A DNA stretch of 64,000 nucleotides. Source: a bacterium. GTDB taxonomy: Bacteria > RBG-13-66-14. The notes below the pieces were generated by a model that saw only the letters and a program-made list of their open reading frames with translations, searched no databases and was not told the origin of the DNA. Made by a program: the position numbers and the translations under genes. The DNA lies in NCBI GenBank assembly GCA_035528375.1, contig DATKYS010000137.1:10024-74023 (forward strand), written 5' to 3'. Of this stretch, positions 1 to 64,000 are shown piece by piece (within the stretch, counting starts at the first letter, position 1; each line of letters begins with the position of its first letter).

Positions 1-1962
1 AAGACACCGAAGAGACTGGCGGTCTTCCTCCTACTGACCGCCGCGGGACTGCTGGCGGCGGCGCACTTGGCCGTCGGCTGGCTCTGGCCCGCGGCCGATG
101 AGGCGCGGGAGCTCCGGGAGAATCTGCGGACCGCGGGCATCGGCCTGAGCTGGGAGGCCGCCGGGCGCGACCTGGCGCTGAATCTGGTCCTGGACGGTGT
201 CGAGGTGGGCGGGCTCCCCGCCGAGCGGCTGACCCTGGGGGCCGACCGGTTCGCCCTGGAGGGGGCGGCTCTCGGGGTGGACGAGCTGGCCTCGCTCGCC
301 GGGATGGCGCGTGCGCTGGGGAAAAGCGGCCTGTCGCTCGGGGGAACCCTGGACCTGGGTCGGGGTCTTCGTCTCCTCGGTGTGTGGAACGGCGTCGTCG
401 CCGACGACCGGCTTACACTGGCCGGGGACGCAGTCCTCGCCCGCCGGGGGCGCGAGCTCGAGGTTTTCACGTCATTTCACCTCGCCCGTGGGGCGATTTG
501 CCTCACCCTGGAGTCGGAGGGGAGCCTGGTCGTCGGACGGCTCGACTCCGGGGGCTTTTTCTTTTCCCCCCGTCTGGAGGCGGCCGAGCTCACCGGGCTC
601 TGGGGCGGCGATCCGGTTCAGGCGGGCGGAACCGTCTGCGGCCTGGGTTGGCCCGGCGAAAATCGCTGGCTCGTCTGGAGCTCCGGCTTCGGGTTGCGCC
701 GGCGGGGGGCGCCCGAGGAGTTCTCCTCCGGGCCCTTCTTCTTCGAGTACGACGGGGGAGACTGGACCGCCTGGCTGGCCGATACGGGAACGGCCCGCGG
801 AACGGACGGCGAGCTCGCCGAGCTTTCCCTCTCCGCCGACCTGGACGTCCGCCACCTGGCCCGGTCGGTGCTCCCCCTGGGCAGCACGGGGTCCGGCCTG
901 GTCGGGTGCGAGGTTCTCTTCCACAGGCTGCAAGCGCCGCGGCTCTCCCTCACCGCCGAGGGGGTCGCCCTGGGCCTTCCCGATGGGACGCGCCTGTCCC
1001 TCGAGGGCGGGTTGTCTCTGACGGACGGCGTTCCCCGGGCCGACTGCCGCTTCGACACGGGGGGCGGTTGGCTGAATTACGGCATCGGCGATGACGGGGG
1101 CGCGACCCTGGCCGGGGAGGGTGTCGCACTGGACTCCGCCTGGCGCGGCTGTCTCAGGCTGCGCGAGGTCATCCCCCCGCTGGGATTGCTGGACCTCGGA
1201 CCGCTCATCGCGCCCCCGACCCTGACGGTGGAGCTCGACGACTGCCGCTGGGGTGACTCGCCGCTGGGGCGGGTGAGCGGCGTCGTCAGCCGGGCGACCG
1301 CCGGCTGGACCGCCAACCTGACCCTGGATATGGACGGCGGTCGGGCGCGGTGCGTCTGGCGCCTGGACCTCCTCGGCGGTCAGCGGATCCGGGGGAGCTT
1401 CCGGAACCTCCCCCTCGCGCTCATCCGCGTCCTGGGGGCTGAAGAGGCCGGTCTGGAGCCCACCGGCGGGCGGATGGAGGGAAGTGTGGAGATGACCCTG
1501 CGGGGAGCCGAACCGGATTCCCTGACCTTGAACCTCACGGCGACCGGGGTGGAGGCGCCGCTGCCGCCGTTCTTGACATCCCTCTGGCGCTGGGCGGACA
1601 CCGGCGCCGACCCGCCCGCGCTCACCGGGGCGGGGCTCGAGTTCGCCTGGAGCCTCCGCGGTGGTGGACCCGGTGAAATGGCCCTCCGCTTGACCTCCCC
1701 CGACCTGCGTGTTACTTTAAGCTCCGGCAGCCGGGCGGCCTGGGCGGGTGCGTTGGACATTTCCGGGCGCCTCGAGGTGCCGCCGGGGGTGGCCCGGCGG
1801 ATGTCGGAGCGAGGCGTCCTCGTCTTCCGCACCCCGAGCGGCTGGGGTGCCGTGCCCTTCCATCTGGGCGGGACCTGGACCGATCCCCAGCCCCGTTTGG
1901 ATCTCGTGCAGTCCCGGCTCCTCGCCGCCTCCGAGCCGCCGCCCGGGACGGTGGGCTGGTAG
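1..1962 (+). CDS. large envelope protein, 5' end off-window; possibly AsmA/TamB-like
   Basis: Frame 1 is open from base 1 (KTPKRLAVFLLLTAAGLLAAAHL looks like an N-terminal TM helix) into ORF 67..1962. Long Gly/Leu/Arg-rich beta-type sequence. The C-terminal VPFHLGGTWTDPQPRLDL resembles AsmA-family ends. Family call is from memory only. Confidence 0.5.
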   Translation, partial: KTPKRLAVFLLLTAAGLLAAAHLAVGWLWPAADEARELRENLRTAGIGLSWEAAGRDLALNLVLDGVEVGGLPAERLTLGADRFALEGAALGVDELASLAGMARALGKSGLSLGGTLDLGRGLRLLGVWNGVVADDRLTLAGDAVLARRGRELEVFTSFHLARGAICLTLESEGSLVVGRLDSGGFFFSPRLEAAELTGLWGGDPVQAGGTVCGLGWPGENRWLVWSSGFGLRRRGAPEEFSSGPFFFEYDGGDWTAWLADTGTARGTDGELAELSLSADLDVRHLARSVLPLGSTGSGLVGCEVLFHRLQAPRLSLTAEGVALGLPDGTRLSLEGGLSLTDGVPRADCRFDTGGGWLNYGIGDDGGATLAGEGVALDSAWRGCLRLREVIPPLGLLDLGPLIAPPTLTVELDDCRWGDSPLGRVSGVVSRATAGWTANLTLDMDGGRARCVWRLDLLGGQRIRGSFRNLPLALIRVLGAEEAGLEPTGGRMEGSVEMTLRGAEPDSLTLNLTATGVEAPLPPFLTSLWRWADTGADPPALTGAGLEFAWSLRGGGPGEMALRLTSPDLRVTLSSGSRAAWAGALDISGRLEVPPGVARRMSERGVLVFRTPSGWGAVPFHLGGTWTDPQPRLDLVQSRLLAASEPPPGTVGW

Positions 1963-2010
1963 GGCGGGAAGTTCCGAGAACTCCCCGTTGAAAGCCGACC
2001 GCGTTGGAGG

Positions 2011-2163
2011 GTCCACCCCACGCCTTTCCGGGATGAAAGCCGGTCTGTTGGCCGGTGCGGACGAAGAAGGCGTCCACCCCACGCCTTTCCGGGATGAAAG
2101 CCGGTTTTCCGCACGACGATCAAACTCCTGGAGTCCACCCCATGCCCTTCGGGGATGAAAGCC
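2011..2163 (+). repeat. three 33-bp direct repeats with two 28-bp unique spacers (61-bp period), CRISPR-like mini-array
   Basis: GTCCACCCCACGCCTTTCCGGGATGAAAGCCGG occurs at 2011-2043 and identically at 2072-2104. A third copy at 2133 has 3 mismatches in the first 31 nt and no indels. Spacers 2044-2071 and 2105-2132 are unrelated. The repeat holds a CTTTC/GAAAG dyad. Confidence 0.9.
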
Positions 2164-2981
2164 CCGCCGCGTCGGGGAAGGCGAACCTGGCGCCCGTCCT
2201 GGCCGAGGCGATAGACATCGCCCGGGAGGCCGGGGCGCTCCTGCGCGACCTCTTCTTCAAGCCCCGCGACGTGCGATACAAGGGGAAGATAGACCTCGTC
2301 ACAGACGCCGACAGCGCCGCCGAGGAGCTGATTCTGGGGCGCATCGCCCGGACCTTTCCAGACCACGCCGTCCTGGCCGAGGAGTCCTCCGGCGGCCGGA
2401 TTCCCCGACCCGATCCCCCGCCCCGCCACCTGTGGCTGGTGGACCCCCTGGACGGCACGACCAACTACGCCCACGGGTTGCCCATCTACGCGGTCTCGAT
2501 CGGTTTCCTGGTCGAGGGGGCGCCGGCGCTCGGGGTGGTGTACGATCCCTCCCGCGACGAGCTCTTCCACGGCGGCGTCGGCCTGGGCGCCTACCTGAAC
2601 GACCGTCCGGTCCGGGTCAGCGCCGAGGCCGACCTCGAGCGGTCCATCCTGGCCACCGGTTTCCCCTACGACCTGCGGGTTTCCGCGGACAACAACCTGG
2701 ACCACTTCACCCGGTTCAGCTACGCCACCCAGGCCATCCGGCGCCTGGGGTCGGCGGCCCTCGATCTGTGCTACGTGGCCTGCGGACGGCTCGACGGCTT
2801 CTGGGAGCTCAAGCTCCACCCCTGGGACACGGCGGCGGCCGCGGCCTTCATCCCCGAGGCGGGGGGGAGGGTCAGCGATTACGCCGGCGGCCCCTTCGAC
2901 GTCTTCGGTCTGGAAACCGTGGCCTCGAACGGTCTCATCCACGGGGCGCTGATCCGGGTCATCTCTTCGGACGAATCGTAA
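2142..2981 (+). CDS. suhB: inositol monophosphatase family protein
   Basis: WLVDPLDGTTNYAHGLPIYAVSIG and WDTAAAAAFIPEAGG motifs. ATG at 2142 has GGAG 9 nt upstream. ORF-track residues before it are encoded by the repeats. Confidence 0.85.
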   Translation: MPFGDESPAASGKANLAPVLAEAIDIAREAGALLRDLFFKPRDVRYKGKIDLVTDADSAAEELILGRIARTFPDHAVLAEESSGGRIPRPDPPPRHLWLVDPLDGTTNYAHGLPIYAVSIGFLVEGAPALGVVYDPSRDELFHGGVGLGAYLNDRPVRVSAEADLERSILATGFPYDLRVSADNNLDHFTRFSYATQAIRRLGSAALDLCYVACGRLDGFWELKLHPWDTAAAAAFIPEAGGRVSDYAGGPFDVFGLETVASNGLIHGALIRVISSDES

Positions 2982-2991
2982 AGGAGCGGCT

Positions 2992-3873
2992 ATGCGGTGG
3001 AAGGCGTTGCTTTTCGGTGGGTTGGCGGCCCTCCTCCTCGCCTCCTGTGGCGGCGGGGATGAGCCCCCGGCCGATGAGACTCTCGACCTCACCGCGCCCC
3101 CGGACGGCGGAGCCGTCGCCCCCGTCGAGGTGCCCACCGCCGAGCGGTACGCCGAGGTGGCTGAGGGCCCGCTGAACCTGCGCGAGGAACCCACCGTGGA
3201 TTCGGCGGTCATCGTCCAACTGCCCGTCCGGGCCCGGGTGGAGATTCTGAGCGAGGGGCGCCAGGAGACCGTCGGGGAGGACACCGACCGCTGGTACGAG
3301 GTGCGCACCGCCGACGGAAAACATGGCTACGTTTTCGGGGCTTTTTTAACGCTGGACGCACCGGCGCCGGCCCAGGGGACGCCCGCTCCCCCGACCACCC
3401 TGGAGCTGCCGGGCTCGGCGACCCCGATTCCCGGGGACCTCGGGCCCGTCGAGCTTTTAGGCCTGTCCGAGGAAGCGGAGACGACGGGCCGACTGTTCGA
3501 GGCCGCGGATTACCTGGCCGCGGCGCTCTCCGCCAACCCGGAGAACGTAAAGGGCTACTTCCACCTGAGCGATTTGTACTTCGAGCTGGAGCGCTACGCC
3601 GACGCCGCGACCGCCCTGGAGAATTACATCGCGGGCGAGCCCGACAGCTTCTGGGGGCACAACAACCTGGGCCTGGCCTACATCCGGGTCAAAAACTACC
3701 CCCGGGCCATCGCCGTGCTGGAGCGGGCGGTGCAGCTCGAGCCCGAGGGCCGCTCCGGGGAGGCCGGAAAAGAGGCGGTGCGGCTGGCCTACCGCAATCT
3801 CATCGCCGCCTACCAGGCCAACCGGGACACCGAGGGCGCCGAGCGGGCGCGTCGGCGGATGGATGCCCTGTAG
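2992..3873 (+). CDS. lipoprotein with bacterial SH3 domain and TPR repeats
   Basis: Lipobox LLASCGG. SH3b-like NLREEPTVDSAVIV...DRWYEVRTADGKHGYVFGAFL. TPR-like C-terminal half (YFHLSDLYFELERYADAATALENY..., NNLGLAYIRVKNYPRAIAVLERAV). Confidence 0.7.
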   Translation: MRWKALLFGGLAALLLASCGGGDEPPADETLDLTAPPDGGAVAPVEVPTAERYAEVAEGPLNLREEPTVDSAVIVQLPVRARVEILSEGRQETVGEDTDRWYEVRTADGKHGYVFGAFLTLDAPAPAQGTPAPPTTLELPGSATPIPGDLGPVELLGLSEEAETTGRLFEAADYLAAALSANPENVKGYFHLSDLYFELERYADAATALENYIAGEPDSFWGHNNLGLAYIRVKNYPRAIAVLERAVQLEPEGRSGEAGKEAVRLAYRNLIAAYQANRDTEGAERARRRMDAL

Positions 3874-3874
3874 C

Positions 3875-4660
3875 ATGTCAACCCTCGGCGAGCGCTTCGC
3901 GTTCCTGCCGCGCTTCCGCTGCGAGGAAGAGCTCGCCGCGGGGGGGCGGGTGGAGCTCGTCGGCGAGGAGGCGCACCACGCGCTCCGGGTGCGGCGCCTG
4001 CGCCCCGGCGACGCCCTGGCGCTCGTCAACGGTCGGGGAACCACCGCCCGGGGAACAATCCTCCGCCTGACCGCGAACGGATTTTTCGTCGGAATAGAGG
4101 AGACGGCGGAGCGGTTGGGCGAGTTGCCCCAAAAAATCGTCCTCTACCTGGCCCTGGTCAAGCACCGCCGCTTCGAGGAGGCCCTGTACATGGCGGTGGA
4201 ATTGGGCGTTTCCGCCGTCATTCCGTTGGTTTCCGAGCGCAGCGTGGCTCGGCCGAACCCGGAGCGGCTGCCGGAGCTCCTGTCGCGCTGGCGCCGGGTG
4301 GCCTGGGAGGAGACGAAGCTCTGCGAGCGCAGCGTGGTCCCGGCGGTGGGGGCGCCGGTAGACCTCGCCACGGCGGCCAACTGCAGTGCCTGCAACCACA
4401 AAATAATTCTCACCCCGCGCCGCGGGGCCCCGGCCCTGGACCGGCTGGTGGAAAACCTCGGCGCGCGCGAGGGGGAACGCATCGCCCTGGTCGTCGGACC
4501 CGAGGGCGACTTCACCGACACCGAGCTGACCTATGCCCTGGCCCGCGGCTGCCGGGAGGCGAGCCTGGGTGACCGGCTCCTGCGGAGCGAGGTGGCGGGT
4601 GTGGCCGCCGTGACGGCGACCCTGGCCGGTCTGGGCGCCCTCGAGGAGTTCAAAAGGTAA
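3875..4660 (+). CDS. rsmE: 16S rRNA (uracil1498-N3)-methyltransferase
   Basis: N-terminal PUA-like segment (VELVGEEAHHALRVRRLRPGDALALVNGRG) and C-terminal LVVGPEGDFTDTEL...LGDRLLRSEVA are typical of RsmE. ATG directly follows the upstream stop. Confidence 0.8.
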   Translation: MSTLGERFAFLPRFRCEEELAAGGRVELVGEEAHHALRVRRLRPGDALALVNGRGTTARGTILRLTANGFFVGIEETAERLGELPQKIVLYLALVKHRRFEEALYMAVELGVSAVIPLVSERSVARPNPERLPELLSRWRRVAWEETKLCERSVVPAVGAPVDLATAANCSACNHKIILTPRRGAPALDRLVENLGAREGERIALVVGPEGDFTDTELTYALARGCREASLGDRLLRSEVAGVAAVTATLAGLGALEEFKR

Positions 4661-4675
4661 GCTGGGAGAGATTCC

Positions 4676-5017
4676 ATGCGGGATTGCATCTTCTGCCGGA
4701 TCGTCGCCGGGGAGATTCCCTCGGCCAAGGTTTTCGAGGACGAGCGCTACTACGCCTTCCGGGACATCAACCCCAAGGCGCCGGTGCACTTCCTGGTCAT
4801 CACCCGGGAGCACATCGGCGGGGTGGCCGACATGGAGGGGCGCGAGGAGCTCCTGGGCGGCCTGGTGACCACGGGGGTCAGGTTGGCCGCCGAGCTTGGG
4901 CTCGCCGACGCCGGTTACCGGTTGGTTCTGAATCAGGGGGCCGACGGGGGGCAGAGCGTGCCCCACGTACACCTCCACGTCCTGGGCGGGCGCGCGCTGG
5001 CCTGGCCGCCGGGGTAA
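4676..5017 (+). CDS. HIT (histidine triad) family protein
   Basis: CIFCRIVAGEIPS..., INPKAPVHFLVITREH, and the HxHxH-type motif VPHVHLHVLGG. Confidence 0.88.
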   Translation: MRDCIFCRIVAGEIPSAKVFEDERYYAFRDINPKAPVHFLVITREHIGGVADMEGREELLGGLVTTGVRLAAELGLADAGYRLVLNQGADGGQSVPHVHLHVLGGRALAWPPG

Positions 5018-5793
5018 TGGAAACGCTGCGCGTGATTTTCTCCCCGCCCGGCGACGCCCGGTGGAACATGGCCGTGGACGAGGCCCTCCTAGCGGGGGTC
5101 ATCGGGGGTGGGACCGGTCCGACGCTGCGGCTCTACTCCTGGCGACCGCCGGGGATCAGCCTGGGACACTTCCAGCCGGCGGGGATGGCGGACCTCGGAG
5201 CCTGTGCGCGGCGCGGGGTGGAGGTGGTGCGGCGCGTCACCGGCGGCGGAGCGGTTTTCCACCACGGCGACGTGACCGCCTGCCTGGTCTGCCCGGCGAG
5301 CATCCTGCCCCGCAACGTCCGGGAGAGCTACCGTCTGTTATCCGGGGCCCACGCCGCGGCGATTCGTTCCCTGGGTCTGAACGCCGGGGCGGGCGGCGAG
5401 GCCCCGCCGCTCCCCCGCAGGTTGCGTCCCGGCTACGACTGCTTCGCCCGGCTCACCGAGTGCGACGTCGCCGTGGGCGGGGTGAAGGTGGCGGGAAGCG
5501 CCCAACGTAGAAAAGGCGGGGCGGTCCTCCACCACACCAGCGTCGTCTGGGAGCCCCAGCCGTCGGAGCTGCTCATCGAACTTCTGCCCGGCGCCGCGTC
5601 CCTCGGTCGTCCGGCGGCGGTGCTGGAACTCGCCCCGGGAGCCGACCGTAGGGGGTTCGAGGAGCTTCTAGCCGGCGAGGTCGCCCGGGCCCTCGGCCTG
5701 GAGCCGCGGATCGGTGAGTTGACCGGCGACGAAATATCGAGCGCCCGGCGACTGGCTGGGGAAAAACGCTTGGAAATCGTTCAACCGGGGTAG
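5017..5793 (+). CDS. lipoate-protein ligase / octanoyltransferase family (BPL_LplA_LipB) protein
   Basis: Starts METLRV with a TAATG overlap on the HIT stop. Motifs LRLYSWRPPGISLGHFQ, RRVTGGGAVFHHGD and VKVAGSAQRR. Confidence 0.8.
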   Translation: METLRVIFSPPGDARWNMAVDEALLAGVIGGGTGPTLRLYSWRPPGISLGHFQPAGMADLGACARRGVEVVRRVTGGGAVFHHGDVTACLVCPASILPRNVRESYRLLSGAHAAAIRSLGLNAGAGGEAPPLPRRLRPGYDCFARLTECDVAVGGVKVAGSAQRRKGGAVLHHTSVVWEPQPSELLIELLPGAASLGRPAAVLELAPGADRRGFEELLAGEVARALGLEPRIGELTGDEISSARRLAGEKRLEIVQPG

Positions 5794-5824
5794 GACGCCC
5801 CTTTACGTAACACTGCGAGGTTCC

Positions 5825-6742
5825 ATGAGGTTGAAACCGGCCCTGCTCTTTTTGATACCGCTCTTTCTATCCTGCACCGGCGGCTCCCCAGTCGGGGACC
5901 AGGATTACATCGTTGCCCGCGTGGGCGACGCCACCCTGACCCGCCGCGAGGCCGGACGCCTGCAGATCGAGGCCAAGCAGGGCAACCTGGTCTTCCCCAC
6001 GGTGGAGAGCGTGGTGGAGAGCTGGGTCCTGGACCAGCTCGCCTACCAGGAGGCCATGCGCCAGGGGATAGACAAAGAGGAGGAGATGGCCTGGATGCTC
6101 GAGCGGCAGGCGATCACCCTCCTGCGCGCCGCGCTCATCAAGCGGGAGGTGCTGGATCGGCTGCCTCCGGTGACGGAGGCCCAGGCCGTCGAATTCTACG
6201 AAAAGCACAAGGAGGATTTCCGGGCCAGGGAGCCGCTGGTCTGGGTCTGGATGCTCGAGCGCAACGACGAAGAGAGCGCCTGGCAGGTTCTCAGCCGCCT
6301 GAAGCCAGACGGCTCCAACTTCCGCGCCGAGGCCCAGCTCTGGAGCCAGGGCGTGTCCCAGCCCAAGGGCGGCGACCGGGGCTACATCGGCCAGTCGAGG
6401 CTCAAGCCCGAGCTGTGGGCTGTCTGCCAGGCGATTCCACTGGGGAAGGTCTCCGCGGTGATTCCCTACCGGCAGGGTAACATCACCCTCTTCGCCATCG
6501 TCCTGGTAAAGGATAGGATTGACACCGGCGAGTTCCAGAAACCGGAGGGGGTGGGGTACGACCTGCTGAAAGAGCGGGCGGCCGCCTTGCAGTACCGCGA
6601 TGTGCTCGAGTCCTACATGGACGGCTTGCGCGAGAAGACCACGGTGTACGTGGACTCCGACGCCGTCGCCAAGCTGGACGCCGAGGCGACGCGGACCGAG
6701 GAGGAGATAGAGAACCCGGTACCCATCCTGGGCGAGCCGTAA
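5825..6742 (+). CDS. parvulin-type peptidyl-prolyl isomerase lipoprotein (SurA/PrsA-like)
   Basis: Lipobox LFLSCTGG. Rotamase-like GGDRGYIGQSRLKPELWAVCQAIPLGKVSAVIPYRQGNITLFAIVLV. Confidence 0.65.
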   Translation: MRLKPALLFLIPLFLSCTGGSPVGDQDYIVARVGDATLTRREAGRLQIEAKQGNLVFPTVESVVESWVLDQLAYQEAMRQGIDKEEEMAWMLERQAITLLRAALIKREVLDRLPPVTEAQAVEFYEKHKEDFRAREPLVWVWMLERNDEESAWQVLSRLKPDGSNFRAEAQLWSQGVSQPKGGDRGYIGQSRLKPELWAVCQAIPLGKVSAVIPYRQGNITLFAIVLVKDRIDTGEFQKPEGVGYDLLKERAAALQYRDVLESYMDGLREKTTVYVDSDAVAKLDAEATRTEEEIENPVPILGEP

Positions 6743-6776
6743 AAAAAAGGACGCGGCCCCGGGCCGCGTTTTTTTA
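6741..6776. terminator. bidirectional rho-independent terminator between convergent genes
   Basis: AAAAAAAAGG-ACGCGGCC-CCG-GGCCGCGT-TTTTTTT: a GC hairpin flanked by an A-run and a T-run. Confidence 0.75.
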
Positions 6777-8195
6777 TCGCCGGTCCACGGCCTCTTTTAT
6801 CAGCACACCCCTGGTCTCACCGGCCAGGAGGCGCGAGAGGACCGTCCCGTCGCCCCGTGTCAGCGCCGCCTGCCAGAGCGCCTGGCGCGGCGATTCGCCG
6901 GTGAAGGACTGGACGCCGGCCCGGCGCAGCACGCCCGCGAGGAGCTTCCGCCTCCGCCTCAGCTCCCGCTCGCCCAGGAGCGGTACGTCGGCCAGCGGCG
7001 TGCCGGGCTTGGGGACGAAGGGAGAGGCCGACACCGTCAGGCGCGTCCGGTCGAGCTTTTTTTTGATTTCCGCGGTCAGGGAACCGGCGGCGCGGAGGTC
7101 GTCATCGGTCTCCCCGGGCGGGCCGTACATCAGGTACAGCTTGAGACCGCGGGCTCCGGCCTTTCGCGCGGCGTCGGCGGCGGCGAGGATGTCCCCGTCT
7201 GAGAGCCCCTTGCCCAGCTTATCGCGCAAGCCCTGCGAGCCCGCTTCGGCGGAGAGGGTCAACGTCCGCTGGCCCAGCTCCACCAGGAGGCGGGCCGTGT
7301 CCCCGTCCAGGAGGTCCGCCCTGAGGGAGCTGGCCGTGGCCCGCAGGCCCCTCCCCTTCAGCCACCGGAGGAGGTCGCGGAAACCGTCCCCCTCGGCGAC
7401 CGCGGCGCCGACGAGCCCCACCCGATTCACGCCCAGGTCCCCCGTCACCCTGAGAATCTGTTCCCTCAGGGCGTCGGGATCGGCCGGTCGGAAGCCGCCC
7501 GCCGTCCAGCACACGGCGCAGAAACGGCACCTGCGGGGACAGCCGCGCCCCAGCTCCACCAGCGCCGTCTCGCCGAAGTGTCCCGCGGGGTGCACCGTCT
7601 CACTCGCCGCGTAGGAGCCGGACGTCCAGACCCGGCGCTCCCCCGGCGCACCGAGGGCGTCAACGTGGAGGCCGAATTTTCCGAAGAGCGACCAGGCCTC
7701 CTCCCTCGTGCGGGGCGGATTTTGAAAAGTCCCCTCCAGCACCGACGGCAGGACGGTCTCGGCGTCTCCCCGATAAACCGCGTCGAAAAAGGGCGCCAGG
7801 GGCAAGGGGTTCAGACCGGGGGCGACGCCGCCGGCGATTAAGAGCGGCCCCCCCCTCTCCCCGTGCCCGGCGAGGAGGCCGGCGGAACGCAGCGTGTCCA
7901 GGAGCGCCGGGTAGTCGTTCTCGAAGGAAACCGAGGCCAGGACCAGATCGAAGGAACCGAGGGGGCGGTCCCAGGCGAAGGAGAGGGGCCGGCCCTCCGA
8001 CCGGTCGAGGGTGTAGAGTCGGTCGGCGGACCAGCCGGGGGTGTCGTCGGTCAGCGCCCACACGCGCTGGTGGCCCAGGTTCGCAAGGCCGGACGCGTAG
8101 TCGTTGCCCCAGACGACGCAGGCGGAAAGCGGGGCACCGGGTCGGCTCCGGCGGCCCCGTTCGCTTTTACGCAACCGGACGATCTCGCGCTTCAT
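6774..8195 (-). CDS. radical SAM protein with B12-binding-like N-terminal domain
   Basis: CxxxCxxC cluster motif GRGCPRRCRFCAVCW. N-terminal VVWGNDYASGLANLGHQRVWAL resembles the uncharacterised rSAM family with FPDxYxxGMSxLG. Start taken at MKREIV. Confidence 0.75.
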   Translation of the reverse strand: MKREIVRLRKSERGRRSRPGAPLSACVVWGNDYASGLANLGHQRVWALTDDTPGWSADRLYTLDRSEGRPLSFAWDRPLGSFDLVLASVSFENDYPALLDTLRSAGLLAGHGERGGPLLIAGGVAPGLNPLPLAPFFDAVYRGDAETVLPSVLEGTFQNPPRTREEAWSLFGKFGLHVDALGAPGERRVWTSGSYAASETVHPAGHFGETALVELGRGCPRRCRFCAVCWTAGGFRPADPDALREQILRVTGDLGVNRVGLVGAAVAEGDGFRDLLRWLKGRGLRATASSLRADLLDGDTARLLVELGQRTLTLSAEAGSQGLRDKLGKGLSDGDILAAADAARKAGARGLKLYLMYGPPGETDDDLRAAGSLTAEIKKKLDRTRLTVSASPFVPKPGTPLADVPLLGERELRRRRKLLAGVLRRAGVQSFTGESPRQALWQAALTRGDGTVLSRLLAGETRGVLIKEAVDRR

Positions 8196-8269
8196 GCTCC
8201 GGCGGGCTCCTCCGCGCGCGTTTCGAGGGACCAACCTTACCACCGACCGGTCCCGCTGACAAGAATGCC

Positions 8270-8299
8270 TTGAATCCGCGCCGTTTTTAAGTTTATACT
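8270..8299 (+). promoter_or_regulatory. sigma70-type promoter candidate for the M14 peptidase gene
   Basis: TTGAAT-N18-TATACT, 31 nt upstream of the ATG at 8330. Confidence 0.4.
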
Positions 8300-8329
8300 T
8301 GAGATGGTGGGTGGAGAATAGGACGTGGG

Positions 8330-10114
8330 ATGAAGAGACCGTTTAACGTGTTGCTATTCCTCGCGGTGCTCTGGGCGTCCGCCGCGCCCGCGGGGACGCA
8401 GTGGGTCGTCGTCGAGGCGTACAGCCGCGGCGATTTCAATCAGCTCGCCCCCCTGGACCTGGACGTCCTCTCGTACAACACCGCCGACGGGCTGCACGTC
8501 CTGGCCACGGACTCAGACCTCGAGGCCCTGGCCTCCCTGGGCTACCGCTGGCGGGTGGTGGACTACGATTTCTCCCAGGTGCGCTTCGGCTCCCGGGGCG
8601 GCGACTCCTTCTACGGCGGCTACCGCACCATCGCCGAGACCGAGGCCGAGCTTCAGGAGCTGGCCGCCGACCACCCCGACATCTTCGACCTTTTCAGCCT
8701 GGGCCACAGCTACCTGGACCGGGACATCTGGTGCATGAAGGTCAGCGACAACCCCGCGGTGGACGAGGCGGAGGGGGAAATCTTCATCCACGGCAACACC
8801 CACGCCCGGGAGATAATGACCCTCGAGATTCCCATGTATTTCCTCAACCGCATCGCCGAGGATTACTACACCGACCCGGAGCTGGCCTACCTCATTGACG
8901 CCCACGAGGTGTTCATCGTCCCCTCGATCAACCCCGACGGCCACGTCTGGGTGGAGGAGCATCACGACGGGAGCCCTTACGGCTGGCGGCGGAAGAACAT
9001 GCGGCCGCCAGACGGCGTGGACCTGAACCGCAACTACGGCTACATGTGGGGCTACGACGACCACGGCTCCAGCCCCAACCCCTGGTCGGATCTCTACCGC
9101 GGCACCTCTCCCTTCAGCGAACCGGAGACTATGGCGGTCCACGACTTCTTCCTGGACCGGGAGTTCCAGTTCGCCGTCAGCTACCACAGCTTCGGCGAGC
9201 TGATTCTGCTCCCCTGGGGGTACGTGGACGAACCGACCCCCGACGAGGCGACCCTCCGCGAGTACGGCAACGCGATGAACGCCGTCATCACCGGCCAGGG
9301 GCACGGCCCGTACGAGGTCGGGCGCCCCGGCGAAATCCTCTACCCGGTGAACGGAGATTTCGACGATTGGTCATACGGAGGGGATTATTTTCCCGATGGG
9401 ATCTCCCCCGATGATGCCTTCGAGGGTGGGGTGCCGGGCTTCTCCTTCGAGGTGAACACGGAGGAGGAGGGGGGCTTCGCGCCGCCGCCCGCGGAGATCG
9501 AGCCGACCTGCGAGCTGCACTGGCCTGTATTTCTGTGGATGCTGGAGAACGGGGCCGACGCGCCCGCGGGATCCCTCACCGACCTGGCGGCAACGCCGGT
9601 GGGCGACGGCGTGCGGATAAGCTTCAACGTCTGCGGCTGCGAAGAAATCTACTTCATCCTCATGCGCGAGGAGGCCGACGGATGGCGGCCCTTGAATGAG
9701 AGGCCCCTCGAGGGCTACACCGACGTGATGTACTACGACCTGGACGTGGAGCCCGGCGGGACCTACCGGTATCGGGTGGACGTGCTGGGCCGGTACGGCG
9801 ACCCGACCAGCTACGGCCCCGTGGAAATTACCCTGCCCCCGGACGGCGGGCGGGTGGTGGAGCTGCGCAACGCCTTCCCCAACCCGGCGGTTGGCGGCAC
9901 CAATATTTCCTTCTACATGCCCGAGGCCGGCGAGGTCGAGCTGGCGGTGTACGACGCCGCGGGCCGCCGGGTGGCCACTCTGGCCGACGGGTACGAGACC
10001 GCCGGCGAGCACGCGGTGTCCTGGGACGCCTCGGGTCACGCGCCGGGCGTCTACCTCTACCGCCTTACCGCGGATGAGGCCGCCCTCGTCCGCCGGTTCG
10101 TCGTCAGCCGGTAG
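8330..10114 (+). CDS. secreted M14 zinc carboxypeptidase with T9SS-type (FlgD-Ig-like) C-terminal domain
   Basis: Signal peptide. M14 motifs IHGNTHAREIMT, DLNRNYGY and SYHSFGELILLPWGY. The C-terminal FPNPAVGGTNISFYMPEAGEVELAVYDAAGRRVATL...GVYLYRL matches the Por/T9SS sorting-domain pattern. Confidence 0.85.
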   Translation: MKRPFNVLLFLAVLWASAAPAGTQWVVVEAYSRGDFNQLAPLDLDVLSYNTADGLHVLATDSDLEALASLGYRWRVVDYDFSQVRFGSRGGDSFYGGYRTIAETEAELQELAADHPDIFDLFSLGHSYLDRDIWCMKVSDNPAVDEAEGEIFIHGNTHAREIMTLEIPMYFLNRIAEDYYTDPELAYLIDAHEVFIVPSINPDGHVWVEEHHDGSPYGWRRKNMRPPDGVDLNRNYGYMWGYDDHGSSPNPWSDLYRGTSPFSEPETMAVHDFFLDREFQFAVSYHSFGELILLPWGYVDEPTPDEATLREYGNAMNAVITGQGHGPYEVGRPGEILYPVNGDFDDWSYGGDYFPDGISPDDAFEGGVPGFSFEVNTEEEGGFAPPPAEIEPTCELHWPVFLWMLENGADAPAGSLTDLAATPVGDGVRISFNVCGCEEIYFILMREEADGWRPLNERPLEGYTDVMYYDLDVEPGGTYRYRVDVLGRYGDPTSYGPVEITLPPDGGRVVELRNAFPNPAVGGTNISFYMPEAGEVELAVYDAAGRRVATLADGYETAGEHAVSWDASGHAPGVYLYRLTADEAALVRRFVVSR

Positions 10115-10169
10115 TTGTGGACGGTAGGAGGGCGGGGGTTTTCGTATCCCGTTCTTTTTTTTATGTGCA

Positions 10170-10356
10170 GCGGCCCTCACCCCGGGTTGTGATGATGTAG
10201 GGGCGGGTCTTTAGACCCGTCCGCGGGCGACAGTGGACGGTCGCCCCTACGGGGTGGATGCGCGGCGGATAGGCCTAGAGGCGGGCCTTTAGACACACGG
10301 GCCGACCTGAAGGTCGGCCCCTGCGAGGGGGTCTCGTAGGGGCGGGCGTTCTCCAC
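10170..10356. repeat. REP-like hairpin cluster A
   Basis: Contains GTAGGGGCGGGTCTTTAGACCCGTCC (10197-10222), GGGCGACAGTGGACGGTCGCCCCTAC (10225-10250), GGGCCGACCTGAAGGTCGGCCCCTGC (10299-10324) and a partial GTAGGGGCGGGC at 10336. Confidence 0.8.
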
Positions 10357-11706
10357 TCACTCCAGGTTGTACCGCTTGCGCTTCTCCAGAAGGGTCTTGC
10401 GGTTGATGCCCAGAATCTGGGCGGCCTCGGCCTTGTGACCGCTGGTCCGGGCCAGGACCGCCTTGATGTACTCCCGTTCCAGTTCGTCCAGGGAGAGCCC
10501 CTGGGCCACGGCGTGCCCCAGAAAGCCGTCCTCGGCGGCCAGGATGTTCTCCGGGAGGTTTTCCAGGGTGACGTTGACCCGCTCGCCGTCGGTGAGCACG
10601 ACGATGCGCTCGATCAGATTTTCCAGCTCGCGGACGTTTCCGGGCCAGGGGTAGCGTTCCAGGGCCTCGACCGCCCCCTGGGAGATGCCCTCCAGTCGGC
10701 GGTTGTACCGCTGGCAGGTCCGCTCGAAGAGCGCCTTGGTGATGAGAATGACGTCGCCCTCGCGCTCGCGCAGGGGCGGCAGGGTGACGGGCACCACGTT
10801 GAGGCGGTAGAAGAGGTCGCGGCGGAAGCGCCCCTCCTCCATCTCCCGTTCCAGGTCGCGGTTGGTGGAGGCCACGATGCGGATGTCCACATCGCGGACC
10901 TGGTTCTCGCCCAGACGTTCGAAGCGGTGCTCCTGGATGAGCCGCAGGACCTTGGCCTGGAGCGGCAGGTCCAGCTCCGATATCTCGTCGAGGAAGAGGG
11001 TTCCGCCGTCGGCGTTCTCGACACGCCCCGGCTTGTCGCGGTGGGCCCCGGTGAACGCCCCCTTCTTGTAGCCGAAGAGTTCGCTCTCCAGGAGCCCCTC
11101 GGGCAGGGCGGTGCAGTCTATCTTGATGAAGGGCCCGTCCCTCCGCTTGGAGTTGTAGTGGATGGCCTTGGCCACCAGGTCCTTGCCGGTGCCGTTCTCC
11201 CCCCGGATCAAAACGGTGGAGTCCACGTCGGCCACCTTGGCGATGAGCTTGAAAACCTCATGCATCTTCCTGGAGTTGCCGATGATGGTTTCGAAGGTGT
11301 AGCGGTCGGCCAGCTCGCCCTTGAGCTCCCGGTTCTCGCGCAGGAGCTTCCGCTTTTCCAGGGCGCGTTCGATCTGGACCAGGACCTCGTCGCGCTTGAT
11401 CGGCTTGGAGAGGTAGTCCTCGGCGCCGCGCCGCATCGCCTCCACCGCCGTCTCCACGCTCCCCTGGCCGGTCATCATTATCACCGGCAGGTCCCCGTCA
11501 ACATTCTTGGCTTCCAGCAAAAAGGTGAGGCCGTCCATCCCGGGCATGACCAGATCGGTGAAGACCACGCCGATGTCCTCTCCGCGGATGATGTCCAGCG
11601 CCTCGGCGCCCTGCGAGGCGGTCACCGGTTCGTAGCCGCCCTTCTTGATTATGGCGGACAGCAGGGCCAGGGTGGGCTGGTGGTCGTCTATGATCAGTAT
11701 TTTCAT
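10357..11706 (-). CDS. sigma-54-dependent response regulator (NtrC family)
   Basis: Receiver domain (MKILIIDDHQ...FTDLVMPGMDG), AAA+ domain with GENGTGKD and the GAFTGA motif (KKGAFTGA), and a C-terminal Fis-type HTH (GHKAEAAQILGINRKTL). No adjacent kinase gene. Confidence 0.92.
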   Translation of the reverse strand: MKILIIDDHQPTLALLSAIIKKGGYEPVTASQGAEALDIIRGEDIGVVFTDLVMPGMDGLTFLLEAKNVDGDLPVIMMTGQGSVETAVEAMRRGAEDYLSKPIKRDEVLVQIERALEKRKLLRENRELKGELADRYTFETIIGNSRKMHEVFKLIAKVADVDSTVLIRGENGTGKDLVAKAIHYNSKRRDGPFIKIDCTALPEGLLESELFGYKKGAFTGAHRDKPGRVENADGGTLFLDEISELDLPLQAKVLRLIQEHRFERLGENQVRDVDIRIVASTNRDLEREMEEGRFRRDLFYRLNVVPVTLPPLREREGDVILITKALFERTCQRYNRRLEGISQGAVEALERYPWPGNVRELENLIERIVVLTDGERVNVTLENLPENILAAEDGFLGHAVAQGLSLDELEREYIKAVLARTSGHKAEAAQILGINRKTLLEKRKRYNLE

Positions 11707-11727
11707 GGGGCTCCCCCTGCGGCGGTT

Positions 11728-11753
11728 TGTTACATCACGGTAATAATGTAACA
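11728..11753. promoter_or_regulatory. perfect 8-bp inverted repeat in the NtrC-type regulator leader
   Basis: TGTTACAT-N10-ATGTAACA lies 22-47 nt upstream of the ATG at 11706. It is AT-rich in a GC-rich genome. Confidence 0.35.
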
Positions 11754-11859
11754 CAGGGGTTAAATTGTATCCACACTCGCGGTGTTATAAAAAGGTACAC
11801 ACACATCCGGGTAGGACCTGCCGAGGTTTTTTAACGAGGGGGCCGGTGCCTCGTGGTGC

Positions 11860-12015
11860 TTTAGGGCGGGGATGTTGGTCCCCGCCGTGTCTTTTTATCA
11901 ATAGTGCTCCTCACCCCGACCCGTGAGCGAAGGCTCCTCCCGCAGGGAGAGGGAAAATGTAGGGCGGCCCCTCTGCGGGCCGCCGCGGGCCGACCTTAAG
12001 GTCGGCCTCTACGAG
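11860..12015. repeat. REP-like hairpin cluster B with one CTCACCCC...GGGAGAGGG module
   Basis: Contains TTAGGGCGGGGATGTTGGTCCCCGCC, CTCACCCCGACCCGTGAGCGAAGGCTCCTCCCGCAGGGAGAGGG, GTAGGGCGGCCCCTCTGCGGGCCGCC and GGGCCGACCTTAAGGTCGGCCTCTAC. Confidence 0.8.
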
Positions 12016-12079
12016 CCATTACGGGGCGGTGTGGAATACAAAGACCCCTATTCCGACTCCCTCCTCGGGTGGATGCCGA

Positions 12080-13132
12080 TCAGCCCTTTATCTCGTGGCG
12101 CCAGCCGAAGGGATCGGGCCTGGCCGCCGTCTGGATGCCCACCAGCTCGTCGTAGAGCTTCTGCCAACGTTCGTCGAAGGGGAAGGTCCAGCTCTTCTCG
12201 GGCCCCACGATTTCCTGAACCCAGACGAGCACCGCGGCGGTGCCGCAACAGGCGGCGGCGTCGAGTGTGTCCAGCTCCGCCAGCGGGATTTTCCGGGTCT
12301 CGGTGGGCCACTTGAAGACCTTTTCCGCGATTTCCATGATCGAGCGGCGGGTGATGGAGGGGAGGATGGAGTGCGACTCGGGCGTGATGAGCGCCTTCCC
12401 CTTGAGACCGAGGAAGTTGGCCGCCCCGATCTCCTCGATGTAGGTGTGAAGGGCGGGGTCGAGGTACAGCGCCTCGGCGTAGCCGTGGCCCTTGGCCTCG
12501 TGTCCGGCGATGAAGCTGGCCGCGTAGTTGCCGCCGGCCTTGATGTGCCCCGTGCCCCGGGGCGCCGCCCGGTCGTGTTCCGACACCCGGAAGCGCTTGC
12601 CCTGGTCGGGTCCGAACCCGCCCTTGAAGTAGGGACCCACCGGGGTGACGAAGATGCGGAAGATGTAGCTCTTGGCCGGCTTGACGCCCACGTTGTCCCC
12701 GACGCCCAGATAAAAGGGCCTCACGTAGAGCGCCGCCCCGGATCCGTAGGGCGGCACGTAGGGCAGGTTGGCCAGCGTGACCTCCTCGATGCCCCGGATG
12801 AAGAGGTCCTCGGGTATCGGCGGGGCCTGGAGGTACCTTGCCCCGTCGTTCATCCGTCGGGCGTTCTCCAGGGGACGGAAGGCGTACACCTTCCCGTCGG
12901 TGCCGGACTGGACCTTCATCCCCTCGAAGAGCTCCTGGCCGTAGTGCAGCGCCTGGCTGCCCTCGGGTAGGTGCATCACGCTGTCCTCGATGACCCCCCG
13001 CGTCCGCCAGATTCCGTGCTCGAACACCGCCTCGAAACGGTAGGGGCAGCGGAGGTAGTCGAAGCCGAGGTTCGAGAAGTCAAGCTCCGCCGTTTTCCCG
13101 CCGTTCAGGAAGTAGAAACGTGGTTTATCCAT
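12080..13132 (-). CDS. ilvE: branched-chain amino acid aminotransferase (long form)
   Basis: Class IV aminotransferase features: LHYGQELFEGMK, YVRPFYLG, TGHIKAGGNYAAS, EEIGAANFLGLK and CCGTAAV. Start MDKPRFYFLNGG. Confidence 0.85.
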   Translation of the reverse strand: MDKPRFYFLNGGKTAELDFSNLGFDYLRCPYRFEAVFEHGIWRTRGVIEDSVMHLPEGSQALHYGQELFEGMKVQSGTDGKVYAFRPLENARRMNDGARYLQAPPIPEDLFIRGIEEVTLANLPYVPPYGSGAALYVRPFYLGVGDNVGVKPAKSYIFRIFVTPVGPYFKGGFGPDQGKRFRVSEHDRAAPRGTGHIKAGGNYAASFIAGHEAKGHGYAEALYLDPALHTYIEEIGAANFLGLKGKALITPESHSILPSITRRSIMEIAEKVFKWPTETRKIPLAELDTLDAAACCGTAAVLVWVQEIVGPEKSWTFPFDERWQKLYDELVGIQTAARPDPFGWRHEIKG

Positions 13133-13175
13133 CCCTTCTCCCGTTACGTTGACGTTGGGGACGACCAACCTCGGC

Positions 13176-13204
13176 ATGATAACCGATACGCACCGCCCTG
13201 ACAA
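13176..13204 (-). promoter_or_regulatory. sigma70-type promoter candidate for ilvE
   Basis: On the minus strand, TTGTCA-N17-TATCAT about 44 nt upstream of the ATG. Confidence 0.45.
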
Positions 13205-13217
13205 CCCCGGGCGCCAT

Positions 13218-13233
13218 TTGCACAATTTTGCAA
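13218..13233. promoter_or_regulatory. TTGCA-N6-TGCAA palindrome upstream of the ilvE promoter
   Basis: TTGCACAATTTTGCAA is a 5-6-5 inverted repeat, 14 nt upstream of the -35 hexamer. Confidence 0.3.
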
Positions 13234-13516
13234 AAACGGATGAAATATGGTATGATTCACAATTACTCAGTTGGAATTAATTGGAACCAAGGAGTTGGGG
13301 AAACATAAATCGCCAATCGGTCGCCGCCCTGCAAACCGATTCCCGACCGCGCCATCGCGCTCATCGTCGCCCGGGGTATACTTTGGGGGCCGGCGGGATT
13401 GCGGAGTGGGTGGAATCCGCTGCGGTGAACGAAGCCGAGGTCGAGGATTTATCCCCCCTCAGCGGTAATTCTCGAAAATGTTTTAATCCGGCAATGGCAA
13501 AGAGATACAAAAAAAC

Positions 13517-13545
13517 TTGACATTTAAATAACTCCCGGTTAGCAT
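13517..13545 (+). promoter_or_regulatory. sigma70-type promoter for the coiled-coil lipoprotein / LysM pair
   Basis: TTGACA-N17-TAGCAT preceded by an A-rich tract. It predicts a leader of about 160 nt. Confidence 0.55.
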
Positions 13546-13713
13546 CACAGTGCAGTCCAATCAAAAGAGACGCGGATAGAGGGTCCTCTATTTAAGTAAG
13601 ACAAGGCTTTTTCTTCACTTATGAAGTTCCGAGGTCAGGATTCCACAGGAGTGTCCTGACGTAATTCCAGCCGAGCAAACCCAGATCCCTTTAGACCGGA
13701 GGTGGTGTCAAGA

Positions 13714-13995
13714 ATGCGGAAATCGACCATGAGGTGGCTGGTTCTCGCCTTCGCCTTCGCCCTCCTCGCCATCGTTCCCTTCATCACCAGCTGCGGCTAC
13801 TCCGATGCTGAGCTGAAGGAGTACGACGTAGCAAAAGCTGGCAAGGTGAGCGCTGACAAGAGGCTGAACGCTGCTCAGGATGAGAATGAAAGCCTCAAGG
13901 CCAGAATCGAGCAGAAGGATGCGGAGCTCGAGAGGGCTAAAGAGAACCTCGCTCAGAAGAAGGCCGCGTACGAGGAATGGGAGGCTTCCCGCTAG
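13714..13995 (+). CDS. small coiled-coil lipoprotein (Lpp-like architecture)
   Basis: MRKSTMRWLVLAFAFALLAIVPFITSCG has a lipobox. The rest is an uninterrupted charged heptad-like helix (LNAAQDENESLKARIEQKDAELERAKENLAQKKAAYEEW). GGAGG lies upstream. G+C is lower than in neighbouring genes. Confidence 0.7.
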   Translation: MRKSTMRWLVLAFAFALLAIVPFITSCGYSDAELKEYDVAKAGKVSADKRLNAAQDENESLKARIEQKDAELERAKENLAQKKAAYEEWEASR

Positions 13996-14069
13996 AACCG
14001 GGGAGTCCCGACCTCACGAAGTTAACCGATAACAAACAAGCACATAGAGGAAGGGGGCGGTAAGTCCTT

Positions 14070-14558
14070 ATGAAGAAATTCTTCCCGATCCTCCTGGTTA
14101 TCCTCTTCGTTCTCCCGGCCTTCGCTCAAGGTGAAGTGGAGCTCTCCGACGTGGAGAGGGATCGCATCAAGGCCGAACTCGATGCTGACGAAGAGGGAAC
14201 CGGACTGAGCCGTGAAGAGCTCGTCGAGAAGTACAACGGCGAGGCTGCCGACCTGAACGGCAAAGCTGAGCCCATCGAGGCCGAGAACGAGACGCTACGC
14301 GCTCGTCTGAACGACCTCGAGAAGCAGATCCAGGATGTCAACGCCGAAGCCCGCAAGTACGAGATTCCCGTCGAGCCGCCGAAGAAGTACGACACCTACG
14401 TCGTAGTTGACGGTGACTGCCTCTGGATGATCGCCGAGAACGTCTGGGGTTGGCAGCGTTGCGCCGAATGGCCGCGGATTTATGAGGTTAACAAGGACCT
14501 CATCAAGGACCCGGACCTCATCTATCCCGGCTGGAGTCTCAACATCCCTCTCGACTGA
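14070..14558 (+). CDS. secreted coiled-coil protein with C-terminal LysM domain
   Basis: Signal peptide MKKFFPILLVILFVLPAFAQG. Coiled coil with ENETLRARLNDLEKQIQ. LysM-like YVVVDGDCLWMIAENVWG...WPRIYEVNKDLIKDPDLIYPGWSLNIP. Confidence 0.8.
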   Translation: MKKFFPILLVILFVLPAFAQGEVELSDVERDRIKAELDADEEGTGLSREELVEKYNGEAADLNGKAEPIEAENETLRARLNDLEKQIQDVNAEARKYEIPVEPPKKYDTYVVVDGDCLWMIAENVWGWQRCAEWPRIYEVNKDLIKDPDLIYPGWSLNIPLD

Positions 14559-14570
14559 TCTTCCTTGATA

Positions 14571-14597
14571 AAAAGGGGCCCGAAGGGGCCCTTTTTT
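14571..14597 (+). terminator. rho-independent terminator, copy 1 of 3
   Basis: AAAA-GGGGCCC-GAAG-GGGCCC-TTTTTT immediately after the LysM gene stop. Confidence 0.8.
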
Positions 14598-14655
14598 GTA
14601 GGTGTATGGCGACTGGTGTTTTGTTCCGAGTTACCATCCAACCTCAATCGTGGAG

Positions 14656-14679
14656 AAGGGCCCGAAGGGGCCCTTTTTT
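14656..14679 (+). terminator. rho-independent terminator, copy 2 of 3
   Basis: The same 23-mer GGGCCCGAAGGGGCCCTTTTTTG, 82 nt after copy 1. Confidence 0.7.
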
Positions 14680-14739
14680 GTTGAGTAGAGAGCCGTTGCC
14701 TTTCTGGAAAACGAAGTCTCCTGTGTAATTCCGTTTCTT

Positions 14740-14762
14740 GGGGCCCGAAGGGGCCCTTTTTT
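14740..14762 (+). terminator. rho-independent terminator, copy 3 of 3
   Basis: The same 24-mer as copy 1, 83 nt after copy 2. Confidence 0.7.
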
Positions 14763-14947
14763 GCAAGTGGTTCGCACCGATCCGTTGAAACCGATGGATT
14801 GACACGTATCCCTTATCACTGACCAACGATCCGAGGGGGTCCTTTCTCATCTCGGACGTGCAGTCGGGATCTTGAAAAATTGCCGCCGCTCCCTCACCGA
14901 CCGTGGAGCACGAATCGCACCCCGTGCGGGTCGCGACCCCCGCCGCC

Positions 14948-14976
14948 TTGACAACCCACCCCCTCTCTGGTAACTT
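14948..14976 (+). promoter_or_regulatory. sigma70-type promoter for tRNA-Val
   Basis: TTGACA-N17-TAACTT ends 16 nt before the mature tRNA 5' end. Confidence 0.55.
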
Positions 14977-14992
14977 CTCCCTGCCGCGTCTT

Positions 14993-15069
14993 GGGCGATT
15001 AGCTCAGTTGGTTAGAGTGCTTGCTTGACATGCAAGAGGTCACTGGTTCGATTCCAGTATCGCCCACCA
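14993..15069 (+). tRNA. tRNA-Val (anticodon GAC), CCA encoded
   Basis: Cloverleaf read by hand: acceptor GGGCGAT/ATCGCCC, D arm GCTC..GAGT, anticodon stem CTTGC/GCAAG with loop TTGACAT, T arm ACTGG-TTCGATT-CCAGT, discriminator A, then CCA. Confidence 0.95.
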
Positions 15070-15096
15070 CGGGCCCGGGAGGGCCCGCTTTTTTTA
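15070..15096 (+). terminator. rho-independent terminator after tRNA-Val
   Basis: CGGGCCC-GGGA-GGGCCCG followed by CTTTTTTT. Confidence 0.8.
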
Positions 15097-15137
15097 GGGA
15101 CGAGATTCACGCGGACCTGGGATGGCTCCCGGATCGG

Positions 15138-15171
15138 AGCGGCCGGTTCACGTGCACGGGGCCGCTTTTTT
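15138..15171 (+). terminator. second terminator-like hairpin
   Basis: AGCGGCC-N14-GGCCGCT followed by TTTTTT. Confidence 0.55.
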
Positions 15172-15269
15172 AAAAACTAAGCACCCGAGGGGGCTCCCGG
15201 CCTGCTGGAGAGAAACGTCTCCCCCGATCGGAACCCCGTTACCCCAGGTGTCGTAAACCAACCGTGTCC

Positions 15270-15298
15270 TTGACCGGCCGACCGGTCCCTGCTAAGAT
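15270..15298 (+). promoter_or_regulatory. sigma70-type promoter candidate
   Basis: TTGACC-N17-TAAGAT, 32 nt upstream of the ATG at 15331. Confidence 0.5.
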
Positions 15299-15330
15299 GC
15301 CGTCGTGAGCCCCCCGTCAGGAGCCAGCGG

Positions 15331-16194
15331 ATGCGCACCGTTTCAACGATAATCCTCGCGGCCTTTCTCGCCGCCGCCGCCCGGCCCTGCGCCGTCGAAA
15401 AAACGGCGCCGACGCCCTCCTCCCCCTACGTCCTCCTGGTCGCCGACGAGGAGGACGGGGTGGACTTCCCCCAGCACTTTTACACGGGCTACGAGACCCT
15501 CCTGGACGCGCTGGGCGTAGAGTACAATCTCTGGGACCACGACGACAGCGGCGAGCCGGCCACGGACGACCTGGCTCCCTACGACGTGGTCATCTGGGTG
15601 ACCTGCAATTCCTGCGGGCGCCCCGCCTCGGACCCCGTTTACGGCCACTCGGCCCTGTCCCCGGCCGAGGAGGAGACCCTGCGGCAGTGGCTGGCGACCG
15701 ACGGCGGTCGGGGGCTGATGCTCTCCGGGATGTGGATAGCCTGGAACTGCGTCGCCGACGCCGACTCCGAGGACCAGATGCCCAGCCCCTTCTTCGATTG
15801 GTTCGTCGGCCTGGACTACCCCCGCGACAACTTCACCGACTGGATCGAGGTGGACGACGACTGGTCCCTCGAACCCACGGATAGCGCCCGGCTCATCACC
15901 GAATCCTACGACATCAAGTGGGTGAGCGTAGAGAATTTCCCCGACCAGCTCGAGTCCGCCGTGGGGTGGACCGAGGCCCACTGGACCGACCCCGACGGCG
16001 TCCATCACCACAAGGCCGTCATCGCCAACGAGGGCTGCAACTGGCGCACGGTTCTGTTCGCCTGCCCCCTGGAGGCCGTTTCCGGGGAGGCCAACCGCCG
16101 GGACATCCTGGACCGGGTGCTGGTGTGGTTCATGGAGGGTGAGGAAAACGTGGTCGAGTCTAGCTGGGGGGAGATAAAGGCGCGGGAGTGGTAG
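15331..16194 (+). CDS. secreted alpha/beta protein (GATase1/ThuA-like pattern) ending in an SWGxIKA tail
   Basis: Signal peptide MRTVSTIILAAFLAAAARPCA. YVLLVADEED, LAPYDVVIWVT and LATDGGRGLMLSG alternate like a class-I amidotransferase-like fold. Ends VVESSWGEIKAREW*. Confidence 0.7.
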   Translation: MRTVSTIILAAFLAAAARPCAVEKTAPTPSSPYVLLVADEEDGVDFPQHFYTGYETLLDALGVEYNLWDHDDSGEPATDDLAPYDVVIWVTCNSCGRPASDPVYGHSALSPAEEETLRQWLATDGGRGLMLSGMWIAWNCVADADSEDQMPSPFFDWFVGLDYPRDNFTDWIEVDDDWSLEPTDSARLITESYDIKWVSVENFPDQLESAVGWTEAHWTDPDGVHHHKAVIANEGCNWRTVLFACPLEAVSGEANRRDILDRVLVWFMEGEENVVESSWGEIKAREW

Positions 16195-16198
16195 GCGC

Positions 16199-16660
16199 AT
16201 GGGGTACATCTTCACCATCGGTTACGAGGGCGCGTCCCTCGTTTCTTTTATCGGGACGCTCGAGCGCGAAGGTATAGCGACGCTCCTCGACGTCCGGCGC
16301 GACCCCTGGTCCCGCCGGCCCGAATTCCGAAAGCGCGGGCTGGAAGAGGCCCTGGCCGTCGCCGGCATCGCCTACCGCAACGAGCCCCGGCTCGGGGTGC
16401 CGAGGGACATCCGGGAGCGCTTCCGCGACGGAGCGGCTCCGGAAATTTTCGCCGCCTGGTACGCCGCCGAGGTGCTGGCCAAAAACACAGACCTGCTGCG
16501 GGAGCTGTCTGAATCAGTAAAGTCAACGCCGACCGCCCTTCTGTGCTACGAGGCCGACCCGGCCCGCTGCCACCGGGCTCTTCTGGCCCTGGAGCTCGCC
16601 CGCCTGACCGGCCTTCCCGTCCGCCACCTCGCCCCGGCGACCGCGGCGGAGCAGCCGTAA
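16199..16660 (+). CDS. DUF488 family protein
   Basis: IFTIGYEG...LLDVRR...RRPEF...LLCYEADPARCHRALLA matches the DUF488 pattern. Confidence 0.8.
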   Translation: MGYIFTIGYEGASLVSFIGTLEREGIATLLDVRRDPWSRRPEFRKRGLEEALAVAGIAYRNEPRLGVPRDIRERFRDGAAPEIFAAWYAAEVLAKNTDLLRELSESVKSTPTALLCYEADPARCHRALLALELARLTGLPVRHLAPATAAEQP

Positions 16661-16735
16661 AATTTGGAACTCCGATCCGCCGTCCTTCGTTTAAATTACT
16701 GATTTGCCACCCCGAACGCGAAGGAAGTGAGCTAG

Positions 16736-18268
<1,533 letters not shown>

Positions 18269-18290
18269 GACCCGAAGGGAAGGGGGAGAC

Positions 18291-18677
18291 GTGCGCCGTT
18301 TCCGGTGGATAATTGCCCTGGCGGCGATCGTGCCCGCGGGGGTGCTCCTGGCCAACATCGCGGAGCCGGCGGGGCCGATCGTCGGCTGGGACCAGGTGGG
18401 ACCCGTTCTCGCCGGGAGCTGCAAGAGCTGCCACGACGCCGAGCTGGCGCTGGGCGGGGTGAACCTGTCCTCCTACGAGGCGGCGTTGTCCGGGGACAGC
18501 CCCCCCGCCGTCCCCTACGACATGGGCTCGCCGCTGGTCCGGGTGCTGACCGAGGCGCCCCGCTCGGGGATGCGGGGACCCGACCACACCGCCCTCCTCT
18601 CCGCGAAGGAGAAGGACCTCGTCTTCGACTGGATCGAGTGGGGCTGCTACGAGGTGAGCTGGGGCGGGTTGGATTGA
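18291..18677 (+). CDS. small exported protein with CxxCH heme-binding motif (PSCyt1-like cytochrome c domain)
   Basis: GTG start after GGGGGAG. TM/signal segment IIALAAIVPAGVLLA. CKSCHD followed by LALGGVNLSSYEAAL...LSAKEKDLVFDWIEWG. Confidence 0.6.
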   Translation: MRRFRWIIALAAIVPAGVLLANIAEPAGPIVGWDQVGPVLAGSCKSCHDAELALGGVNLSSYEAALSGDSPPAVPYDMGSPLVRVLTEAPRSGMRGPDHTALLSAKEKDLVFDWIEWGCYEVSWGGLD

Positions 18678-18705
18678 CCACGCTGACGGTCGTTGAGCGG
18701 AAAGT

Positions 18706-18731
18706 GTCGGGATTGTTCCCGACCCTTTTTG
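18706..18731 (+). terminator. rho-independent terminator
   Basis: GTCGGGA-TTGT-TCCCGAC-CC-TTTTTG. Confidence 0.7.
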
Positions 18732-18763
18732 TCATGGTCTCGGGGGCGATGTGCGCCTGGAGA

Positions 18764-18895
18764 GCGGGCCGACCTAAACGGCGTGCCGTCGGTCGGCCCC
18801 TACGAGGGTGATGTGCAGTTCAATAAATTCCCGTAGGGTGGGGGCTGAATACCCTGCCTGTTAATTCGCTCCCCTCCCCGACCCGCTCTCCACGG
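18764..18895. repeat. REP-like cluster C including the 43-bp element
   Basis: GGGCCGACCTAAACGGCGTGCCGTCGGTCGGCCCCTACGAGGG (18766-18808), a degenerate GTAGGGTGGGGGCTGAATACCCTGCC, and a CTCCCCTCCCCGACCCGCTCTCC fragment. Confidence 0.75.
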
Positions 18896-18919
18896 CCGAA
18901 TTGATATCCTCCATCATCC

Positions 18920-19591
18920 CTAGAACTGACCGGATTGATCTAGCTGCTCAAGCCTCTGCGTCAGTTCTCTTCTGGTACTTTCAATCTTCATGGACACTTC
19001 GGTGTCGCCCGGATCAATTTCCCTTGCCTTCTCGTAGTAGACGAGCGCCTCTGTAAGGGCGGTGATGGCATGATACTCGGGATTGTCCTCCGGGCTTTCG
19101 GCGGACCAAAAGGACTCGGTTAAAGTGATCAAGAAGGGTGATTCTTCCTCAACGGGTTTTATCTTTGCATCGGCACTCTCGCTCTTTGTGTCCCCCAAGC
19201 CGACATATGCTTCTGCGATCTCCGGGTTGTCGGAGTTTTCCGCAATCGCTTTAGTCAGATACGCGCTGGCCTCTTCGATATTACCCTCCTTCAGCGCCTC
19301 CCAAAACAGATTCAGATAGTGCTCGTCCAGATTCACACCGCCGACAATGACGAGCACGAGTACGATGGAGACTGCGATTAGCCTAATAGTCGTACCGTTA
19401 CTGCGACGTTGAAGCTCAGCTTTACGAGAAGGCTCCTGGTGGGACGTCAATTTTTCTATTTCTTCGGTGTCCTCCTTTTGTTGTTTGACGGACTTGCGAC
19501 CCGTTACGAAGTAGTAGATGTTGAGGAAAATAGCTACGGCCGTGCCCAAGTACTTCAACGTCGTCCCCAGAACGTCTACATTAGTCATCAT
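18920..19591 (-). CDS. two-TM membrane protein with TPR-like C-terminal region, low G+C
   Basis: Start taken at ATGATG after AAGGA. TM helices LGTAVAIFLNIYYFV and LIAVSIVLVLVIVGG. TPR-like EEASAYLTKAIAENSDNPEIAEAYVGLG and ALVYYEKAREIDPGD. G+C is visibly much lower than in flanking genes. Confidence 0.6.
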   Translation of the reverse strand: MMTNVDVLGTTLKYLGTAVAIFLNIYYFVTGRKSVKQQKEDTEEIEKLTSHQEPSRKAELQRRSNGTTIRLIAVSIVLVLVIVGGVNLDEHYLNLFWEALKEGNIEEASAYLTKAIAENSDNPEIAEAYVGLGDTKSESADAKIKPVEEESPFLITLTESFWSAESPEDNPEYHAITALTEALVYYEKAREIDPGDTEVSMKIESTRRELTQRLEQLDQSGQF

Positions 19592-19706
19592 GCGTCCTTT
19601 CAAGAGAAAATAGCAGACCCCTCACCATCATTGTAAATTTTCTTTCTTTAAATATGCAAGAGGGACCGGCTGACCGGTCCCTTATTTTGATTGTTTACGC
19701 AGTTTT

Positions 19707-22421
19707 CTAGCTCGCCCCGCGCTTGTCCTCCACGGCGGCCTGGGCCGCGGCCAGCCGGGCGATGGGCACCCGGTAGGGGCTGCACGAGACGTAGTTGAGG
19801 CCCACGCGATGGCAGAACTTGACGCTCCGGGGCTCGCCGCCGTGCTCGCCGCAGATGCCCACCTTGAGGTCCGGCCTCGCCTTCCGGCCCATCTTGGTCG
19901 CCCAGTCCACCAGCACACCCACCCCCTCCTGGTCGAGCACCTGGAAGGGGTCGTGGGGGAGGATGCCCTTTTTCACGTACATCGGCAGGAACGTCCCCGC
20001 GTCGTCGCGCGAGAGGCCGAAGGTCGTCTGCGTCAGGTCGTTGGTGCCGAAGGAGAAGAACTGGGCCTCGCGGGCAATATCTTCGGCGGTGAGCGCCGCC
20101 CGGGGCAGCTCGATCATCGTCCCCACCTTGTAGTCCACCCGGATGCCTTTTTCGGCAAAAACCTCCTCGGCCGTCGCCACGACCACTCTCTTCTGGTCGG
20201 CAAACTCCTCCCGGCAGCTGGTGAGCGGGATCATGACCTCGGGGCGCGCGTTTATCCCGTTCTTCTTGCACTCGCAGGCGGCCTCGAAAATGGCCCGGAC
20301 CTGCATGGCCGTTATCTCGGGGTAGGCTATGCCGAGGCGGCATCCGCGGAGACCCAGCATGGGGTTGGACTCGTGGAGCTCGATTACCCGGGCCCGGATT
20401 TTCTCCAGCGGTACGCCGACGGCCTGGGCCAGGTCGCGCTGGTCGTCCTCGGTGTGCGGCAAAAACTCGTGCAGCGGCGGGTCCAGGGTGCGGATGGTCA
20501 CCGGCAGCCCGTCCATGGCGGTGAAGATGCCGATGAAGTCCTCGCGCTGGTAGGGCAGGAGCTTGCCCAGGGCCGTCTTGCGCCCCTTCTCGTCGTCGGC
20601 CAGAATCATCTCCCGCATGGCCAGAATCCGCTCGGGGTCGAAGAACATGTGCTCGGTGCGGGTCAGGCCGATGCCCTCGGCGCCGAAGCGCAGCGCCACC
20701 TTGGAATCGTGGGGCGTGTCGGCGTTGGTGCGCACCCCCAGGGTGCGGAGCTCGTCGGCCCAGGCCATGAACTCGCCGAAATCGCCGGTGAGCTCCGGGT
20801 CCCGGGTCGCCACCTGGCCCTGGATGACCTCGCCGGTGGAGCCGTCGAGGGAGAGCCAGTCGCCCTCCTTCAGGGTCTTGCCGGCGGCGGTGAAGCATTT
20901 CTTCGCGTAATCTATGGCGAGGTCGCCGCAGCCGGCCACGCAGCACTTGCCCATCCCGCGGGCTACCACTGCGGCGTGGGAGGTCATCCCCCCGCGGGCG
21001 GTGAGGATTCCCACCGCGGCGTTCATGCCGTGGATGTCCTCGGGGCTCGTTTCCAGGCGGACCAGGATGACCCGCTTGCGCTCGCCGGCCCAGGCCTCGG
21101 CATCGTCGGCGGTGAAGACGATCTGCCCCGTGGCGGCGCCGGGCGAGGCGGGAAGGCCCTTGGCCACGGTGGTCGCCTGATTTTTCGCCTCCTGGTCGAA
21201 GACCGGGTGGAGGAGGTCGTCGAGGCGGTTGGGCTCCACCCGCATGATCGCCTCATCCTTGTTGATGAGCTTCTCCTTCACCATGTCCACGGCGATTTTT
21301 ACCGCGGCGGCGGCGGTGCGCTTGCCCCGCCGGGTCTGTAGCATCCAGAGCCGGTCCCGCTCGATGGTGAACTCCACGTCCTGCATGTCTTTGTAGTGCC
21401 GCTCCAGCTTAGCGCGGATCTCCTCCAACTGCCGGTAGACCTCGGGCATCAGCTCTTCGAGGGAGGGGAACTTGGTCCGGCGCTCATCCTCGCCGATGCC
21501 GTTGCCCGCGGCCCATTCCCGGCTGCCGGGGCGGCTTATCTGCTGCGGCGTGCGTATCCCCGCCACCACGTCCTCGCCCTGGGCGTTGACGAGGAACTCG
21601 CCGTAGAAGTAGGCGTGGGCGCCGGTGGCCGGGTTGCGGGTGAAGGCCACCCCGGTGGCCGAATCGTCGCCCAAATTGCCGAAGACCATGGTCTGCACGT
21701 TGACCGCGGTGCCCCAGTCGTCGGGGATGCCGTTGAGCTTGCGGTATGTGACGGCGCGGGGGGTCTCCCAGGAGCCGAAGACGGCGCCTATCGAGGCCCA
21801 GAGCTGCTCTTTGGGATTCGTCGGGAACTCCTCGCCCAGCTCCCGCCGGTAAATTTCCCTGTACCGCCCGACCAGCCTCTCCAGGTCGGCCGCGTCCAGG
21901 TCGGTGTCCAGCTCGACGCCCTTGGCGTCCTTGGCCTTCTGGAGGTCGTGCTCGAAGTTTTCCCGGTCCACGCCCCGGACCACGTCGGCGAACATCTCGA
22001 TGAAGCGGCGGTAGGAATCCCAGCCGAGGCGCGCGTTGCCGGTGGACGCGATGAGGCCCCGGACAGTCTCGTCGTTGAGGCCGAGGTTCAACACGGTGTC
22101 CATCATGCCGGGCATGGAGACCCGGGCGCCGGAGCGCACGCTGAACAGAAGCGGGTTTTTCGCATCGCCGAAACGCTTACCCAGAATCTTCTCGGTGGCC
22201 GCGAGCGCCCGATCAACCTGGGACTCCAGGTCGGCGGGGTAGGTCTTGTCGTTCTCGTAATAACCCGTGCAGACCTCGGTGGTGATGGTGAAGCCGGGGG
22301 GGACGGGGATGCCGAGGCTCGACATCTCGGCCAGGTCCGCGCCCTTGCCGCCCAGGAGGTCCCTCATTTTGGTCGAGCCCTCGGCCTTCCCGGCGCCGAA
22401 GGTGTAAACGTACTTCGCCAT
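19707..22421 (-). CDS. ppdK: pyruvate, phosphate dikinase
   Basis: MAKYVYTFG...GGKGADLAEM. Phosphohistidine region GGMTSHAAVVARGMG. PEP-utilising C-terminus GICGEHGGEP. Confidence 0.96.
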   Translation of the reverse strand: MAKYVYTFGAGKAEGSTKMRDLLGGKGADLAEMSSLGIPVPPGFTITTEVCTGYYENDKTYPADLESQVDRALAATEKILGKRFGDAKNPLLFSVRSGARVSMPGMMDTVLNLGLNDETVRGLIASTGNARLGWDSYRRFIEMFADVVRGVDRENFEHDLQKAKDAKGVELDTDLDAADLERLVGRYREIYRRELGEEFPTNPKEQLWASIGAVFGSWETPRAVTYRKLNGIPDDWGTAVNVQTMVFGNLGDDSATGVAFTRNPATGAHAYFYGEFLVNAQGEDVVAGIRTPQQISRPGSREWAAGNGIGEDERRTKFPSLEELMPEVYRQLEEIRAKLERHYKDMQDVEFTIERDRLWMLQTRRGKRTAAAAVKIAVDMVKEKLINKDEAIMRVEPNRLDDLLHPVFDQEAKNQATTVAKGLPASPGAATGQIVFTADDAEAWAGERKRVILVRLETSPEDIHGMNAAVGILTARGGMTSHAAVVARGMGKCCVAGCGDLAIDYAKKCFTAAGKTLKEGDWLSLDGSTGEVIQGQVATRDPELTGDFGEFMAWADELRTLGVRTNADTPHDSKVALRFGAEGIGLTRTEHMFFDPERILAMREMILADDEKGRKTALGKLLPYQREDFIGIFTAMDGLPVTIRTLDPPLHEFLPHTEDDQRDLAQAVGVPLEKIRARVIELHESNPMLGLRGCRLGIAYPEITAMQVRAIFEAACECKKNGINARPEVMIPLTSCREEFADQKRVVVATAEEVFAEKGIRVDYKVGTMIELPRAALTAEDIAREAQFFSFGTNDLTQTTFGLSRDDAGTFLPMYVKKGILPHDPFQVLDQEGVGVLVDWATKMGRKARPDLKVGICGEHGGEPRSVKFCHRVGLNYVSCSPYRVPIARLAAAQAAVEDKRGAS

Positions 22422-22485
22422 GCGGTTGAGCTCCTTAAAAAAATCCGGTGTGGCGTCGGGCGCCAGGTGGATAGGTTTGGAGCGG

Positions 22486-22514
22486 ATGATAGCACAGCGG
22501 GCCCGGAAGGGCAA
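22486..22514 (-). promoter_or_regulatory. sigma70-type promoter candidate for ppdK
   Basis: On the minus strand, TTGCCC-N17-TATCAT about 65 nt upstream of the ATG. Confidence 0.5.
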
Positions 22515-22644
22515 TCCTCGCCGCCGTCGGTGGGAAGGGGCGTCGCCGTCGTCTTGCCGCTTAAAAAAACCGGGACAGTTTCGGATTGGCTGGAGTCGGG
22601 CGGGAAGGATTCGTCGGAGGCGTTGTGTCGTTTCGCCCCTCGCC

Positions 22645-22672
22645 TAAAAGAAACGCCCCGCGGGGGGCGTTT
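22645..22672 (-). terminator. rho-independent terminator after the SGNH gene
   Basis: On the minus strand, ACGCCCC-CCGC-GGGGCGT followed by TTCTTTT. Confidence 0.65.
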
Positions 22673-22701
22673 GAGATCGAAAAAAGTCTTCCGGGTGCGC
22701 A

Positions 22702-23370
22702 TCAGCGGTAGAGGGCCTTTATCCACCCGAAGGTCGCATCGGCGGTGGTCAGCTCCACGCCCTCCAGGGTGGGAATCACGTGGGGGCCGAGGACGTCGTA
22801 GCCGTCCTGGTTGGGGTGGAGTCCATCGCCGTCGTGGTACTGCCGTGGCAGTTGCCCGTCGGCGTCGGCGATCCAGGTGTAGTAGTCCATGCACTCCCAG
22901 CCGTTGGTCGCGCACCAGCTACGGACCCAGGCGTCGAACTCGATGATGTCGTCGAGCTGGGCCTGGGTGTTGTCGCCGTAGCCCACGTCAATGGGCAGCG
23001 TGGTGGCCGGAACCGGCACCGCTCCGATACTCTCGCAGAAATCGGCGATGTCCTGCATGAAGCCCTTCATGGCCTCCAGATCGGTGTCCCCGCCCGTATC
23101 GAAGTAGGCCCCGCATTCCTTGAACGTGACGATGTCCGGACCATACGCCTGCACGTCGGGGAAAACCGACGACTTGTCCGCCTGGAATTCGATTACCTTG
23201 TGAAAATCGTAGTCGGGGAAGAACTCGTCGTAGGTGGGGTAGTGGAACGCCTCGGTGATGGAGGCGCCCAGGAAGACGACCACGGCGTCGTCAAGGTCGG
23301 TTGGTCCGGCTCCGGTGGTGGTGGTGCAGGAGACGCACAGTATGAGGGACAAGAGAAGAATGTTGCGCAT
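22702..23370 (-). CDS. SGNH/GDSL-type hydrolase lipoprotein ending in an FGWIKA tail
   Basis: Lipobox LILCVSC. Block I-like VVFLGASITE and block V DGDGLHPNQDGY. Ends ADATFGWIKALYR*. The longer track ORF 22702..24051 is an out-of-frame extension into gdhA. Confidence 0.8.
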   Translation of the reverse strand: MRNILLLSLILCVSCTTTTGAGPTDLDDAVVVFLGASITEAFHYPTYDEFFPDYDFHKVIEFQADKSSVFPDVQAYGPDIVTFKECGAYFDTGGDTDLEAMKGFMQDIADFCESIGAVPVPATTLPIDVGYGDNTQAQLDDIIEFDAWVRSWCATNGWECMDYYTWIADADGQLPRQYHDGDGLHPNQDGYDVLGPHVIPTLEGVELTTADATFGWIKALYR

Positions 23371-23412
23371 GGGTTCCCCTCCCTTTTCTGACGGTGTTTC
23401 TTTTACGGTTGG

Positions 23413-23441
23413 AGCATAAACCTGCGGCGCGGCGGATTCAA
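23413..23441 (-). promoter_or_regulatory. sigma70-type promoter candidate for the SGNH gene
   Basis: On the minus strand, TTGAAT-N17-TATGCT about 43 nt upstream of the ATG. Confidence 0.45.
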
Positions 23442-23534
23442 GGGAAAAAGGGCCCTCCGATGGAAAGCCCCTCGGCCTTTCGATGCGCCATCGTTGAACG
23501 TGGTTTTCAAGTGCGGACGAAGCCCGTCGAACGT

Positions 23535-23560
23535 AAAAAAGAGGGGCCCGCGGGCCCCTC
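23535..23560 (-). terminator. rho-independent terminator after gdhA
   Basis: On the minus strand, GAGGGGCCC-GCG-GGCCCCTC followed by TTTTTT. Confidence 0.8.
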
Positions 23561-23579
23561 GTGCTCAGGCGCGATAGGA

Positions 23580-24836
23580 CTACACCCAGCCGCGGAGTCT
23601 GACCGCGTCGGCGACGCGCTTGACCGCGACCATGTACGCCGCCAGCCGCATGTGCACGTTCTGCTTTTTGTGCATGTCGTACACGGCGTAGTAGGCGTTG
23701 GTCATCTTCTCGTCGAGCTGCTTCCGCACGTCCGGGAGCGTCCAGTAGTAGTTGTAGGTGCCCTGGACCTGCTCGAAGTAGGAAACGGTCACGCCACCGG
23801 CGTTGGCCAGGAAGTCGGGGATGACGTGGATGCCGTTCTTGTGCAGGATGACGTCGGCGTCCGGTGTCGTCGGGCCGTTGGCCAGCTCGCAGGAGATCTT
23901 GCACTTGATCTTGGCCGCGTTCTCCTTGGTGATGACGTTCTCCAGGGCCGAGGGGTAGAGGACGTCCACGGGCAGCTCGAGGAGCTCCTCGTTGGATATC
24001 TTCTTCTCGGCCTTGGGGTAGGTGGTGACGGTGCCCTTCTCGAGCTTCCACTTCACCAGGTCGTGCGGATCGAAGCCCGCGGCGGAGTAGATGCCGCCTC
24101 TCGAATCGGACACGGCGACCAGCTTGCCCCCGCCCAGAACTTCCTTGTGGAGGGTGGCGGCGAACTGGCCCGCGTTGCCGAATCCCTGGACGGCATAGGT
24201 GGCCTTGGCCGGGTCAATCTTGAATATCTTGCAGGCCTCGCGGACGGTGAAGATGCCGCCGCGGGCGGTGGCGTCACCGCGGCCCTGGGATCCGCCGAGC
24301 TCCAACGGCTTGCCGGTGATGACGGCGGGGTGGTTGCGGCCGACGATGGTCTCGTACTCATCCATCATCCAGGCCATGATCTGGGGGGTGGTGTAGACGT
24401 CGGGGGCGGGGACGTCACGGTGCTCGCCCAGCTCGCGGGCGATGACGCGCATCCAGCCCCGGGCCAGCCGCTCCTTTTCACCATCGGAGAGCTCTTTGGG
24501 GTTGCAGGTCACGCCGCCCTTGGCGCCGCCGAGGGGGATGTCCACCACGGAGCACTTCCAGGTCATCCACGCCGCCAGGGCGCGGACGGTGTCTATGGTC
24601 TCGTCCGGGTGCCAACGGATGCCGCCCTTGCCCGGGCCACGGGCGTCGTTGTACTGGACGCGGTAGCCGTGGAAAACCTTGGTCTTCCCGTTGTCCATTT
24701 TCACCGGGATGGTGAATTTGTACTCGCGGCGGGGCCAGCGCAGGATCTCGCACATGGGGGCCTCGAGGCCGAGCTTCTTGGCGGCCTCGTCGAACTGGGC
24801 CTGGGCGATCTTGAAGGGATTGAGTTCTTCGGCCAT
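23580..24836 (-). CDS. gdhA: glutamate dehydrogenase
   Basis: Glu/Leu/Phe/Val dehydrogenase signature PLGGAKGG. Rossmann motif VQGFGNAGQ. Typical length of 418 aa. Confidence 0.95.
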   Translation of the reverse strand: MAEELNPFKIAQAQFDEAAKKLGLEAPMCEILRWPRREYKFTIPVKMDNGKTKVFHGYRVQYNDARGPGKGGIRWHPDETIDTVRALAAWMTWKCSVVDIPLGGAKGGVTCNPKELSDGEKERLARGWMRVIARELGEHRDVPAPDVYTTPQIMAWMMDEYETIVGRNHPAVITGKPLELGGSQGRGDATARGGIFTVREACKIFKIDPAKATYAVQGFGNAGQFAATLHKEVLGGGKLVAVSDSRGGIYSAAGFDPHDLVKWKLEKGTVTTYPKAEKKISNEELLELPVDVLYPSALENVITKENAAKIKCKISCELANGPTTPDADVILHKNGIHVIPDFLANAGGVTVSYFEQVQGTYNYYWTLPDVRKQLDEKMTNAYYAVYDMHKKQNVHMRLAAYMVAVKRVADAVRLRGWV

Positions 24837-25031
24837 CTATCAGCTCCTTGGAGGTTCAGATGGTTGCGGTGTTACGGGCGCCTGAAGGGGGGCGCCGAAT
24901 TCCCCCCGGCCTTCGGGGACCGGTTGTTTACACGAAGCTTATAAATCCTCTCCGCTGAGCCGCCGGGGCGGTTCTCCCCGTGTCCCCCCGGCAACGGCGC
25001 CGAAAGCGGTATGATTCCTAATCAGCGACCG

Positions 25032-25373
25032 CTACTCCTTCTTCTTCCACCGTCTCGTGCGGATAATCTCGCCGTTCCCGCGCCAGAAGATGATGACGCC
25101 CAGGAGAAATCCCAGGTCGTAGGCCCACCCCACGTTGGCCGCCTCATAGACCTTTACCGTGTCCGTGAACAGCGAGATGATGAAGCTAAACAAGAGGATG
25201 AATCCGTGCCAAAGACCGGCCCAGAAGTCGGCGGGGCTATCACCGTTGAAATGCTCCACGTTCCCCGCCGCGCATCCGGCGAACGTCAGGGTGACGCCCG
25301 CCAGAACCAATATGCAGAATACCCGGCGCAGTCGGGCCCGTCTGGTTTTTGGGGGGTTGAGTTCTTCGGACAT
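25032..25373 (-). CDS. small membrane (lipo)protein, unknown function
   Basis: MSEELNPPKTRRARLRRVFCILVLAGVTLTFAGCAAG has a lipobox-like LTFAGC. Two further TM helices. The leader and first 7 codons resemble those of gdhA. Confidence 0.6.
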   Translation of the reverse strand: MSEELNPPKTRRARLRRVFCILVLAGVTLTFAGCAAGNVEHFNGDSPADFWAGLWHGFILLFSFIISLFTDTVKVYEAANVGWAYDLGFLLGVIIFWRGNGEIIRTRRWKKKE

Positions 25374-25475
25374 GTGCTCGTTCCTCGAAGGTTCAGCGGG
25401 TCGCGGTTTCAGGGACGTCGTTACTGATGACCCTCTCCGCCCCTTTAAACTCGATGACCGACCGCGCTCTTCCTC

Positions 25476-26561
25476 TTACAGACCGGCCTCGTCCGCCAGG
25501 GCCACGACCAGGTCGGTGGTCCCCGGCACCACGGAGAGGCTCAGGGTGATCTTTTTCTCCTCGGGGTCCACGAGGCTGAGCGTGCCCGCCCGGTCCACCA
25601 CCACCAGGTTGCCGTCGGGGGCCACCGCCCCGTCCACTATCTCCGCGCCCCCGAGCCGGATGGCCTGAAGATCGAAGCTCACCAGAGGCTCGTTCAGGTA
25701 ACCCGTCCAGGTGGTGAAGACACTGTCCCTGGAGGTGAAGAGAATCTCCCCGCCGTCGGGGGTGAAGCCGACGAAGCGGACCGGGTCGGCCAGCTCCTCG
25801 GTGTAGGTCACCTCGGGATTCTCACCCAGAGCGATGAGGGAGACGTCGCCGTTGGCGCAGCCGACGGCCGCGTAATCTCCCCTCGGGGAAATCGCCACGC
25901 AGAGCGGCTCGGCTCCCAGGTTGACGTGCTGGCCGGTGGACTCCTCCAGGTTGCACACCGTCACCCGCTCGTAGATCGGCGTGTCGGTTATCCCCTGTTC
26001 GCGCCAGTCCACGAAGCGCTGCGCGTAGATGAACCACCGGGCGTCGGCGGAGACGGCGTAGGCGAAACTGTTCTGGGTGTCCGGGAGGTAGGCCAACTGA
26101 TCGAATTTGTAGCCGTCCACCTCGTAGCGGAAAACGCCGCCGAGTCCCGGGGCGTAGTAGTGCGCCGAATCGTGGGCGCTAAAAACAGGGTGAACGTAAG
26201 GAAGCCTCTTGACCGGGCTCCCCGTGAAAGGCCGGAGTACGTGGGTCTGTCCGTCGGAGCGGCAGGAAACGTAGAGGTACTCCAGGTCCGGGGTAAGTGA
26301 GAGGTGGGTCGGTGCCGCGTCGAGGTCGAAGCTGGTGAGAATCTCCCCGGTCGTCAGGTCCAGAACCTCGACCCGCTCGGCCTCCCCCGAGGCGACCCAT
26401 GCGAGCAGGTGTTCGGCGGCGATCGAAGCCGATGAGAGCAGGATGGCGACCCCTGCAATCCACACACGGCTGCGCACAACCCTCCCGGTTTTTCGCTTCG
26501 CGTTACTTCGTTTCTGCCGAAAGACCTTGGGCAGTATATTTGCGGCGGCATTCATTGTCAA
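25476..26561 (-). CDS. exported beta-propeller repeat protein (YVTN/YncE-like)
   Basis: N-terminal TM/signal VWIAGVAILLSSASIAA. Recurrent about 40-aa units (LEYLYVSCRSDGQTHVL, YAAVGCANGDVSLI, GNLVVVDRAGTLSLV). The start could be the ATG at 26555. Confidence 0.55.
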   Translation of the reverse strand: MTMNAAANILPKVFRQKRSNAKRKTGRVVRSRVWIAGVAILLSSASIAAEHLLAWVASGEAERVEVLDLTTGEILTSFDLDAAPTHLSLTPDLEYLYVSCRSDGQTHVLRPFTGSPVKRLPYVHPVFSAHDSAHYYAPGLGGVFRYEVDGYKFDQLAYLPDTQNSFAYAVSADARWFIYAQRFVDWREQGITDTPIYERVTVCNLEESTGQHVNLGAEPLCVAISPRGDYAAVGCANGDVSLIALGENPEVTYTEELADPVRFVGFTPDGGEILFTSRDSVFTTWTGYLNEPLVSFDLQAIRLGGAEIVDGAVAPDGNLVVVDRAGTLSLVDPEEKKITLSLSVVPGTTDLVVALADEAGL

Positions 26562-26675
26562 CCCCGGCGGGGATTCTATTCGTGAAAAAAATAGCGGAAT
26601 TCAACCGCCGCCCCATCACCCCCTTGACGAGTGAAAATCGGCTTGGGTAGGCCATTTTCCCTATCTGGGTTCCCC

Positions 26676-26704
26676 TTGACAGTCAACCGCCCCTCGCGTA
26701 CAAT
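26676..26704 (+). promoter_or_regulatory. sigma70-type promoter for the serine-pathway pair
   Basis: Consensus TTGACA-N17-TACAAT, 51 nt upstream of the ATG. Confidence 0.65.
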
Positions 26705-26755
26705 TGCCCCCGCTCTAGAACCGGCATTTCTACCTCTTTAAGTCCAGGAGGATCG

Positions 26756-27832
26756 ATGCACAAGAAGCTCTTCATCCCGGGCCCCGTCGAGGTAACCCCC
26801 GAGTCGCTCCACGATATGGCCGTACCTATGGTCGGGCACCGGTCCAAGGATTACGAGAAGATCCACGCCTTCTGCGTGGACAACGTGAAGAAGGTCCTCT
26901 ACACGGACAAGTTCATCTGGATCGGGACCTGCTCCTCCACCGGGCTTATGGAGGGGGCGATTCTCAACCTGTGCAAGAAAAAGATCCTCTCGGTCGTCGT
27001 CGGCGCCTTCAGCGACCGCTGGCACACCATCGCCGCGGCCAACGGCAAAGACAGCGAGCGTCTGGATTACGAATGGGGCAAGGCGGCCAAGCCCGAGGAC
27101 ATTGACAAAATGCTCGCCAAGGGCGGCTTCGACCTGGTGACCTTGGTCTTCAACGAGACCTCCACCGGGGTGATGTCCCCGCTGAAGGAAATTGCGGATG
27201 TGGTGAAAAAATACCCGGACGTGATCCTCGCCGTGGACGCGGTTTCCGGGATGGCTGCTGCCAAAGTCGAGGTGGACGCCTGGGGCATAGATTACATCCT
27301 GGCCGGCACCCAGAAGGCCTGGAGCCTGCCTCCGGGACTGGCCGTGGCCGCGGTGAGCGAGAAATGCTTCCAGCGCGCCGAGACGGTGGAGAATCGCGGC
27401 TTCTACTTCGATCTCCTCAGCGCCAGGGAGTACGCCGCCGGCAAGCGAACCAACCAAACCCCCTCGACCCCGGGCATCAGCCTGGTGTACGCCCTGGGCA
27501 AGCAGGCGGAGCGTTACTCCAAGGATCTGGAGGCCCACTGGGCCAAGCACGTCGAGATGGCCAAGCTCGTCCGTGGATGGGCCAAGAGCCGGGGATTCGA
27601 GCTCTTCCCCGAGCCCGGCTACGAGAGTCTGTCCCTCACCTGCATCACGAACACCAAGGGCATCTCCGTGGCCGACCTCAACTCCGAGCTGGGCAAGCGC
27701 GGATACTCGCTCTCCAACGGCTACGGCAAGCTCAAGGAGAAGACCTTCCGCATCGCCCACATGGGGACGATGACGCTGCCCGAGGTCCGTGACCTCCTGT
27801 TGAACGTGGACGACATCCTCGGTTTCAAATAG
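26756..27832 (+). CDS. class V PLP-dependent aminotransferase (serine-pyruvate / phosphoserine aminotransferase type)
   Basis: LFIPGPVEV start, VFNETSTGV, AVDAVSG and GTQKAW (Lys in the PLP-binding context) are typical of class V. It sits directly upstream of serA. Confidence 0.8.
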   Translation: MHKKLFIPGPVEVTPESLHDMAVPMVGHRSKDYEKIHAFCVDNVKKVLYTDKFIWIGTCSSTGLMEGAILNLCKKKILSVVVGAFSDRWHTIAAANGKDSERLDYEWGKAAKPEDIDKMLAKGGFDLVTLVFNETSTGVMSPLKEIADVVKKYPDVILAVDAVSGMAAAKVEVDAWGIDYILAGTQKAWSLPPGLAVAAVSEKCFQRAETVENRGFYFDLLSAREYAAGKRTNQTPSTPGISLVYALGKQAERYSKDLEAHWAKHVEMAKLVRGWAKSRGFELFPEPGYESLSLTCITNTKGISVADLNSELGKRGYSLSNGYGKLKEKTFRIAHMGTMTLPEVRDLLLNVDDILGFK

Positions 27833-27910
27833 GTTGAAGGGGTCGCCCCCTAGCGGGCGGCTTCCTCAGTACCCATCCCGAAGGGATTTTAGACTCCGAT
27901 TGGAGGAGCG

Positions 27911-28819
27911 ATGAAGGTTCTCATCTGCGATGCCGTGGCCGAGGACGCCGTCAAGATGATGCAGGACTTGGGCCACGAGGTGATCGTGAAGACCGGAATG
28001 ACCCCGGAGGAGCTGGTCGCCGAGGTGCCGAGCTACGAAGTCGCCATCGTCCGTTCGGCGACCAAGTTCCGCCAGCCCGCCATTGACGCCGGAACCAGCC
28101 TCAAGCTGATCATGCGCGGCGGGGTCGGTATAGACAACATAGACGCCGATTACGCCCGCGAGAAGGGCATCCTGGTCTGGAACACCCCGGCCGCCTCGAG
28201 CGCCGGCGTGGCCGAGCTGGCCGTCGGCCTCATGTTCGCCGTGAGCCGCCACATCTGCCGCGCCGATGTTTCCGTGAAGAAGGGCCAGTGGGAGAAGAAG
28301 CTCTTCAAGGGCAACGAGCTGGGCGGCAAGGTTCTGGGCATCATCGGTCTGGGGCGCATCGGTACCGAGGTCGCCAAACGCGCCAAGGGCCTGGGAATGA
28401 GCGTCATCGGTTTCGACCCCCTCGTCGAGGAGTGCGACTACGCCCGTATGGTGACCTTCGACAGGCTCCTGGCCGATTCCGACATCATCACCCTCCACCT
28501 GCCGCATACCAAGGACACCCACCACATCATCTCGGACCCCGAGTTCGCGAAGATGAAGGACGACGTGATTCTGATCAACGTCGCCCGAGGCGGAGTGGTC
28601 AACGAGGAGGCCCTTGTCCGGGCGCTCGAATCGGGCAAAGTGGGCCGGGCCGCCGTGGACGTCTTCGAGGTCGAACCGATGGACCCCAAGAACACGCTTA
28701 AGAAGTTCGACAACGTGATACTCACCCCCCACATCGGCGCCTCGAGCGTGGAGAGCCAGGGCCGCATCGGCTACGAGCTGGTGGACAAGCTGGAGCGCTT
28801 CGCCAAGGGCAATTACTAG
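27911..28819 (+). CDS. serA: D-3-phosphoglycerate dehydrogenase (short form, no ACT domain)
   Basis: 2-hydroxyacid dehydrogenase motifs GIIGLGRIGTEVA, LINVARGGVV and TPHIGAS. 302 aa. Confidence 0.8.
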   Translation: MKVLICDAVAEDAVKMMQDLGHEVIVKTGMTPEELVAEVPSYEVAIVRSATKFRQPAIDAGTSLKLIMRGGVGIDNIDADYAREKGILVWNTPAASSAGVAELAVGLMFAVSRHICRADVSVKKGQWEKKLFKGNELGGKVLGIIGLGRIGTEVAKRAKGLGMSVIGFDPLVEECDYARMVTFDRLLADSDIITLHLPHTKDTHHIISDPEFAKMKDDVILINVARGGVVNEEALVRALESGKVGRAAVDVFEVEPMDPKNTLKKFDNVILTPHIGASSVESQGRIGYELVDKLERFAKGNY

Positions 28820-28837
28820 AAGGCCCGTCACGAGCCA

Positions 28838-28862
28838 GGGCGGCCTCGGCCGCCCTTTTTTT
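28838..28862 (+). terminator. rho-independent terminator after serA
   Basis: GGGCGGCC-TC-GGCCGCCC followed by TTTTTTT. Confidence 0.85.
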
Positions 28863-28954
28863 GGGCTGACAAAAGGAGGATTTTGTTGTAATGTAAAAAG
28901 ATGCAGCGGGTTTTCGCCAATCCACGCCTTTGACACGCTCAACAGAGCGCTGCC

Positions 28955-30952
28955 ATGAGTGATGTACTCAAGCGATTCGAAGAGGCCCTGGTCCGCCTGG
29001 GGAGCCTGAACGGGCTCCCCCCGCCGGCCTTCCCCACGTGCCTCGGGGGGACCGGGGCGCTGGAACATCTTCTCGCGGCCCTGGAGGAGGCGTCCGCGGG
29101 ACGCTGGAACGCCGTGGTGGACGCGATTCGCAGCGCGGACAAGGCTTCCGATACCGACGCCCGGCGGGCGCACGTGTACAAGGCCGCCGGGTTGCTCCGG
29201 TATCTGCGCGGGGACTGGGAGGGGGCGGCGGAGGCTTACGCGGACGCCCTCGCCCGCGCCGAGTCCGCGGCGGACGAGACGGCCGAGCTCGAGTCCCTTG
29301 CCGGCCTCGGCAATAGCGAGCTGAAACGCGCGAATACGGAGCGGGCCGAGGATCTCTTCCACCGGGGACTGGAGCGGGCCGCCGATTCCGGACGGCGGGA
29401 CCTCGCCGGAACTTTCCTCGCAGGTCTGGGGCGCGTCTGCCGGGTGCGGGGGGACTCCGACGGGGCCCTCGGGCGTTTTTCCGAGGCGCGGGAGGTATTC
29501 AAAGAAATAGACGACGGGCTCCACGAGGTCGCGATGCTCGTCGAGCAAGGTGCGGAGTACCGCACGAAGGGCGACTACGCCCGGGCGGTGGAGATTCTCG
29601 ATTCTGCGCTCGGACTGAGCGCCGGTCAGCCGGTTGCGATGGCGAAATCGCTCGTCGAGATGGGCCGGGTCCACGTCCGCACGTGCGACTACGAGGCGGC
29701 GAAGCAGGTCTTCCAGCGGGCCAGGGACATCGCCGAAGAGATCGGTGATCAGCGGCTCGTCTCCAGCGTTTACAACAATCTGGGCAACGTGCACTTCTAC
29801 GAGTGTGACTACTCCTCCTCGATTCAGGCCTACGAGAAGGCGCTGGCCATCAACCGGCGCCTGGGCGACCAGGCCGTGACGAGCCACATCATCCACAACC
29901 TCGGCTCGGTTTTTTTCCGCAAGGGCGATTACCCCGCCGCGCTGCGGGCCTACGAGCAGGCGCTGGAGCTCGAGCGCCGGCAGGGGAACACGACGGCGGC
30001 GGCCCGTTGCCTGGGCAACGTGGGCATCATCCGACGGGTGCGCTGCGAGTTCGGGGAGAGCATCGCGGCCTACCGCGAGGCCCTGCAAATAGACATCGAA
30101 CGCGACGACGTGTTCGGCCAGTCGGTCACGATGTCCAACCTTTCGAGCGTGTACCTCGAGATTGGGGGATTCGACGAGGCCGGGGAACTGCTTGAGAAGA
30201 CCCTGGAACTAAACCGGCGCTCCGGCATCCCCGTGACCGAGGCCCACTGTCGGGGGAACCTCGGGCTGCTCGAGTTCTACCGGGGGGACTTCGACCGGGC
30301 GGAGGAGCTCTTGAGCGAGGCGCTCCGGATTCACGCCGGGATCAAGAACCACTTCCTCGAGGCCTGGACCCTGAACTCCCTCGGGCGGGTGGCGTGTGAG
30401 CGTGGCGACGACGGGACGGCCCTGGAGCATTTCACCCGCGCCCTGGACCTGCACCGACGGCTGGACCACCGGGAGGGGCAGGCGGAGTCCATGTCCAACC
30501 GGGGGCTGGTCCTTTCACGCCTGGGGAGGTGGGGCGGGGCTCTCGCCGACCTGAAGGGGGCGGCCCACATCGCCGAGGGGATACAGAACCCCGTCCAGGA
30601 GGCCCGGGTGATGTGTCGGCTGGGCGAGGTGCTGGTGGCCAACGACGACTACGTCACGGCTCACCCACTGCTGATGCGCTCCTACCGGGTTTTTCACCGG
30701 TACGGCGTCCCCCTCGAGCGCACCGAGGCGCTGGGGCTTTTGGGTCGGCTGGCGCGGGGGCTGGGACATGGGGAGCTGGCCTGCGCCTATCTCCGGGCCG
30801 CGGTGGAGGGTTACACTTCCCTGGGTGCGCTGCCGGGGCGCATCGTCCGGCTGAATGGGCTTCTCGCCGAGTGCGGCGCGGGGATTGATTCCAAGGAAGT
30901 CCCCGACCTCGACCTGGACACACCCCCGGAGATTCCGCTCGCGTCCGGGTGA
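28955..30952 (+). CDS. large multi-TPR repeat protein
   Basis: More than 12 consecutive 40-aa units of the type N.GNV....GDY..A...YE.AL.I.RR.GD. Confidence 0.75.
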   Translation: MSDVLKRFEEALVRLGSLNGLPPPAFPTCLGGTGALEHLLAALEEASAGRWNAVVDAIRSADKASDTDARRAHVYKAAGLLRYLRGDWEGAAEAYADALARAESAADETAELESLAGLGNSELKRANTERAEDLFHRGLERAADSGRRDLAGTFLAGLGRVCRVRGDSDGALGRFSEAREVFKEIDDGLHEVAMLVEQGAEYRTKGDYARAVEILDSALGLSAGQPVAMAKSLVEMGRVHVRTCDYEAAKQVFQRARDIAEEIGDQRLVSSVYNNLGNVHFYECDYSSSIQAYEKALAINRRLGDQAVTSHIIHNLGSVFFRKGDYPAALRAYEQALELERRQGNTTAAARCLGNVGIIRRVRCEFGESIAAYREALQIDIERDDVFGQSVTMSNLSSVYLEIGGFDEAGELLEKTLELNRRSGIPVTEAHCRGNLGLLEFYRGDFDRAEELLSEALRIHAGIKNHFLEAWTLNSLGRVACERGDDGTALEHFTRALDLHRRLDHREGQAESMSNRGLVLSRLGRWGGALADLKGAAHIAEGIQNPVQEARVMCRLGEVLVANDDYVTAHPLLMRSYRVFHRYGVPLERTEALGLLGRLARGLGHGELACAYLRAAVEGYTSLGALPGRIVRLNGLLAECGAGIDSKEVPDLDLDTPPEIPLASG

Positions 30953-30990
30953 AATACGCGCCGGTCCGGGGGGATTGACGGGCCCCTTGG

Positions 30991-31019
30991 TTGACAGGCG
31001 CCGGCGGGGCGGATAGAAT
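30991..31019 (+). promoter_or_regulatory. sigma70-type promoter for glnA
   Basis: TTGACA-N17-TAGAAT, 57 nt upstream of the ATG. Confidence 0.6.
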
Positions 31020-31076
31020 CCACTTAACTGACAAAGAGCGGGCGTTCCCTTTTTTTACCCCCACGGGGAGACGGTC

Positions 31077-32567
31077 ATGTACAAGTTCGACTTCAACCAC
31101 GAGACCACGGCCGAGGAAATCAAAAGCCGCTTCGAGGAGGAGGAAATCACCACGGTGGACCTGAAGTACGTGGACCTCCCCGGCCGCTGGCACCACGTGA
31201 CCCTCCCGGTGGAGTTTTTGGACGAGAAGGTCTTCACCCGGGGGGTGGGCTTCGACGGCTCGGCCATCGCCGGCTTCCAGCGCAAAGTCACCGGCGGGGA
31301 CATGGTGCTCATCCCGGACAAGACCACGGCGATGGAGGACGTCTTCTGGGAGGAGCCGTGCGTTAGCTTCATCTGCGACTGCTGCACCGCCGGGACCGGC
31401 GAGCCCTTCTCCGGCGATCCCCGGCAGGTCGCCAAGCGGGCTCTGGCCTACGTCCGCAGTTTCCTGAAGAAGAACAAGCTGGCCGGGGAAGCCGGCGCCG
31501 CCGACGCCCTCTTCTCCCCCGAGTTCGAGTTCTTCATCTTCGACAAGGTCGTCTTCACCAAGCGCGACAACGCCCTGGGCTACGAGTTCGACTGCGACGA
31601 GGCCGATTGGAACTACGGCCCCTCGGAGCACGGGAACCTGGGATACCAGATCAAGCACCAGGACGGCTACCACGCCGTCAACCCCCGGGACAAGACCCAC
31701 GACCTGCGCACCGAGGTGATGCGGCTCTTGACCGAGATGGACATCCCGGTGAAGTACCACCACCACGAGGTGGGTGGTCCGGGGCAGCAGGAGATAGAGG
31801 TCCTCTTCAACGACCTCGCGCGCACGGCCGACAACGGGATGTGGATCAAGTACGTGATACAGAACCTGGCCGTCCTCGCCGGGAAAACCGCCACCTTCAT
31901 GCCCAAGCCCATCTACGGGGTCAACGGGTCTGGGATGCACTTCCACCAGTACCTCTGCCGGGGCGACGGGGAATCCGCCTTCGCCGGGGACGACGAGACG
32001 GGTCTCAACCGTCTGGCGCGGGCCTACACGGCGGGTGTGCTCAAGCACGCCCGGAGCCTGGCCGCCCTGTGCTGCGCCAGTACCAATTCATACAAGCGGC
32101 TGGTGGAGGGCTACGAGGCGCCGGTGTGGCTCTTCTACGCCATGGCCAACCGGGAGGCGGCGGTGCGCGTCCCGGCCTACGCGTCGCCCGAAAAGCGGCG
32201 GATAGAGTTCCGCCCCTCCGACGCCACCGGCAACATCTACCTCTCCCTGGCCGCGCAACTTTTAGCCGGGCTGGACGGCATCAAGGACGCCCTGGATCCA
32301 GCCGAGCTGGGCTACGGACCGTTCGGTCCCGAGGGCATGGGCCGGATGAGCGGCCTGGTCGGGCCCGAGCGCAAGAAGCACCTCATGCCCCGCGACTTCG
32401 TCCAGGCGCTCCACTCCCTGGAGAACGACCACGCGTACCTCAAGGCCGGGGGGGTGTTCGATGAGGAGCTCATCGCCGCCTACCTCGCCTACAAGCGGGA
32501 GAACGAGATAAATAGAATCGTCAACCGCCCGCACCCCTACGAGATTTTCCTGTACTACGACCTGTAG
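31077..32567 (+). CDS. glnA: glutamine synthetase, type I
   Basis: FDGSAIAGF, HHHEVGGPGQQEI, KPIYGVNGSGMHFHQ and NSYKRLVEGYEAP motifs. Confidence 0.95.
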   Translation: MYKFDFNHETTAEEIKSRFEEEEITTVDLKYVDLPGRWHHVTLPVEFLDEKVFTRGVGFDGSAIAGFQRKVTGGDMVLIPDKTTAMEDVFWEEPCVSFICDCCTAGTGEPFSGDPRQVAKRALAYVRSFLKKNKLAGEAGAADALFSPEFEFFIFDKVVFTKRDNALGYEFDCDEADWNYGPSEHGNLGYQIKHQDGYHAVNPRDKTHDLRTEVMRLLTEMDIPVKYHHHEVGGPGQQEIEVLFNDLARTADNGMWIKYVIQNLAVLAGKTATFMPKPIYGVNGSGMHFHQYLCRGDGESAFAGDDETGLNRLARAYTAGVLKHARSLAALCCASTNSYKRLVEGYEAPVWLFYAMANREAAVRVPAYASPEKRRIEFRPSDATGNIYLSLAAQLLAGLDGIKDALDPAELGYGPFGPEGMGRMSGLVGPERKKHLMPRDFVQALHSLENDHAYLKAGGVFDEELIAAYLAYKRENEINRIVNRPHPYEIFLYYDL

Positions 32568-32584
32568 TTTTTGGTTGTGTAAAA

Positions 32585-32885
32585 AGCGGCGGGGACTGAA
32601 GTCCCCGCCCTACGTTTAGTTCAACGGAGGTTGACACAATCACGGGCGGGTGTGGACACCCGCCCCTACGGCCGATAGACCGTCGTTGGCGTAGGACGGC
32701 GATTTTGTGTGCCTCCACGGTTTCCCTCTCCCTGTGGGAGAGGGGTAGGGGTGAGGGCTACATCAGGAAAAACGGCGGGGTTGGGAAACCCCGCCCTATG
32801 GGATGTAATTTAATCGCGCGTCACCCTCGTAGGAGCCGACCTTTAGGTCGGCCCGAGGGCGGGTCTGAAGACTAGCCCCTACATC
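32585..32885. repeat. REP-like cluster D (five hairpins plus one inverted GGGAGAGG module)
   Basis: Contains GGCGGGGACTGAAGTCCCCGCCCTAC, GGGCGGGTGTGGACACCCGCCCCTAC, CCCTCTCCCTGTGGGAGAGGGGTAGGGGTGAGGG, GGCGGGGTTGGGAAACCCCGCCCTAT, GTAGGAGCCGACCTTTAGGTCGGCCC and GGGCGGGTCTGAAGACTAGCCCCTAC. Confidence 0.8.
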
Positions 32886-32953
32886 AGAGCAATCCGGACC
32901 CCCCGCCGTGTTATAATGCCAACGTCTTTTTAAGCGGGTTTTGGGAGGCTCGT

Positions 32954-34198
32954 ATGGACCGCGCAATCGACTACGAACGGGTGAGGGGGAGCCGGGTCCT
33001 CCTGGGCGTGACCGGAGGGATCGCGGTCTACAAGGCGTGCGAGCTGGCGCGCGAGTTCGTCCGGCACGGCGTCGAGGTGGACACCGTCCTGACGGCCAAC
33101 GCGGCCCGGTTCGTAACGCCGCTGACCTTTTCCTCACTCACCGGCCGGCCGGCCCTGGTCGAGATGTTCTCCTCCTCGGGCGAGCCCGAGTACCGCCACC
33201 TGGACCTGGCCCGGGAGGCGGACCTCTGCGTCGTCGCCCCGGCCACGGCCAACCTTCTCGGCAAGCTCTACTCCGGTGTGGCCGACGACCTGCTCACCAC
33301 CACCCTGTTGGCGGTGAAGTGCCCCGTCCTCATCGCCCCGGCGATGAACACCCGCCTGTGGACGAACTCCCAGGTGGTGCGCAACGTGCGGGAGCTCAAG
33401 GTACTGGGCTATCATTTCGTGGACCCGGTGGAGGGCGATCTGGCCTGCGGCGAGGAGGGAGTCGGGCGGCTGGCGCCCATCGAGACTATCTCCATGCGCG
33501 CCCTGGAGCTTTTGTCCCAGACCCAGGACCTGGAAGGCTTCAACGTGCTGGTCACGGCCGGGGCCACGCGGGAGGCGCTCGACCCGGTGCGGTTCATCTC
33601 CAACCCGGCCTCGGGGAAGATGGGGTTCGCCCTCGCCGAGGCTGCGCGGCTGCGCGGGGGGAAGGTGGCCCTCGTCTCCGGCCCGACCTCACTGACGCCG
33701 CCCGCCGGGGTCCGCTTCCACCAGGTGACCACCGCCGTGGAGATGCTCGATGCGGTAGAGCGGAGCTACCCGGACTGTCACATCTTCATCTCCGCCGCCG
33801 CGGTGAGCGACTACGCCCCCGAGATTGTCGCCGGCGAGAAGATAAAGAAGGGTGATAAAGATATCAGCGTCAAGCTCAAGCCGGCCCCGGACATCCTCCT
33901 ATCCTTTAGCGAGAGGAAGGGCAGGCGCGTCCACGTGGGGTTCGCCATGGAGACCAGCGACCTGGTCTCCAACGCCACCGCCAAGCTGGAGGAGAAGAAC
34001 CTGGACCTCATCGTGGCCAACGACATCACCGTGGAGGGCGCCGGCTTCGCCGTGGACACCAACGTGGTGACCGTCATAGACTCTAAGGGCGCCGTGGAGA
34101 CCTACCCCAAGATGTCCAAGCGGACCCTGGCCTACATCATCATTGACCGGGTGGTGGAGTTGGTCCAGGAACGGCTGCAGTTATCGAGCAAGCCCTAA
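32954..34198 (+). CDS. coaBC: bifunctional phosphopantothenoylcysteine decarboxylase / phosphopantothenate-cysteine ligase
   Basis: Flavoprotein N-domain (VLLGVTGGIAVYKA, VVAPATANLLGKL, APAMNTRLW). CoaB C-domain (VLVTAGATREALDPVRFISNPASGKMG, AAAVSDY). Confidence 0.95.
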   Translation: MDRAIDYERVRGSRVLLGVTGGIAVYKACELAREFVRHGVEVDTVLTANAARFVTPLTFSSLTGRPALVEMFSSSGEPEYRHLDLAREADLCVVAPATANLLGKLYSGVADDLLTTTLLAVKCPVLIAPAMNTRLWTNSQVVRNVRELKVLGYHFVDPVEGDLACGEEGVGRLAPIETISMRALELLSQTQDLEGFNVLVTAGATREALDPVRFISNPASGKMGFALAEAARLRGGKVALVSGPTSLTPPAGVRFHQVTTAVEMLDAVERSYPDCHIFISAAAVSDYAPEIVAGEKIKKGDKDISVKLKPAPDILLSFSERKGRRVHVGFAMETSDLVSNATAKLEEKNLDLIVANDITVEGAGFAVDTNVVTVIDSKGAVETYPKMSKRTLAYIIIDRVVELVQERLQLSSKP

Positions 34199-34202
34199 AC
34201 CG

Positions 34203-34982
34203 GTGGGCGGCGGTGGCTCACTCCTGGCGGAGCAGCTTGCCCTCTGGGCGAGGGTGGGTCTGGTGTACCTCCCCCGGCCCGTCCCCGCGCCGTCGGTGGA
34301 AACCCCCGAGCCGGCCGCGAAACCGGAAAAAACCATTCCTAAAAGCGACGACGGTGTGATGCCTTTGACCGCCCTGCCGCCCGAGGGCGACCTCTTTGCC
34401 GAGAAGCCCGGGACATGGCCCGACCTGGCGGCCTGTGAGGCCGACGCCGCCGGATGCACCAAGTGCGAGCTCTCCCGGACCCGCAACAGCGTGGTTTTCG
34501 GCGAGGGGGCGCCCGACGCGCGGCTGATGTTCATCGGCGAGGCTCCGGGGGCGGACGAGGATGCCCAGGGCCGTCCCTTCGTAGGGCGGGCCGGGAAGCT
34601 CCTGGACAAGATGATCGCGGCGATGGGCCTGGCGCGGGGTGAGGTTTACATCGCCAACATCCTCAAGTGCCGGCCGCCGGGCAACCGGGACCCGCTGCCC
34701 GCCGAGGCGGCCGCCTGTCGTCCCTACCTGGAGGCCCAGATAAACCTCATCGCGCCGGAGTTCATCTGCTGCCTGGGCCGACACGCCGCCATCCGCCTCC
34801 TGGGCCGCGACGAGCCCATCTCCCGGCTCCGGGGCGCCATCCACCGATACAACGAGCGCACCCGGGTCATCGTCACCTACCACCCGGCCTACTGCCTGCG
34901 CAACCCGGACTCCAAGCGCGACGTTTGGCAGGACCTGCAGGTCGTCATGGGTGAGCTGGGGCTCGAACCCCCGCGACGCTAG
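34203..34982 (+). CDS. udg: uracil-DNA glycosylase, family 4
   Basis: CTKCELSRTRNSVVFGEGAPDARLMFIGEAPGADEDAQGRPFVGRAGKLL and HPAYCLRNP. The GTG start 5 nt after the coaBC stop is my choice; the track ORF begins at 34143. Confidence 0.8.
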   Translation: MGGGGSLLAEQLALWARVGLVYLPRPVPAPSVETPEPAAKPEKTIPKSDDGVMPLTALPPEGDLFAEKPGTWPDLAACEADAAGCTKCELSRTRNSVVFGEGAPDARLMFIGEAPGADEDAQGRPFVGRAGKLLDKMIAAMGLARGEVYIANILKCRPPGNRDPLPAEAAACRPYLEAQINLIAPEFICCLGRHAAIRLLGRDEPISRLRGAIHRYNERTRVIVTYHPAYCLRNPDSKRDVWQDLQVVMGELGLEPPRR

Positions 34983-34991
34983 GGTAATTTA

Positions 34992-35837
34992 ATGGAACCA
35001 CTGAGCGTGTTCAACGTCGGTACGGTGGAGCTGGGTCGGGAACTGGTCTTCATCGCCGGCCCCTGCGTCATCGAGGACCGCGACTCGACCCTGCGGGTGG
35101 CGGAGCGTCTCGCCGACCTGGCGATGGAGCGCGGCTGCGGCCTCATTTTTAAATCCAGCTACGACAAGGCGAACCGGACCGGCGGGGAGAGCTTCCGCGG
35201 CCCAGGCCTGGAAGAGGGGTTGCGCGTGCTCGTCGAGGTCCGGGAGGCGATCGGCCTGCCGGTGCTCACCGACGTCCACTCCCCCGAGGAGGCCCGGGCG
35301 GCGGGGGAGGTCGTGGACTGCCTCCAGGTGCCGGCCTTCCTCTGCCGCCAGACCGACCTCGTCACCGCCTGCGCCCTTACGGGCAAACCGGTGAACGTGA
35401 AGAAAGGGCAGTTTCTCGCTCCCGACGACACACGGCACATCGTGGCCAAGCTGACGTCGGCGGGTTGCGACCGGATCATCCTCACCGAGCGCGGCTACGC
35501 CTTCGGCTATCATGACCTGGTGGTGGACCTGCGTTCGCTGGCGGTGATGCGGGAGATCGGAGCCCTGGTCTGCTACGACGCGACGCATTCGCTGCAGCAG
35601 CCGGGCGGGGCGTCGGGTCAGACCGGCGGCCTGCGCGCGTTCGTGCCGCCGCTGGCCCGGGCCGCCGCGGCCTTCGGCGTGGATGCTCTTTTCGCCGAGA
35701 CGCATCCCGACCCTCCCCGGGCGAAGTCCGATCCGGCCACCGTCTGGCCCCTGAACAGCTTCGGGCGGTTGATGGATCAGATATTGGCGGTGGACGGTCT
35801 GCGGCGCGAACTGGGAAAGCTGGGTCCCGATGTTTGA
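34992..35837 (+). CDS. kdsA: 3-deoxy-8-phosphooctulonate synthase
   Basis: FIAGPCVIE, FKSSYDKANR, VKKGQF and DATHSLQ motifs. Confidence 0.95.
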   Translation: MEPLSVFNVGTVELGRELVFIAGPCVIEDRDSTLRVAERLADLAMERGCGLIFKSSYDKANRTGGESFRGPGLEEGLRVLVEVREAIGLPVLTDVHSPEEARAAGEVVDCLQVPAFLCRQTDLVTACALTGKPVNVKKGQFLAPDDTRHIVAKLTSAGCDRIILTERGYAFGYHDLVVDLRSLAVMREIGALVCYDATHSLQQPGGASGQTGGLRAFVPPLARAAAAFGVDALFAETHPDPPRAKSDPATVWPLNSFGRLMDQILAVDGLRRELGKLGPDV

Positions 35838-36402
35838 AAAAATCTCCTTTCCCGGTGAGGCCCGGGTCGCCGACCTGGAAGAGCGCGCCCGGCGGGTGAG
35901 CCTTCTGGTCATGGACGTGGACGGCGTCCTCACCGCCGGCGGGATGTTCACCGACTCGGACGGCGTCCCGGTAAAAATCTTCGACGTCAAGGACGGGCTC
36001 GGGCTCTACCTCCTGGGCCGGGCGGGGATCAAGCGGGCCATCGTCACCGGCAAGTCCAGCCGGGCGGTGGAAAGGCGAGCGGAGGAGCTGGGGCTGGAGC
36101 ACTGCCTCCAGGGCGCGCTGGACAAGGGGCCGGCGGTGCGGGAGCTCCTGCGGGCGTCGGACTGCGCGGAAGACGGGCTCTGCTACATCGGAGACGACCT
36201 GAACGACCTGCCGGGCCTGGTCATCGCCGGGCTGGCCTGCTGTCCCGCCGACGCCGCCCCCGACGTGCGCGGGCGGGTCCACTACGTCTGCGCCGCCAAG
36301 GGGGGGCGGGGCGCCGTGCGCGAGGTCTGCGAGCTCATCCTGCGCGCCCGCGGCGAGTGGGACGCGATGGTCAATCAGTGGATAATGGGGGAATTTAAAT
36401 GA
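35830..36402 (+). CDS. kdsC: KDO 8-phosphate phosphatase (HAD family)
   Basis: LLVMDVDGVLTAG, TGKSS, and YIGDDLNDL. 8-nt overlap with kdsA. Confidence 0.85.
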   Translation: MFEKISFPGEARVADLEERARRVSLLVMDVDGVLTAGGMFTDSDGVPVKIFDVKDGLGLYLLGRAGIKRAIVTGKSSRAVERRAEELGLEHCLQGALDKGPAVRELLRASDCAEDGLCYIGDDLNDLPGLVIAGLACCPADAAPDVRGRVHYVCAAKGGRGAVREVCELILRARGEWDAMVNQWIMGEFK

Positions 36403-36497
36403 GTTGGTTGTTATTCCTCGATGAAAGCGGGCACGACCATAAAAAAACGCCCTATGAGGTGCGTGGTGGCAATGCGTTGAAAGATAGTAAGATATAG
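36399..36497 (+). pseudogene. 32-codon remnant resembling a DUF3800-protein N-terminus
   Basis: MSWLLFLDESGHDHKKTPYEVRGGNALKDSKI* starts with an ATGA overlap on the kdsC stop. It is followed by about 270 bp of low-G+C sequence with no long ORF. Confidence 0.35.
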
Positions 36498-36765
36498 CCT
36501 CTTATCGATAGTGCCGATTACGCCGTGATGAAGTTGCCGTCGAAGGTGTAAGGAAACAGGTTTATGGAATCGTGTATGTGCCTGATCCTTATACTCCAAG
36601 GAGCTAAAAAAAGTAGCGGTAACGCCCTCGGGGCCCCTGCTTTTACACAGTAACCCCTCGGCCGAACCGCCATCAACAGTCTAGCCCTTTTTGTACGTTT
36701 TTGTCAAGTTTTTGTTAAGGTTTATTTACGGCTAAAATGAGGATTTACACGACGGTGAGCATCCC

Positions 36766-37761
36766 ATGAAAACGGACGCGGAAATCACGGCCCGGGGGCG
36801 CGAGGTGCTGGCCGTCGAGGGCGAGGCGCTGGCGCGCGTGGCGGAGCGTCTGGACGAGAGTTTCGCCGCGGCGGTACGCATCCTGCACGGCTGCACCGGG
36901 CGGGTCATCGTGGCCGGGATGGGCAAGAGCGGGCACGTCGCCGACAAGATAGCCTCCACCCTCTCTTCGACCGGCACGCCGGCGTTCTTCCTCCACCCCG
37001 GCGAGGCGGCCCACGGCGACCTGGGGATGGTCACCCCGGGTGACGTGGTCCTGGCGGTCTCCAACTCGGGGCGGACCCGGGAGCTCCTGGCCATCGTGCC
37101 GAACCTGAAGAAGCTGGGCGCGCGGCTGGTGGCCCTGGTCGGAACCCCAGACTCCCCCCTGGCCCGCGAGGCCGAGGTGGCCCTCGACGCGAGCGTGGAG
37201 CGGGAGGCGTGCCCGTTGAACCTGGCGCCCACCTCCTCGACGACTGCGGCGCTGGCCTTGGGCGATGCCCTGGCCGTGGCGCTGATGGAGCTGCGTCAGT
37301 TCAAGGCCGACGACTTCGCCCGCTTCCACCCGGGGGGTCTCTTGGGCGACCGCCTGCTCCTACTCACAGTGGACGAGGTTCTCATTACGGGCGCTCTATT
37401 CCCCAGCGTGGGGGTCGGGGCCGATTTCGCCGAGGTGGTCGGGGAGCTGGCCGGCAAGCGGCAGGGGATAACCGCGGTGGTCTGTGGCGGAGGAGGGCTG
37501 GCCGGCGTCATCTCCAACGGCGACGTGCTGCGTATTTTAGCCCAGAAACGTGACACCGCGCACATCTGCGCCGAGACGATGATGACCCATAATCCCAAGA
37601 CGATCCCTCCCGGGACGAGCGCCGAAAATGCCGTGGCGGTCATGGAGACCCACAACATCACCGCCCTGGTCGTGGTGGACGATGAGCATCGGCCCCTGGG
37701 GCTGGTACACCTCCACGACCTGCTGGGCCGGAAGACTTTCTGGCAGCCGCCCGACGGTTAG
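36766..37761 (+). CDS. kdsD: arabinose-5-phosphate isomerase (SIS + tandem CBS)
   Basis: GRVIVAGMGKSGHV, VLAVSNSGRT, and CBS pairs at the C-terminus. Confidence 0.9.
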   Translation: MKTDAEITARGREVLAVEGEALARVAERLDESFAAAVRILHGCTGRVIVAGMGKSGHVADKIASTLSSTGTPAFFLHPGEAAHGDLGMVTPGDVVLAVSNSGRTRELLAIVPNLKKLGARLVALVGTPDSPLAREAEVALDASVEREACPLNLAPTSSTTAALALGDALAVALMELRQFKADDFARFHPGGLLGDRLLLLTVDEVLITGALFPSVGVGADFAEVVGELAGKRQGITAVVCGGGGLAGVISNGDVLRILAQKRDTAHICAETMMTHNPKTIPPGTSAENAVAVMETHNITALVVVDDEHRPLGLVHLHDLLGRKTFWQPPDG

Positions 37762-37865
37762 GCAGGACGGAATTCTCCGACGGGTTGAAGCCGTTTGACG
37801 GGAAGACCGCCCGGAAGCGGCCTTTTTTTATACGGTCGGGCTCGCGGGCGTGTCAATCTCTTCCA

Positions 37866-37894
37866 GCAAAAAGACCGCCCGAGCGGTCTTTTTA
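37866..37894. terminator. bidirectional terminator between kdsD and the M23 gene
   Basis: AAAAAGACCGC-CCGA-GCGGTCTTTTT. Confidence 0.7.
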
Positions 37895-37914
37895 TGAGTG
37901 CGAAGGTCGGCCCC

Positions 37915-38889
37915 CTAGTCGAACTCGTAGTCGGGGAAGATGTAGGCCATGGGGTCGGTGACGCTTCCGTCCACCAGGACCTCGTAGTGGAGGTGAGGCC
38001 CGGTGGACATGCCGGTGGAGCCGACGTCGGCGATTATCTGCCCCCGCTTGACCTCGTCGCCCTCCTTGACGTGGAGCCTGGAGCAGTGTCCGTAGCGGGT
38101 CTGGTAGCCGTAGCCGTGGTCAATGAAGCAGGTGGTGCCGTAGCCGCCGCGGGTGCCGGCGAAAATCACCACGCCGTCCGCGGGGGCGAAGATGGGCGTC
38201 CCCCAAGGCGCCTGGATGTCAATGCCGCGGTGGAAATGTATGAGACCGGTGATGGGGTGGATGCGGTTGCCCATGAAGCTGATGATGTGGCCGACGACGG
38301 GCTTGATGGAGGGCGTGTGGGCGCGGATGTCGGCCTCGCGGCGGGTCCGCTCGATGGTCTGGTTCACGAGGGAAATTTCGTAGTTGATCGAACCGGCCAG
38401 GCGTAGGGAGCGCTCGAAGTAGCGCTGCGTCGTTTCGTCCAGGGGGGAGTCGGTGATGCGGGGGAAGGAGGCGATGGCCCGGCCCAGCTCCACGCCACCG
38501 ATGCCGCCCTCCCGCTCCGAGTCCGGCACGAGGGGCAGAGCGTGGGCCAGCCGGGCGACGTCGTTGGCCTCCCGGACGACCGCTAGCTGCTGGTTCAGGT
38601 CGCCGATGTCCTCCTGGGCCTTGGTCAGCTCACCCTGCTGGTCCTCGTTCTCCAGCTCGAGGGTGAAGAGGTCCAGCCGCTTGCGCAGGTTGTCCGAGTA
38701 GAAGAAGAGCAGGACCACGGCGCCGACGATGACCGACACCGTTATCCAGACGAAGCGCCGGATGCCCCGGCGGTCCAGGTCCCGGTGGAAGGTGCCCAGG
38801 GCTCCGTCCCGACAGATGACCAGGCTGAAACGCTCCGCCTTTTTGCGTTTCTTATTGAGGGGATGGAGCTTAAGGGTTGCGGCAGTCAA
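37915..38889 (-). CDS. M23 (LytM-type) peptidase with N-terminal TM and coiled coil
   Basis: HRGIDIQAPWGTPIFAPADGVV...GYGHCS...GSTGMSTGPHLHYEV. TTG start, no obvious SD. Confidence 0.85.
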   Translation of the reverse strand: MTAATLKLHPLNKKRKKAERFSLVICRDGALGTFHRDLDRRGIRRFVWITVSVIVGAVVLLFFYSDNLRKRLDLFTLELENEDQQGELTKAQEDIGDLNQQLAVVREANDVARLAHALPLVPDSEREGGIGGVELGRAIASFPRITDSPLDETTQRYFERSLRLAGSINYEISLVNQTIERTRREADIRAHTPSIKPVVGHIISFMGNRIHPITGLIHFHRGIDIQAPWGTPIFAPADGVVIFAGTRGGYGTTCFIDHGYGYQTRYGHCSRLHVKEGDEVKRGQIIADVGSTGMSTGPHLHYEVLVDGSVTDPMAYIFPDYEFD

Positions 38890-38962
38890 TGGTTCGGACG
38901 GATCTTTCCCCGCGGTGGGTGTTATAGGTTAAGCAGGATCAACGACAAACAAACCCAGCATC

Positions 38963-38991
38963 ATTGTATGGAGACGGGGGCGAACTGTCAA
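38963..38991 (-). promoter_or_regulatory. sigma70-type promoter for the M23 gene
   Basis: On the minus strand, consensus TTGACA-N17-TACAAT. Confidence 0.6.
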
Positions 38992-39079
38992 GGGTGATGA
39001 TTGTAGTGGGCAAAAAACGTCCGCTTCGGAAAAAAATCCGTCCGCTCACCTTCACCCCGACCGATGGTACAATCTGCGA

Positions 39080-39988
39080 ATGCCCTCTTGCGAAGGCGAA
39101 GACTGCGCCATGGACCGGACCCGCAAGGCTAGAGCTTATCTCGGTGTCGCCACCGTCATCTGGGGCTCGACCTTCATCGTGCTCAAGCTCCTGTTGACGC
39201 GGGCCACCCCGTGGCTGTTGGTGGGGGTCCGGTTCGGCCTGGCCGCGGCGGTTTGCCTCGCGGTTCTTCTCTGGCGGCGGTGGCGCGTCGAGGGCAAAGT
39301 CCTTAGGCGAGGGGCCTTCCTGGGCCTTCTGCTCCTGGGGGGTTACGCCCTGCAGACTTTGGGGCTGGTGCACACCGGGGCGGGGAAGTCGGGGTTCATC
39401 ACCGCGCTCTACGTGGTGCTCACGCCTTTTTTCGCGTGGCCGGTGTGCGGGCGGCGGATTCGATGGCGGGAGCTGGGCGCCGCGGCGGTTTCCCTGGCCG
39501 GGGTGTACCTGTTGGCCGATCCCTCGGGGCCGGTGAATCCGGGTGATTTATTGACCCTGGGCAGCGCGGCTATCTTCGCGCTCCACCTGGCCTTCATTGA
39601 CCGCTGGGCGCCCGCGGAGGAAAATGAAGATTCACAGCTCCGGCACGAGTTCACCCTGACCACGGTGCAGATGGTGGTGGTCGGCGTGGGGGCTATGACG
39701 CTCTCGCCGCTGTTGGAGACGCCGCGATTGGCTCTGGACGCGGTGTCCATCCCGGCTTTTCTGTACCTCTCGCTGGCGGCGACTGTGCTGGTGGTTTTCT
39801 GGCAGATGCGGTGGCAGCCGAAGCTGGGGGCGGGGCGGGCGGCGCTCATCTACGTGGGTGAGGCGGTCATCGCCGCGGCGGGCGGGGCGGTCTTCTTCGC
39901 CGAGCGGCTGCCGTGGTACGGCTACGCGGGGATGGGGCTCATCCTGGCGGCGATTCTCTGGGGCAACCGGCGGGGAACGCAGACGTGA
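39080..39988 (+). CDS. EamA/DMT-family transporter
   Basis: Ten predicted TM helices in two EamA-like halves (VIWGSTFIVLK...; GEAVIAAAGGAVFFAERL). The start could instead be the ATG at 39110. Confidence 0.8.
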   Translation: MPSCEGEDCAMDRTRKARAYLGVATVIWGSTFIVLKLLLTRATPWLLVGVRFGLAAAVCLAVLLWRRWRVEGKVLRRGAFLGLLLLGGYALQTLGLVHTGAGKSGFITALYVVLTPFFAWPVCGRRIRWRELGAAAVSLAGVYLLADPSGPVNPGDLLTLGSAAIFALHLAFIDRWAPAEENEDSQLRHEFTLTTVQMVVVGVGAMTLSPLLETPRLALDAVSIPAFLYLSLAATVLVVFWQMRWQPKLGAGRAALIYVGEAVIAAAGGAVFFAERLPWYGYAGMGLILAAILWGNRRGTQT

Positions 39989-39989
39989 G

Positions 39990-40249
39990 AATGTAGGACG
40001 GGGACTTCAGTCCCCGCCGCTTTTACCCCTCACCCCAACCCTTTCCCCAGAGGGGAGAGGGGGTAAAAGGCAGCCCTCACCCCCGACCCGTGCCTTGCAG
40101 ACCTCCCACGGGGAGAGGGGGGCCGTTTTTAAGAAGACCCTCACCCCGGCCCGTGCCTTGCCGATTGCGATGATGCGGGCCGACCTGAACGGCGCGCCGT
40201 CGGTCGGCCCCTACGAGGGTGGTGCGCTATTCTCGACGACCGGTCGGCC
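39990..40249. repeat. REP-like cluster E: hairpin, 2.5 CTCACCCC...GGGAGAGGG modules, 43-bp element
   Basis: GTAGGACGGGGACTTCAGTCCCCGCC (39993-40018), modules at 40026-40063, 40074-40122 and 40138-40162, and GGGCCGACCTGAACGGCGCGCCGTCGGTCGGCCCCTACGAGGG (40177-40219). Confidence 0.85.
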
Positions 40250-42658
40250 TCAGATGTCCAGGTTGGCCACCTCGAGGGCGTGGGAGCGGATGAACTCCCG
40301 CCGCGGCGGCACCTGGTCCCCCATCAGCACGCTGAACATCTCGTCGGCGGCGAAGGCGTCCTCCACCGTCACCTGTAGCAGCGTCCGGCTCGCCGGGTCC
40401 ATCGTCGTCTCCCAGAGCTGGTCGGGATTCATCTCGCCCAGCCCCTTGTAACGCTGGACGGAAACCTCCCGATTGCCGGTCCGGCGCAGGATTTCCAGAA
40501 GCTCCAGGGGGTCGGTCAGCTCGAACCGCTCATCCTTGCCCAGGTGGAGGGTGATGCCGGGCTTTTTCTGCGCCGGGAAATCGAGGCCGAACTCCCTCAA
40601 AGCGCCTCGGAGCTCCTCCAGCTCGGTGGCCTCACCCAGCTCCTCCGGCTCGTGCTTCCTCCATTCCGACCGCTGGCCCAAAAGGTCGGCCAGCTCCTCC
40701 CCCGCCTCGGCCTTCTCCTCCAAAAGCCCCAGCTCCTGGTCGGTGTAGGCGTATTCGATGTCGCCGGTCTCGAGGTCGCGCAGGTAGTATCGCGGCAGGC
40801 GACCGTCCCGCTCGCGGCCGAGGTATTCCTCCACGTCCAGCCCCCGACGTTCGAGACGATCGAAGGAGAGCTTCACCCGTCTGAGGTGCCTGGTCAGGCC
40901 CAGGAGGGCCTTCTCGTCGAGCTTGGCGCCGTTTATTTCCGCCCGAGCCCCCCGGCAGCCCAGCTCGAGGAGCAGACGGTCCATCTCCCCCTCGCTCTGC
41001 ATGTAGAACTCCTCGCGGCCGCGCTTGACCCGGTAGAGCGGCGGCTGGGCGATGTAGATATACCCCTGCTCCAGAAGCGGCCGCATCTGGCGGTAGAAGA
41101 AGGTCAAAAGAAGGGTGCGGATGTGGCTGCCGTCCACGTCGGCGTCGGTCATTATCACGAGCTTGTGGTAGCGCAGCCTCTCGAGCTCGAACTCCTCGGC
41201 GATGCCGGTTCCGACGGCGGTGATGATGGTGATGAGCTCGTTGTTGGAGAGAATCTTGTCCAGGCGGGCCTTCTCCACATTCAAGATCTTCCCGCCCAGG
41301 GGAAGGATGGCCTGGTAGGCGCGGTCGCGACCCTGCTTGGCCGATCCGCCGGCCGAGGGGCCCTCCACGATGAACAGCTCGCATTTCTCCGGTTCGCGCT
41401 CCGAGCAGTCGGCGAGCACTCCGGGGAGTGAGCTCCCCTCGAGGGCGCTCTTGCGCCGGGCGAGGTTGCGGGCCTTGCGGGCCGCCTGGCGCGCCCGGGC
41501 GGACTCCAGCGACTTGGTCACAATCTTGCGGGCCGTGTCCGGGTGCTCCTCGTAGTAGAAGGTCAGCCCCTCGCCCACTATCTGCTCGACTATCCCCTTG
41601 AGCTCGCTGTTGCCCAGCTTGGTCTTCATCTGACCCTCGAACTGGGGGTTGCCGATTCTGACGCTCACCACGGCGGCCATGCCCTCGCGGATGTCCTCGC
41701 CTAAAAGCGGCGGTTCGTCCTTCTTCAACAGGCCCTGGACCCGGGCGTAATCGTTGGTCGTCCGGGTCAGGGCGGCCCGGAAGCCGGATAGGTGGGTCCC
41801 GCCCTCCTCGGTGTTGATGTTGTTGGCGAAGGTGAAGATGTTCTCCGTGTAGCCGTCGGAGTGCTGCATGGCCACCTCGAGGGAGACCATCCCCGAGTCC
41901 TCCGTCTCCTCCCGCACGCCCTCGAGGTAGACGATGGTGGGGTAGATGGGCGTCCGGCCGGCGTTGATGTGCCCGATGAACTCGACGATCCCGCCCGAGT
42001 AGGAGTACTGGACGCGGCGTCCGTCGCGCTCGTCGGAGAGCTCGATGGTGAGCCCCTTGTTCAGGAATGCCATCTCGCGCAGCCGCTTGGCCAGGAAGTC
42101 GAAGGAGAAATCCGTCGCCTCGAAGACCATCGGGTCCGGGATGAAGCTGATCTTGGTCCCCCGCTTCTTGGTCTTGCCGATGACGCTCACCGACCCCTGG
42201 GGTACCCCGCGGATGTAGCGCTGGTGGTGGATGTTCCCGTCGAGCTTGACCTCCACGTCGCACCAGGCGGAGAGGGCGTTGACGACGGAGACGCCCACGC
42301 CGTGCAGGCCGCCGGACACCTTGTACGTCTTCGAGTCGAACTTGCCGCCGGCGTGGAGGGTGGTCATCACCACCTCGAGGGCGGAGCGGTTCTCCTCCTT
42401 GTGGATGTCCACGGGGATGCCGCGGCCGTTGTCCACCACGGTCACCGAGTTGTCGGGGTGGATCGCGACCTCGATGTGGTCGCAGAAGCCGGCCATGGCC
42501 TCGTCCACCGAGTTGTCCACCACCTCGAAGACCAGGTGGTGCAGGCCGCGTTCGCCGGTGGAGCCGATGTACATCGCCGGGCGCTTGCGGACCGCTTCCA
42601 GGCCTTTTAACACCTGGATGTCGTCGGCGGTATATGAGTTTTTCTCGTCCTTGGGCAT
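40250..42658 (-). CDS. gyrB: DNA gyrase subunit B (long form)
   Basis: [31 protein letters not shown], the TOPRIM motif [29 protein letters not shown] and [11 protein letters not shown]. Confidence 0.97.
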
Positions 42659-42682
42659 GCGGAGTGTAAACCTCCTGATCCG

Positions 42683-43390
42683 TCAATAAACGATGGAAAG
42701 GGAAACGCCGGCGCCTGGATTTCCGCACGAGTCGGTGTAGAAGCGGGGAGCGAGCTCCACCGAAAACCCCTTCCCCGCTTCCCCGGTCCCGGTGAGCTCA
42801 TCCCCGGTCTCGAAGTCGGCGAGGTGGGCGTCCACGTAAGCGTCCAGCATGGAGTACACCACGACCAGGGCGGCCAGCCAGATGTGCGTCTCGTAGTCCA
42901 CCCGGTAATTTTTATAAAGATCCAGGTGGTAGTCGCGCAGGGCGAAGACGTCGGTCAAATCCGGGCTCATCCTATCGTCGGGGATATCGAAGCCTTCGAA
43001 CTGACGGCGCTCGTAGGCCGCGGCGTCGGCGTAGTAAATGATGCCGTACACGGTGAGCGCCTCGAGGCCGAAGAGGACGACCCCCTTCAGGTACTCCTCG
43101 TTGTAGAACTGTCCCCAGCCGGCGATGACCCCCGAGCGCCAGAGCGCCTCCACGGGGTCCGGCCGCCAGGGCGCCGGGGACTCGGCGGTCTCGGTCGCCG
43201 TCGCCGATTCGGTGATTTCAGTCCCCGGTTCGGACTCGACCGTTTCAGCCGCCGGTGCGGACTCGACGGAATCCGACTCCCCGTCGGTCGGGGGCGTTTC
43301 GCCGTCGGGAACGGGGGGCTCTTCGGCCGCCAGAACCGAGAGGGGCGGCCCCGCCAGGAGGAGAAGGATCAAATGGAACGGACGGGTCAA
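42683..43390 (-). CDS. exported protein, DUF5683-like
   Basis: Signal peptide, acidic Pro/Glu/Thr-rich linker, then WRSGVIAGWGQFYNEEYLKGVVLFGLEAL resembling the PGxGQxYN core of DUF5683. Only 24 nt separate it from gyrB. Confidence 0.5.
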   Translation of the reverse strand: MTRPFHLILLLLAGPPLSVLAAEEPPVPDGETPPTDGESDSVESAPAAETVESEPGTEITESATATETAESPAPWRPDPVEALWRSGVIAGWGQFYNEEYLKGVVLFGLEALTVYGIIYYADAAAYERRQFEGFDIPDDRMSPDLTDVFALRDYHLDLYKNYRVDYETHIWLAALVVVYSMLDAYVDAHLADFETGDELTGTGEAGKGFSVELAPRFYTDSCGNPGAGVSLSIVY

Positions 43391-43441
43391 GGGGGCTCCG
43401 GGCTCGGTCGTCGGACGGGTTTCGTGAACGTAAGTGCCTTT

Positions 43442-43470
43442 ATTTTAAATAAAATCCGTCTAAAGGTCAA
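43442..43470 (-). promoter_or_regulatory. sigma70-type promoter for the DUF5683-like/gyrB pair
   Basis: On the minus strand, TTGACC-N17-TAAAAT. This accounts for the AT-rich tract here. Confidence 0.55.
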
Positions 43471-43576
43471 GGCGCGGGCTTTGGGATATGTGCTATATTA
43501 TCAACGGATTGCGGTGTTTCATTCCCCGACTGGATGCCGCGCGGGAAGAACCGCTCCGGGTGCCGGTCGCTCCGTG

Positions 43577-43606
43577 TTGAACCGGGGGCGTTCCACGGGG
43601 TATAAT
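43577..43606 (+). promoter_or_regulatory. sigma70-type promoter for PBP1A
   Basis: TTGAAC-N18-TATAAT. Confidence 0.5.
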
Positions 43607-43713
43607 CGGGGGGTCGCCACGGGGAACGGTGGTGCAAGACGGGTCGTAGGATAGCCGTCCGACTCCCTTTACCGTTTCCCCGATCCGTCACACTACCAAC
43701 CGTTCGAGGACCG

Positions 43714-46182
43714 ATGGGTTCCGTAAAAGCCAAGCACGCCAGGGCCGATGTGTTCACCCGGATCGGCGGGTGGTTCCGCCGCCTGTTCCAGCGTCCCGTG
43801 CCCGAAACCCTGGAGAGCGGTCTCTCCCATCCCGGGGTGGAGGCGAAGGCCGGGGTCCGCGCCCGGACGGGGGCTTTCTCCTGGCGGGTGGCCGGATACG
43901 TCGTCGTCATTTCATCTTTTTTCATCATCGGGTTGGGGCTCGGTCTGGTGCACGCCTTCTCCGGCGGGTTGCCGAAAATTTCCGGGCTGTGGAAGTTCGA
44001 GAGCTATCTGCCCACCGAGGTTTACGACGACAACGGCGAGCTGATCGCCACCTTCCTCGTAGAGCGACGTTACGTCGTGCAGATGAGCGAGATACCGGAC
44101 AACCTGGTCCAAGCAACCCTGGCCATCGAGGACCAGCGCTTCTACGAGCACTGGGGGATCAACGTATGGCGCACCGGCAAGGCGGCACTCATAGACCTGA
44201 TGGCCGGTGAGAAGCGCCAGGGCGCCTCGACCGTCACCCAGCAGCTGGCGCGAAACTACTTCCTCACCCTGGAGAAGAGCTGGGTGCGGAAAATCCGCGA
44301 GGCCATCCTGGCGGTCCAGATAGAGAAGGCCTACACCAAGGACGAGATACTCTACTTCTACCTGAACCAGATCTACTACGGGCACGGTTGCTACGGGGTG
44401 GAGGCCACATCGCGGTTCTTCTTCGGCAAGCACGCGCGGGAGCTGAGCCTGCCCGAGGCGGCGCTCATCGCCGGGCTGCCCCAGAACCCCGGCGGTTACT
44501 CGCCGTACTACCACCCCGAGCAGGCCAAGCTGCGACGGAACACGGTCCTTCTGATGATGGCCGACGTGGGGTACATCACCGAGGAGGAGCGGTCCTGGGC
44601 GGCGGCGCAGCCCATCGAGCTGGCCCAGCGTCGCCGCACCAAGTCGAAGGCCCCCTACTTCGTGGAGTACATCCGCTCCGAGCTGGAGAAGGAGTACGGC
44701 TCCAACGCCGTCTATCAGGCGGGGATGAAGGTCTACACCACCCTGGACTTGAGTATGCAGGAGCTGGCCGAAAAGCACGTGGCCCAGGGGCTGGAGCGGG
44801 TTCAGGAGCGCTGGAACTACAAGCCGTACCCCCGCAATGACAACCTCAAGATAGAGGACCTGGAGCTGGGGCAGATCCGCTCCGGAATCGTCACCGAGCG
44901 GGACGACGAGTTCGCCTACGTGGACCTGGGCGGCGGCATCACCGGCCGCATAGACATCACCCCCCTCTACTGGCACTGGCCCAACCCGCCCGAGGTGGAG
45001 ATTCAGGAGGGCGCCGAGATAGCGGTCAAGGTGACCAGCCTGGTGCGCTCCACGGGCCGGGTGGAGCTGTCCCTGGAGAAGAAACCCTACCCCCAGGCGG
45101 CGCTGGTTTCCGTAGACCCGCGGACGGGCTTCATCAAAGCCATGGTGGGCGGGTCGGACTATGACGAGAGCCAGTTCAACCGGGCCGTGTACGCCCGCCG
45201 GCAGCCCGGCTCGGCTTTCAAGGTCTTCGTGTACACCGCGGCCATAGACAACGGTTACACCGCCGCCGACACCCTTCTGGACAAGCCCTTCGTGGTCAAC
45301 GCCGACGGCGTGGTCTGGGCCCCGCACAACTACTCCATGGGCTACTCGGGTCGGCCGATGACCATCCGCACCGCCATCGCCATGTCCATCAACCTGGTGG
45401 CGGCGCGGCTGATTCTGGAGTTAGGCGTCGAGCCGGTGCGAACCTATGCCGAGCGCATGGGCATCCGCACCCCCATCGCCCACACATACTCCATCGCCCT
45501 GGGCTCCTCCGAGGTCACCCCCCTGGACATGGCCAGCGCCTTCGGCACCTTCGCCACCCTGGGCATCCACGTCGAGCCCACGGCGATAAAGCTCATCAAG
45601 GACCGCGACGGCAACGTCATCAAGGAGAACATCCCCCGGGCGGAGGTGGTCCTGCGGCGGGAGACGGCCTTCATCATGCGCTCCATGCTGCAGGGCACCA
45701 CGACCGGCGGCACCGCGGCCCGCGCCGGACGCACCTTAAAGCGCCCCTGCGCCGGAAAGACCGGCACCACCAACGAGGCGGGCGACTGCTGGTTCATCGG
45801 CTTCGTCCCCCAGCTCTGCACATCGGTCTGGGTCGGATTCGACGACCACACCTCCCTGGGCTACAACGCCACCGGCGAGTCCCATGCCGTCCCCCTCTGG
45901 AGCGACTACATGGCCGACGTGCTCCAGAACTACCCCGTCGAGGAGTTCTCCGTGCCCGAGGGGCTGAAGCTCCAGCGGTACGTGGTTTGCGGCGACTCGG
46001 GGCTCTTGGCCAACCCCGACTGCCCGCACAAGATAGGCGAGGACTTCATTGACGGCACCGCGCCCACGGCGTACTGCGACCTGCACGGCCCGGGGTCGCG
46101 GGACTTCATCGCCCACGACGCCGCCCTCGCCGCCGGTGAGACCGCGCCCGAGTACGGCTACCGGTACGATGAGGAGAAGTAG
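43714..46182 (+). CDS. mrcA: class A penicillin-binding protein (transglycosylase/transpeptidase)
   Basis: GT51 motifs AIEDQRFYEHWGI, GASTVTQQLARN and RKIREA. Transpeptidase motifs SAFKVF, SMN-type and KTGTTN. Confidence 0.92.
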   Translation: MGSVKAKHARADVFTRIGGWFRRLFQRPVPETLESGLSHPGVEAKAGVRARTGAFSWRVAGYVVVISSFFIIGLGLGLVHAFSGGLPKISGLWKFESYLPTEVYDDNGELIATFLVERRYVVQMSEIPDNLVQATLAIEDQRFYEHWGINVWRTGKAALIDLMAGEKRQGASTVTQQLARNYFLTLEKSWVRKIREAILAVQIEKAYTKDEILYFYLNQIYYGHGCYGVEATSRFFFGKHARELSLPEAALIAGLPQNPGGYSPYYHPEQAKLRRNTVLLMMADVGYITEEERSWAAAQPIELAQRRRTKSKAPYFVEYIRSELEKEYGSNAVYQAGMKVYTTLDLSMQELAEKHVAQGLERVQERWNYKPYPRNDNLKIEDLELGQIRSGIVTERDDEFAYVDLGGGITGRIDITPLYWHWPNPPEVEIQEGAEIAVKVTSLVRSTGRVELSLEKKPYPQAALVSVDPRTGFIKAMVGGSDYDESQFNRAVYARRQPGSAFKVFVYTAAIDNGYTAADTLLDKPFVVNADGVVWAPHNYSMGYSGRPMTIRTAIAMSINLVAARLILELGVEPVRTYAERMGIRTPIAHTYSIALGSSEVTPLDMASAFGTFATLGIHVEPTAIKLIKDRDGNVIKENIPRAEVVLRRETAFIMRSMLQGTTTGGTAARAGRTLKRPCAGKTGTTNEAGDCWFIGFVPQLCTSVWVGFDDHTSLGYNATGESHAVPLWSDYMADVLQNYPVEEFSVPEGLKLQRYVVCGDSGLLANPDCPHKIGEDFIDGTAPTAYCDLHGPGSRDFIAHDAALAAGETAPEYGYRYDEEK

Positions 46183-46252
46183 GCCTGGGCTTGGCGGTGA
46201 ATCGTAAATGCCAGAGACCTGTGGGTCGCCCGAATACCACGGGGGATAGAGA

Positions 46253-46822
46253 TTGGGCCTGACACCGGACGAGCAGCGTGCGGCCATCGTCCGCAACTTC
46301 CCCGCCAAGACCGGCCATGACCTGGCCTGGTGGGTTGACCTGCTGAAGAAGACAGGACCCGCGGGGAAGCGGGAGCGTACGGCCTGGCTCCAGGAAAATC
46401 ACGGCCTCGGCCAGCTCTACGCCCGGGCCGTCGTCGCCGGGACGGAGAAGACCGAGGGCCGCGTCGAGCCCACGTCCGAAGAGCTGGTTGACACCCAGTA
46501 CGCCGGGGCGAAGGCCGCCTTCCGTCCGATTCACGACCGGCTGGTGAAGTGGGCTCGGGCCGAGCTGCCCGACGTGCGTGTCAATCCCTGCCGGACCTAC
46601 GTCTCCCTCTTCCGCCGGCACCAGTTCGCGGTCATCGCGGTGAAGCGGGACGGTATCTATTTAGGTCTGGCGCTGCCCGGTGAGGAGCCGGGCGGGGCGT
46701 GGGAGCCGGCGAAGAATCTGGGCTGCGTGCGGATCACCCACCAGTTGAGGCTCGCCGAGGCGGGCGAGGTGGACGGCGGGGTGCTTTCCTGCTTGCGGCG
46801 GGCCTACGAGGCCGACGTCTGA
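46253..46822 (+). CDS. DUF4287 + DUF5655 domain protein
   Basis: FPAKTGHDLAWWVDLLKK...WLQENHGLGQLYARAVV, then CRTYVSLFRRHQFAVI. TTG start. Confidence 0.65.
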   Translation: MGLTPDEQRAAIVRNFPAKTGHDLAWWVDLLKKTGPAGKRERTAWLQENHGLGQLYARAVVAGTEKTEGRVEPTSEELVDTQYAGAKAAFRPIHDRLVKWARAELPDVRVNPCRTYVSLFRRHQFAVIAVKRDGIYLGLALPGEEPGGAWEPAKNLGCVRITHQLRLAEAGEVDGGVLSCLRRAYEADV

Positions 46823-46830
46823 GGAGTCGA

Positions 46831-48138
46831 ATGCGCTTGTTCCGGGCGGAAATTCTCTTTTTTGTATTCTGCGGCGCGGCGCTGGGGGCTACCGTCCAAA
46901 GGGTGGACTACGACCCACAGAGCCGCACGGTGCGCGTCGCAGTCCAGTCCGATACCGAGCCCACGTACAAGGATTTCGAGCTCCCCGACCCCGACCGCGT
47001 GGTCCTGGACCTGGAAAACGCATCCTTCCCCGCGAACAAATTCGAGGCCACCGTGGGCGACGGACTGGTGGCCGGTCTCCGCGCCGCCCAGAACTCCGTT
47101 GATCCCGCCGTGACCCGGGTCGTGGTGGACCTGGAGGCCGGCGTTTCGGGCTACACGGTGGGCATTACCGGTTCGGCGCCCTCCTGGTCGGTCAACCTCA
47201 CCGTCATCCCCGCCGGGAGCGTCGTCGCGGTGGAGACCGAGGCTAGGCTCATCGAGGAGGCGACCCTGGAGCCGCACGTGCTCCCCGGGGAGGAGCCGCC
47301 CCCGAAGGAGGCCCTCGTTTTCGCCGCCAGCCCCACCCCGGTGCGCGAATCGCCGGCCTCCAACGCCCGCCGGGTGAGCGAGGGGCTGGCCGGGGAGCGG
47401 GTCGAGGCCGTGGCCGAGCTGGGTGGGTGGCGCCTGGTCATCCTCACCGAGCAGGACGGCCTGGCCGGGTGGGTGCCCTCCTCTTCCCTCGTCACGGAGG
47501 GGAAGGTGGAGCGCGACGACGGCTCCGTGCGCGCGGTGCCCAATCCCCGCACCCCTCCCCCCGGCACCCCCCAGACCCCCCAGCCGAACCGGGCCCCGCT
47601 GCGCACCGAGGCCACCGATGGCTCGGCCATCATCGCCCACCTCTCCGCCGACACATCTTTCCGGGCGTACCGCCGCCGGGAGGGCTGGTATTTCGTTCAG
47701 CTCGAGGACGGCCGCGCCGGGTGGGTCGCCGCGCGGTACGTCGAGCTCGAGACCGCCGGTCCCGGCGAGGCCTGGCGCCAGGCCGTCGTGGCCACCGCAG
47801 AGAGTTACCTGGGCTCGCCCTACGTCTGGGGCGGCACCTCGAGCTCGGGCTTCGACTGCTCCGGCCTCGTGTGGCGCGTCTACAAGCAGAACGGTATCGA
47901 GGTCCCCCGCACCGCCGGCCCCCAGTACCGCGAGGGGCGGCGCGTCACCCGCGACGTACTCCTGCCCGGAGACCTGGTCTTCTTCTCCACCTACAGCGCC
48001 GGACCCAGCCACGTAGGCATCTACGCCGGGGACGACCGCTTCATTCAGGCCGACTCCTCCGACGGCGTCCGCTACTCCGACCTGGACGGCGTGTACTGGA
48101 ATGACCACATCTACGGCTACTCCCGCTGGACGCCGTGA
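46831..48138 (+). CDS. cell-wall hydrolase: AMIN + two SH3b + NlpC/P60
   Basis: AMIN-like VRVAVQSDTEPTYKDFELPDPDRVVLDLENASF. SH3b segments (GWRLVILTEQDGLAGWVP, EGWYFVQLEDGRAGWVA). NlpC/P60 motifs YVWGGTSSSGFDCSGLV and SHVGIY. Confidence 0.87.
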   Translation: MRLFRAEILFFVFCGAALGATVQRVDYDPQSRTVRVAVQSDTEPTYKDFELPDPDRVVLDLENASFPANKFEATVGDGLVAGLRAAQNSVDPAVTRVVVDLEAGVSGYTVGITGSAPSWSVNLTVIPAGSVVAVETEARLIEEATLEPHVLPGEEPPPKEALVFAASPTPVRESPASNARRVSEGLAGERVEAVAELGGWRLVILTEQDGLAGWVPSSSLVTEGKVERDDGSVRAVPNPRTPPPGTPQTPQPNRAPLRTEATDGSAIIAHLSADTSFRAYRRREGWYFVQLEDGRAGWVAARYVELETAGPGEAWRQAVVATAESYLGSPYVWGGTSSSGFDCSGLVWRVYKQNGIEVPRTAGPQYREGRRVTRDVLLPGDLVFFSTYSAGPSHVGIYAGDDRFIQADSSDGVRYSDLDGVYWNDHIYGYSRWTP

Positions 48139-49682
48139 GCGAGCTCGAACTAAAGGAACGTCATCCGATCTACCGCTTCGCCGGCTGGGCCGGCCTGGCC
48201 CTTTTGTGCATCCTGGTCGCCTTCACCTTCACCTACTTCGCCTACACCCGCCGGTTCATGATCGGGCTCTTGGCCACGGCGGCCCTGATAGCGCCCGCGG
48301 CGCTTTTTCTCGTCTTCGCCCACGAGAAGGCGAGGCTGTGGTGGGCGAGGATTCTGGTCGCCCTCATGCCCCTCGGCCTCCTTTTCCGGTTCGGCAGCGA
48401 CGAGTTCTACTTCACGCCCGCGCTCTTCATGTTCCTCATCAACCTCTTCGTGATCGTCCTCGACAAGCTGCAGGGATACGAGGGGGAGAAGCCTAAACCC
48501 ACGCCGCTCTCCAAGCCGCTGGGTATATGGCTGGTCACGATCATCTTCTCCACCCTCGTCAGCCGGTTCGCCGTCCACGGGGTGCTCGAGCTCATCCCCC
48601 TCCTCCTGGCCTCCACGGTCTACGTTTACGTCCGCCTCTACATCCGCGACGAGCGGGAGCTCGAGAGCCTGATCAAAGCCTTCACCGTGGGGGCCTGTTA
48701 CTCCCTCGGCTCGGGGTACTTCGAGCTCATCAAGGGCGTGACCTACACGGCGGACCTCTCCCACGAGAGCCAGTCCATATCGATGTACGCGGACGTGTTC
48801 CGGGTTGACGGGAGCTTCTACTCACCCAACTCCTTCGTCTACTTCAGCGCGTCCTGCGCCCTTTTGTACAGCGTCATGTTCTTCTACTGGCGGAACTGGC
48901 GCTGGAAAGTATTCTCACTCGTCCTGGCCCTTTCCGGGGCGGTCCTCTCCATCTTCACCTACTCCCGCGGAGGCGTCTTCGGTCTGGCCGCCGGCATCCT
49001 GTTTCTCACCCTGGCGCTGCCGCCTCCCAAAAAGCGCCTGAAGCTCTACCTGGTGGTTGTCCCCCTCGCGCTGGCAGTGGCCCTCTGCGTCACGATACCG
49101 GTCCTGGGGTCCAGGGGGGCGGGGCTCGTTGACCCCCAGGAGCTTCAGCAGGTCGTGGTTAGCACCGAGTCGGCGGGGCAGGTGGCGGACATCACCTCAT
49201 CGCTCGCCAGGCCGATAATGTGGTACCGGTCCTTCGAGTTCTGGATGAATAGTCCGGTATGGGGAATCGGCCACTCGAACTTCGAGGGGTATTTCAACCC
49301 GGTCATGCCGTATATGTTCCGCATGTTCGGGTTTTACCCCAGGCACCCGCACAACATCTTCATCTACGCTCTTCTTTCGACGGGGCTCATCGGGCTCGGG
49401 TGCCTCATCACCATCGTCGTCAAGCTGAGCAGGTACACGTTGGGCGGCATACGGCACCGCGGGACGTTCATCGGCTACCTTTCCATCGCCCTCGGCAGCA
49501 TCTGGCTTCTCACCTTCATCCAGGGGATGGTGGACGCGATTTTCGTTCTTCCCCTGACCATACCCATAGCCGGTTCCTTCTTCTTATTCCTCGCTTCGAG
49601 CACCTTCGTGATGGACGCGGTGAAGGAGCGTCTCGCGCTGGAAAAAACTACTTCCCGGGAAACGCCCGCAATCGGACCGTAG
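48135..49682 (+). CDS. O-antigen ligase / Wzy_C-family polytopic membrane protein
   Basis: About 12 TM helices. YSRGGVFGLAAGILFL and PHNIFIYALLSTGLIG are typical of the O-antigen ligase domain. GTGA overlap with the upstream stop. Confidence 0.75.
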   Translation: MSELELKERHPIYRFAGWAGLALLCILVAFTFTYFAYTRRFMIGLLATAALIAPAALFLVFAHEKARLWWARILVALMPLGLLFRFGSDEFYFTPALFMFLINLFVIVLDKLQGYEGEKPKPTPLSKPLGIWLVTIIFSTLVSRFAVHGVLELIPLLLASTVYVYVRLYIRDERELESLIKAFTVGACYSLGSGYFELIKGVTYTADLSHESQSISMYADVFRVDGSFYSPNSFVYFSASCALLYSVMFFYWRNWRWKVFSLVLALSGAVLSIFTYSRGGVFGLAAGILFLTLALPPPKKRLKLYLVVVPLALAVALCVTIPVLGSRGAGLVDPQELQQVVVSTESAGQVADITSSLARPIMWYRSFEFWMNSPVWGIGHSNFEGYFNPVMPYMFRMFGFYPRHPHNIFIYALLSTGLIGLGCLITIVVKLSRYTLGGIRHRGTFIGYLSIALGSIWLLTFIQGMVDAIFVLPLTIPIAGSFFLFLASSTFVMDAVKERLALEKTTSRETPAIGP

Positions 49683-49735
49683 TGAATGGATTCCCCGGAG
49701 GCCCCCTGGATATATGGTCCCCCCGGGACAACCGC

Positions 49736-49765
49736 TTGACAACCCAACCCGTCCCCTGCTAGCCT
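49736..49765 (+). promoter_or_regulatory. sigma70-type promoter for ileS
   Basis: TTGACA-N18-TAGCCT. The -35 context CTTGACAACCCA is shared with the tRNA-Val promoter. Confidence 0.45.
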
Positions 49766-49893
49766 GTCCCCTACTTTTTGCCGGGGGCATAGCTCGCTCT
49801 GCTCGGTTTACGGCTTCGCCGTCGCAGTTACGCCGAGGGCGTTGCTTCGTTTCGCGTGGGGTATATTCGTTCTGCGATTAAAAGGGTGCGACG

Positions 49894-52722
49894 ATGGGAG
49901 AGAAGACCTATAAGGACTCGCTCAACCTGCCGGTTAGCGATTTCCCCATGCGGGCCGGTCTGCCCACGAGGGAGCCGGAAAGACTGGCCCACTGGGAGGA
50001 AATCGGCATCTACGCGTTGTTGCGGGAGAAAGCAAAGGGGAAGCCCTCCTACATCCTCCACGACGGGCCGCCGTACGCCAACGGCGAGGTTCACGCCGGA
50101 ACCGCGCTGAACAAAGTCCTCAAGGACGTCATCGTCAAGTACAAGTCCATGCGCGGTTTCGACACCCCCTACGTGCCTGGCTGGGACTGCCACGGCATGC
50201 CCATCGAGCACAAGGTGGCCCGGGAGCTGGGTGATAAATTCCGCGAGATGTCCATCGGCGACGTGCGCCGGGAGTGCAGAAAATTCGCGCTCGGTTTCGT
50301 GGACACCATGCGCGGCCAGTTCAAGCGCCTGGGCGTCTTCGGCCTCTGGGAGAGGCCCTACCTGACCCTGGACCGCGATTACGAGGCCACGGTGCTCGAT
50401 GCCTTCCGGGGGCTGGTGGAGAAGGGTTACGTCTACAAGGGGCTCCGCCCTGTGTTCTGGTGCGCCAGTTGCGAGACGGCGCTGGCCGACGCCGAGGTGG
50501 AGTATAAAGACCACTCCAGCCACTCCATCTACGTCCGCTTCCCGGTCGTCCGCGATCCGGACGGTGTTTTCTCGGGGGGCCACGACGGCGCGTACGCCCT
50601 CATCTGGACCACCACCCCCTGGACCCTGCCGGCCAACGTGGCGGTGGCGGTTCACCCCCGGCTGCGCTACCTGGTGGTGGAGCACTCGGGGGAGCGCTAC
50701 CTCATCGCCGAGGGGCTTTTTGGCCAGGTCTGTCGTGACCTGGGGTGGAGCGGGGTGAAAGAGGTTCATGCGCTCATGGGTGAGGAGCTTTTACGACTGG
50801 TGTGCCGCCACCCCTTCCTGGAGCGTGATTCCGTCTTCGTGCCCGCAGACTACGTCACCCTGGAGCAGGGTACGGGGCTGGTCCACACCGCCCCGGGGCA
50901 CGGGGCCGAGGACTTCCACACCGGGCGGGAGCACGATCTGCCGGTGCTGGTGCCGGTGGACCACGCCGGGCGCTTCACCGACGAGGTTGGGCTCTGGGCC
51001 GGCATGAACGTCTTCGAGGCCAACGGGCCCATCCTCGAGCACATGCGCGGCAACGGCTCGCTCCTTTACGCCGGGGAGCTCGTCCACTCCTACCCCCACT
51101 GCTGGCGCTGCAAGGAGCCGGTGATATTCCGCGCCACCGAACAGTGGTTCCTGGACGTGGACCACGACGACCTGCGGAAGCGGTGCCTGGAGGTGGTGGA
51201 TCGGGTTGACTGGGTCCCGGTCTGGGGGCGGGAGCGCATGGCCAGCATGCTCGAGCTGCGCCCGGACTGGTGCCTCTCCCGCCAGCGGAGATGGGGGGTG
51301 CCGATTCCCGGACTCTACTGCACCGTGTGCGGCGAGCTGGTGCTGGACGCGCGGGTGGCCGCCCTGGCCCGGGACCTCGCGGCCGAGAAGGGCTCGGACG
51401 CCTGGTTCACCGAGCCCATCGAGAGCCTCGTCCCACCGGGGCTGGTCTGTCCGAAGTGCGGCGCCGGGGGCTTCAGGCGCGAGACCGACATCCTCGACGT
51501 CTGGTTCGAGAGCGGTGTGAGCCACCTCGCCGTCCTCAAGCGCGCCCAGGACGGCCTCGTCTGGCCCTCGGACATGTACCTGGAGGGGAGCGACCAGTAC
51601 CGCGGCTGGTTCCAGGTCTCGCTCCTGACCGGCATGGCCCTGAAGGGCGAGCCGCCCTACGGCCGGGTGCTGACGCACGGGTGGGTGCTGGACGCCCTAG
51701 GCCGGGCGATGCACAAGAGCCTCGGCAACGCCATCCTGCCCGAGACCATCATCGGTGAATACGGCGCCGACATCCTGCGCCTGTGGGCCACGTCGGCCGA
51801 TTACAAGAGCGACATCAGCCTGGGGGATGAGGTACTCAGGCGGAACACCGACGCCTATCGCCGCATCCGCAACACCTGGCGCTTCCTCCTGGGCAACCTC
51901 CACGATTTCGACCCGACCGCGGATGCGGTGGCCGAGTCAGAACTTTTCGAGATAGACCGCTGGGCGCTGCACCGGCTGGCCGAGGTGGCGGACAGGGTGA
52001 CGAAGGCTTACGAGAACCTGGAATTTTACCGGGTGTACCACCTCGTCTACAACTTCTGCACGGTGGACCTGTCGGCAGTGTACCTGGACGTGCTGAAGGA
52101 CCGGCTGTACTGTTCGGCCGCGGATTCACCCGAGCGCCGGGCGGCCCAGACCGCGCTCTTCGTCATCGCCGACGCGCTGGCCCGGCTGACGGCGCCGATT
52201 CTCGTCTTCACCGCCGAGGAGCTCTGGGAGCAGTTGCCCGGCGAGCGTGAGGCGTCGGTCCACCTGGCCGACTGGCCGGACTTGTCCGAGTGGATAAACG
52301 AAAAGATAGCCAAGCGGTGGGAGCACCTATTACTGACGAGGGATGGAACTCCGGGATTCAACACCTGGATGGAGGAGTTCAGGTCTGCCGGGCGCAACTC
52401 TCTTGAGGCCGCGGTGGAGCTGATCCCTCAGGAGCGAGGAACCTATGAGAGGTTGAAAGAATGTGGTGAGAAAAACTTGATGGACCTGTTCATCGTCTCC
52501 TCACTGGCAATCCATGAGCCGGCCGATGAAACCGGTGAGGAGATAAACTCACCGTGGATTCAGTACACTCTCGATGGCGTGAACTACGTTATCGGTTTGA
52601 AAATAACCGAGGCCGAAGGCGACAAGTGCCCGCGCTGCTGGCACGTCGAGACGCTGGTGCCGGGCCTGCCCGGGGAGCCTGAGGTCTGCCGCCGCTGCGC
52701 CCGCGAGCTGGGGGTGGGCTGA
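49894..52722 (+). CDS. ileS: isoleucine-tRNA ligase (type 1, zinc-binding C-terminus)
   Basis: HIGH-type PPYANGEVHAGTA, a KMSKS-equivalent MHKSLGN, a CP1 editing region, and C-terminal CPRCWH...CRRC. Confidence 0.97.
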   Translation: MGEKTYKDSLNLPVSDFPMRAGLPTREPERLAHWEEIGIYALLREKAKGKPSYILHDGPPYANGEVHAGTALNKVLKDVIVKYKSMRGFDTPYVPGWDCHGMPIEHKVARELGDKFREMSIGDVRRECRKFALGFVDTMRGQFKRLGVFGLWERPYLTLDRDYEATVLDAFRGLVEKGYVYKGLRPVFWCASCETALADAEVEYKDHSSHSIYVRFPVVRDPDGVFSGGHDGAYALIWTTTPWTLPANVAVAVHPRLRYLVVEHSGERYLIAEGLFGQVCRDLGWSGVKEVHALMGEELLRLVCRHPFLERDSVFVPADYVTLEQGTGLVHTAPGHGAEDFHTGREHDLPVLVPVDHAGRFTDEVGLWAGMNVFEANGPILEHMRGNGSLLYAGELVHSYPHCWRCKEPVIFRATEQWFLDVDHDDLRKRCLEVVDRVDWVPVWGRERMASMLELRPDWCLSRQRRWGVPIPGLYCTVCGELVLDARVAALARDLAAEKGSDAWFTEPIESLVPPGLVCPKCGAGGFRRETDILDVWFESGVSHLAVLKRAQDGLVWPSDMYLEGSDQYRGWFQVSLLTGMALKGEPPYGRVLTHGWVLDALGRAMHKSLGNAILPETIIGEYGADILRLWATSADYKSDISLGDEVLRRNTDAYRRIRNTWRFLLGNLHDFDPTADAVAESELFEIDRWALHRLAEVADRVTKAYENLEFYRVYHLVYNFCTVDLSAVYLDVLKDRLYCSAADSPERRAAQTALFVIADALARLTAPILVFTAEELWEQLPGEREASVHLADWPDLSEWINEKIAKRWEHLLLTRDGTPGFNTWMEEFRSAGRNSLEAAVELIPQERGTYERLKECGEKNLMDLFIVSSLAIHEPADETGEEINSPWIQYTLDGVNYVIGLKITEAEGDKCPRCWHVETLVPGLPGEPEVCRRCARELGVG

Positions 52723-53246
52723 TGCCCTGGCCGGGGTGGAAATCCTTCGGGGAAACGCTGAAGGGACGGAGCCTGGCGCTCTGGCTCGCTCTGGTGGCGC
52801 TCGTCATTGATCAGGCGTCCAAGATCGCCATCACGCTGACCATTCCTCAGCGTCACGGTGTGATAGTCATTCCCGGTTTCTTCAACCTGGTGCACGGTCA
52901 GAACTCCGGCGTGGTTTGGGGATTCATGCGGGGCGTGCCGGGCATGGCCTACGTCTTCATGGCGATCCAGGCCCTGGTCTCCCTGGCTATGGTCGCCTGG
53001 CTCGGCCTGGGCCGGGATATCAGCAAGCTGCAGCTCTGGGGCTTCGGTTTCATCCTGGGCGGGGCGCTCGGCAACCTCGTGGACCGCATCCGCCTGGGCG
53101 GCGTGGTGGATTTTCTGGACTTCAAGTTCGGCAGCTTCACCTGGCCGACCTTCAACGCGGCCGACACCTGCGTGGTGGTGGGGGTCGGGCTCGTCATCCT
53201 CAGCCTCATCATCGCCGAGGTTCGCTCGCACAAAAAAAAGACGTAG
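52722..53246 (+). CDS. lspA: lipoprotein signal peptidase (SPase II)
   Basis: TGATG overlap with ileS. NSGVVWGF, GNLVDR and FNAADTCVVVG motifs. Confidence 0.9.
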   Translation: MPWPGWKSFGETLKGRSLALWLALVALVIDQASKIAITLTIPQRHGVIVIPGFFNLVHGQNSGVVWGFMRGVPGMAYVFMAIQALVSLAMVAWLGLGRDISKLQLWGFGFILGGALGNLVDRIRLGGVVDFLDFKFGSFTWPTFNAADTCVVVGVGLVILSLIIAEVRSHKKKT

Positions 53247-53308
53247 GGGGGATTGCGCCGGGACGGGCTTCGGGATGCCTTTTCATCGTTCATGACTTTC
53301 GGGGGGGC

Positions 53309-53337
53309 TTGCCAAGGTCCCCCTTTTGGTCTATATA
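53309..53337 (+). promoter_or_regulatory. sigma70-type promoter for the second M23 gene
   Basis: TTGCCA-N17-TATATA, 43 nt before the TTG at 53380. Confidence 0.5.
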
Positions 53338-53379
53338 TTAAGTGGGTGTTAATCCGGTTAAGAATTTCCTCCGGTCCTA

Positions 53380-54534
53380 TTGTCCTTGCCACGGCGCTGT
53401 GTTAGACTTGACGGTAATCTAGGGATTGGGCACTCGGCCTGGGAGCGGGATAGATCCAACTGGGATGCGACGTTGAAGCTCCGGGGATTCACGATTCTGG
53501 TGGAGAACCACCGCGGACGGGATATCCGCCGTTCCCGGCTTTCCGCCACGCTCCTCACCTTCGTGGGGGTCCTGGTTCTGGCCGCAATAACCGGCGTCGT
53601 CATCTTCGCCTTCCTCTACTTCGTCCGCCTCTCCGAGCACGGGGAGCTCCTCCGCCTGACATACCGCGACATCCGCCAACGGCAGAGCCTCAACCGAGGC
53701 AAGGATCAGCTCCGGTACATGGTGGATGAGGCGACGGAACTGGAAGGGATCAACGACGCCGTGCGGCTGGTGCGCGGTTTTTCCCCCGGCCTGCCTGACG
53801 AGACCGGCATCGGCGGTCCCGAGCTCGGTCAGGCACTGACCGAGGGCAACCAACTGAAGGTCGAGGTTCTGCAGGCGCGGGCCATTCTCGACCGCCAGGT
53901 GAACCAGTTCGATGAACTGGTCCGGCTGACCCGTGGGCAGGAGGACATGCTGGTCCACTTCCCCTCGATCAACCCCGTACCCAACGGCCGCAACGTGTCC
54001 GGTTTCGGATACCGGCGCGATCCGATCAACTTCGGGATCGAGTTCCATAACGGCGTGGACCTGGTCGCGCCCCACGGATCGCCGATCGTGGCCGCCGCGG
54101 ACGGCGTCGTCGTGGTGGCAAGGTTCGCCGGAGCCTATGGTCTCCTGGTGCGCGTGGATCACGGGTACGGTTTCCAGACCCGCTACGCCCACTGCTCCAG
54201 CGCCTTCGTCAAGCCCGGAGACGTGGTCCGCCGCGGCGAGGTCATCGCCGCCATAGGCGCAACCGGCCGCGCCACCGGCAACCACTGCCATTACGAGGTT
54301 CTGCGCGACGGGGTGAACGTGGACCCGGCGCTCTTCATCATGGGGGATCAGGACCCGATCAGACGCCGCCTCCTCCCCGTATTCCCGGCCGCCGCCGAGG
54401 TCACGGAAGATACACAGATTCCGCTGGCCCCCCACGACCTGATCGAGTGCGACCGGCTGCTCAACCCCGAGCTGGAAGACCCCATCAGCTTCGAACCGCT
54501 CCTCCCCAAGCCGGAACCGCTCTCCTCGAAGTAG
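53380..54534 (+). CDS. M23 (LytM-type) peptidase paralog with N-terminal TM and coiled coil
   Basis: HNGVDLVAPHGSPIVAAADGVV...RYAHCS...GATGRATGNHCHYEV. The N-terminal ATLKL...RDIRRSR parallels the other M23 protein. TTG start, somewhat uncertain. Confidence 0.8.
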   Translation: MSLPRRCVRLDGNLGIGHSAWERDRSNWDATLKLRGFTILVENHRGRDIRRSRLSATLLTFVGVLVLAAITGVVIFAFLYFVRLSEHGELLRLTYRDIRQRQSLNRGKDQLRYMVDEATELEGINDAVRLVRGFSPGLPDETGIGGPELGQALTEGNQLKVEVLQARAILDRQVNQFDELVRLTRGQEDMLVHFPSINPVPNGRNVSGFGYRRDPINFGIEFHNGVDLVAPHGSPIVAAADGVVVVARFAGAYGLLVRVDHGYGFQTRYAHCSSAFVKPGDVVRRGEVIAAIGATGRATGNHCHYEVLRDGVNVDPALFIMGDQDPIRRRLLPVFPAAAEVTEDTQIPLAPHDLIECDRLLNPELEDPISFEPLLPKPEPLSSK

Positions 54535-54699
54535 CGCCGGGGGCCGGCCCTGGGGACTGGTTTTTTTAGTAGGCGGGCAGTGCTTGAAGGGTCAGGCGAT
54601 GTTGCGGAGTAAAAATGGGCCGGCCCATAAGGGCCGGTTTTTCGTGGGACAGGTGGTGATGTGGACTCGCGCGACGTCGTGGAGTAATAAAAGAGCCGG

Positions 54700-55053
54700 C
54701 CCGTTGGGGGGGGCCGCCCTACATCGCGCGGCTGCGATGACGTAGGGGCGGGTCTCCTGACCCGCCCGCGGGCCGACCTAAACGGTGCGCCGTCGGTCGG
54801 CCCCTACGAGTTGCAATCAAACGGGCGACCGTGGACGGTCGCCCCTACGGGGTGTCGTGCGGTTCGTAATGTAGGGCGGGGATTTTATTCCCCGCCGCTT
54901 TACGCTTCCACCCTCGACCCTCACCCCTACCCTCTCCCTAGAAGGGAGAGGGGGCTATGGCGGCCCTCACCCGCGATCCCGCGGGTGAACGCTCCTCCCG
55001 CCGGGAGAGGGGGACCTTCGCGCTCCGCCAATCACCCCGCTCCCCGGGCCTCC
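54700..55053. repeat. REP-like cluster F (largest): four hairpins, 43-bp element, two GGGAGAGGG modules
   Basis: GTAGGGGCGGGTCTCCTGACCCGCCC (54743-54768), the 43-bp element (54771-54811), GGGCGACCGTGGACGGTCGCCCCTACGGGG (54824-54853), GTAGGGCGGGGATTTTATTCCCCGCC (54872-54897), and modules at 54919-54955 and 54965-55014. Confidence 0.85.
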
Positions 55054-55833
55054 CTATTCCAGGGATTCCAGCTTGACCCGCAGCAGCTCCAGGACCTCGT
55101 CACGGGGCAGCGGACCGAGGAAGAGCTCCTCGCCGTCGGCGAAGACGCCCAGGGATTTCCCCAGGCGCAGGGTGTCCTCGCGCCGGCTGACGTCGTGGAC
55201 CAGGACCTCGATTCTTTCGGAGTCCAGCTCCCTGGCCGCGGAGACGACCCGGGCGGCGATGAGGGCGGCGTAGGGGCAGTGGTGGTCCACGAAGACCTCG
55301 ACGACGAGCTTGCCCGGTTTCAAGGCAGGCCGGTAATTCCGGGGCAGCCAGCTTATCCGGGGCGGCTCGTCGGACGGCGCGCCCTCGGGGCGCAGGTACA
55401 ACAGCTTGATGTTGTCCCGTTCCTCGAGCTCGGTGAAGCCGAGATGGAGGAAGAACTCGGCGGGCATGAAACCGGCGTAGTCGAAGCCGAAGACGGCCAG
55501 CGCGCTGGGGTGCGCCGCCCGGCGAACCTCCCCGATGAGCGCCCGGGCCAGCCCGCGACCCTGCCAGTCCGGTTTGACCCAGACGCAGTGGATCACCGCC
55601 GTGTCCACGCCGGCGATTTTAAAAGGCGCTATCTCCAGCGGCAGCGCCTCGGCGATGCCCACCGGGTTCCCCTCGACGTAGAGGATGCGCCCGATCAGCC
55701 CTTCCGCGAGCTGGCGCGTGACCAGATCCCGCTTCAGCCGGGCCCCCTCCTCGAGCTCCTCGCCGGGAACCCAGCAGGGCTTGACGTAATCGTCGAAGCG
55801 CTCCGGGGTGAGAGGCTCGATGCGGTAGTCCAA
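55054..55833 (-). CDS. GNAT N-acetyltransferase fused to a thioredoxin/glutaredoxin-like domain
   Basis: GNAT core VWVKPDWQGRGLARALI. The C-terminal about 90 aa (KLVVEVFVDHHCPYAAL...GVFADGEELF) has a single-Cys CPYA motif in a Grx-like context. TTG start. Confidence 0.65.
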   Translation of the reverse strand: MDYRIEPLTPERFDDYVKPCWVPGEELEEGARLKRDLVTRQLAEGLIGRILYVEGNPVGIAEALPLEIAPFKIAGVDTAVIHCVWVKPDWQGRGLARALIGEVRRAAHPSALAVFGFDYAGFMPAEFFLHLGFTELEERDNIKLLYLRPEGAPSDEPPRISWLPRNYRPALKPGKLVVEVFVDHHCPYAALIAARVVSAARELDSERIEVLVHDVSRREDTLRLGKSLGVFADGEELFLGPLPRDEVLELLRVKLESLE

Positions 55834-55971
55834 GGGTGTTCTCCTGCGGGCTTGCGTCGGCGCATTTTAACACGCCGCAAACTTGGGTGGCAAGGAGCGC
55901 TTCCGGTATAGAAGGGTCTCCCAGGTGCAAAAAGGGGGCGCTCCGCCCCCTCGATTATAGCCTCCAAACAT

Positions 55972-56637
55972 TTAGCCCCGCTTGGCGGAAACCCTCGCCC
56001 GGAGCCAGTCCAGCCAGGCGCTGAGCCCTCGCCCGGTCTTCGCCGAGAGCTCGAAGACGGCGAGCTTCGGGTTGACCTGCTCGATGTTGGCGCGGAGGGC
56101 CGCCAGGTCAACGTCCAGATGCGGCGCCAGGTCCAGCTTGTTCACCACGCAGGCGCTGGACTCGCGGAACATCAGCGGGTATTTCAGCGGCTTGTCCTCC
56201 CCCTCGGTGATGGAGAAGACGACGACCTTGTCGTCCTCGCCCAGGTCGAACTCGGCGGGGCAGACGAGGTTGCCCACGTTCTCGATGATGATCAGGTCGA
56301 GCTCCTCGAGGGGCAGCTCGCCGAGGGCGGTCTTGACGAAATTGGCGCCGACGTGGCAGTCGCCGCCGAAGGGCTCCGTGTTCACCTGGACCACGGGGAT
56401 GTCGTGCCGGGCGATGCGGTCGGCGTCGCGGGTGGTGGTGATGTCGCCCTCGATTACCCCGGCTCGGAGCTCACCGGCCAGGGAGGCCAGGGTGCGCTCC
56501 AGGAGGGTCGTCTTGCCGGCGCCGGGGGAGCTCATGACGTTCACGCTGTAGATGCGCCTTTTGGCGAGGTCGGCGCGGATTTCGCCGGCCAGGGCCTCGT
56601 GGGCCTCCAAGACCTTCCGGACGAGCTTTATCTCCAT
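55972..56637 (-). CDS. hypB: hydrogenase nickel-incorporation GTPase HypB
   Basis: G3E family: SSPGAGKTTLLE, ENVGNLVCPAEFDLGED and NKLDL. No His-rich N-terminus. Confidence 0.85.
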   Translation of the reverse strand: MEIKLVRKVLEAHEALAGEIRADLAKRRIYSVNVMSSPGAGKTTLLERTLASLAGELRAGVIEGDITTTRDADRIARHDIPVVQVNTEPFGGDCHVGANFVKTALGELPLEELDLIIIENVGNLVCPAEFDLGEDDKVVVFSITEGEDKPLKYPLMFRESSACVVNKLDLAPHLDVDLAALRANIEQVNPKLAVFELSAKTGRGLSAWLDWLRARVSAKRG

Positions 56638-56691
56638 GGGCGGACCTCGACGGGATGGGCTTTTCGATGCCCTCTTTAGATTAGCGACGCG

Positions 56692-56721
56692 TTGACATTA
56701 TAGTCGTCGCCCCCGTATACT
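56692..56721 (+). promoter_or_regulatory. sigma70-type promoter for the kinase-like gene
   Basis: TTGACA-N18-TATACT, 36 nt before the TTG at 56758. Confidence 0.5.
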
Positions 56722-56757
56722 GCAAGATGAAGTAGAGGCCCCAGGATCGAAATCCCG

Positions 56758-58218
56758 TTGGACATACCGAACCAGACGAGCGTGGTGGAGGCGGTGAAGG
56801 GGCAGTTGTCCCTTTTAGCCGACCCTCGCCGCTGGCGTATCGTTAACGACCGGCGAGCCGGCGCCGACGCCCGGCTGGCCGGCGCCGATGTAGAGACCCT
56901 CTGGCACCACCCGCCCCAGACACATTTACTGGTGAAGTTGAGTCCGGCGGCCGGCGACCGGGGGTTCACCTTCTACCTCCCCCTCCTCCTCACCCCGGAA
57001 AAGCCCCCCGCGGGCGGGGTGCCTCTGACCGTCGGCGACGGCGACTGGTTCGCCTCCGACCCCTTCCTCTCGCCACCGGAGCTGATGGCGCTCCTGAAGA
57101 GCGCCGGTGTCGGCAACGCCGGCCGGTTGCGGCTCGATTCGCCCTCCGTCGGACCATTCGCTATGGCGACCCGCAACCCCCTCTTCAAACCCGCGGGGTG
57201 CAAGATCGAACCGCTGCTGGAGCGGGAGGGGGAGCCCAGCACGAATTACCTCTACCGCCTGGACGTGCGCGGCGCTGGCGGAGAGCACGCTCTGGTGGCC
57301 AAGCGCTACCTCCCCCGGGAGGAGCCCGGGCGCGGCGACCGGGAGTGGGAGCTCGCCACGGCGCTTTCCAGCGAGCTCGTGCCGCGGCCCGTCGGCCGTC
57401 TCGCGGATACACGCTCCGGCAACACCCTGGTCGGTTTCTACGAGTTCGTCCCCGGCGTCGAGGTCGGGCTGGTGCTGTGGAAGCTCTACGGGCTCCTGGG
57501 CGTCGTGCCGACGGGGTCGGTGCTGGCGCGCGTCCGGGTGGTCTTCGCTAAGAGCCTGCGCACCCTCGCCTCCTTCCACGACCAGATCGCGCAGCGGATG
57601 AAGTACGACGCCGGGCGGGGGCCGGTCAACGAGGGGGTCTTCCACCGAGCCGAGGAGGACTTGCGCGCCCTGCGCGGGTATCGGGTCAACTCGAAGGCCT
57701 ACCGCGCCATCATCGCCGGCCTGGTGTCGAGCCTGGAGGGGGGTGGTTCCGTATTCCACGGCCCCCGGCCCGTCCACGGGGACCTGATGTGGCGCCAGGT
57801 CGTCTGGCGCATGGAGCTGGAAAGGGGGAAGGAGCTCGACCTCCTGACCCTGCCCCTGGAGCCGCCCGAGGAGATGCCCGGCCGGCTGACCGTCATGGAC
57901 GCCGAGAGCTGGCGGGCGGGGTATCTGGAGGAGGACCTGGCCGGCCTCGCCGCCGCGGACAACTTTATGCTCGCCCTCCAGGAGCGGGACCGATTCGCCC
58001 CGGTAATTTTCGCCGCCCTCTGGCACGCCGCCTACCAGGCCAACGACTGGGACGAGGGCGCGGCGCACCGGTCACTGCGTCCACTCCTCTCCCTCATCCG
58101 TCTGCGCCACCTCCACGACGCCGCCTACTACGCCGGGGCCAAGGGCGAGAATTCCGTAAAGACCGCCGAGTACGACCACTACGTGCGGGTGAGCCTCCAC
58201 CTCGCCGGTCTGGTTTAA
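56758..58218 (+). CDS. protein-kinase-fold phosphotransferase, maltokinase (Mak/Pep2)-like
   Basis: The N-terminal RRWRIVND...FYLPLLL resembles the maltokinase cap. PVHGDLMWRQV matches the HGDLHxxQ catalytic loop. VMDAESW...EEDLAGL matches DFEGEP...DVAGM. Divergent, so the family call is tentative. Confidence 0.45.
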   Translation: MDIPNQTSVVEAVKGQLSLLADPRRWRIVNDRRAGADARLAGADVETLWHHPPQTHLLVKLSPAAGDRGFTFYLPLLLTPEKPPAGGVPLTVGDGDWFASDPFLSPPELMALLKSAGVGNAGRLRLDSPSVGPFAMATRNPLFKPAGCKIEPLLEREGEPSTNYLYRLDVRGAGGEHALVAKRYLPREEPGRGDREWELATALSSELVPRPVGRLADTRSGNTLVGFYEFVPGVEVGLVLWKLYGLLGVVPTGSVLARVRVVFAKSLRTLASFHDQIAQRMKYDAGRGPVNEGVFHRAEEDLRALRGYRVNSKAYRAIIAGLVSSLEGGGSVFHGPRPVHGDLMWRQVVWRMELERGKELDLLTLPLEPPEEMPGRLTVMDAESWRAGYLEEDLAGLAAADNFMLALQERDRFAPVIFAALWHAAYQANDWDEGAAHRSLRPLLSLIRLRHLHDAAYYAGAKGENSVKTAEYDHYVRVSLHLAGLV

Positions 58219-58235
58219 TTGTTTCGTTTCAATAA

Positions 58236-58265
58236 AGAAGGGCGGGTCGACCGCCCTTTGTTTTA
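58236..58265. terminator. bidirectional terminator between convergent genes
   Basis: AAGAAGGGCGG-GTCGA-CCGCCCTTTGTTTT. Confidence 0.7.
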
Positions 58266-58278
58266 CATTGCACAGGGT

Positions 58279-58989
58279 CTAGTCGAAAGCCGCTTTTATC
58301 ACTCCCCAGGAGGTTTCCTTCACGTCGGAGTGGGCGGCCAGGTAGCAGGCGGCGTTGGCCATGATGAGAAACCCGTCCCCGGTCCAGCCTTGCGGATTAT
58401 TACTAGTGTAATCAAGACCGACGACTGTATTGCCGGCATTTACGGCTATGCCGGGGTAGAGGGGGAAATCGGCTATCTCATGGGCCCCGGGACGGAGCTC
58501 AAGCAGGATATGGTAATACACATCGCTTAAATGGGATACCCCCTCAAATATCGGGTGCTCGGGCTCGAGGATGTTCAGATCCTGGTAATCGTAGACATAA
58601 AATTCACCGGGTATAGGTCCGTAAGGAGCGTACTCATCATCCAGCCAGCGACCGCCGATGCCCCAACCCCCGGGGTCATAAAAGAGCATCTCAGAGATAC
58701 ATACCACACAGCCGCCGCCGTCCACATAGTCGGCCAGGTTATCGCCGAACTCATCCGGTTCCTCTGTATATGTCCCTCCTATGAAGAGCGCATCGAAGTT
58801 GCGCATAAACTCAAGAGGCGGCGTGAAATCCATGATATTATAAAAGTAAACAACCTCGAAGCGCGGGTCGTCACGCACGTACTCAACCACTTCCGACCAG
58901 TATTGGTAAAAATCCCCCACCAAGAACACGGCGTCCAGGCCGGCGAGAGCGACCAGCGGCAGCACGAGCATCAATATGACGGTTTTCAT
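58279..58989 (-). CDS. secreted alpha/beta protein (GATase1/ThuA-like pattern) ending in an SWGxIKA tail, low G+C
   Basis: Signal peptide MKTVILMLVLPLVALAG. VFLVGD, NFDALFIGGT and YVDGGGCVVCIS parallel the protein at 15331..16194. Ends VKETSWGVIKAAFD*. Confidence 0.7.
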   Translation of the reverse strand: MKTVILMLVLPLVALAGLDAVFLVGDFYQYWSEVVEYVRDDPRFEVVYFYNIMDFTPPLEFMRNFDALFIGGTYTEEPDEFGDNLADYVDGGGCVVCISEMLFYDPGGWGIGGRWLDDEYAPYGPIPGEFYVYDYQDLNILEPEHPIFEGVSHLSDVYYHILLELRPGAHEIADFPLYPGIAVNAGNTVVGLDYTSNNPQGWTGDGFLIMANAACYLAAHSDVKETSWGVIKAAFD

Positions 58990-59072
58990 GACTCCTCCGT
59001 TTCACTAAAGCACCCAGCGCGGGATGGTATGGATATCCTCCTCGTAAAGCTCTCCCAATGTGCCCCAGTCGT

Positions 59073-59696
59073 CTATGAGCATCTCCAGGAGCAGACGGCC
59101 TCGTGCAGTTCCTGCGGCCAGAGGCTGCGCTTGAGCCAGTCCCAGTGGCAGTGGTCGGTCGTGTCTCCGGGCCAGTAATCTCCGTTGACCGGCCCTTGGG
59201 GGTGGGGGAAGTTGTTGAAGACGTCGGCGTATTCAGGCGGTAAGTGGTCTTGAAATATGATTAAGCCTTGCTCGGTCCTGTCCCACCAGTCCACGGGCCG
59301 CCTTATGGCGTTGACCGTCTTAGCCCATGCGATGTGGGGAGTGGGGGGGATAGCGTAGATCGCAAGTTCTTCTTTTGTGATTATCACGTTGTAAACGTAC
59401 TTGATGAGCGGGTCTTGGTTGGTCAGAAGGATTGGCTCGTGTCCTTTCTTACCCAGCCAGTCGTTCGGGTCCCACTGGTATCTTTCTGGGCGGTAGGTGG
59501 TGTGCGTCCCCGGAGGGCCTTCAACTTTACTGAGTGAATAGCGCCAAACCTGCTCGATATCCTCCGAGCCTATCAGCCTCTTGATTACGGTGCATTTGAT
59601 GAAGGTGGGGGGACCCTGGGGAAAGAGGTCGTTGTTGACCCGGACCTTGGGCCGGATACGGTATTCCGCAGGTCGGAGAATCTCTTCCGGGCTCAC
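59073..59696 (-). CDS. hypothetical Trp/Pro-rich protein, low G+C; the 3' end may be frameshifted (possible true end at 59005)
   Basis: GTG start. No motif I recognise. An alternative frame continues ...LLLEMLIDDWGTLGELYEEDIHTIPRWVL* to 15 nt before the next gene's ATG. Confidence 0.5.
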   Translation of the reverse strand: MSPEEILRPAEYRIRPKVRVNNDLFPQGPPTFIKCTVIKRLIGSEDIEQVWRYSLSKVEGPPGTHTTYRPERYQWDPNDWLGKKGHEPILLTNQDPLIKYVYNVIITKEELAIYAIPPTPHIAWAKTVNAIRRPVDWWDRTEQGLIIFQDHLPPEYADVFNNFPHPQGPVNGDYWPGDTTDHCHWDWLKRSLWPQELHEAVCSWRCS

Positions 59697-59791
59697 AATC
59701 CTCCTTTAACCTCTACCTTAAGTTTATCCTTTCTTTATCAGAAAGTCAATTTGAAATCAGGGCGACGTTCCCGTTTTTTTCGTCGTGTGTC

Positions 59792-60706
59792 CTACGCCGA
59801 GCCGCGGCGGCGGAAGCCGTAGCCCATCACCTCGTGCACGTCGGTGATGACCACGAAGGCCTTCGAATCCGCCACCTTCACCAGCCGCTTGAGCCGCTCC
59901 ACCTCCCGCTTCTCTATCACGCAGTAGATGACGCTCTTGTCCACGTCGGTGTACATGCCCCGGCCCTTCGTGAGGGTGGCCCCCCGGTTGAGCCCCGCCA
60001 TTATCTGGTAGTACACGATGTCGGGGACGTCGGTGACGATGATGGCCGCCCGGGCGTAGCTGAAGCCGTCCAGCACGACGTCTATCACCTTTATCGAGAC
60101 GCCCAGGGCCAGGAATCCGTAGAGGATGAGGTCCACCTCGCCGAAAATCGCGCCGGCGAAGGCGATTATGGCCGTGTCGAAGAAGAGGAAGCTGACCCCG
60201 GTGGAGAGCCCGGTGTAGCGGGAGAGGATGCGGGCGGGGATGTCGGTGCCGCCGGTGGAGCCTCCGCCCCGGAGGACCAGCCCCAGGCCGGCCCCCAGGA
60301 GCACCGCCCCGTACACGAGGGCCATGACGATGTTATCGGTGAGGACGGGGATGCGCAGAATCTCGCCGTACAGGTCGGCGAAAATGGAGTAGAGAACGAT
60401 GCCGAAGATGGTGCGCAGGCCGAAGCTGCCGCCGAGGAACTTCAGACCGACGAGGAACAACGGGATGTTGAATACGAGCATCGTCACGCCCACCGGGACG
60501 TGCCAGAGGAAGTGCAGCACCGTGGCCAGTCCGCCGATGCCCCCCGGGGCGATGCGGTAGGGGACCAGGAACACCACGAGACCGAAGCTCCCCACGGCGG
60601 CGCCCACCAGGATCAAGGCGTAGTCCCGGAGCGCCGACTTCCAGTCGGGCAACAGGAGCTTGGGGAACCGCTGTTTGAGCGAGGAGAGGAAGAATCGCTT
60701 GCCCAT
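59792..60706 (-). CDS. YitT-family membrane protein (DUF2179 C-terminal domain)
   Basis: GGAGG-N5-ATG. LVPYRIAPGGIGGLATVLH. C-terminal DUF2179-like VVITDVHEVMGYGF. Confidence 0.85.
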   Translation of the reverse strand: MGKRFFLSSLKQRFPKLLLPDWKSALRDYALILVGAAVGSFGLVVFLVPYRIAPGGIGGLATVLHFLWHVPVGVTMLVFNIPLFLVGLKFLGGSFGLRTIFGIVLYSIFADLYGEILRIPVLTDNIVMALVYGAVLLGAGLGLVLRGGGSTGGTDIPARILSRYTGLSTGVSFLFFDTAIIAFAGAIFGEVDLILYGFLALGVSIKVIDVVLDGFSYARAAIIVTDVPDIVYYQIMAGLNRGATLTKGRGMYTDVDKSVIYCVIEKREVERLKRLVKVADSKAFVVITDVHEVMGYGFRRRGSA

Positions 60707-60787
60707 GACGACCTCCGAACAGGGCAAAAAAATAGGGCCCACCCAGTACCTCGGCGGGGCGCAGTCTAGTAAAGGGGGTCGGAGCTG

Positions 60788-61618
60788 TCAACCCCCATTT
60801 TCATCCAGCAGGTCCGCCAGCTCGGCGGGCTCGAACGTCCGGGGCACCGTCAGCCGGTGGGCCGGGACGCGGCGGGACAGCTCCGCGGCGAAGGGGAGGA
60901 CGAGGTCGGCGAACCAGGGCGGCGGCTCGTAGCTGGTGACCGATGCGACGAGGAGCGCCGTCCCGTCCCGGGCGGTCAGCGGCTCCAGCCCCGCGGTATC
61001 CCCCTTTTCCAGGACGCAGATTCCGGTCAACCCGGCCCGGGTCACCGCCGGCATCCGGGGCTCCAGGTCACCCCAAAAGGGTGTGAATTCGATGGTCCAG
61101 CCTCCGTCTCTCCGCCGCACGGCGGGCATCTCGTCGGAGAGCACGTGCCATCCCGGCCTCCCGATGAGATTCCCGGCGAGGGTGCTCTTCCCGCTGCCCG
61201 ACCGGCCGCAGATGAGAAAACCTTTTCTCCGGGGCGTGACGACCCCCGCGGCGTGGAAGAGGAAACCCCCCGGCGGCAGGAGACACATGGCCGCCCACAC
61301 CCGCAGCACGAAGTCCACATCCTGATAGCCGCTCAGGCGGTACTTGACCCTGGCCCCCGCCTCGGTGGGAATCAGCTCGAACCGGGGTTCGCGAATCAAG
61401 CGCCGCCCGCCCGCCTCGGGGTAGATTAACCGGAGACCGAGCTCGATGTTGTAGTCCACCGACGGCTGCACGTCGAAGGTGACGGTGAGCGTTATCGGTC
61501 CGTCGGTGAGGAAGGGTCGGTAGATCTCCGCGAGCCCGGTGTACAGCGTCCGCGGCAGCTCGAGGGCCAGCGGTCCGCCGATGAAGTGGATTATCAGCCG
61601 TTCGAGGGGATCTTTCAT
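60788..61618 (-). CDS. HPr-kinase-related (HprK C-terminal-like) P-loop protein
   Basis: FHAAGVVTPRRKGFLICGRSGSGKSTLAGNL...GWHVLSDEMP matches the HprK-related kinase pattern. ATGA overlap with the maf stop. Confidence 0.6.
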   Translation of the reverse strand: MKDPLERLIIHFIGGPLALELPRTLYTGLAEIYRPFLTDGPITLTVTFDVQPSVDYNIELGLRLIYPEAGGRRLIREPRFELIPTEAGARVKYRLSGYQDVDFVLRVWAAMCLLPPGGFLFHAAGVVTPRRKGFLICGRSGSGKSTLAGNLIGRPGWHVLSDEMPAVRRRDGGWTIEFTPFWGDLEPRMPAVTRAGLTGICVLEKGDTAGLEPLTARDGTALLVASVTSYEPPPWFADLVLPFAAELSRRVPAHRLTVPRTFEPAELADLLDENGG

Positions 61619-62208
61619 CTTCGGCGGGTGCGTTGATTCCCCGTCCGGTCGAGCGCCTCGAGGAGCTTCAAGGTTTCTTCCACCGGCAGGCCGATGACGT
61701 TGGTCACCGAACCCTCGACCCGTTCCACGAGGTTCCACCGCTCATCCTGGACGGCGTAGGCGCCGGCCTTGTCGAGGGACGAGCCGGTGGCGACGTAATC
61801 GTCAATCTCATCGGGGGTCAGCCGGCGGATCCGCACCCGGCTGTCCACCCGGACGGTGAGCGGGTTTCCATCGGGCGCCAGCATGGCCGCCACGCCGGTC
61901 GTCACGGTGTGCTCCGCGCCGGCCAGGGCGGTGAGCATGGCGCGCGCCTCCGCCTCGTCGCGGGGCTTCCCCAGCACCCTCCCCCGGAGGCGGACGATGG
62001 TGTCGGCGGCCAGGACGACCTCGCCGGTCAGACGCGACTTTGCGACCGCCCGCGCCTTGCACACCGCCAGCTCCACGGCCTGGACCGGGTCCGAGTCGGG
62101 CCAGAACTCATCCACCGCCGGCACGACGACGGTGAAGGAAACCCCGGCCTCTTCCAGGAGCTTCTTGCGCCGGGGGCTTCCGCTGGCCAGCACCAGGGGG
62201 TGGATCAT
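61615..62208 (-). CDS. maf: Maf-family nucleoside triphosphate pyrophosphatase
   Basis: LVLASGSPRRKKLL, LAADTIV, KAGAYAVQ. Confidence 0.9.
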   Translation of the reverse strand: MIHPLVLASGSPRRKKLLEEAGVSFTVVVPAVDEFWPDSDPVQAVELAVCKARAVAKSRLTGEVVLAADTIVRLRGRVLGKPRDEAEARAMLTALAGAEHTVTTGVAAMLAPDGNPLTVRVDSRVRIRRLTPDEIDDYVATGSSLDKAGAYAVQDERWNLVERVEGSVTNVIGLPVEETLKLLEALDRTGNQRTRRR

Positions 62209-62218
62209 CGGCCTCGCT

Positions 62219-63439
62219 TCAGTCTTCGTCGGATTCCTCGGTCTTCGGCCTGGGAGCCAGGAGGACGCTTTTTATCCGCCGCGGAGTCGCCTCGATCACC
62301 TCCAGCCGGTACACGCCGTTCTCCACGACCTCGCCCGGCTTGGGGATGTGACCCAACTCGGCGATGATGAAGCCGCCCAGGCTCTCGTAATCCTCGTCGG
62401 GGAGTTGACAGCCCACCGTCTCGTTGACCTCCTCGATGTCGCACCGGGCGTCCACCAGGAAGGTGCCGTCTCCGAGCTTGTGGATGAGCTCCTCGTCGTC
62501 GTCGAACTCGTCCTCTATCTCCCCCACGATTTCCTCGAGGATGTCCTCGATGGTCACGATGCCGGCGGTCCCTCCGTACTCGTCCACCACGACGGCTATC
62601 TGATTCTTCGTGGCCTGGAACTCGGCGAGGAGCCGGCCGATGAGCTTGGTTTCCGGGACGAAGATTGGCTCGTGGAGGAGCTCCACGGGGAGGGGCTCCT
62701 CGGCTTTTGTCGTGTCGAGGGTCAGGAGCTCCTTGACGAAGAGGATGCCCCGGATGTCGTCTATGGTTTCGGAGTAGACCGGGACGCGGGAATGCCCGCG
62801 TTGGGTGACCGCCTCGAGGACCTCGCGCCGCGGCGCCTCGAGGTCCAGGCAGAAGACGTCTATCCGGGGGACCATCACCTCCTTGACCGTTTTTTCCGGG
62901 AAGTCGGCGAGCTGGCGGGCCATCTCCCTCGCCTGCTCGACCACCTCGTCCCCCGCGGTCGCGGGTGAGGGGTGGGGCGTCACCCAGCCGAAGGGGTCTT
63001 CCCGGTCCGGCCTCCGACCGGACAGGCGGACGAAGGGCCACGAGATGAGGTAGATGACGAACCACACCGGCGCGACCGCCAGGGCCGGCGGCCAGAGCAG
63101 GCCGCGCAGGACCCGGTTCGGTTTCGCCCCCCGCCCCAGGGCCCGGGGGAGGAGAATGACGACGACCGAGACGAGGACGGCCGCCGCGGGCCAGGCGACC
63201 CAGACGGCCCACGTCTCGGCCGTCAGACCGCTCAGAAAGGACTGACCGGTGATGACCGCGCCCACCCCGACCAGGGTCAAGAGGACCGGGAACAGGCGGA
63301 GCGTCCACGGGGATGAGCCGCGCTCTTCATCCTCCCGGTGCGGCCGGGGGCTCAGCTGGGAGAGGGAGTAGCTGACGAGGAAGCCGACCAGGAGAAAAAT
63401 CCCGCACAGGACGCCTTCCAGCCACACGACGCCGGTCAT
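62219..63439 (-). CDS. CNNM/TlyC-type hemolysin-family protein (DUF21 + CBS pair + CorC_HlyC)
   Basis: Four N-terminal TM helices, CBS region VKEVMVPRIDV, and a C-terminal GGFIIAELGHIPKPGEVV...RRIKSVLL. Confidence 0.85.
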   Translation of the reverse strand: MTGVVWLEGVLCGIFLLVGFLVSYSLSQLSPRPHREDEERGSSPWTLRLFPVLLTLVGVGAVITGQSFLSGLTAETWAVWVAWPAAAVLVSVVVILLPRALGRGAKPNRVLRGLLWPPALAVAPVWFVIYLISWPFVRLSGRRPDREDPFGWVTPHPSPATAGDEVVEQAREMARQLADFPEKTVKEVMVPRIDVFCLDLEAPRREVLEAVTQRGHSRVPVYSETIDDIRGILFVKELLTLDTTKAEEPLPVELLHEPIFVPETKLIGRLLAEFQATKNQIAVVVDEYGGTAGIVTIEDILEEIVGEIEDEFDDDEELIHKLGDGTFLVDARCDIEEVNETVGCQLPDEDYESLGGFIIAELGHIPKPGEVVENGVYRLEVIEATPRRIKSVLLAPRPKTEESDED

Positions 63440-63662
63440 CGGCCCCCCTCCTCGACCGGAGCGGACCGATCCGTCGGATGCGTGGTGGATGGGGGGGCGG
63501 GTTGGGCGGGGTCGTCGCTGGGCTCCCGCCCGTAGGTACTGGGAGGGTACTCCGCTTCCATCGCTGGGAAGCCTCCTCGAGGGGGCGTTTGGAGGGAAAC
63601 CTGGGGAAGTGAAAGCCGGCGTCCACTTCCCTCATCAACATAGCACAAGAGGCTGGACGGCG

Positions 63663-64000
63663 TCAATTCGCGAAACTTACGTCCGCCTCCCTTCGGGCGT
63701 CGAGCTCACGCCGGAGCGCGTTCAAGAGGGGGGCCAGCGTCTCGGAGGGCGCCCGTATTCCGTCCGCCAGCCGATGCGCCTCCCCAGAATCCCCCAGACC
63801 GAACTCGAACAGCGCCAGGAGGAAGTCCGACTCCGGCGTCGTTCCGTACCGGCGGGCCGCCCGCGCCGCCTCGATACCGACCTTGAGATACTCCTCGACG
63901 ACCCCGGCCCGCGGGTCCTCGGGCAGCCTCTCCCGGAAGGCGATGGCCCCGCCGGTGGGGTTGAACCAGGGGGGGAGGATTACGGGCAGATCGGCGGCCG
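63663..64000 (-). CDS. 3' end of a gene running off the window (helical, TPR-like?)
   Basis: The minus frame is open from 64000 to a TGA at 63663-63665. It translates to ...EEYLKVGIEAARAARRYGTTPESDFLLALFEFGLGDSGEAHRLADG...LRRELDARREADVSFAN*. Confidence 0.4.
   Translation of the reverse strand, partial: AADLPVILPPWFNPTGGAIAFRERLPEDPRAGVVEEYLKVGIEAARAARRYGTTPESDFLLALFEFGLGDSGEAHRLADGIRAPSETLAPLLNALRRELDARREADVSFAN

Follow-up and report, generated by a model that had tools for sequence, protein, structure and literature searches.

LPXTG, PEP-CTERM, type IX secretion system (T9SS) domains and other C-terminal sorting signals have repeatedly led to new envelope machines, and they are used to predict displayed or secreted proteins. 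The T9SS domain is a seven-stranded Ig-like β-sandwich of 70-90 residues, in which motifs A-E are distinguished (PMC4804311, PMC10202324). In the HBP35 domain, the last 22 residues suffice for T9SS secretion of GFP, while the last 13, with their conserved lysines, are required (reviewed in PMC10202324). The site cleaved by PorU consists of small residues, T/E/D/N followed by G/A/S (PMC10202324). Criteria for small tripartite C-terminal sorting signals have been set out by Haft (bioRxiv 10.1101/2023.06.07.544157).

The stretch of DNA analysed here, referred to below as the window, is 64 kb in length and comes from a Coatesbacteria-like genome. A preliminary description had pointed to three open reading frames in it whose products end in the same tail, referred to below as the tag, and these exist as described. 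They are listed together with a T9SS-type domain encoded in the same window, which serves as a comparator.

15331..16194, + strand: tag gene 1, encoding a 287-aa exported protein with the C-terminus VVESSWGEIKAREW before the stop; ORF confirmed
16150..16191, + strand: tag copy 1, VVESSWGEIKAREW-COOH, with the stop codon at 16192-16194
58279..58989, - strand: tag gene 2, encoding a 236-aa exported protein of unknown family with the C-terminus VKETSWGVIKAAFD before the stop
58282..58323, - strand: tag copy 2, VKETSWGVIKAAFD-COOH
22702..23370, - strand: tag gene 3, encoding a 222-aa exported GDSL/SGNH hydrolase with the C-terminus ADATFGWIKALYR before the stop
22705..22746, - strand: tag copy 3, TADATFGWIKALYR-COOH
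9875..10111, + strand: comparator, T9SS type A / FlgD_ig C-terminal domain of an M14 carboxypeptidase (gene 8330-10114)

All three tag proteins have a signal-peptide-like N-terminus, as had been claimed. Pairwise BLASTP and profile comparison reveal no similarity among the three cargos beyond the tail, and the alignment of protein 2 with the profile of family 1 is confined to the tail, which bears out the view that the cargo is unrelated. Protein 1 belongs to no Pfam or NCBIfam family in HMM scans. Its AF2 model (pLDDT 79.6) resembles the class-I glutamine-amidotransferase/ThuA-like α/β fold in Foldseek comparisons with GATase1-like folds, and the TM score of about 0.45-0.48 weakly supports the GATase1/ThuA-like label it had been given. 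Protein 2 has no Pfam or NCBIfam match in HMM scans, and its gene sits in a low-GC islet. By eye, a hairpin and T-run 3' of this gene resemble an intrinsic terminator. Protein 3 had been called an SGNH hydrolase, an identity upheld by a Lipase_GDSL_2 match at 3.1e-11 in a Pfam scan. Its N-terminus is MRNILLLSLILCVSC, and the Cys-containing end of this leader, LILCVSC, may act as a lipobox, leading to lipidation of the protein, although it does not match the classical lipobox. The comparator domain matches TIGR04183 at 40 bits (cut-off 23), as well as PF18962 and PF13860. The host is a diderm with LPS, as the window contains KdsA-, KdsC- and KdsD-like genes together with an O-antigen ligase.

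The full tag extends to about 15 residues, V-x-[PE]-x-[ST]-[WL]-G-x-[IV]-K-[AS]-L-[FY]-[RK]-COOH, with positions -6 to -2 upstream of Gly conserved too, and is thus longer than the decapeptide first described. Gly is present in 100% of tags, Lys in 94-100%, [ST] in 98-100%, [IV] in 95-97% and Ala in 87-91%; where Lys is missing, in about 6% of tags, it is replaced by Arg. About 80-97% of tags end in R/K, although in the window's clade the ends are variable and can be acidic (REW, AFD, LYR, LE, AM, GGL). The claimed restriction to the C-terminus stands: in the ORFs of 60 aa or more from all six frames of the window, [WFY]G.[IVL]K[AS] has exactly three matches, all of them 9 residues from the stop, and no internal match. 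The claimed fixed distance is not absolute, as [ST] is usually 10 residues from the end but sometimes 9-13, and extensions of 12-14 residues after the tag are rare but tolerated. One lipoprotein family carries two to four tandem copies, and tandem tags are seen in that family only.

Across the window and 23 related genome loci, a looser form of the motif was found at 9-11 residues from the stop in 39 cases and at other places in 21. Ten of these 21 lie 24-25 residues from the stop, and seven of the ten are an unrelated sigma-70 region-4 string, LGTVKARIHRGR. Of 895 called genes, 127 have the tag at their end, where shuffling each protein 200 times gave a mean of 0.39 and a maximum of 2, and the internal rate of the motif is 9.5e-5 per position; most of the related loci were picked for containing the tag, and it is the window counts that are unbiased. 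In metagenome loci, 146 of 160 occurrences of the motif lie exactly 10 residues from the stop. The enrichment at C-termini, over internal positions and shuffled proteins alike, is confirmed, and the observation is real and far beyond chance. Tag genes number three among about 55 in the window, from which abundance per genome can be roughly estimated, and as many as four are found on one metagenome contig (L075, L125).

BLAST clustering places the tag on at least 46 clusters of cargo, which include NHL propellers, Beta_helix, CBM96/DNRLRE, CBM_4_9, pullulanase X25, GDSL hydrolase and the GATase1-like fold, as well as many families without any Pfam match. Where the host has a name, it is a Coatesbacteria MAG or one of two MAGs labelled Zixibacteria, while a DNA-pattern scan detected the tag on at least 120 metagenome contigs. 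Among viral contigs, six were seen to contain ordinary-looking tag-bearing ORFs. Every complete carrier in the Coatesbacteria-type loci has an N-terminal hydrophobic leader, lipobox-like in some cases. By a crude hydrophobicity test, an N-terminal hydrophobic region is present in 88% of carriers, compared with 31% of other ORFs, in keeping with the expected co-occurrence of tag and signal peptide. A short flexible linker joins the tag to its many Sec-exported cargo proteins, which are unrelated to one another, and its hosts are LPS-making diderms of the Coatesbacteria type and many uncultured relatives.

In AF2 models of two unrelated cargos the tag is placed as a low-confidence appendage outside the fold; in protein 1, it is residues 272-287 that lie beyond the folded domain, at a pLDDT below 50. 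A short helix is modelled within the tag, at residues 279-285 of protein 1 and 329-336 of an NHL cargo (pLDDT < 50 and about 61-65). A reading of the tail as the strand that closes the NHL propeller could be rejected, as AF2 leaves it outside a propeller modelled at a pLDDT of about 98. NHL homologues without the tail stop directly after the last blade. The models show a tag that is not part of the predicted fold of its cargo.

The tag is conserved in orthologues of all three proteins. Those of protein 1 have it without exception (14 of 14, at identities as low as about 40%), with G280 and K283 invariant, and it is retained in homologues P0164 and P0165 of protein 2 and in the protein 3 orthologues of L001-L003. 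The last three residues drift across orthologues. Synonymous codons at tag positions vary freely among lineages. Thus, selection acts on the tag peptide rather than on a DNA element, and a DNA or RNA element at the ends of the genes was rejected as the cause of the conservation.

Three cargo families have been found whose homologues bear either the tag or a T9SS/FlgD_ig C-terminal domain, as confirmed by HMM. An Edwardsbacteria orthologue of protein 1 (L018) has TIGR04183/FlgD_ig in place of the tag. Cargo of the β-helix type ends in the tag in L113, L127, L110 and others, and in FlgD_ig in L105. Among 120 NHL homologues, 14 have the tag and about 20 have FlgD_ig or Por_Secre_tail, while others have no extra module or, judged by eye only, PEP-CTERM-like, PGF/PEF-CTERM-like or, in a few, dockerin-like ends. 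The two modules also keep company on the same contigs: 16 of 18 loci with a T9SS-type domain hold the tag as well, never on the same protein. The cargo differs in size, with a median of 273 aa for the tag and mostly 450-1250 aa for the T9SS domains on the same contigs. The tag thus occupies the position of the T9SS C-terminal domain on homologous cargo, and such alternation of C-terminal modules, a ‘choice of anchor’, is the signature of a sorting module. Together with the other comparative evidence, this exchange supports the original reading of the tail as a C-terminal sorting tag. Each test that had been named as able to refute that reading instead spoke for a C-terminal tag.

Database searches with tail-only peptides and with the three whole proteins gave no Pfam or NCBIfam match on the tail up to E = 10, in line with the earlier contention that it differs from LPXTG, PEP-CTERM and the ~80-aa T9SS domain; it has neither a transmembrane helix nor an Arg cluster. 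A PDB sequence search with the tail profile returned noise only, and a full-text literature search (tail strings, Coatesbacteria secretion, new sorting signals) found no description. By all of these searches, the tag is uncatalogued.

As the tag is widespread and lies at the position of known secretion and anchoring domains, it is most likely a new protein-sorting signal. On comparative grounds, the tail may well be a stand-alone, roughly 15-residue linear tag for C-terminal sorting or anchoring, a function that we put forward with some reserve. After export and periplasmic folding, the exposed tail would be bound non-covalently by a dedicated envelope receptor, most likely one associated with the outer membrane, which would either hold the cargo at the cell surface or pass it to an outer-membrane translocon. 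The tag would act in the manner of a miniature dockerin or a PTS1-type signal. Tolerance of Lys-to-Arg exchange, the existence of tandem copies and the acceptance of C-terminal extensions favour non-covalent recognition, and Lys-specific covalent chemistry at the tag appears unlikely.

Comparable arrangements are found in several known systems. Dockerin-cohesin, SLH, LysM and GW modules and choline-binding repeats are, like the tag, C-terminal add-ons on secreted enzymes, and such non-covalent anchoring modules can be arranged in tandem, as the tag is in one family. They have known ligands, however, and are built as folded domains or as repeats, 20-80 residues in size, whereas the tag is a single short linear peptide. 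Nor is it a dockerin, having no match to PF00404 (duplicated Ca-binding F-hand repeats) and no Asp/Asn-rich loops. The closest analogy for the proposed working is with the eukaryotic signals PTS1 (-SKL) and KDEL, which are short, unstructured, receptor-read C-terminal peptides on folded, unrelated proteins; these are 3-4 residues long and belong to another domain of life and other compartments, so that the likeness is an analogy only. The outer-membrane β-signal, read by BAM, is also C-terminal and also has a polar residue, Gly and alternating hydrophobics. It differs in its aromatic last residue and in forming the last strand of a barrel, whereas the tag ends in R/K, has its hydrophobics in the opposite register and is attached to soluble α/β, propeller or β-helix cargo.

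The neighbourhoods of the tag genes are not conserved. All-against-all clustering of the 895 genes and Pfam scans of recurrent neighbours, in stretches of up to 20 kb, found no conserved partner gene, the recurrent neighbours being housekeeping genes, TPR proteins and T9SS-domain cargo only. No sortase, protease or barrel was found to recur across unrelated tag loci, and no receptor, translocon or processing enzyme for the tag was found in the neighbourhoods of tag genes. An HtrA-type protease (Trypsin_2 + PDZ) is encoded at 16736-18268, downstream of tag gene 1 at a distance of 540 nt. The close relatives L001-L005 share this arrangement, which is lost in more distant orthologues (L024).

The tail might instead be a minimal type IX secretion signal, mimicking the last strand (motif E) of the T9SS domain and read by the same T9SS through a PorV-like shuttle and the SprA translocon. 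Both the tag and the type A domain (TIGR04183 / PF18962, or FlgD_ig PF13860 in non-Bacteroidota FCB lineages) lie at the extreme C-terminus of unrelated Sec-exported cargo, and they are exchangeable on homologous cargo in the three families described above. They are found in the same genomes, as in the case of the M14 peptidase of the window, and on the same contigs in 16 loci. Both end in two hydrophobic residues followed by [RK]-COOH and have, a few positions upstream, another basic residue, and the short C-terminal stretches of HBP35 that suffice or are required for secretion (PMC10202324) offer a precedent. The tag is, however, of about 15 residues, unstructured or helical in AF2 and without a β-sandwich, and it lacks motif D (GxY). 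No sequence relation can be detected: TIGR04183, PF18962 and PF13860 do not match the tag in searches that find the domain on the M14 peptidase and in L018 and L105, and a comparison of right-aligned profiles of the tag and the last 10 residues of 34 co-resident T9SS-type domains gives a score of -2.6 (permutation p = 0.12), with agreement at the terminal R/K and positions -3 and -4 only. The comparison does not support the more specific view of the tag as a relic of the last strand of such a domain. Tolerance of C-terminal extensions and tandem copies also speaks against a minimal T9SS signal, which is considered unlikely.

Direct contact with the membrane, without a protein receptor, is a less probable alternative still, for which the odds are low. 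The tail would then be an interfacial amphipathic helix, similar to the membrane-targeting sequences of MinD and FtsA, which binds the outer or inner membrane or LPS and keeps exported proteins at the membrane surface. AF2 models a short helix in both cargos, and a helical-wheel reading of the consensus puts W/L, I/V, L and F/Y on one face, with K and R flanking; tandem copies would add avidity. Set against this are the low confidence of that helix (pLDDT < 50 and about 61-65), the two turns available, which are short for stable binding, and the tail SWGEIKAREW in the window, which is not amphipathic and has zero net charge. Known lipid-binding helices need amphipathicity only, and an invariant Gly with near-invariant Lys/Arg, Ala and Ser/Thr is a stricter pattern than theirs.

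A cleaved sorting signal is improbable, despite much that the tag shares with the known examples. Here a periplasmic or outer-membrane transpeptidase would cut in the motif, for instance after Gly, and link the cargo covalently to LPS, peptidoglycan or lipid; or the Lys would be the attachment point, as in Braun's lipoprotein. The signals of the LPXTG/sortase, PEP-CTERM/exosortase, GlyGly-CTERM/rhombosortase, PGF-CTERM/archaeosortase and MYXO-CTERM/myxosortase systems have the same location, copy number, signal peptide and unrelated cargo as the tag. Measured by the features that Haft set out, the tag has a consistent position (in the genome loci, 39 of 39 C-terminal cases start 9-11 residues before the stop), multiple copies per genome on unrelated proteins (three in the window), at least three near-invariant residues, and an N-terminal signal peptide on most members. 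The Ser/Thr followed by an invariant Gly also resembles the PorU site (PMC10202324). What differs is the end of the signal: in place of a transmembrane segment, there are just 4-7 residues after the Gly, the tag itself contains K and R, and instead of 2-5 basic residues there is a single terminal R/K in most lineages. Without a membrane-spanning segment, the motif could not be presented to an intramembrane sorting enzyme in the usual way, and we infer that the tag does not work as a sortase or exosortase signal, which needs such a helix. Moreover, about 6% of tags have Arg at the Lys position, so that a Lys linkage cannot be obligatory, a cleaved signal would not be expected in tandem or internal copies, and there is no candidate enzyme near any tag gene.

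Last, the tail could mark proteins for degradation or quality control by a periplasmic PDZ protease (HtrA/DegP/DegS or Tsp type). This would be suggested by the HtrA gene beside tag gene 1 and by the binding of C-terminal peptides by PDZ domains, but it is highly improbable given that HtrA is a universal housekeeping gene whose adjacency is lost in L024, that the part of the tag which PDZ domains read, its final three residues, is less conserved in the window's clade than any other, that extensions after the motif are tolerated, and that such a role is hard to rationalise on many stable-looking extracellular enzymes whose homologues carry secretion domains instead. More generally, conservation over 15 residues could serve a purpose other than sorting, such as turnover or membrane contact.

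To return to the reading of the tail as a sorting or anchoring tag, it is quite possible, though this is the slightly more tentative proposal, that the tag is the address label of an unrecognised sorting pathway in diderm FCB-type uncultured bacteria, the Coatesbacteria and others. Running parallel to the T9SS-type domains, such a pathway would send a sizeable share of the exported proteome (three of about 55 genes) to the surface or the outside via an undescribed receptor or translocon. In its architecture the tag matches none of the known bacterial classes. Hundreds of proteins now annotated as hypothetical carry it, and it would define a surface or secreted sub-proteome in phyla without cultured members. 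Should the receptor be found, so short a tag would be a useful engineering handle. The tag can be used as bait in phylogenetic profiling, structure-based receptor screens and peptide pull-downs, and it turns the sorting of exported proteins beyond Sec in these lineages into a testable question.

Three proteins of the window end in closely related peptides, and all three reading frames and tails are present as they were first described:

15331-16194, forward strand: protein 1, 287 aa, C-terminus VVESSWGEIKAREW
58279-58989, reverse strand: protein 2, 236 aa, C-terminus VKETSWGVIKAAFD
22702-23370, reverse strand: protein 3, 222 aa, C-terminus TADATFGWIKALYR

Six-frame ORFs of the window with 60 aa or more contain the pattern [WFY]G.[IVL]K[AS] once in each of these three tails, always 9 residues from the stop, and nowhere else. 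The preliminary description had claimed signal peptides on all three proteins and unrelated cargo. A signal-peptide-like N-terminus is indeed found on each, with the Cys-containing end of the protein 3 leader reading as what may be a lipobox, and BLASTP and profile-profile comparison reveal no mutual similarity outside the tail, their sole common part. Protein 3, the only one of the three with a Pfam family, matches Lipase_GDSL_2 (3e-11), in line with its designation as an SGNH hydrolase. The GATase1/ThuA-like label given to protein 1 finds weak support: the predicted structure (pLDDT 79.6) distantly resembles class-I glutamine-amidotransferase/ThuA-like folds (TM 0.45-0.48).

Conservation in orthologues had been set as a test, and the tag is retained throughout. 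The motif is C-terminal in 14/14 homologues of protein 1, which come from several Candidatus Coatesbacteria MAGs and range down to ~40% identity; neither G280 nor K283 changes in any of them, in contrast to the final three residues, which drift. The closest genome is Coatesbacteria RBG_13_66_14 (88% identity), and the family is also present in two Zixibacteria-labelled MAGs. The more distant homologues have V-E-P-[AT]-S-L-G-R-[VI]-K-A-L-[FY]-[RH] as their tail. Orthologues of protein 3 (loci L001-L003) and of protein 2 (P0164, P0165) likewise keep the tag. Synonymous codons at tag positions vary freely among lineages, which indicates selection on the peptide and rules out a nucleotide-level element as the cause of conservation. 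All three window genes use a rare codon, ATA, for the conserved Ile (16168-16170, 58303-58305, 22726-22728). Across Coatesbacteria-type loci the share of ATA among Ile codons is 44% in the tag and 16% in the gene bodies (n=27, not independent); the metagenome set displays no ATA bias at this position.

With a profile as query against 1.84 billion representative proteins, 170 matches reach E <=1e-3. Of 146 proteins that this search added, ~120 end in the tag, and ~300-aa secreted NHL propellers make up the majority of the proteins found in this way. Across loci, tagged cargo falls into at least 46 BLAST clusters, including NHL, Beta_helix, CBM96/DNRLRE, CBM_4_9, pullulanase-X25/Big_5, GDSL and GATase1-like families, together with many small families without a Pfam match. 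Six viral-classified IMG/VR contigs (L147-L152) also carry tag-bearing ORFs, whose secreted cargo is ordinary-looking; these may be phage genes or lie in host DNA flanking proviruses.

The tag is concentrated at true C-termini and on exported proteins, the two associations that the preliminary description had singled out for testing. Counted over the window and 23 genome loci, loose matches to the motif number 39 at 9-11 residues from the stop and 21 elsewhere; 10 of these 21 are at 24-25 residues from the stop, where seven copies represent an unrelated sigma-70 region-4 string. A DNA pattern for [ST]-W-G-x-[IV]-K-A-L-[FY]-R-stop, carrying ~38 bits of information, matches at least 120 metagenome contigs. 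Among the matches listed, the loose motif is exactly 10 residues from the stop 146 times, 11-13 residues away three times and internal 11 times, and further tag copies unmatched by the search pattern adjoin hits. The proposed fixed distance to the C-terminus holds for 3/3 proteins in the window and for 146 metagenome copies, and is broken by the three at 11-13 residues. The tag ends 127 of 895 called genes, against a mean of 0.39 after shuffling, a count affected by the choice of loci for tag presence; the window is thus the unbiased sample. By a crude test, N-terminal hydrophobicity is found in 88% of carriers and 31% of other ORFs, and every complete carrier in Coatesbacteria-type loci has a signal-peptide-like N-terminus. 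Carriers are small (median 273 aa), and some 8% of them have a lipobox-like sequence.

Tag positions, in an alignment anchored on the invariant Gly (position 0)
-6: V, 44-80%
-4/-5: P or E
-2: S/T, 98-100%
-1: W or L
+2: I/V
+3: K, 94-100%, else R
+4: A, 87-91%
+5: L
+6: F/Y
+7: R/K, then stop

Two flavours are distinguished by the residue before the Gly: ...TWGxIKALYR, often with a Cys-rich C-x-x-C-x-x-P-V-E stretch upstream, and ...P[AT]SLGRVKALF[RK]. The window clade belongs to the W flavour, and the end of its tag is degenerate. In metagenome loci L025-L144 the stretch preceding the W-flavour tag (e.g. GCPPCDAPVTGASWGSIKALYR) is enriched in Cys at -10 to -13, with P-[TV]-P-[VT]-E at -9 to -5; it may be part of a longer tag or the last portion of a small shared domain. 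In AF2 models of two unrelated cargos the tag is placed outside the fold: residues 272-287 of protein 1 have pLDDT <50, and in NHL propeller P0286 the linker and tag reach ~61-65 against ~98 for the core. The latter model rules out the tag as a closing strand of the propeller; in both, it is modelled at low confidence as a short helix. Some NHL proteins have a polar extension of 12-14 residues past the motif, and one lipoprotein family of metagenome proteins (P0136, P0138, P0174, P0175, P0145) bears 2-4 tandem tags: four in P0136 at ~18-residue spacing, two in P0138, and in P0145 a (domain + tag) x 2 arrangement, so that one copy is internal.

Sorting signals are classically recognised as C-terminal add-ons that, on homologous exported cargo, alternate with modules already established for sorting or anchoring, and the tag alternates in this way. 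In an Edwardsbacteria orthologue of protein 1 (L018, 686 aa) a T9SS type A/FlgD_ig domain (TIGR04183, 30.5 bits vs a cut-off of 23) takes the place of the tag. Right-handed beta-helix cargo ends in the tag in L113, L127, L110, L112 and L087, and in FlgD_ig in L105. In a set of 120 NHL homologues collected for one tagged propeller, 14 end in the tag and ~20 in FlgD_ig or Por_Secre_tail. The domains named so far were confirmed by HMM; the PEP-CTERM-like (P0179), PGF/PEF-CTERM-like (P0190, P0217) and dockerin-like (P0224, P0251, P0272) ends of other homologues were read by eye, and some have none. The tag shares a contig with a T9SS-type domain in 16 of the 18 loci holding such a domain, which in the window is that of an M14 peptidase (8330-10114). 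Tag and domain never occur on one protein in the loci analysed. FlgD_ig/T9SS-domain proteins are mostly large (~450-1250 aa in L045, L060, L066, L074, L075, L080, L082, L105, L122, L134 and window 8330-10114) compared with the carriers, and the two types of module may split cargo by size.

No sorting machinery was found in the neighbourhoods of the tag genes, where neighbours are housekeeping and unconserved. A DUF488 gene (16199-16660) begins 5 nt past the stop of tag gene 1 and is followed by an HtrA/DegP-type protease gene (Trypsin_2 + PDZ, 16736-18268), an order conserved in close relatives L001-L005 and absent beside distant orthologues. Tag gene 2 (GC3 0.66 vs ~0.9 elsewhere) lies with ORF 59073-59696 (reverse strand; no Pfam match) in a low-GC islet (58200-59800; GC 0.53-0.57 vs 0.65-0.70 either side) that may be a recently acquired segment. 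L009 and L019-L023 each have, at ~8.9-10.9 kb, a head-to-tail pair of tag-bearing genes, one for a ~260-aa family remotely homologous to that of protein 1 (hhalign probability 88.6%) and the other for a protein 1 paralogue, in what looks like a duplicated cassette. An exported DUF5683 protein (42683-43390, reverse strand) ends in ...GVSLSIVY, resembling an OMP beta-signal (alternating hydrophobic, terminal aromatic) and unrelated to the tag.

KdsA-like (DAHP_synth_1), HAD/KdsC-like, SIS+CBS KdsD-like and Wzy_C O-antigen ligase genes (34992-37761 and 48135-49682) indicate that the host makes Kdo-containing LPS and is thus a diderm. The tag is a flexible, strongly conserved C-terminal peptide on the exported proteins of this LPS-making diderm. 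A dedicated envelope receptor, probably associated with the outer membrane, would read it non-covalently and either keep the cargo at the surface or hand it to a translocon. This stand-alone docking or sorting tag is put forward with slightly less than even confidence. It was adopted because the strictness with which the Gly, Ser/Thr, Ala and Lys/Arg are kept points to a protein receptor and away from simple lipid binding, while Lys to Arg replacement in ~6% of tags, the extensions past the motif and the tandem copies argue for non-covalent recognition over cleavage or Lys chemistry.

The main rival, that the T9SS itself is the receptor, is unlikely, although a review (PMC10202324) reports that for one T9SS domain the final 22 residues can be enough to drive secretion. 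The tag as a T9SS domain is ruled out by HMM, length and fold, and comparison of the tag profile with the final strand of the co-resident T9SS domains gives no significant similarity (score -2.6, p = 0.12). The same invariance that favours a protein receptor makes an interfacial amphipathic helix decidedly less probable, and a cleaved, transpeptidated signal, which must contend with the Arg variants, extensions and tandem or internal copies, has a slimmer chance still. A PDZ-protease degron, suggested by the HtrA gene at 16736-18268, is very improbable.

The tail has no Pfam or NCBIfam match even at E = 10 with tail-only peptides, as the proposed check for a catalogued C-terminal model now establishes; no PDB chain bears the tag in a sequence search, and neither its strings nor such a signal were found in the open-access papers and preprints searched. 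Of the seven features of small C-terminal sorting signals listed by Haft (bioRxiv 10.1101/2023.06.07.544157), the tag has position, multiplicity, invariant signature, signal peptide and diverse cargo but lacks both architectural ones, the membrane-spanning helix and the Arg cluster. Its architecture fits none of the known classes and is undescribed in the libraries and papers searched. The initial reading as a candidate sorting tag is supported, by the tests proposed with it and by the choice of anchor on homologous cargo. Functionally, the tag belongs to the C-terminal protein-sorting and anchoring signals, and the tentative proposal that it marks a genuinely new sorting pathway has somewhat less than even odds.
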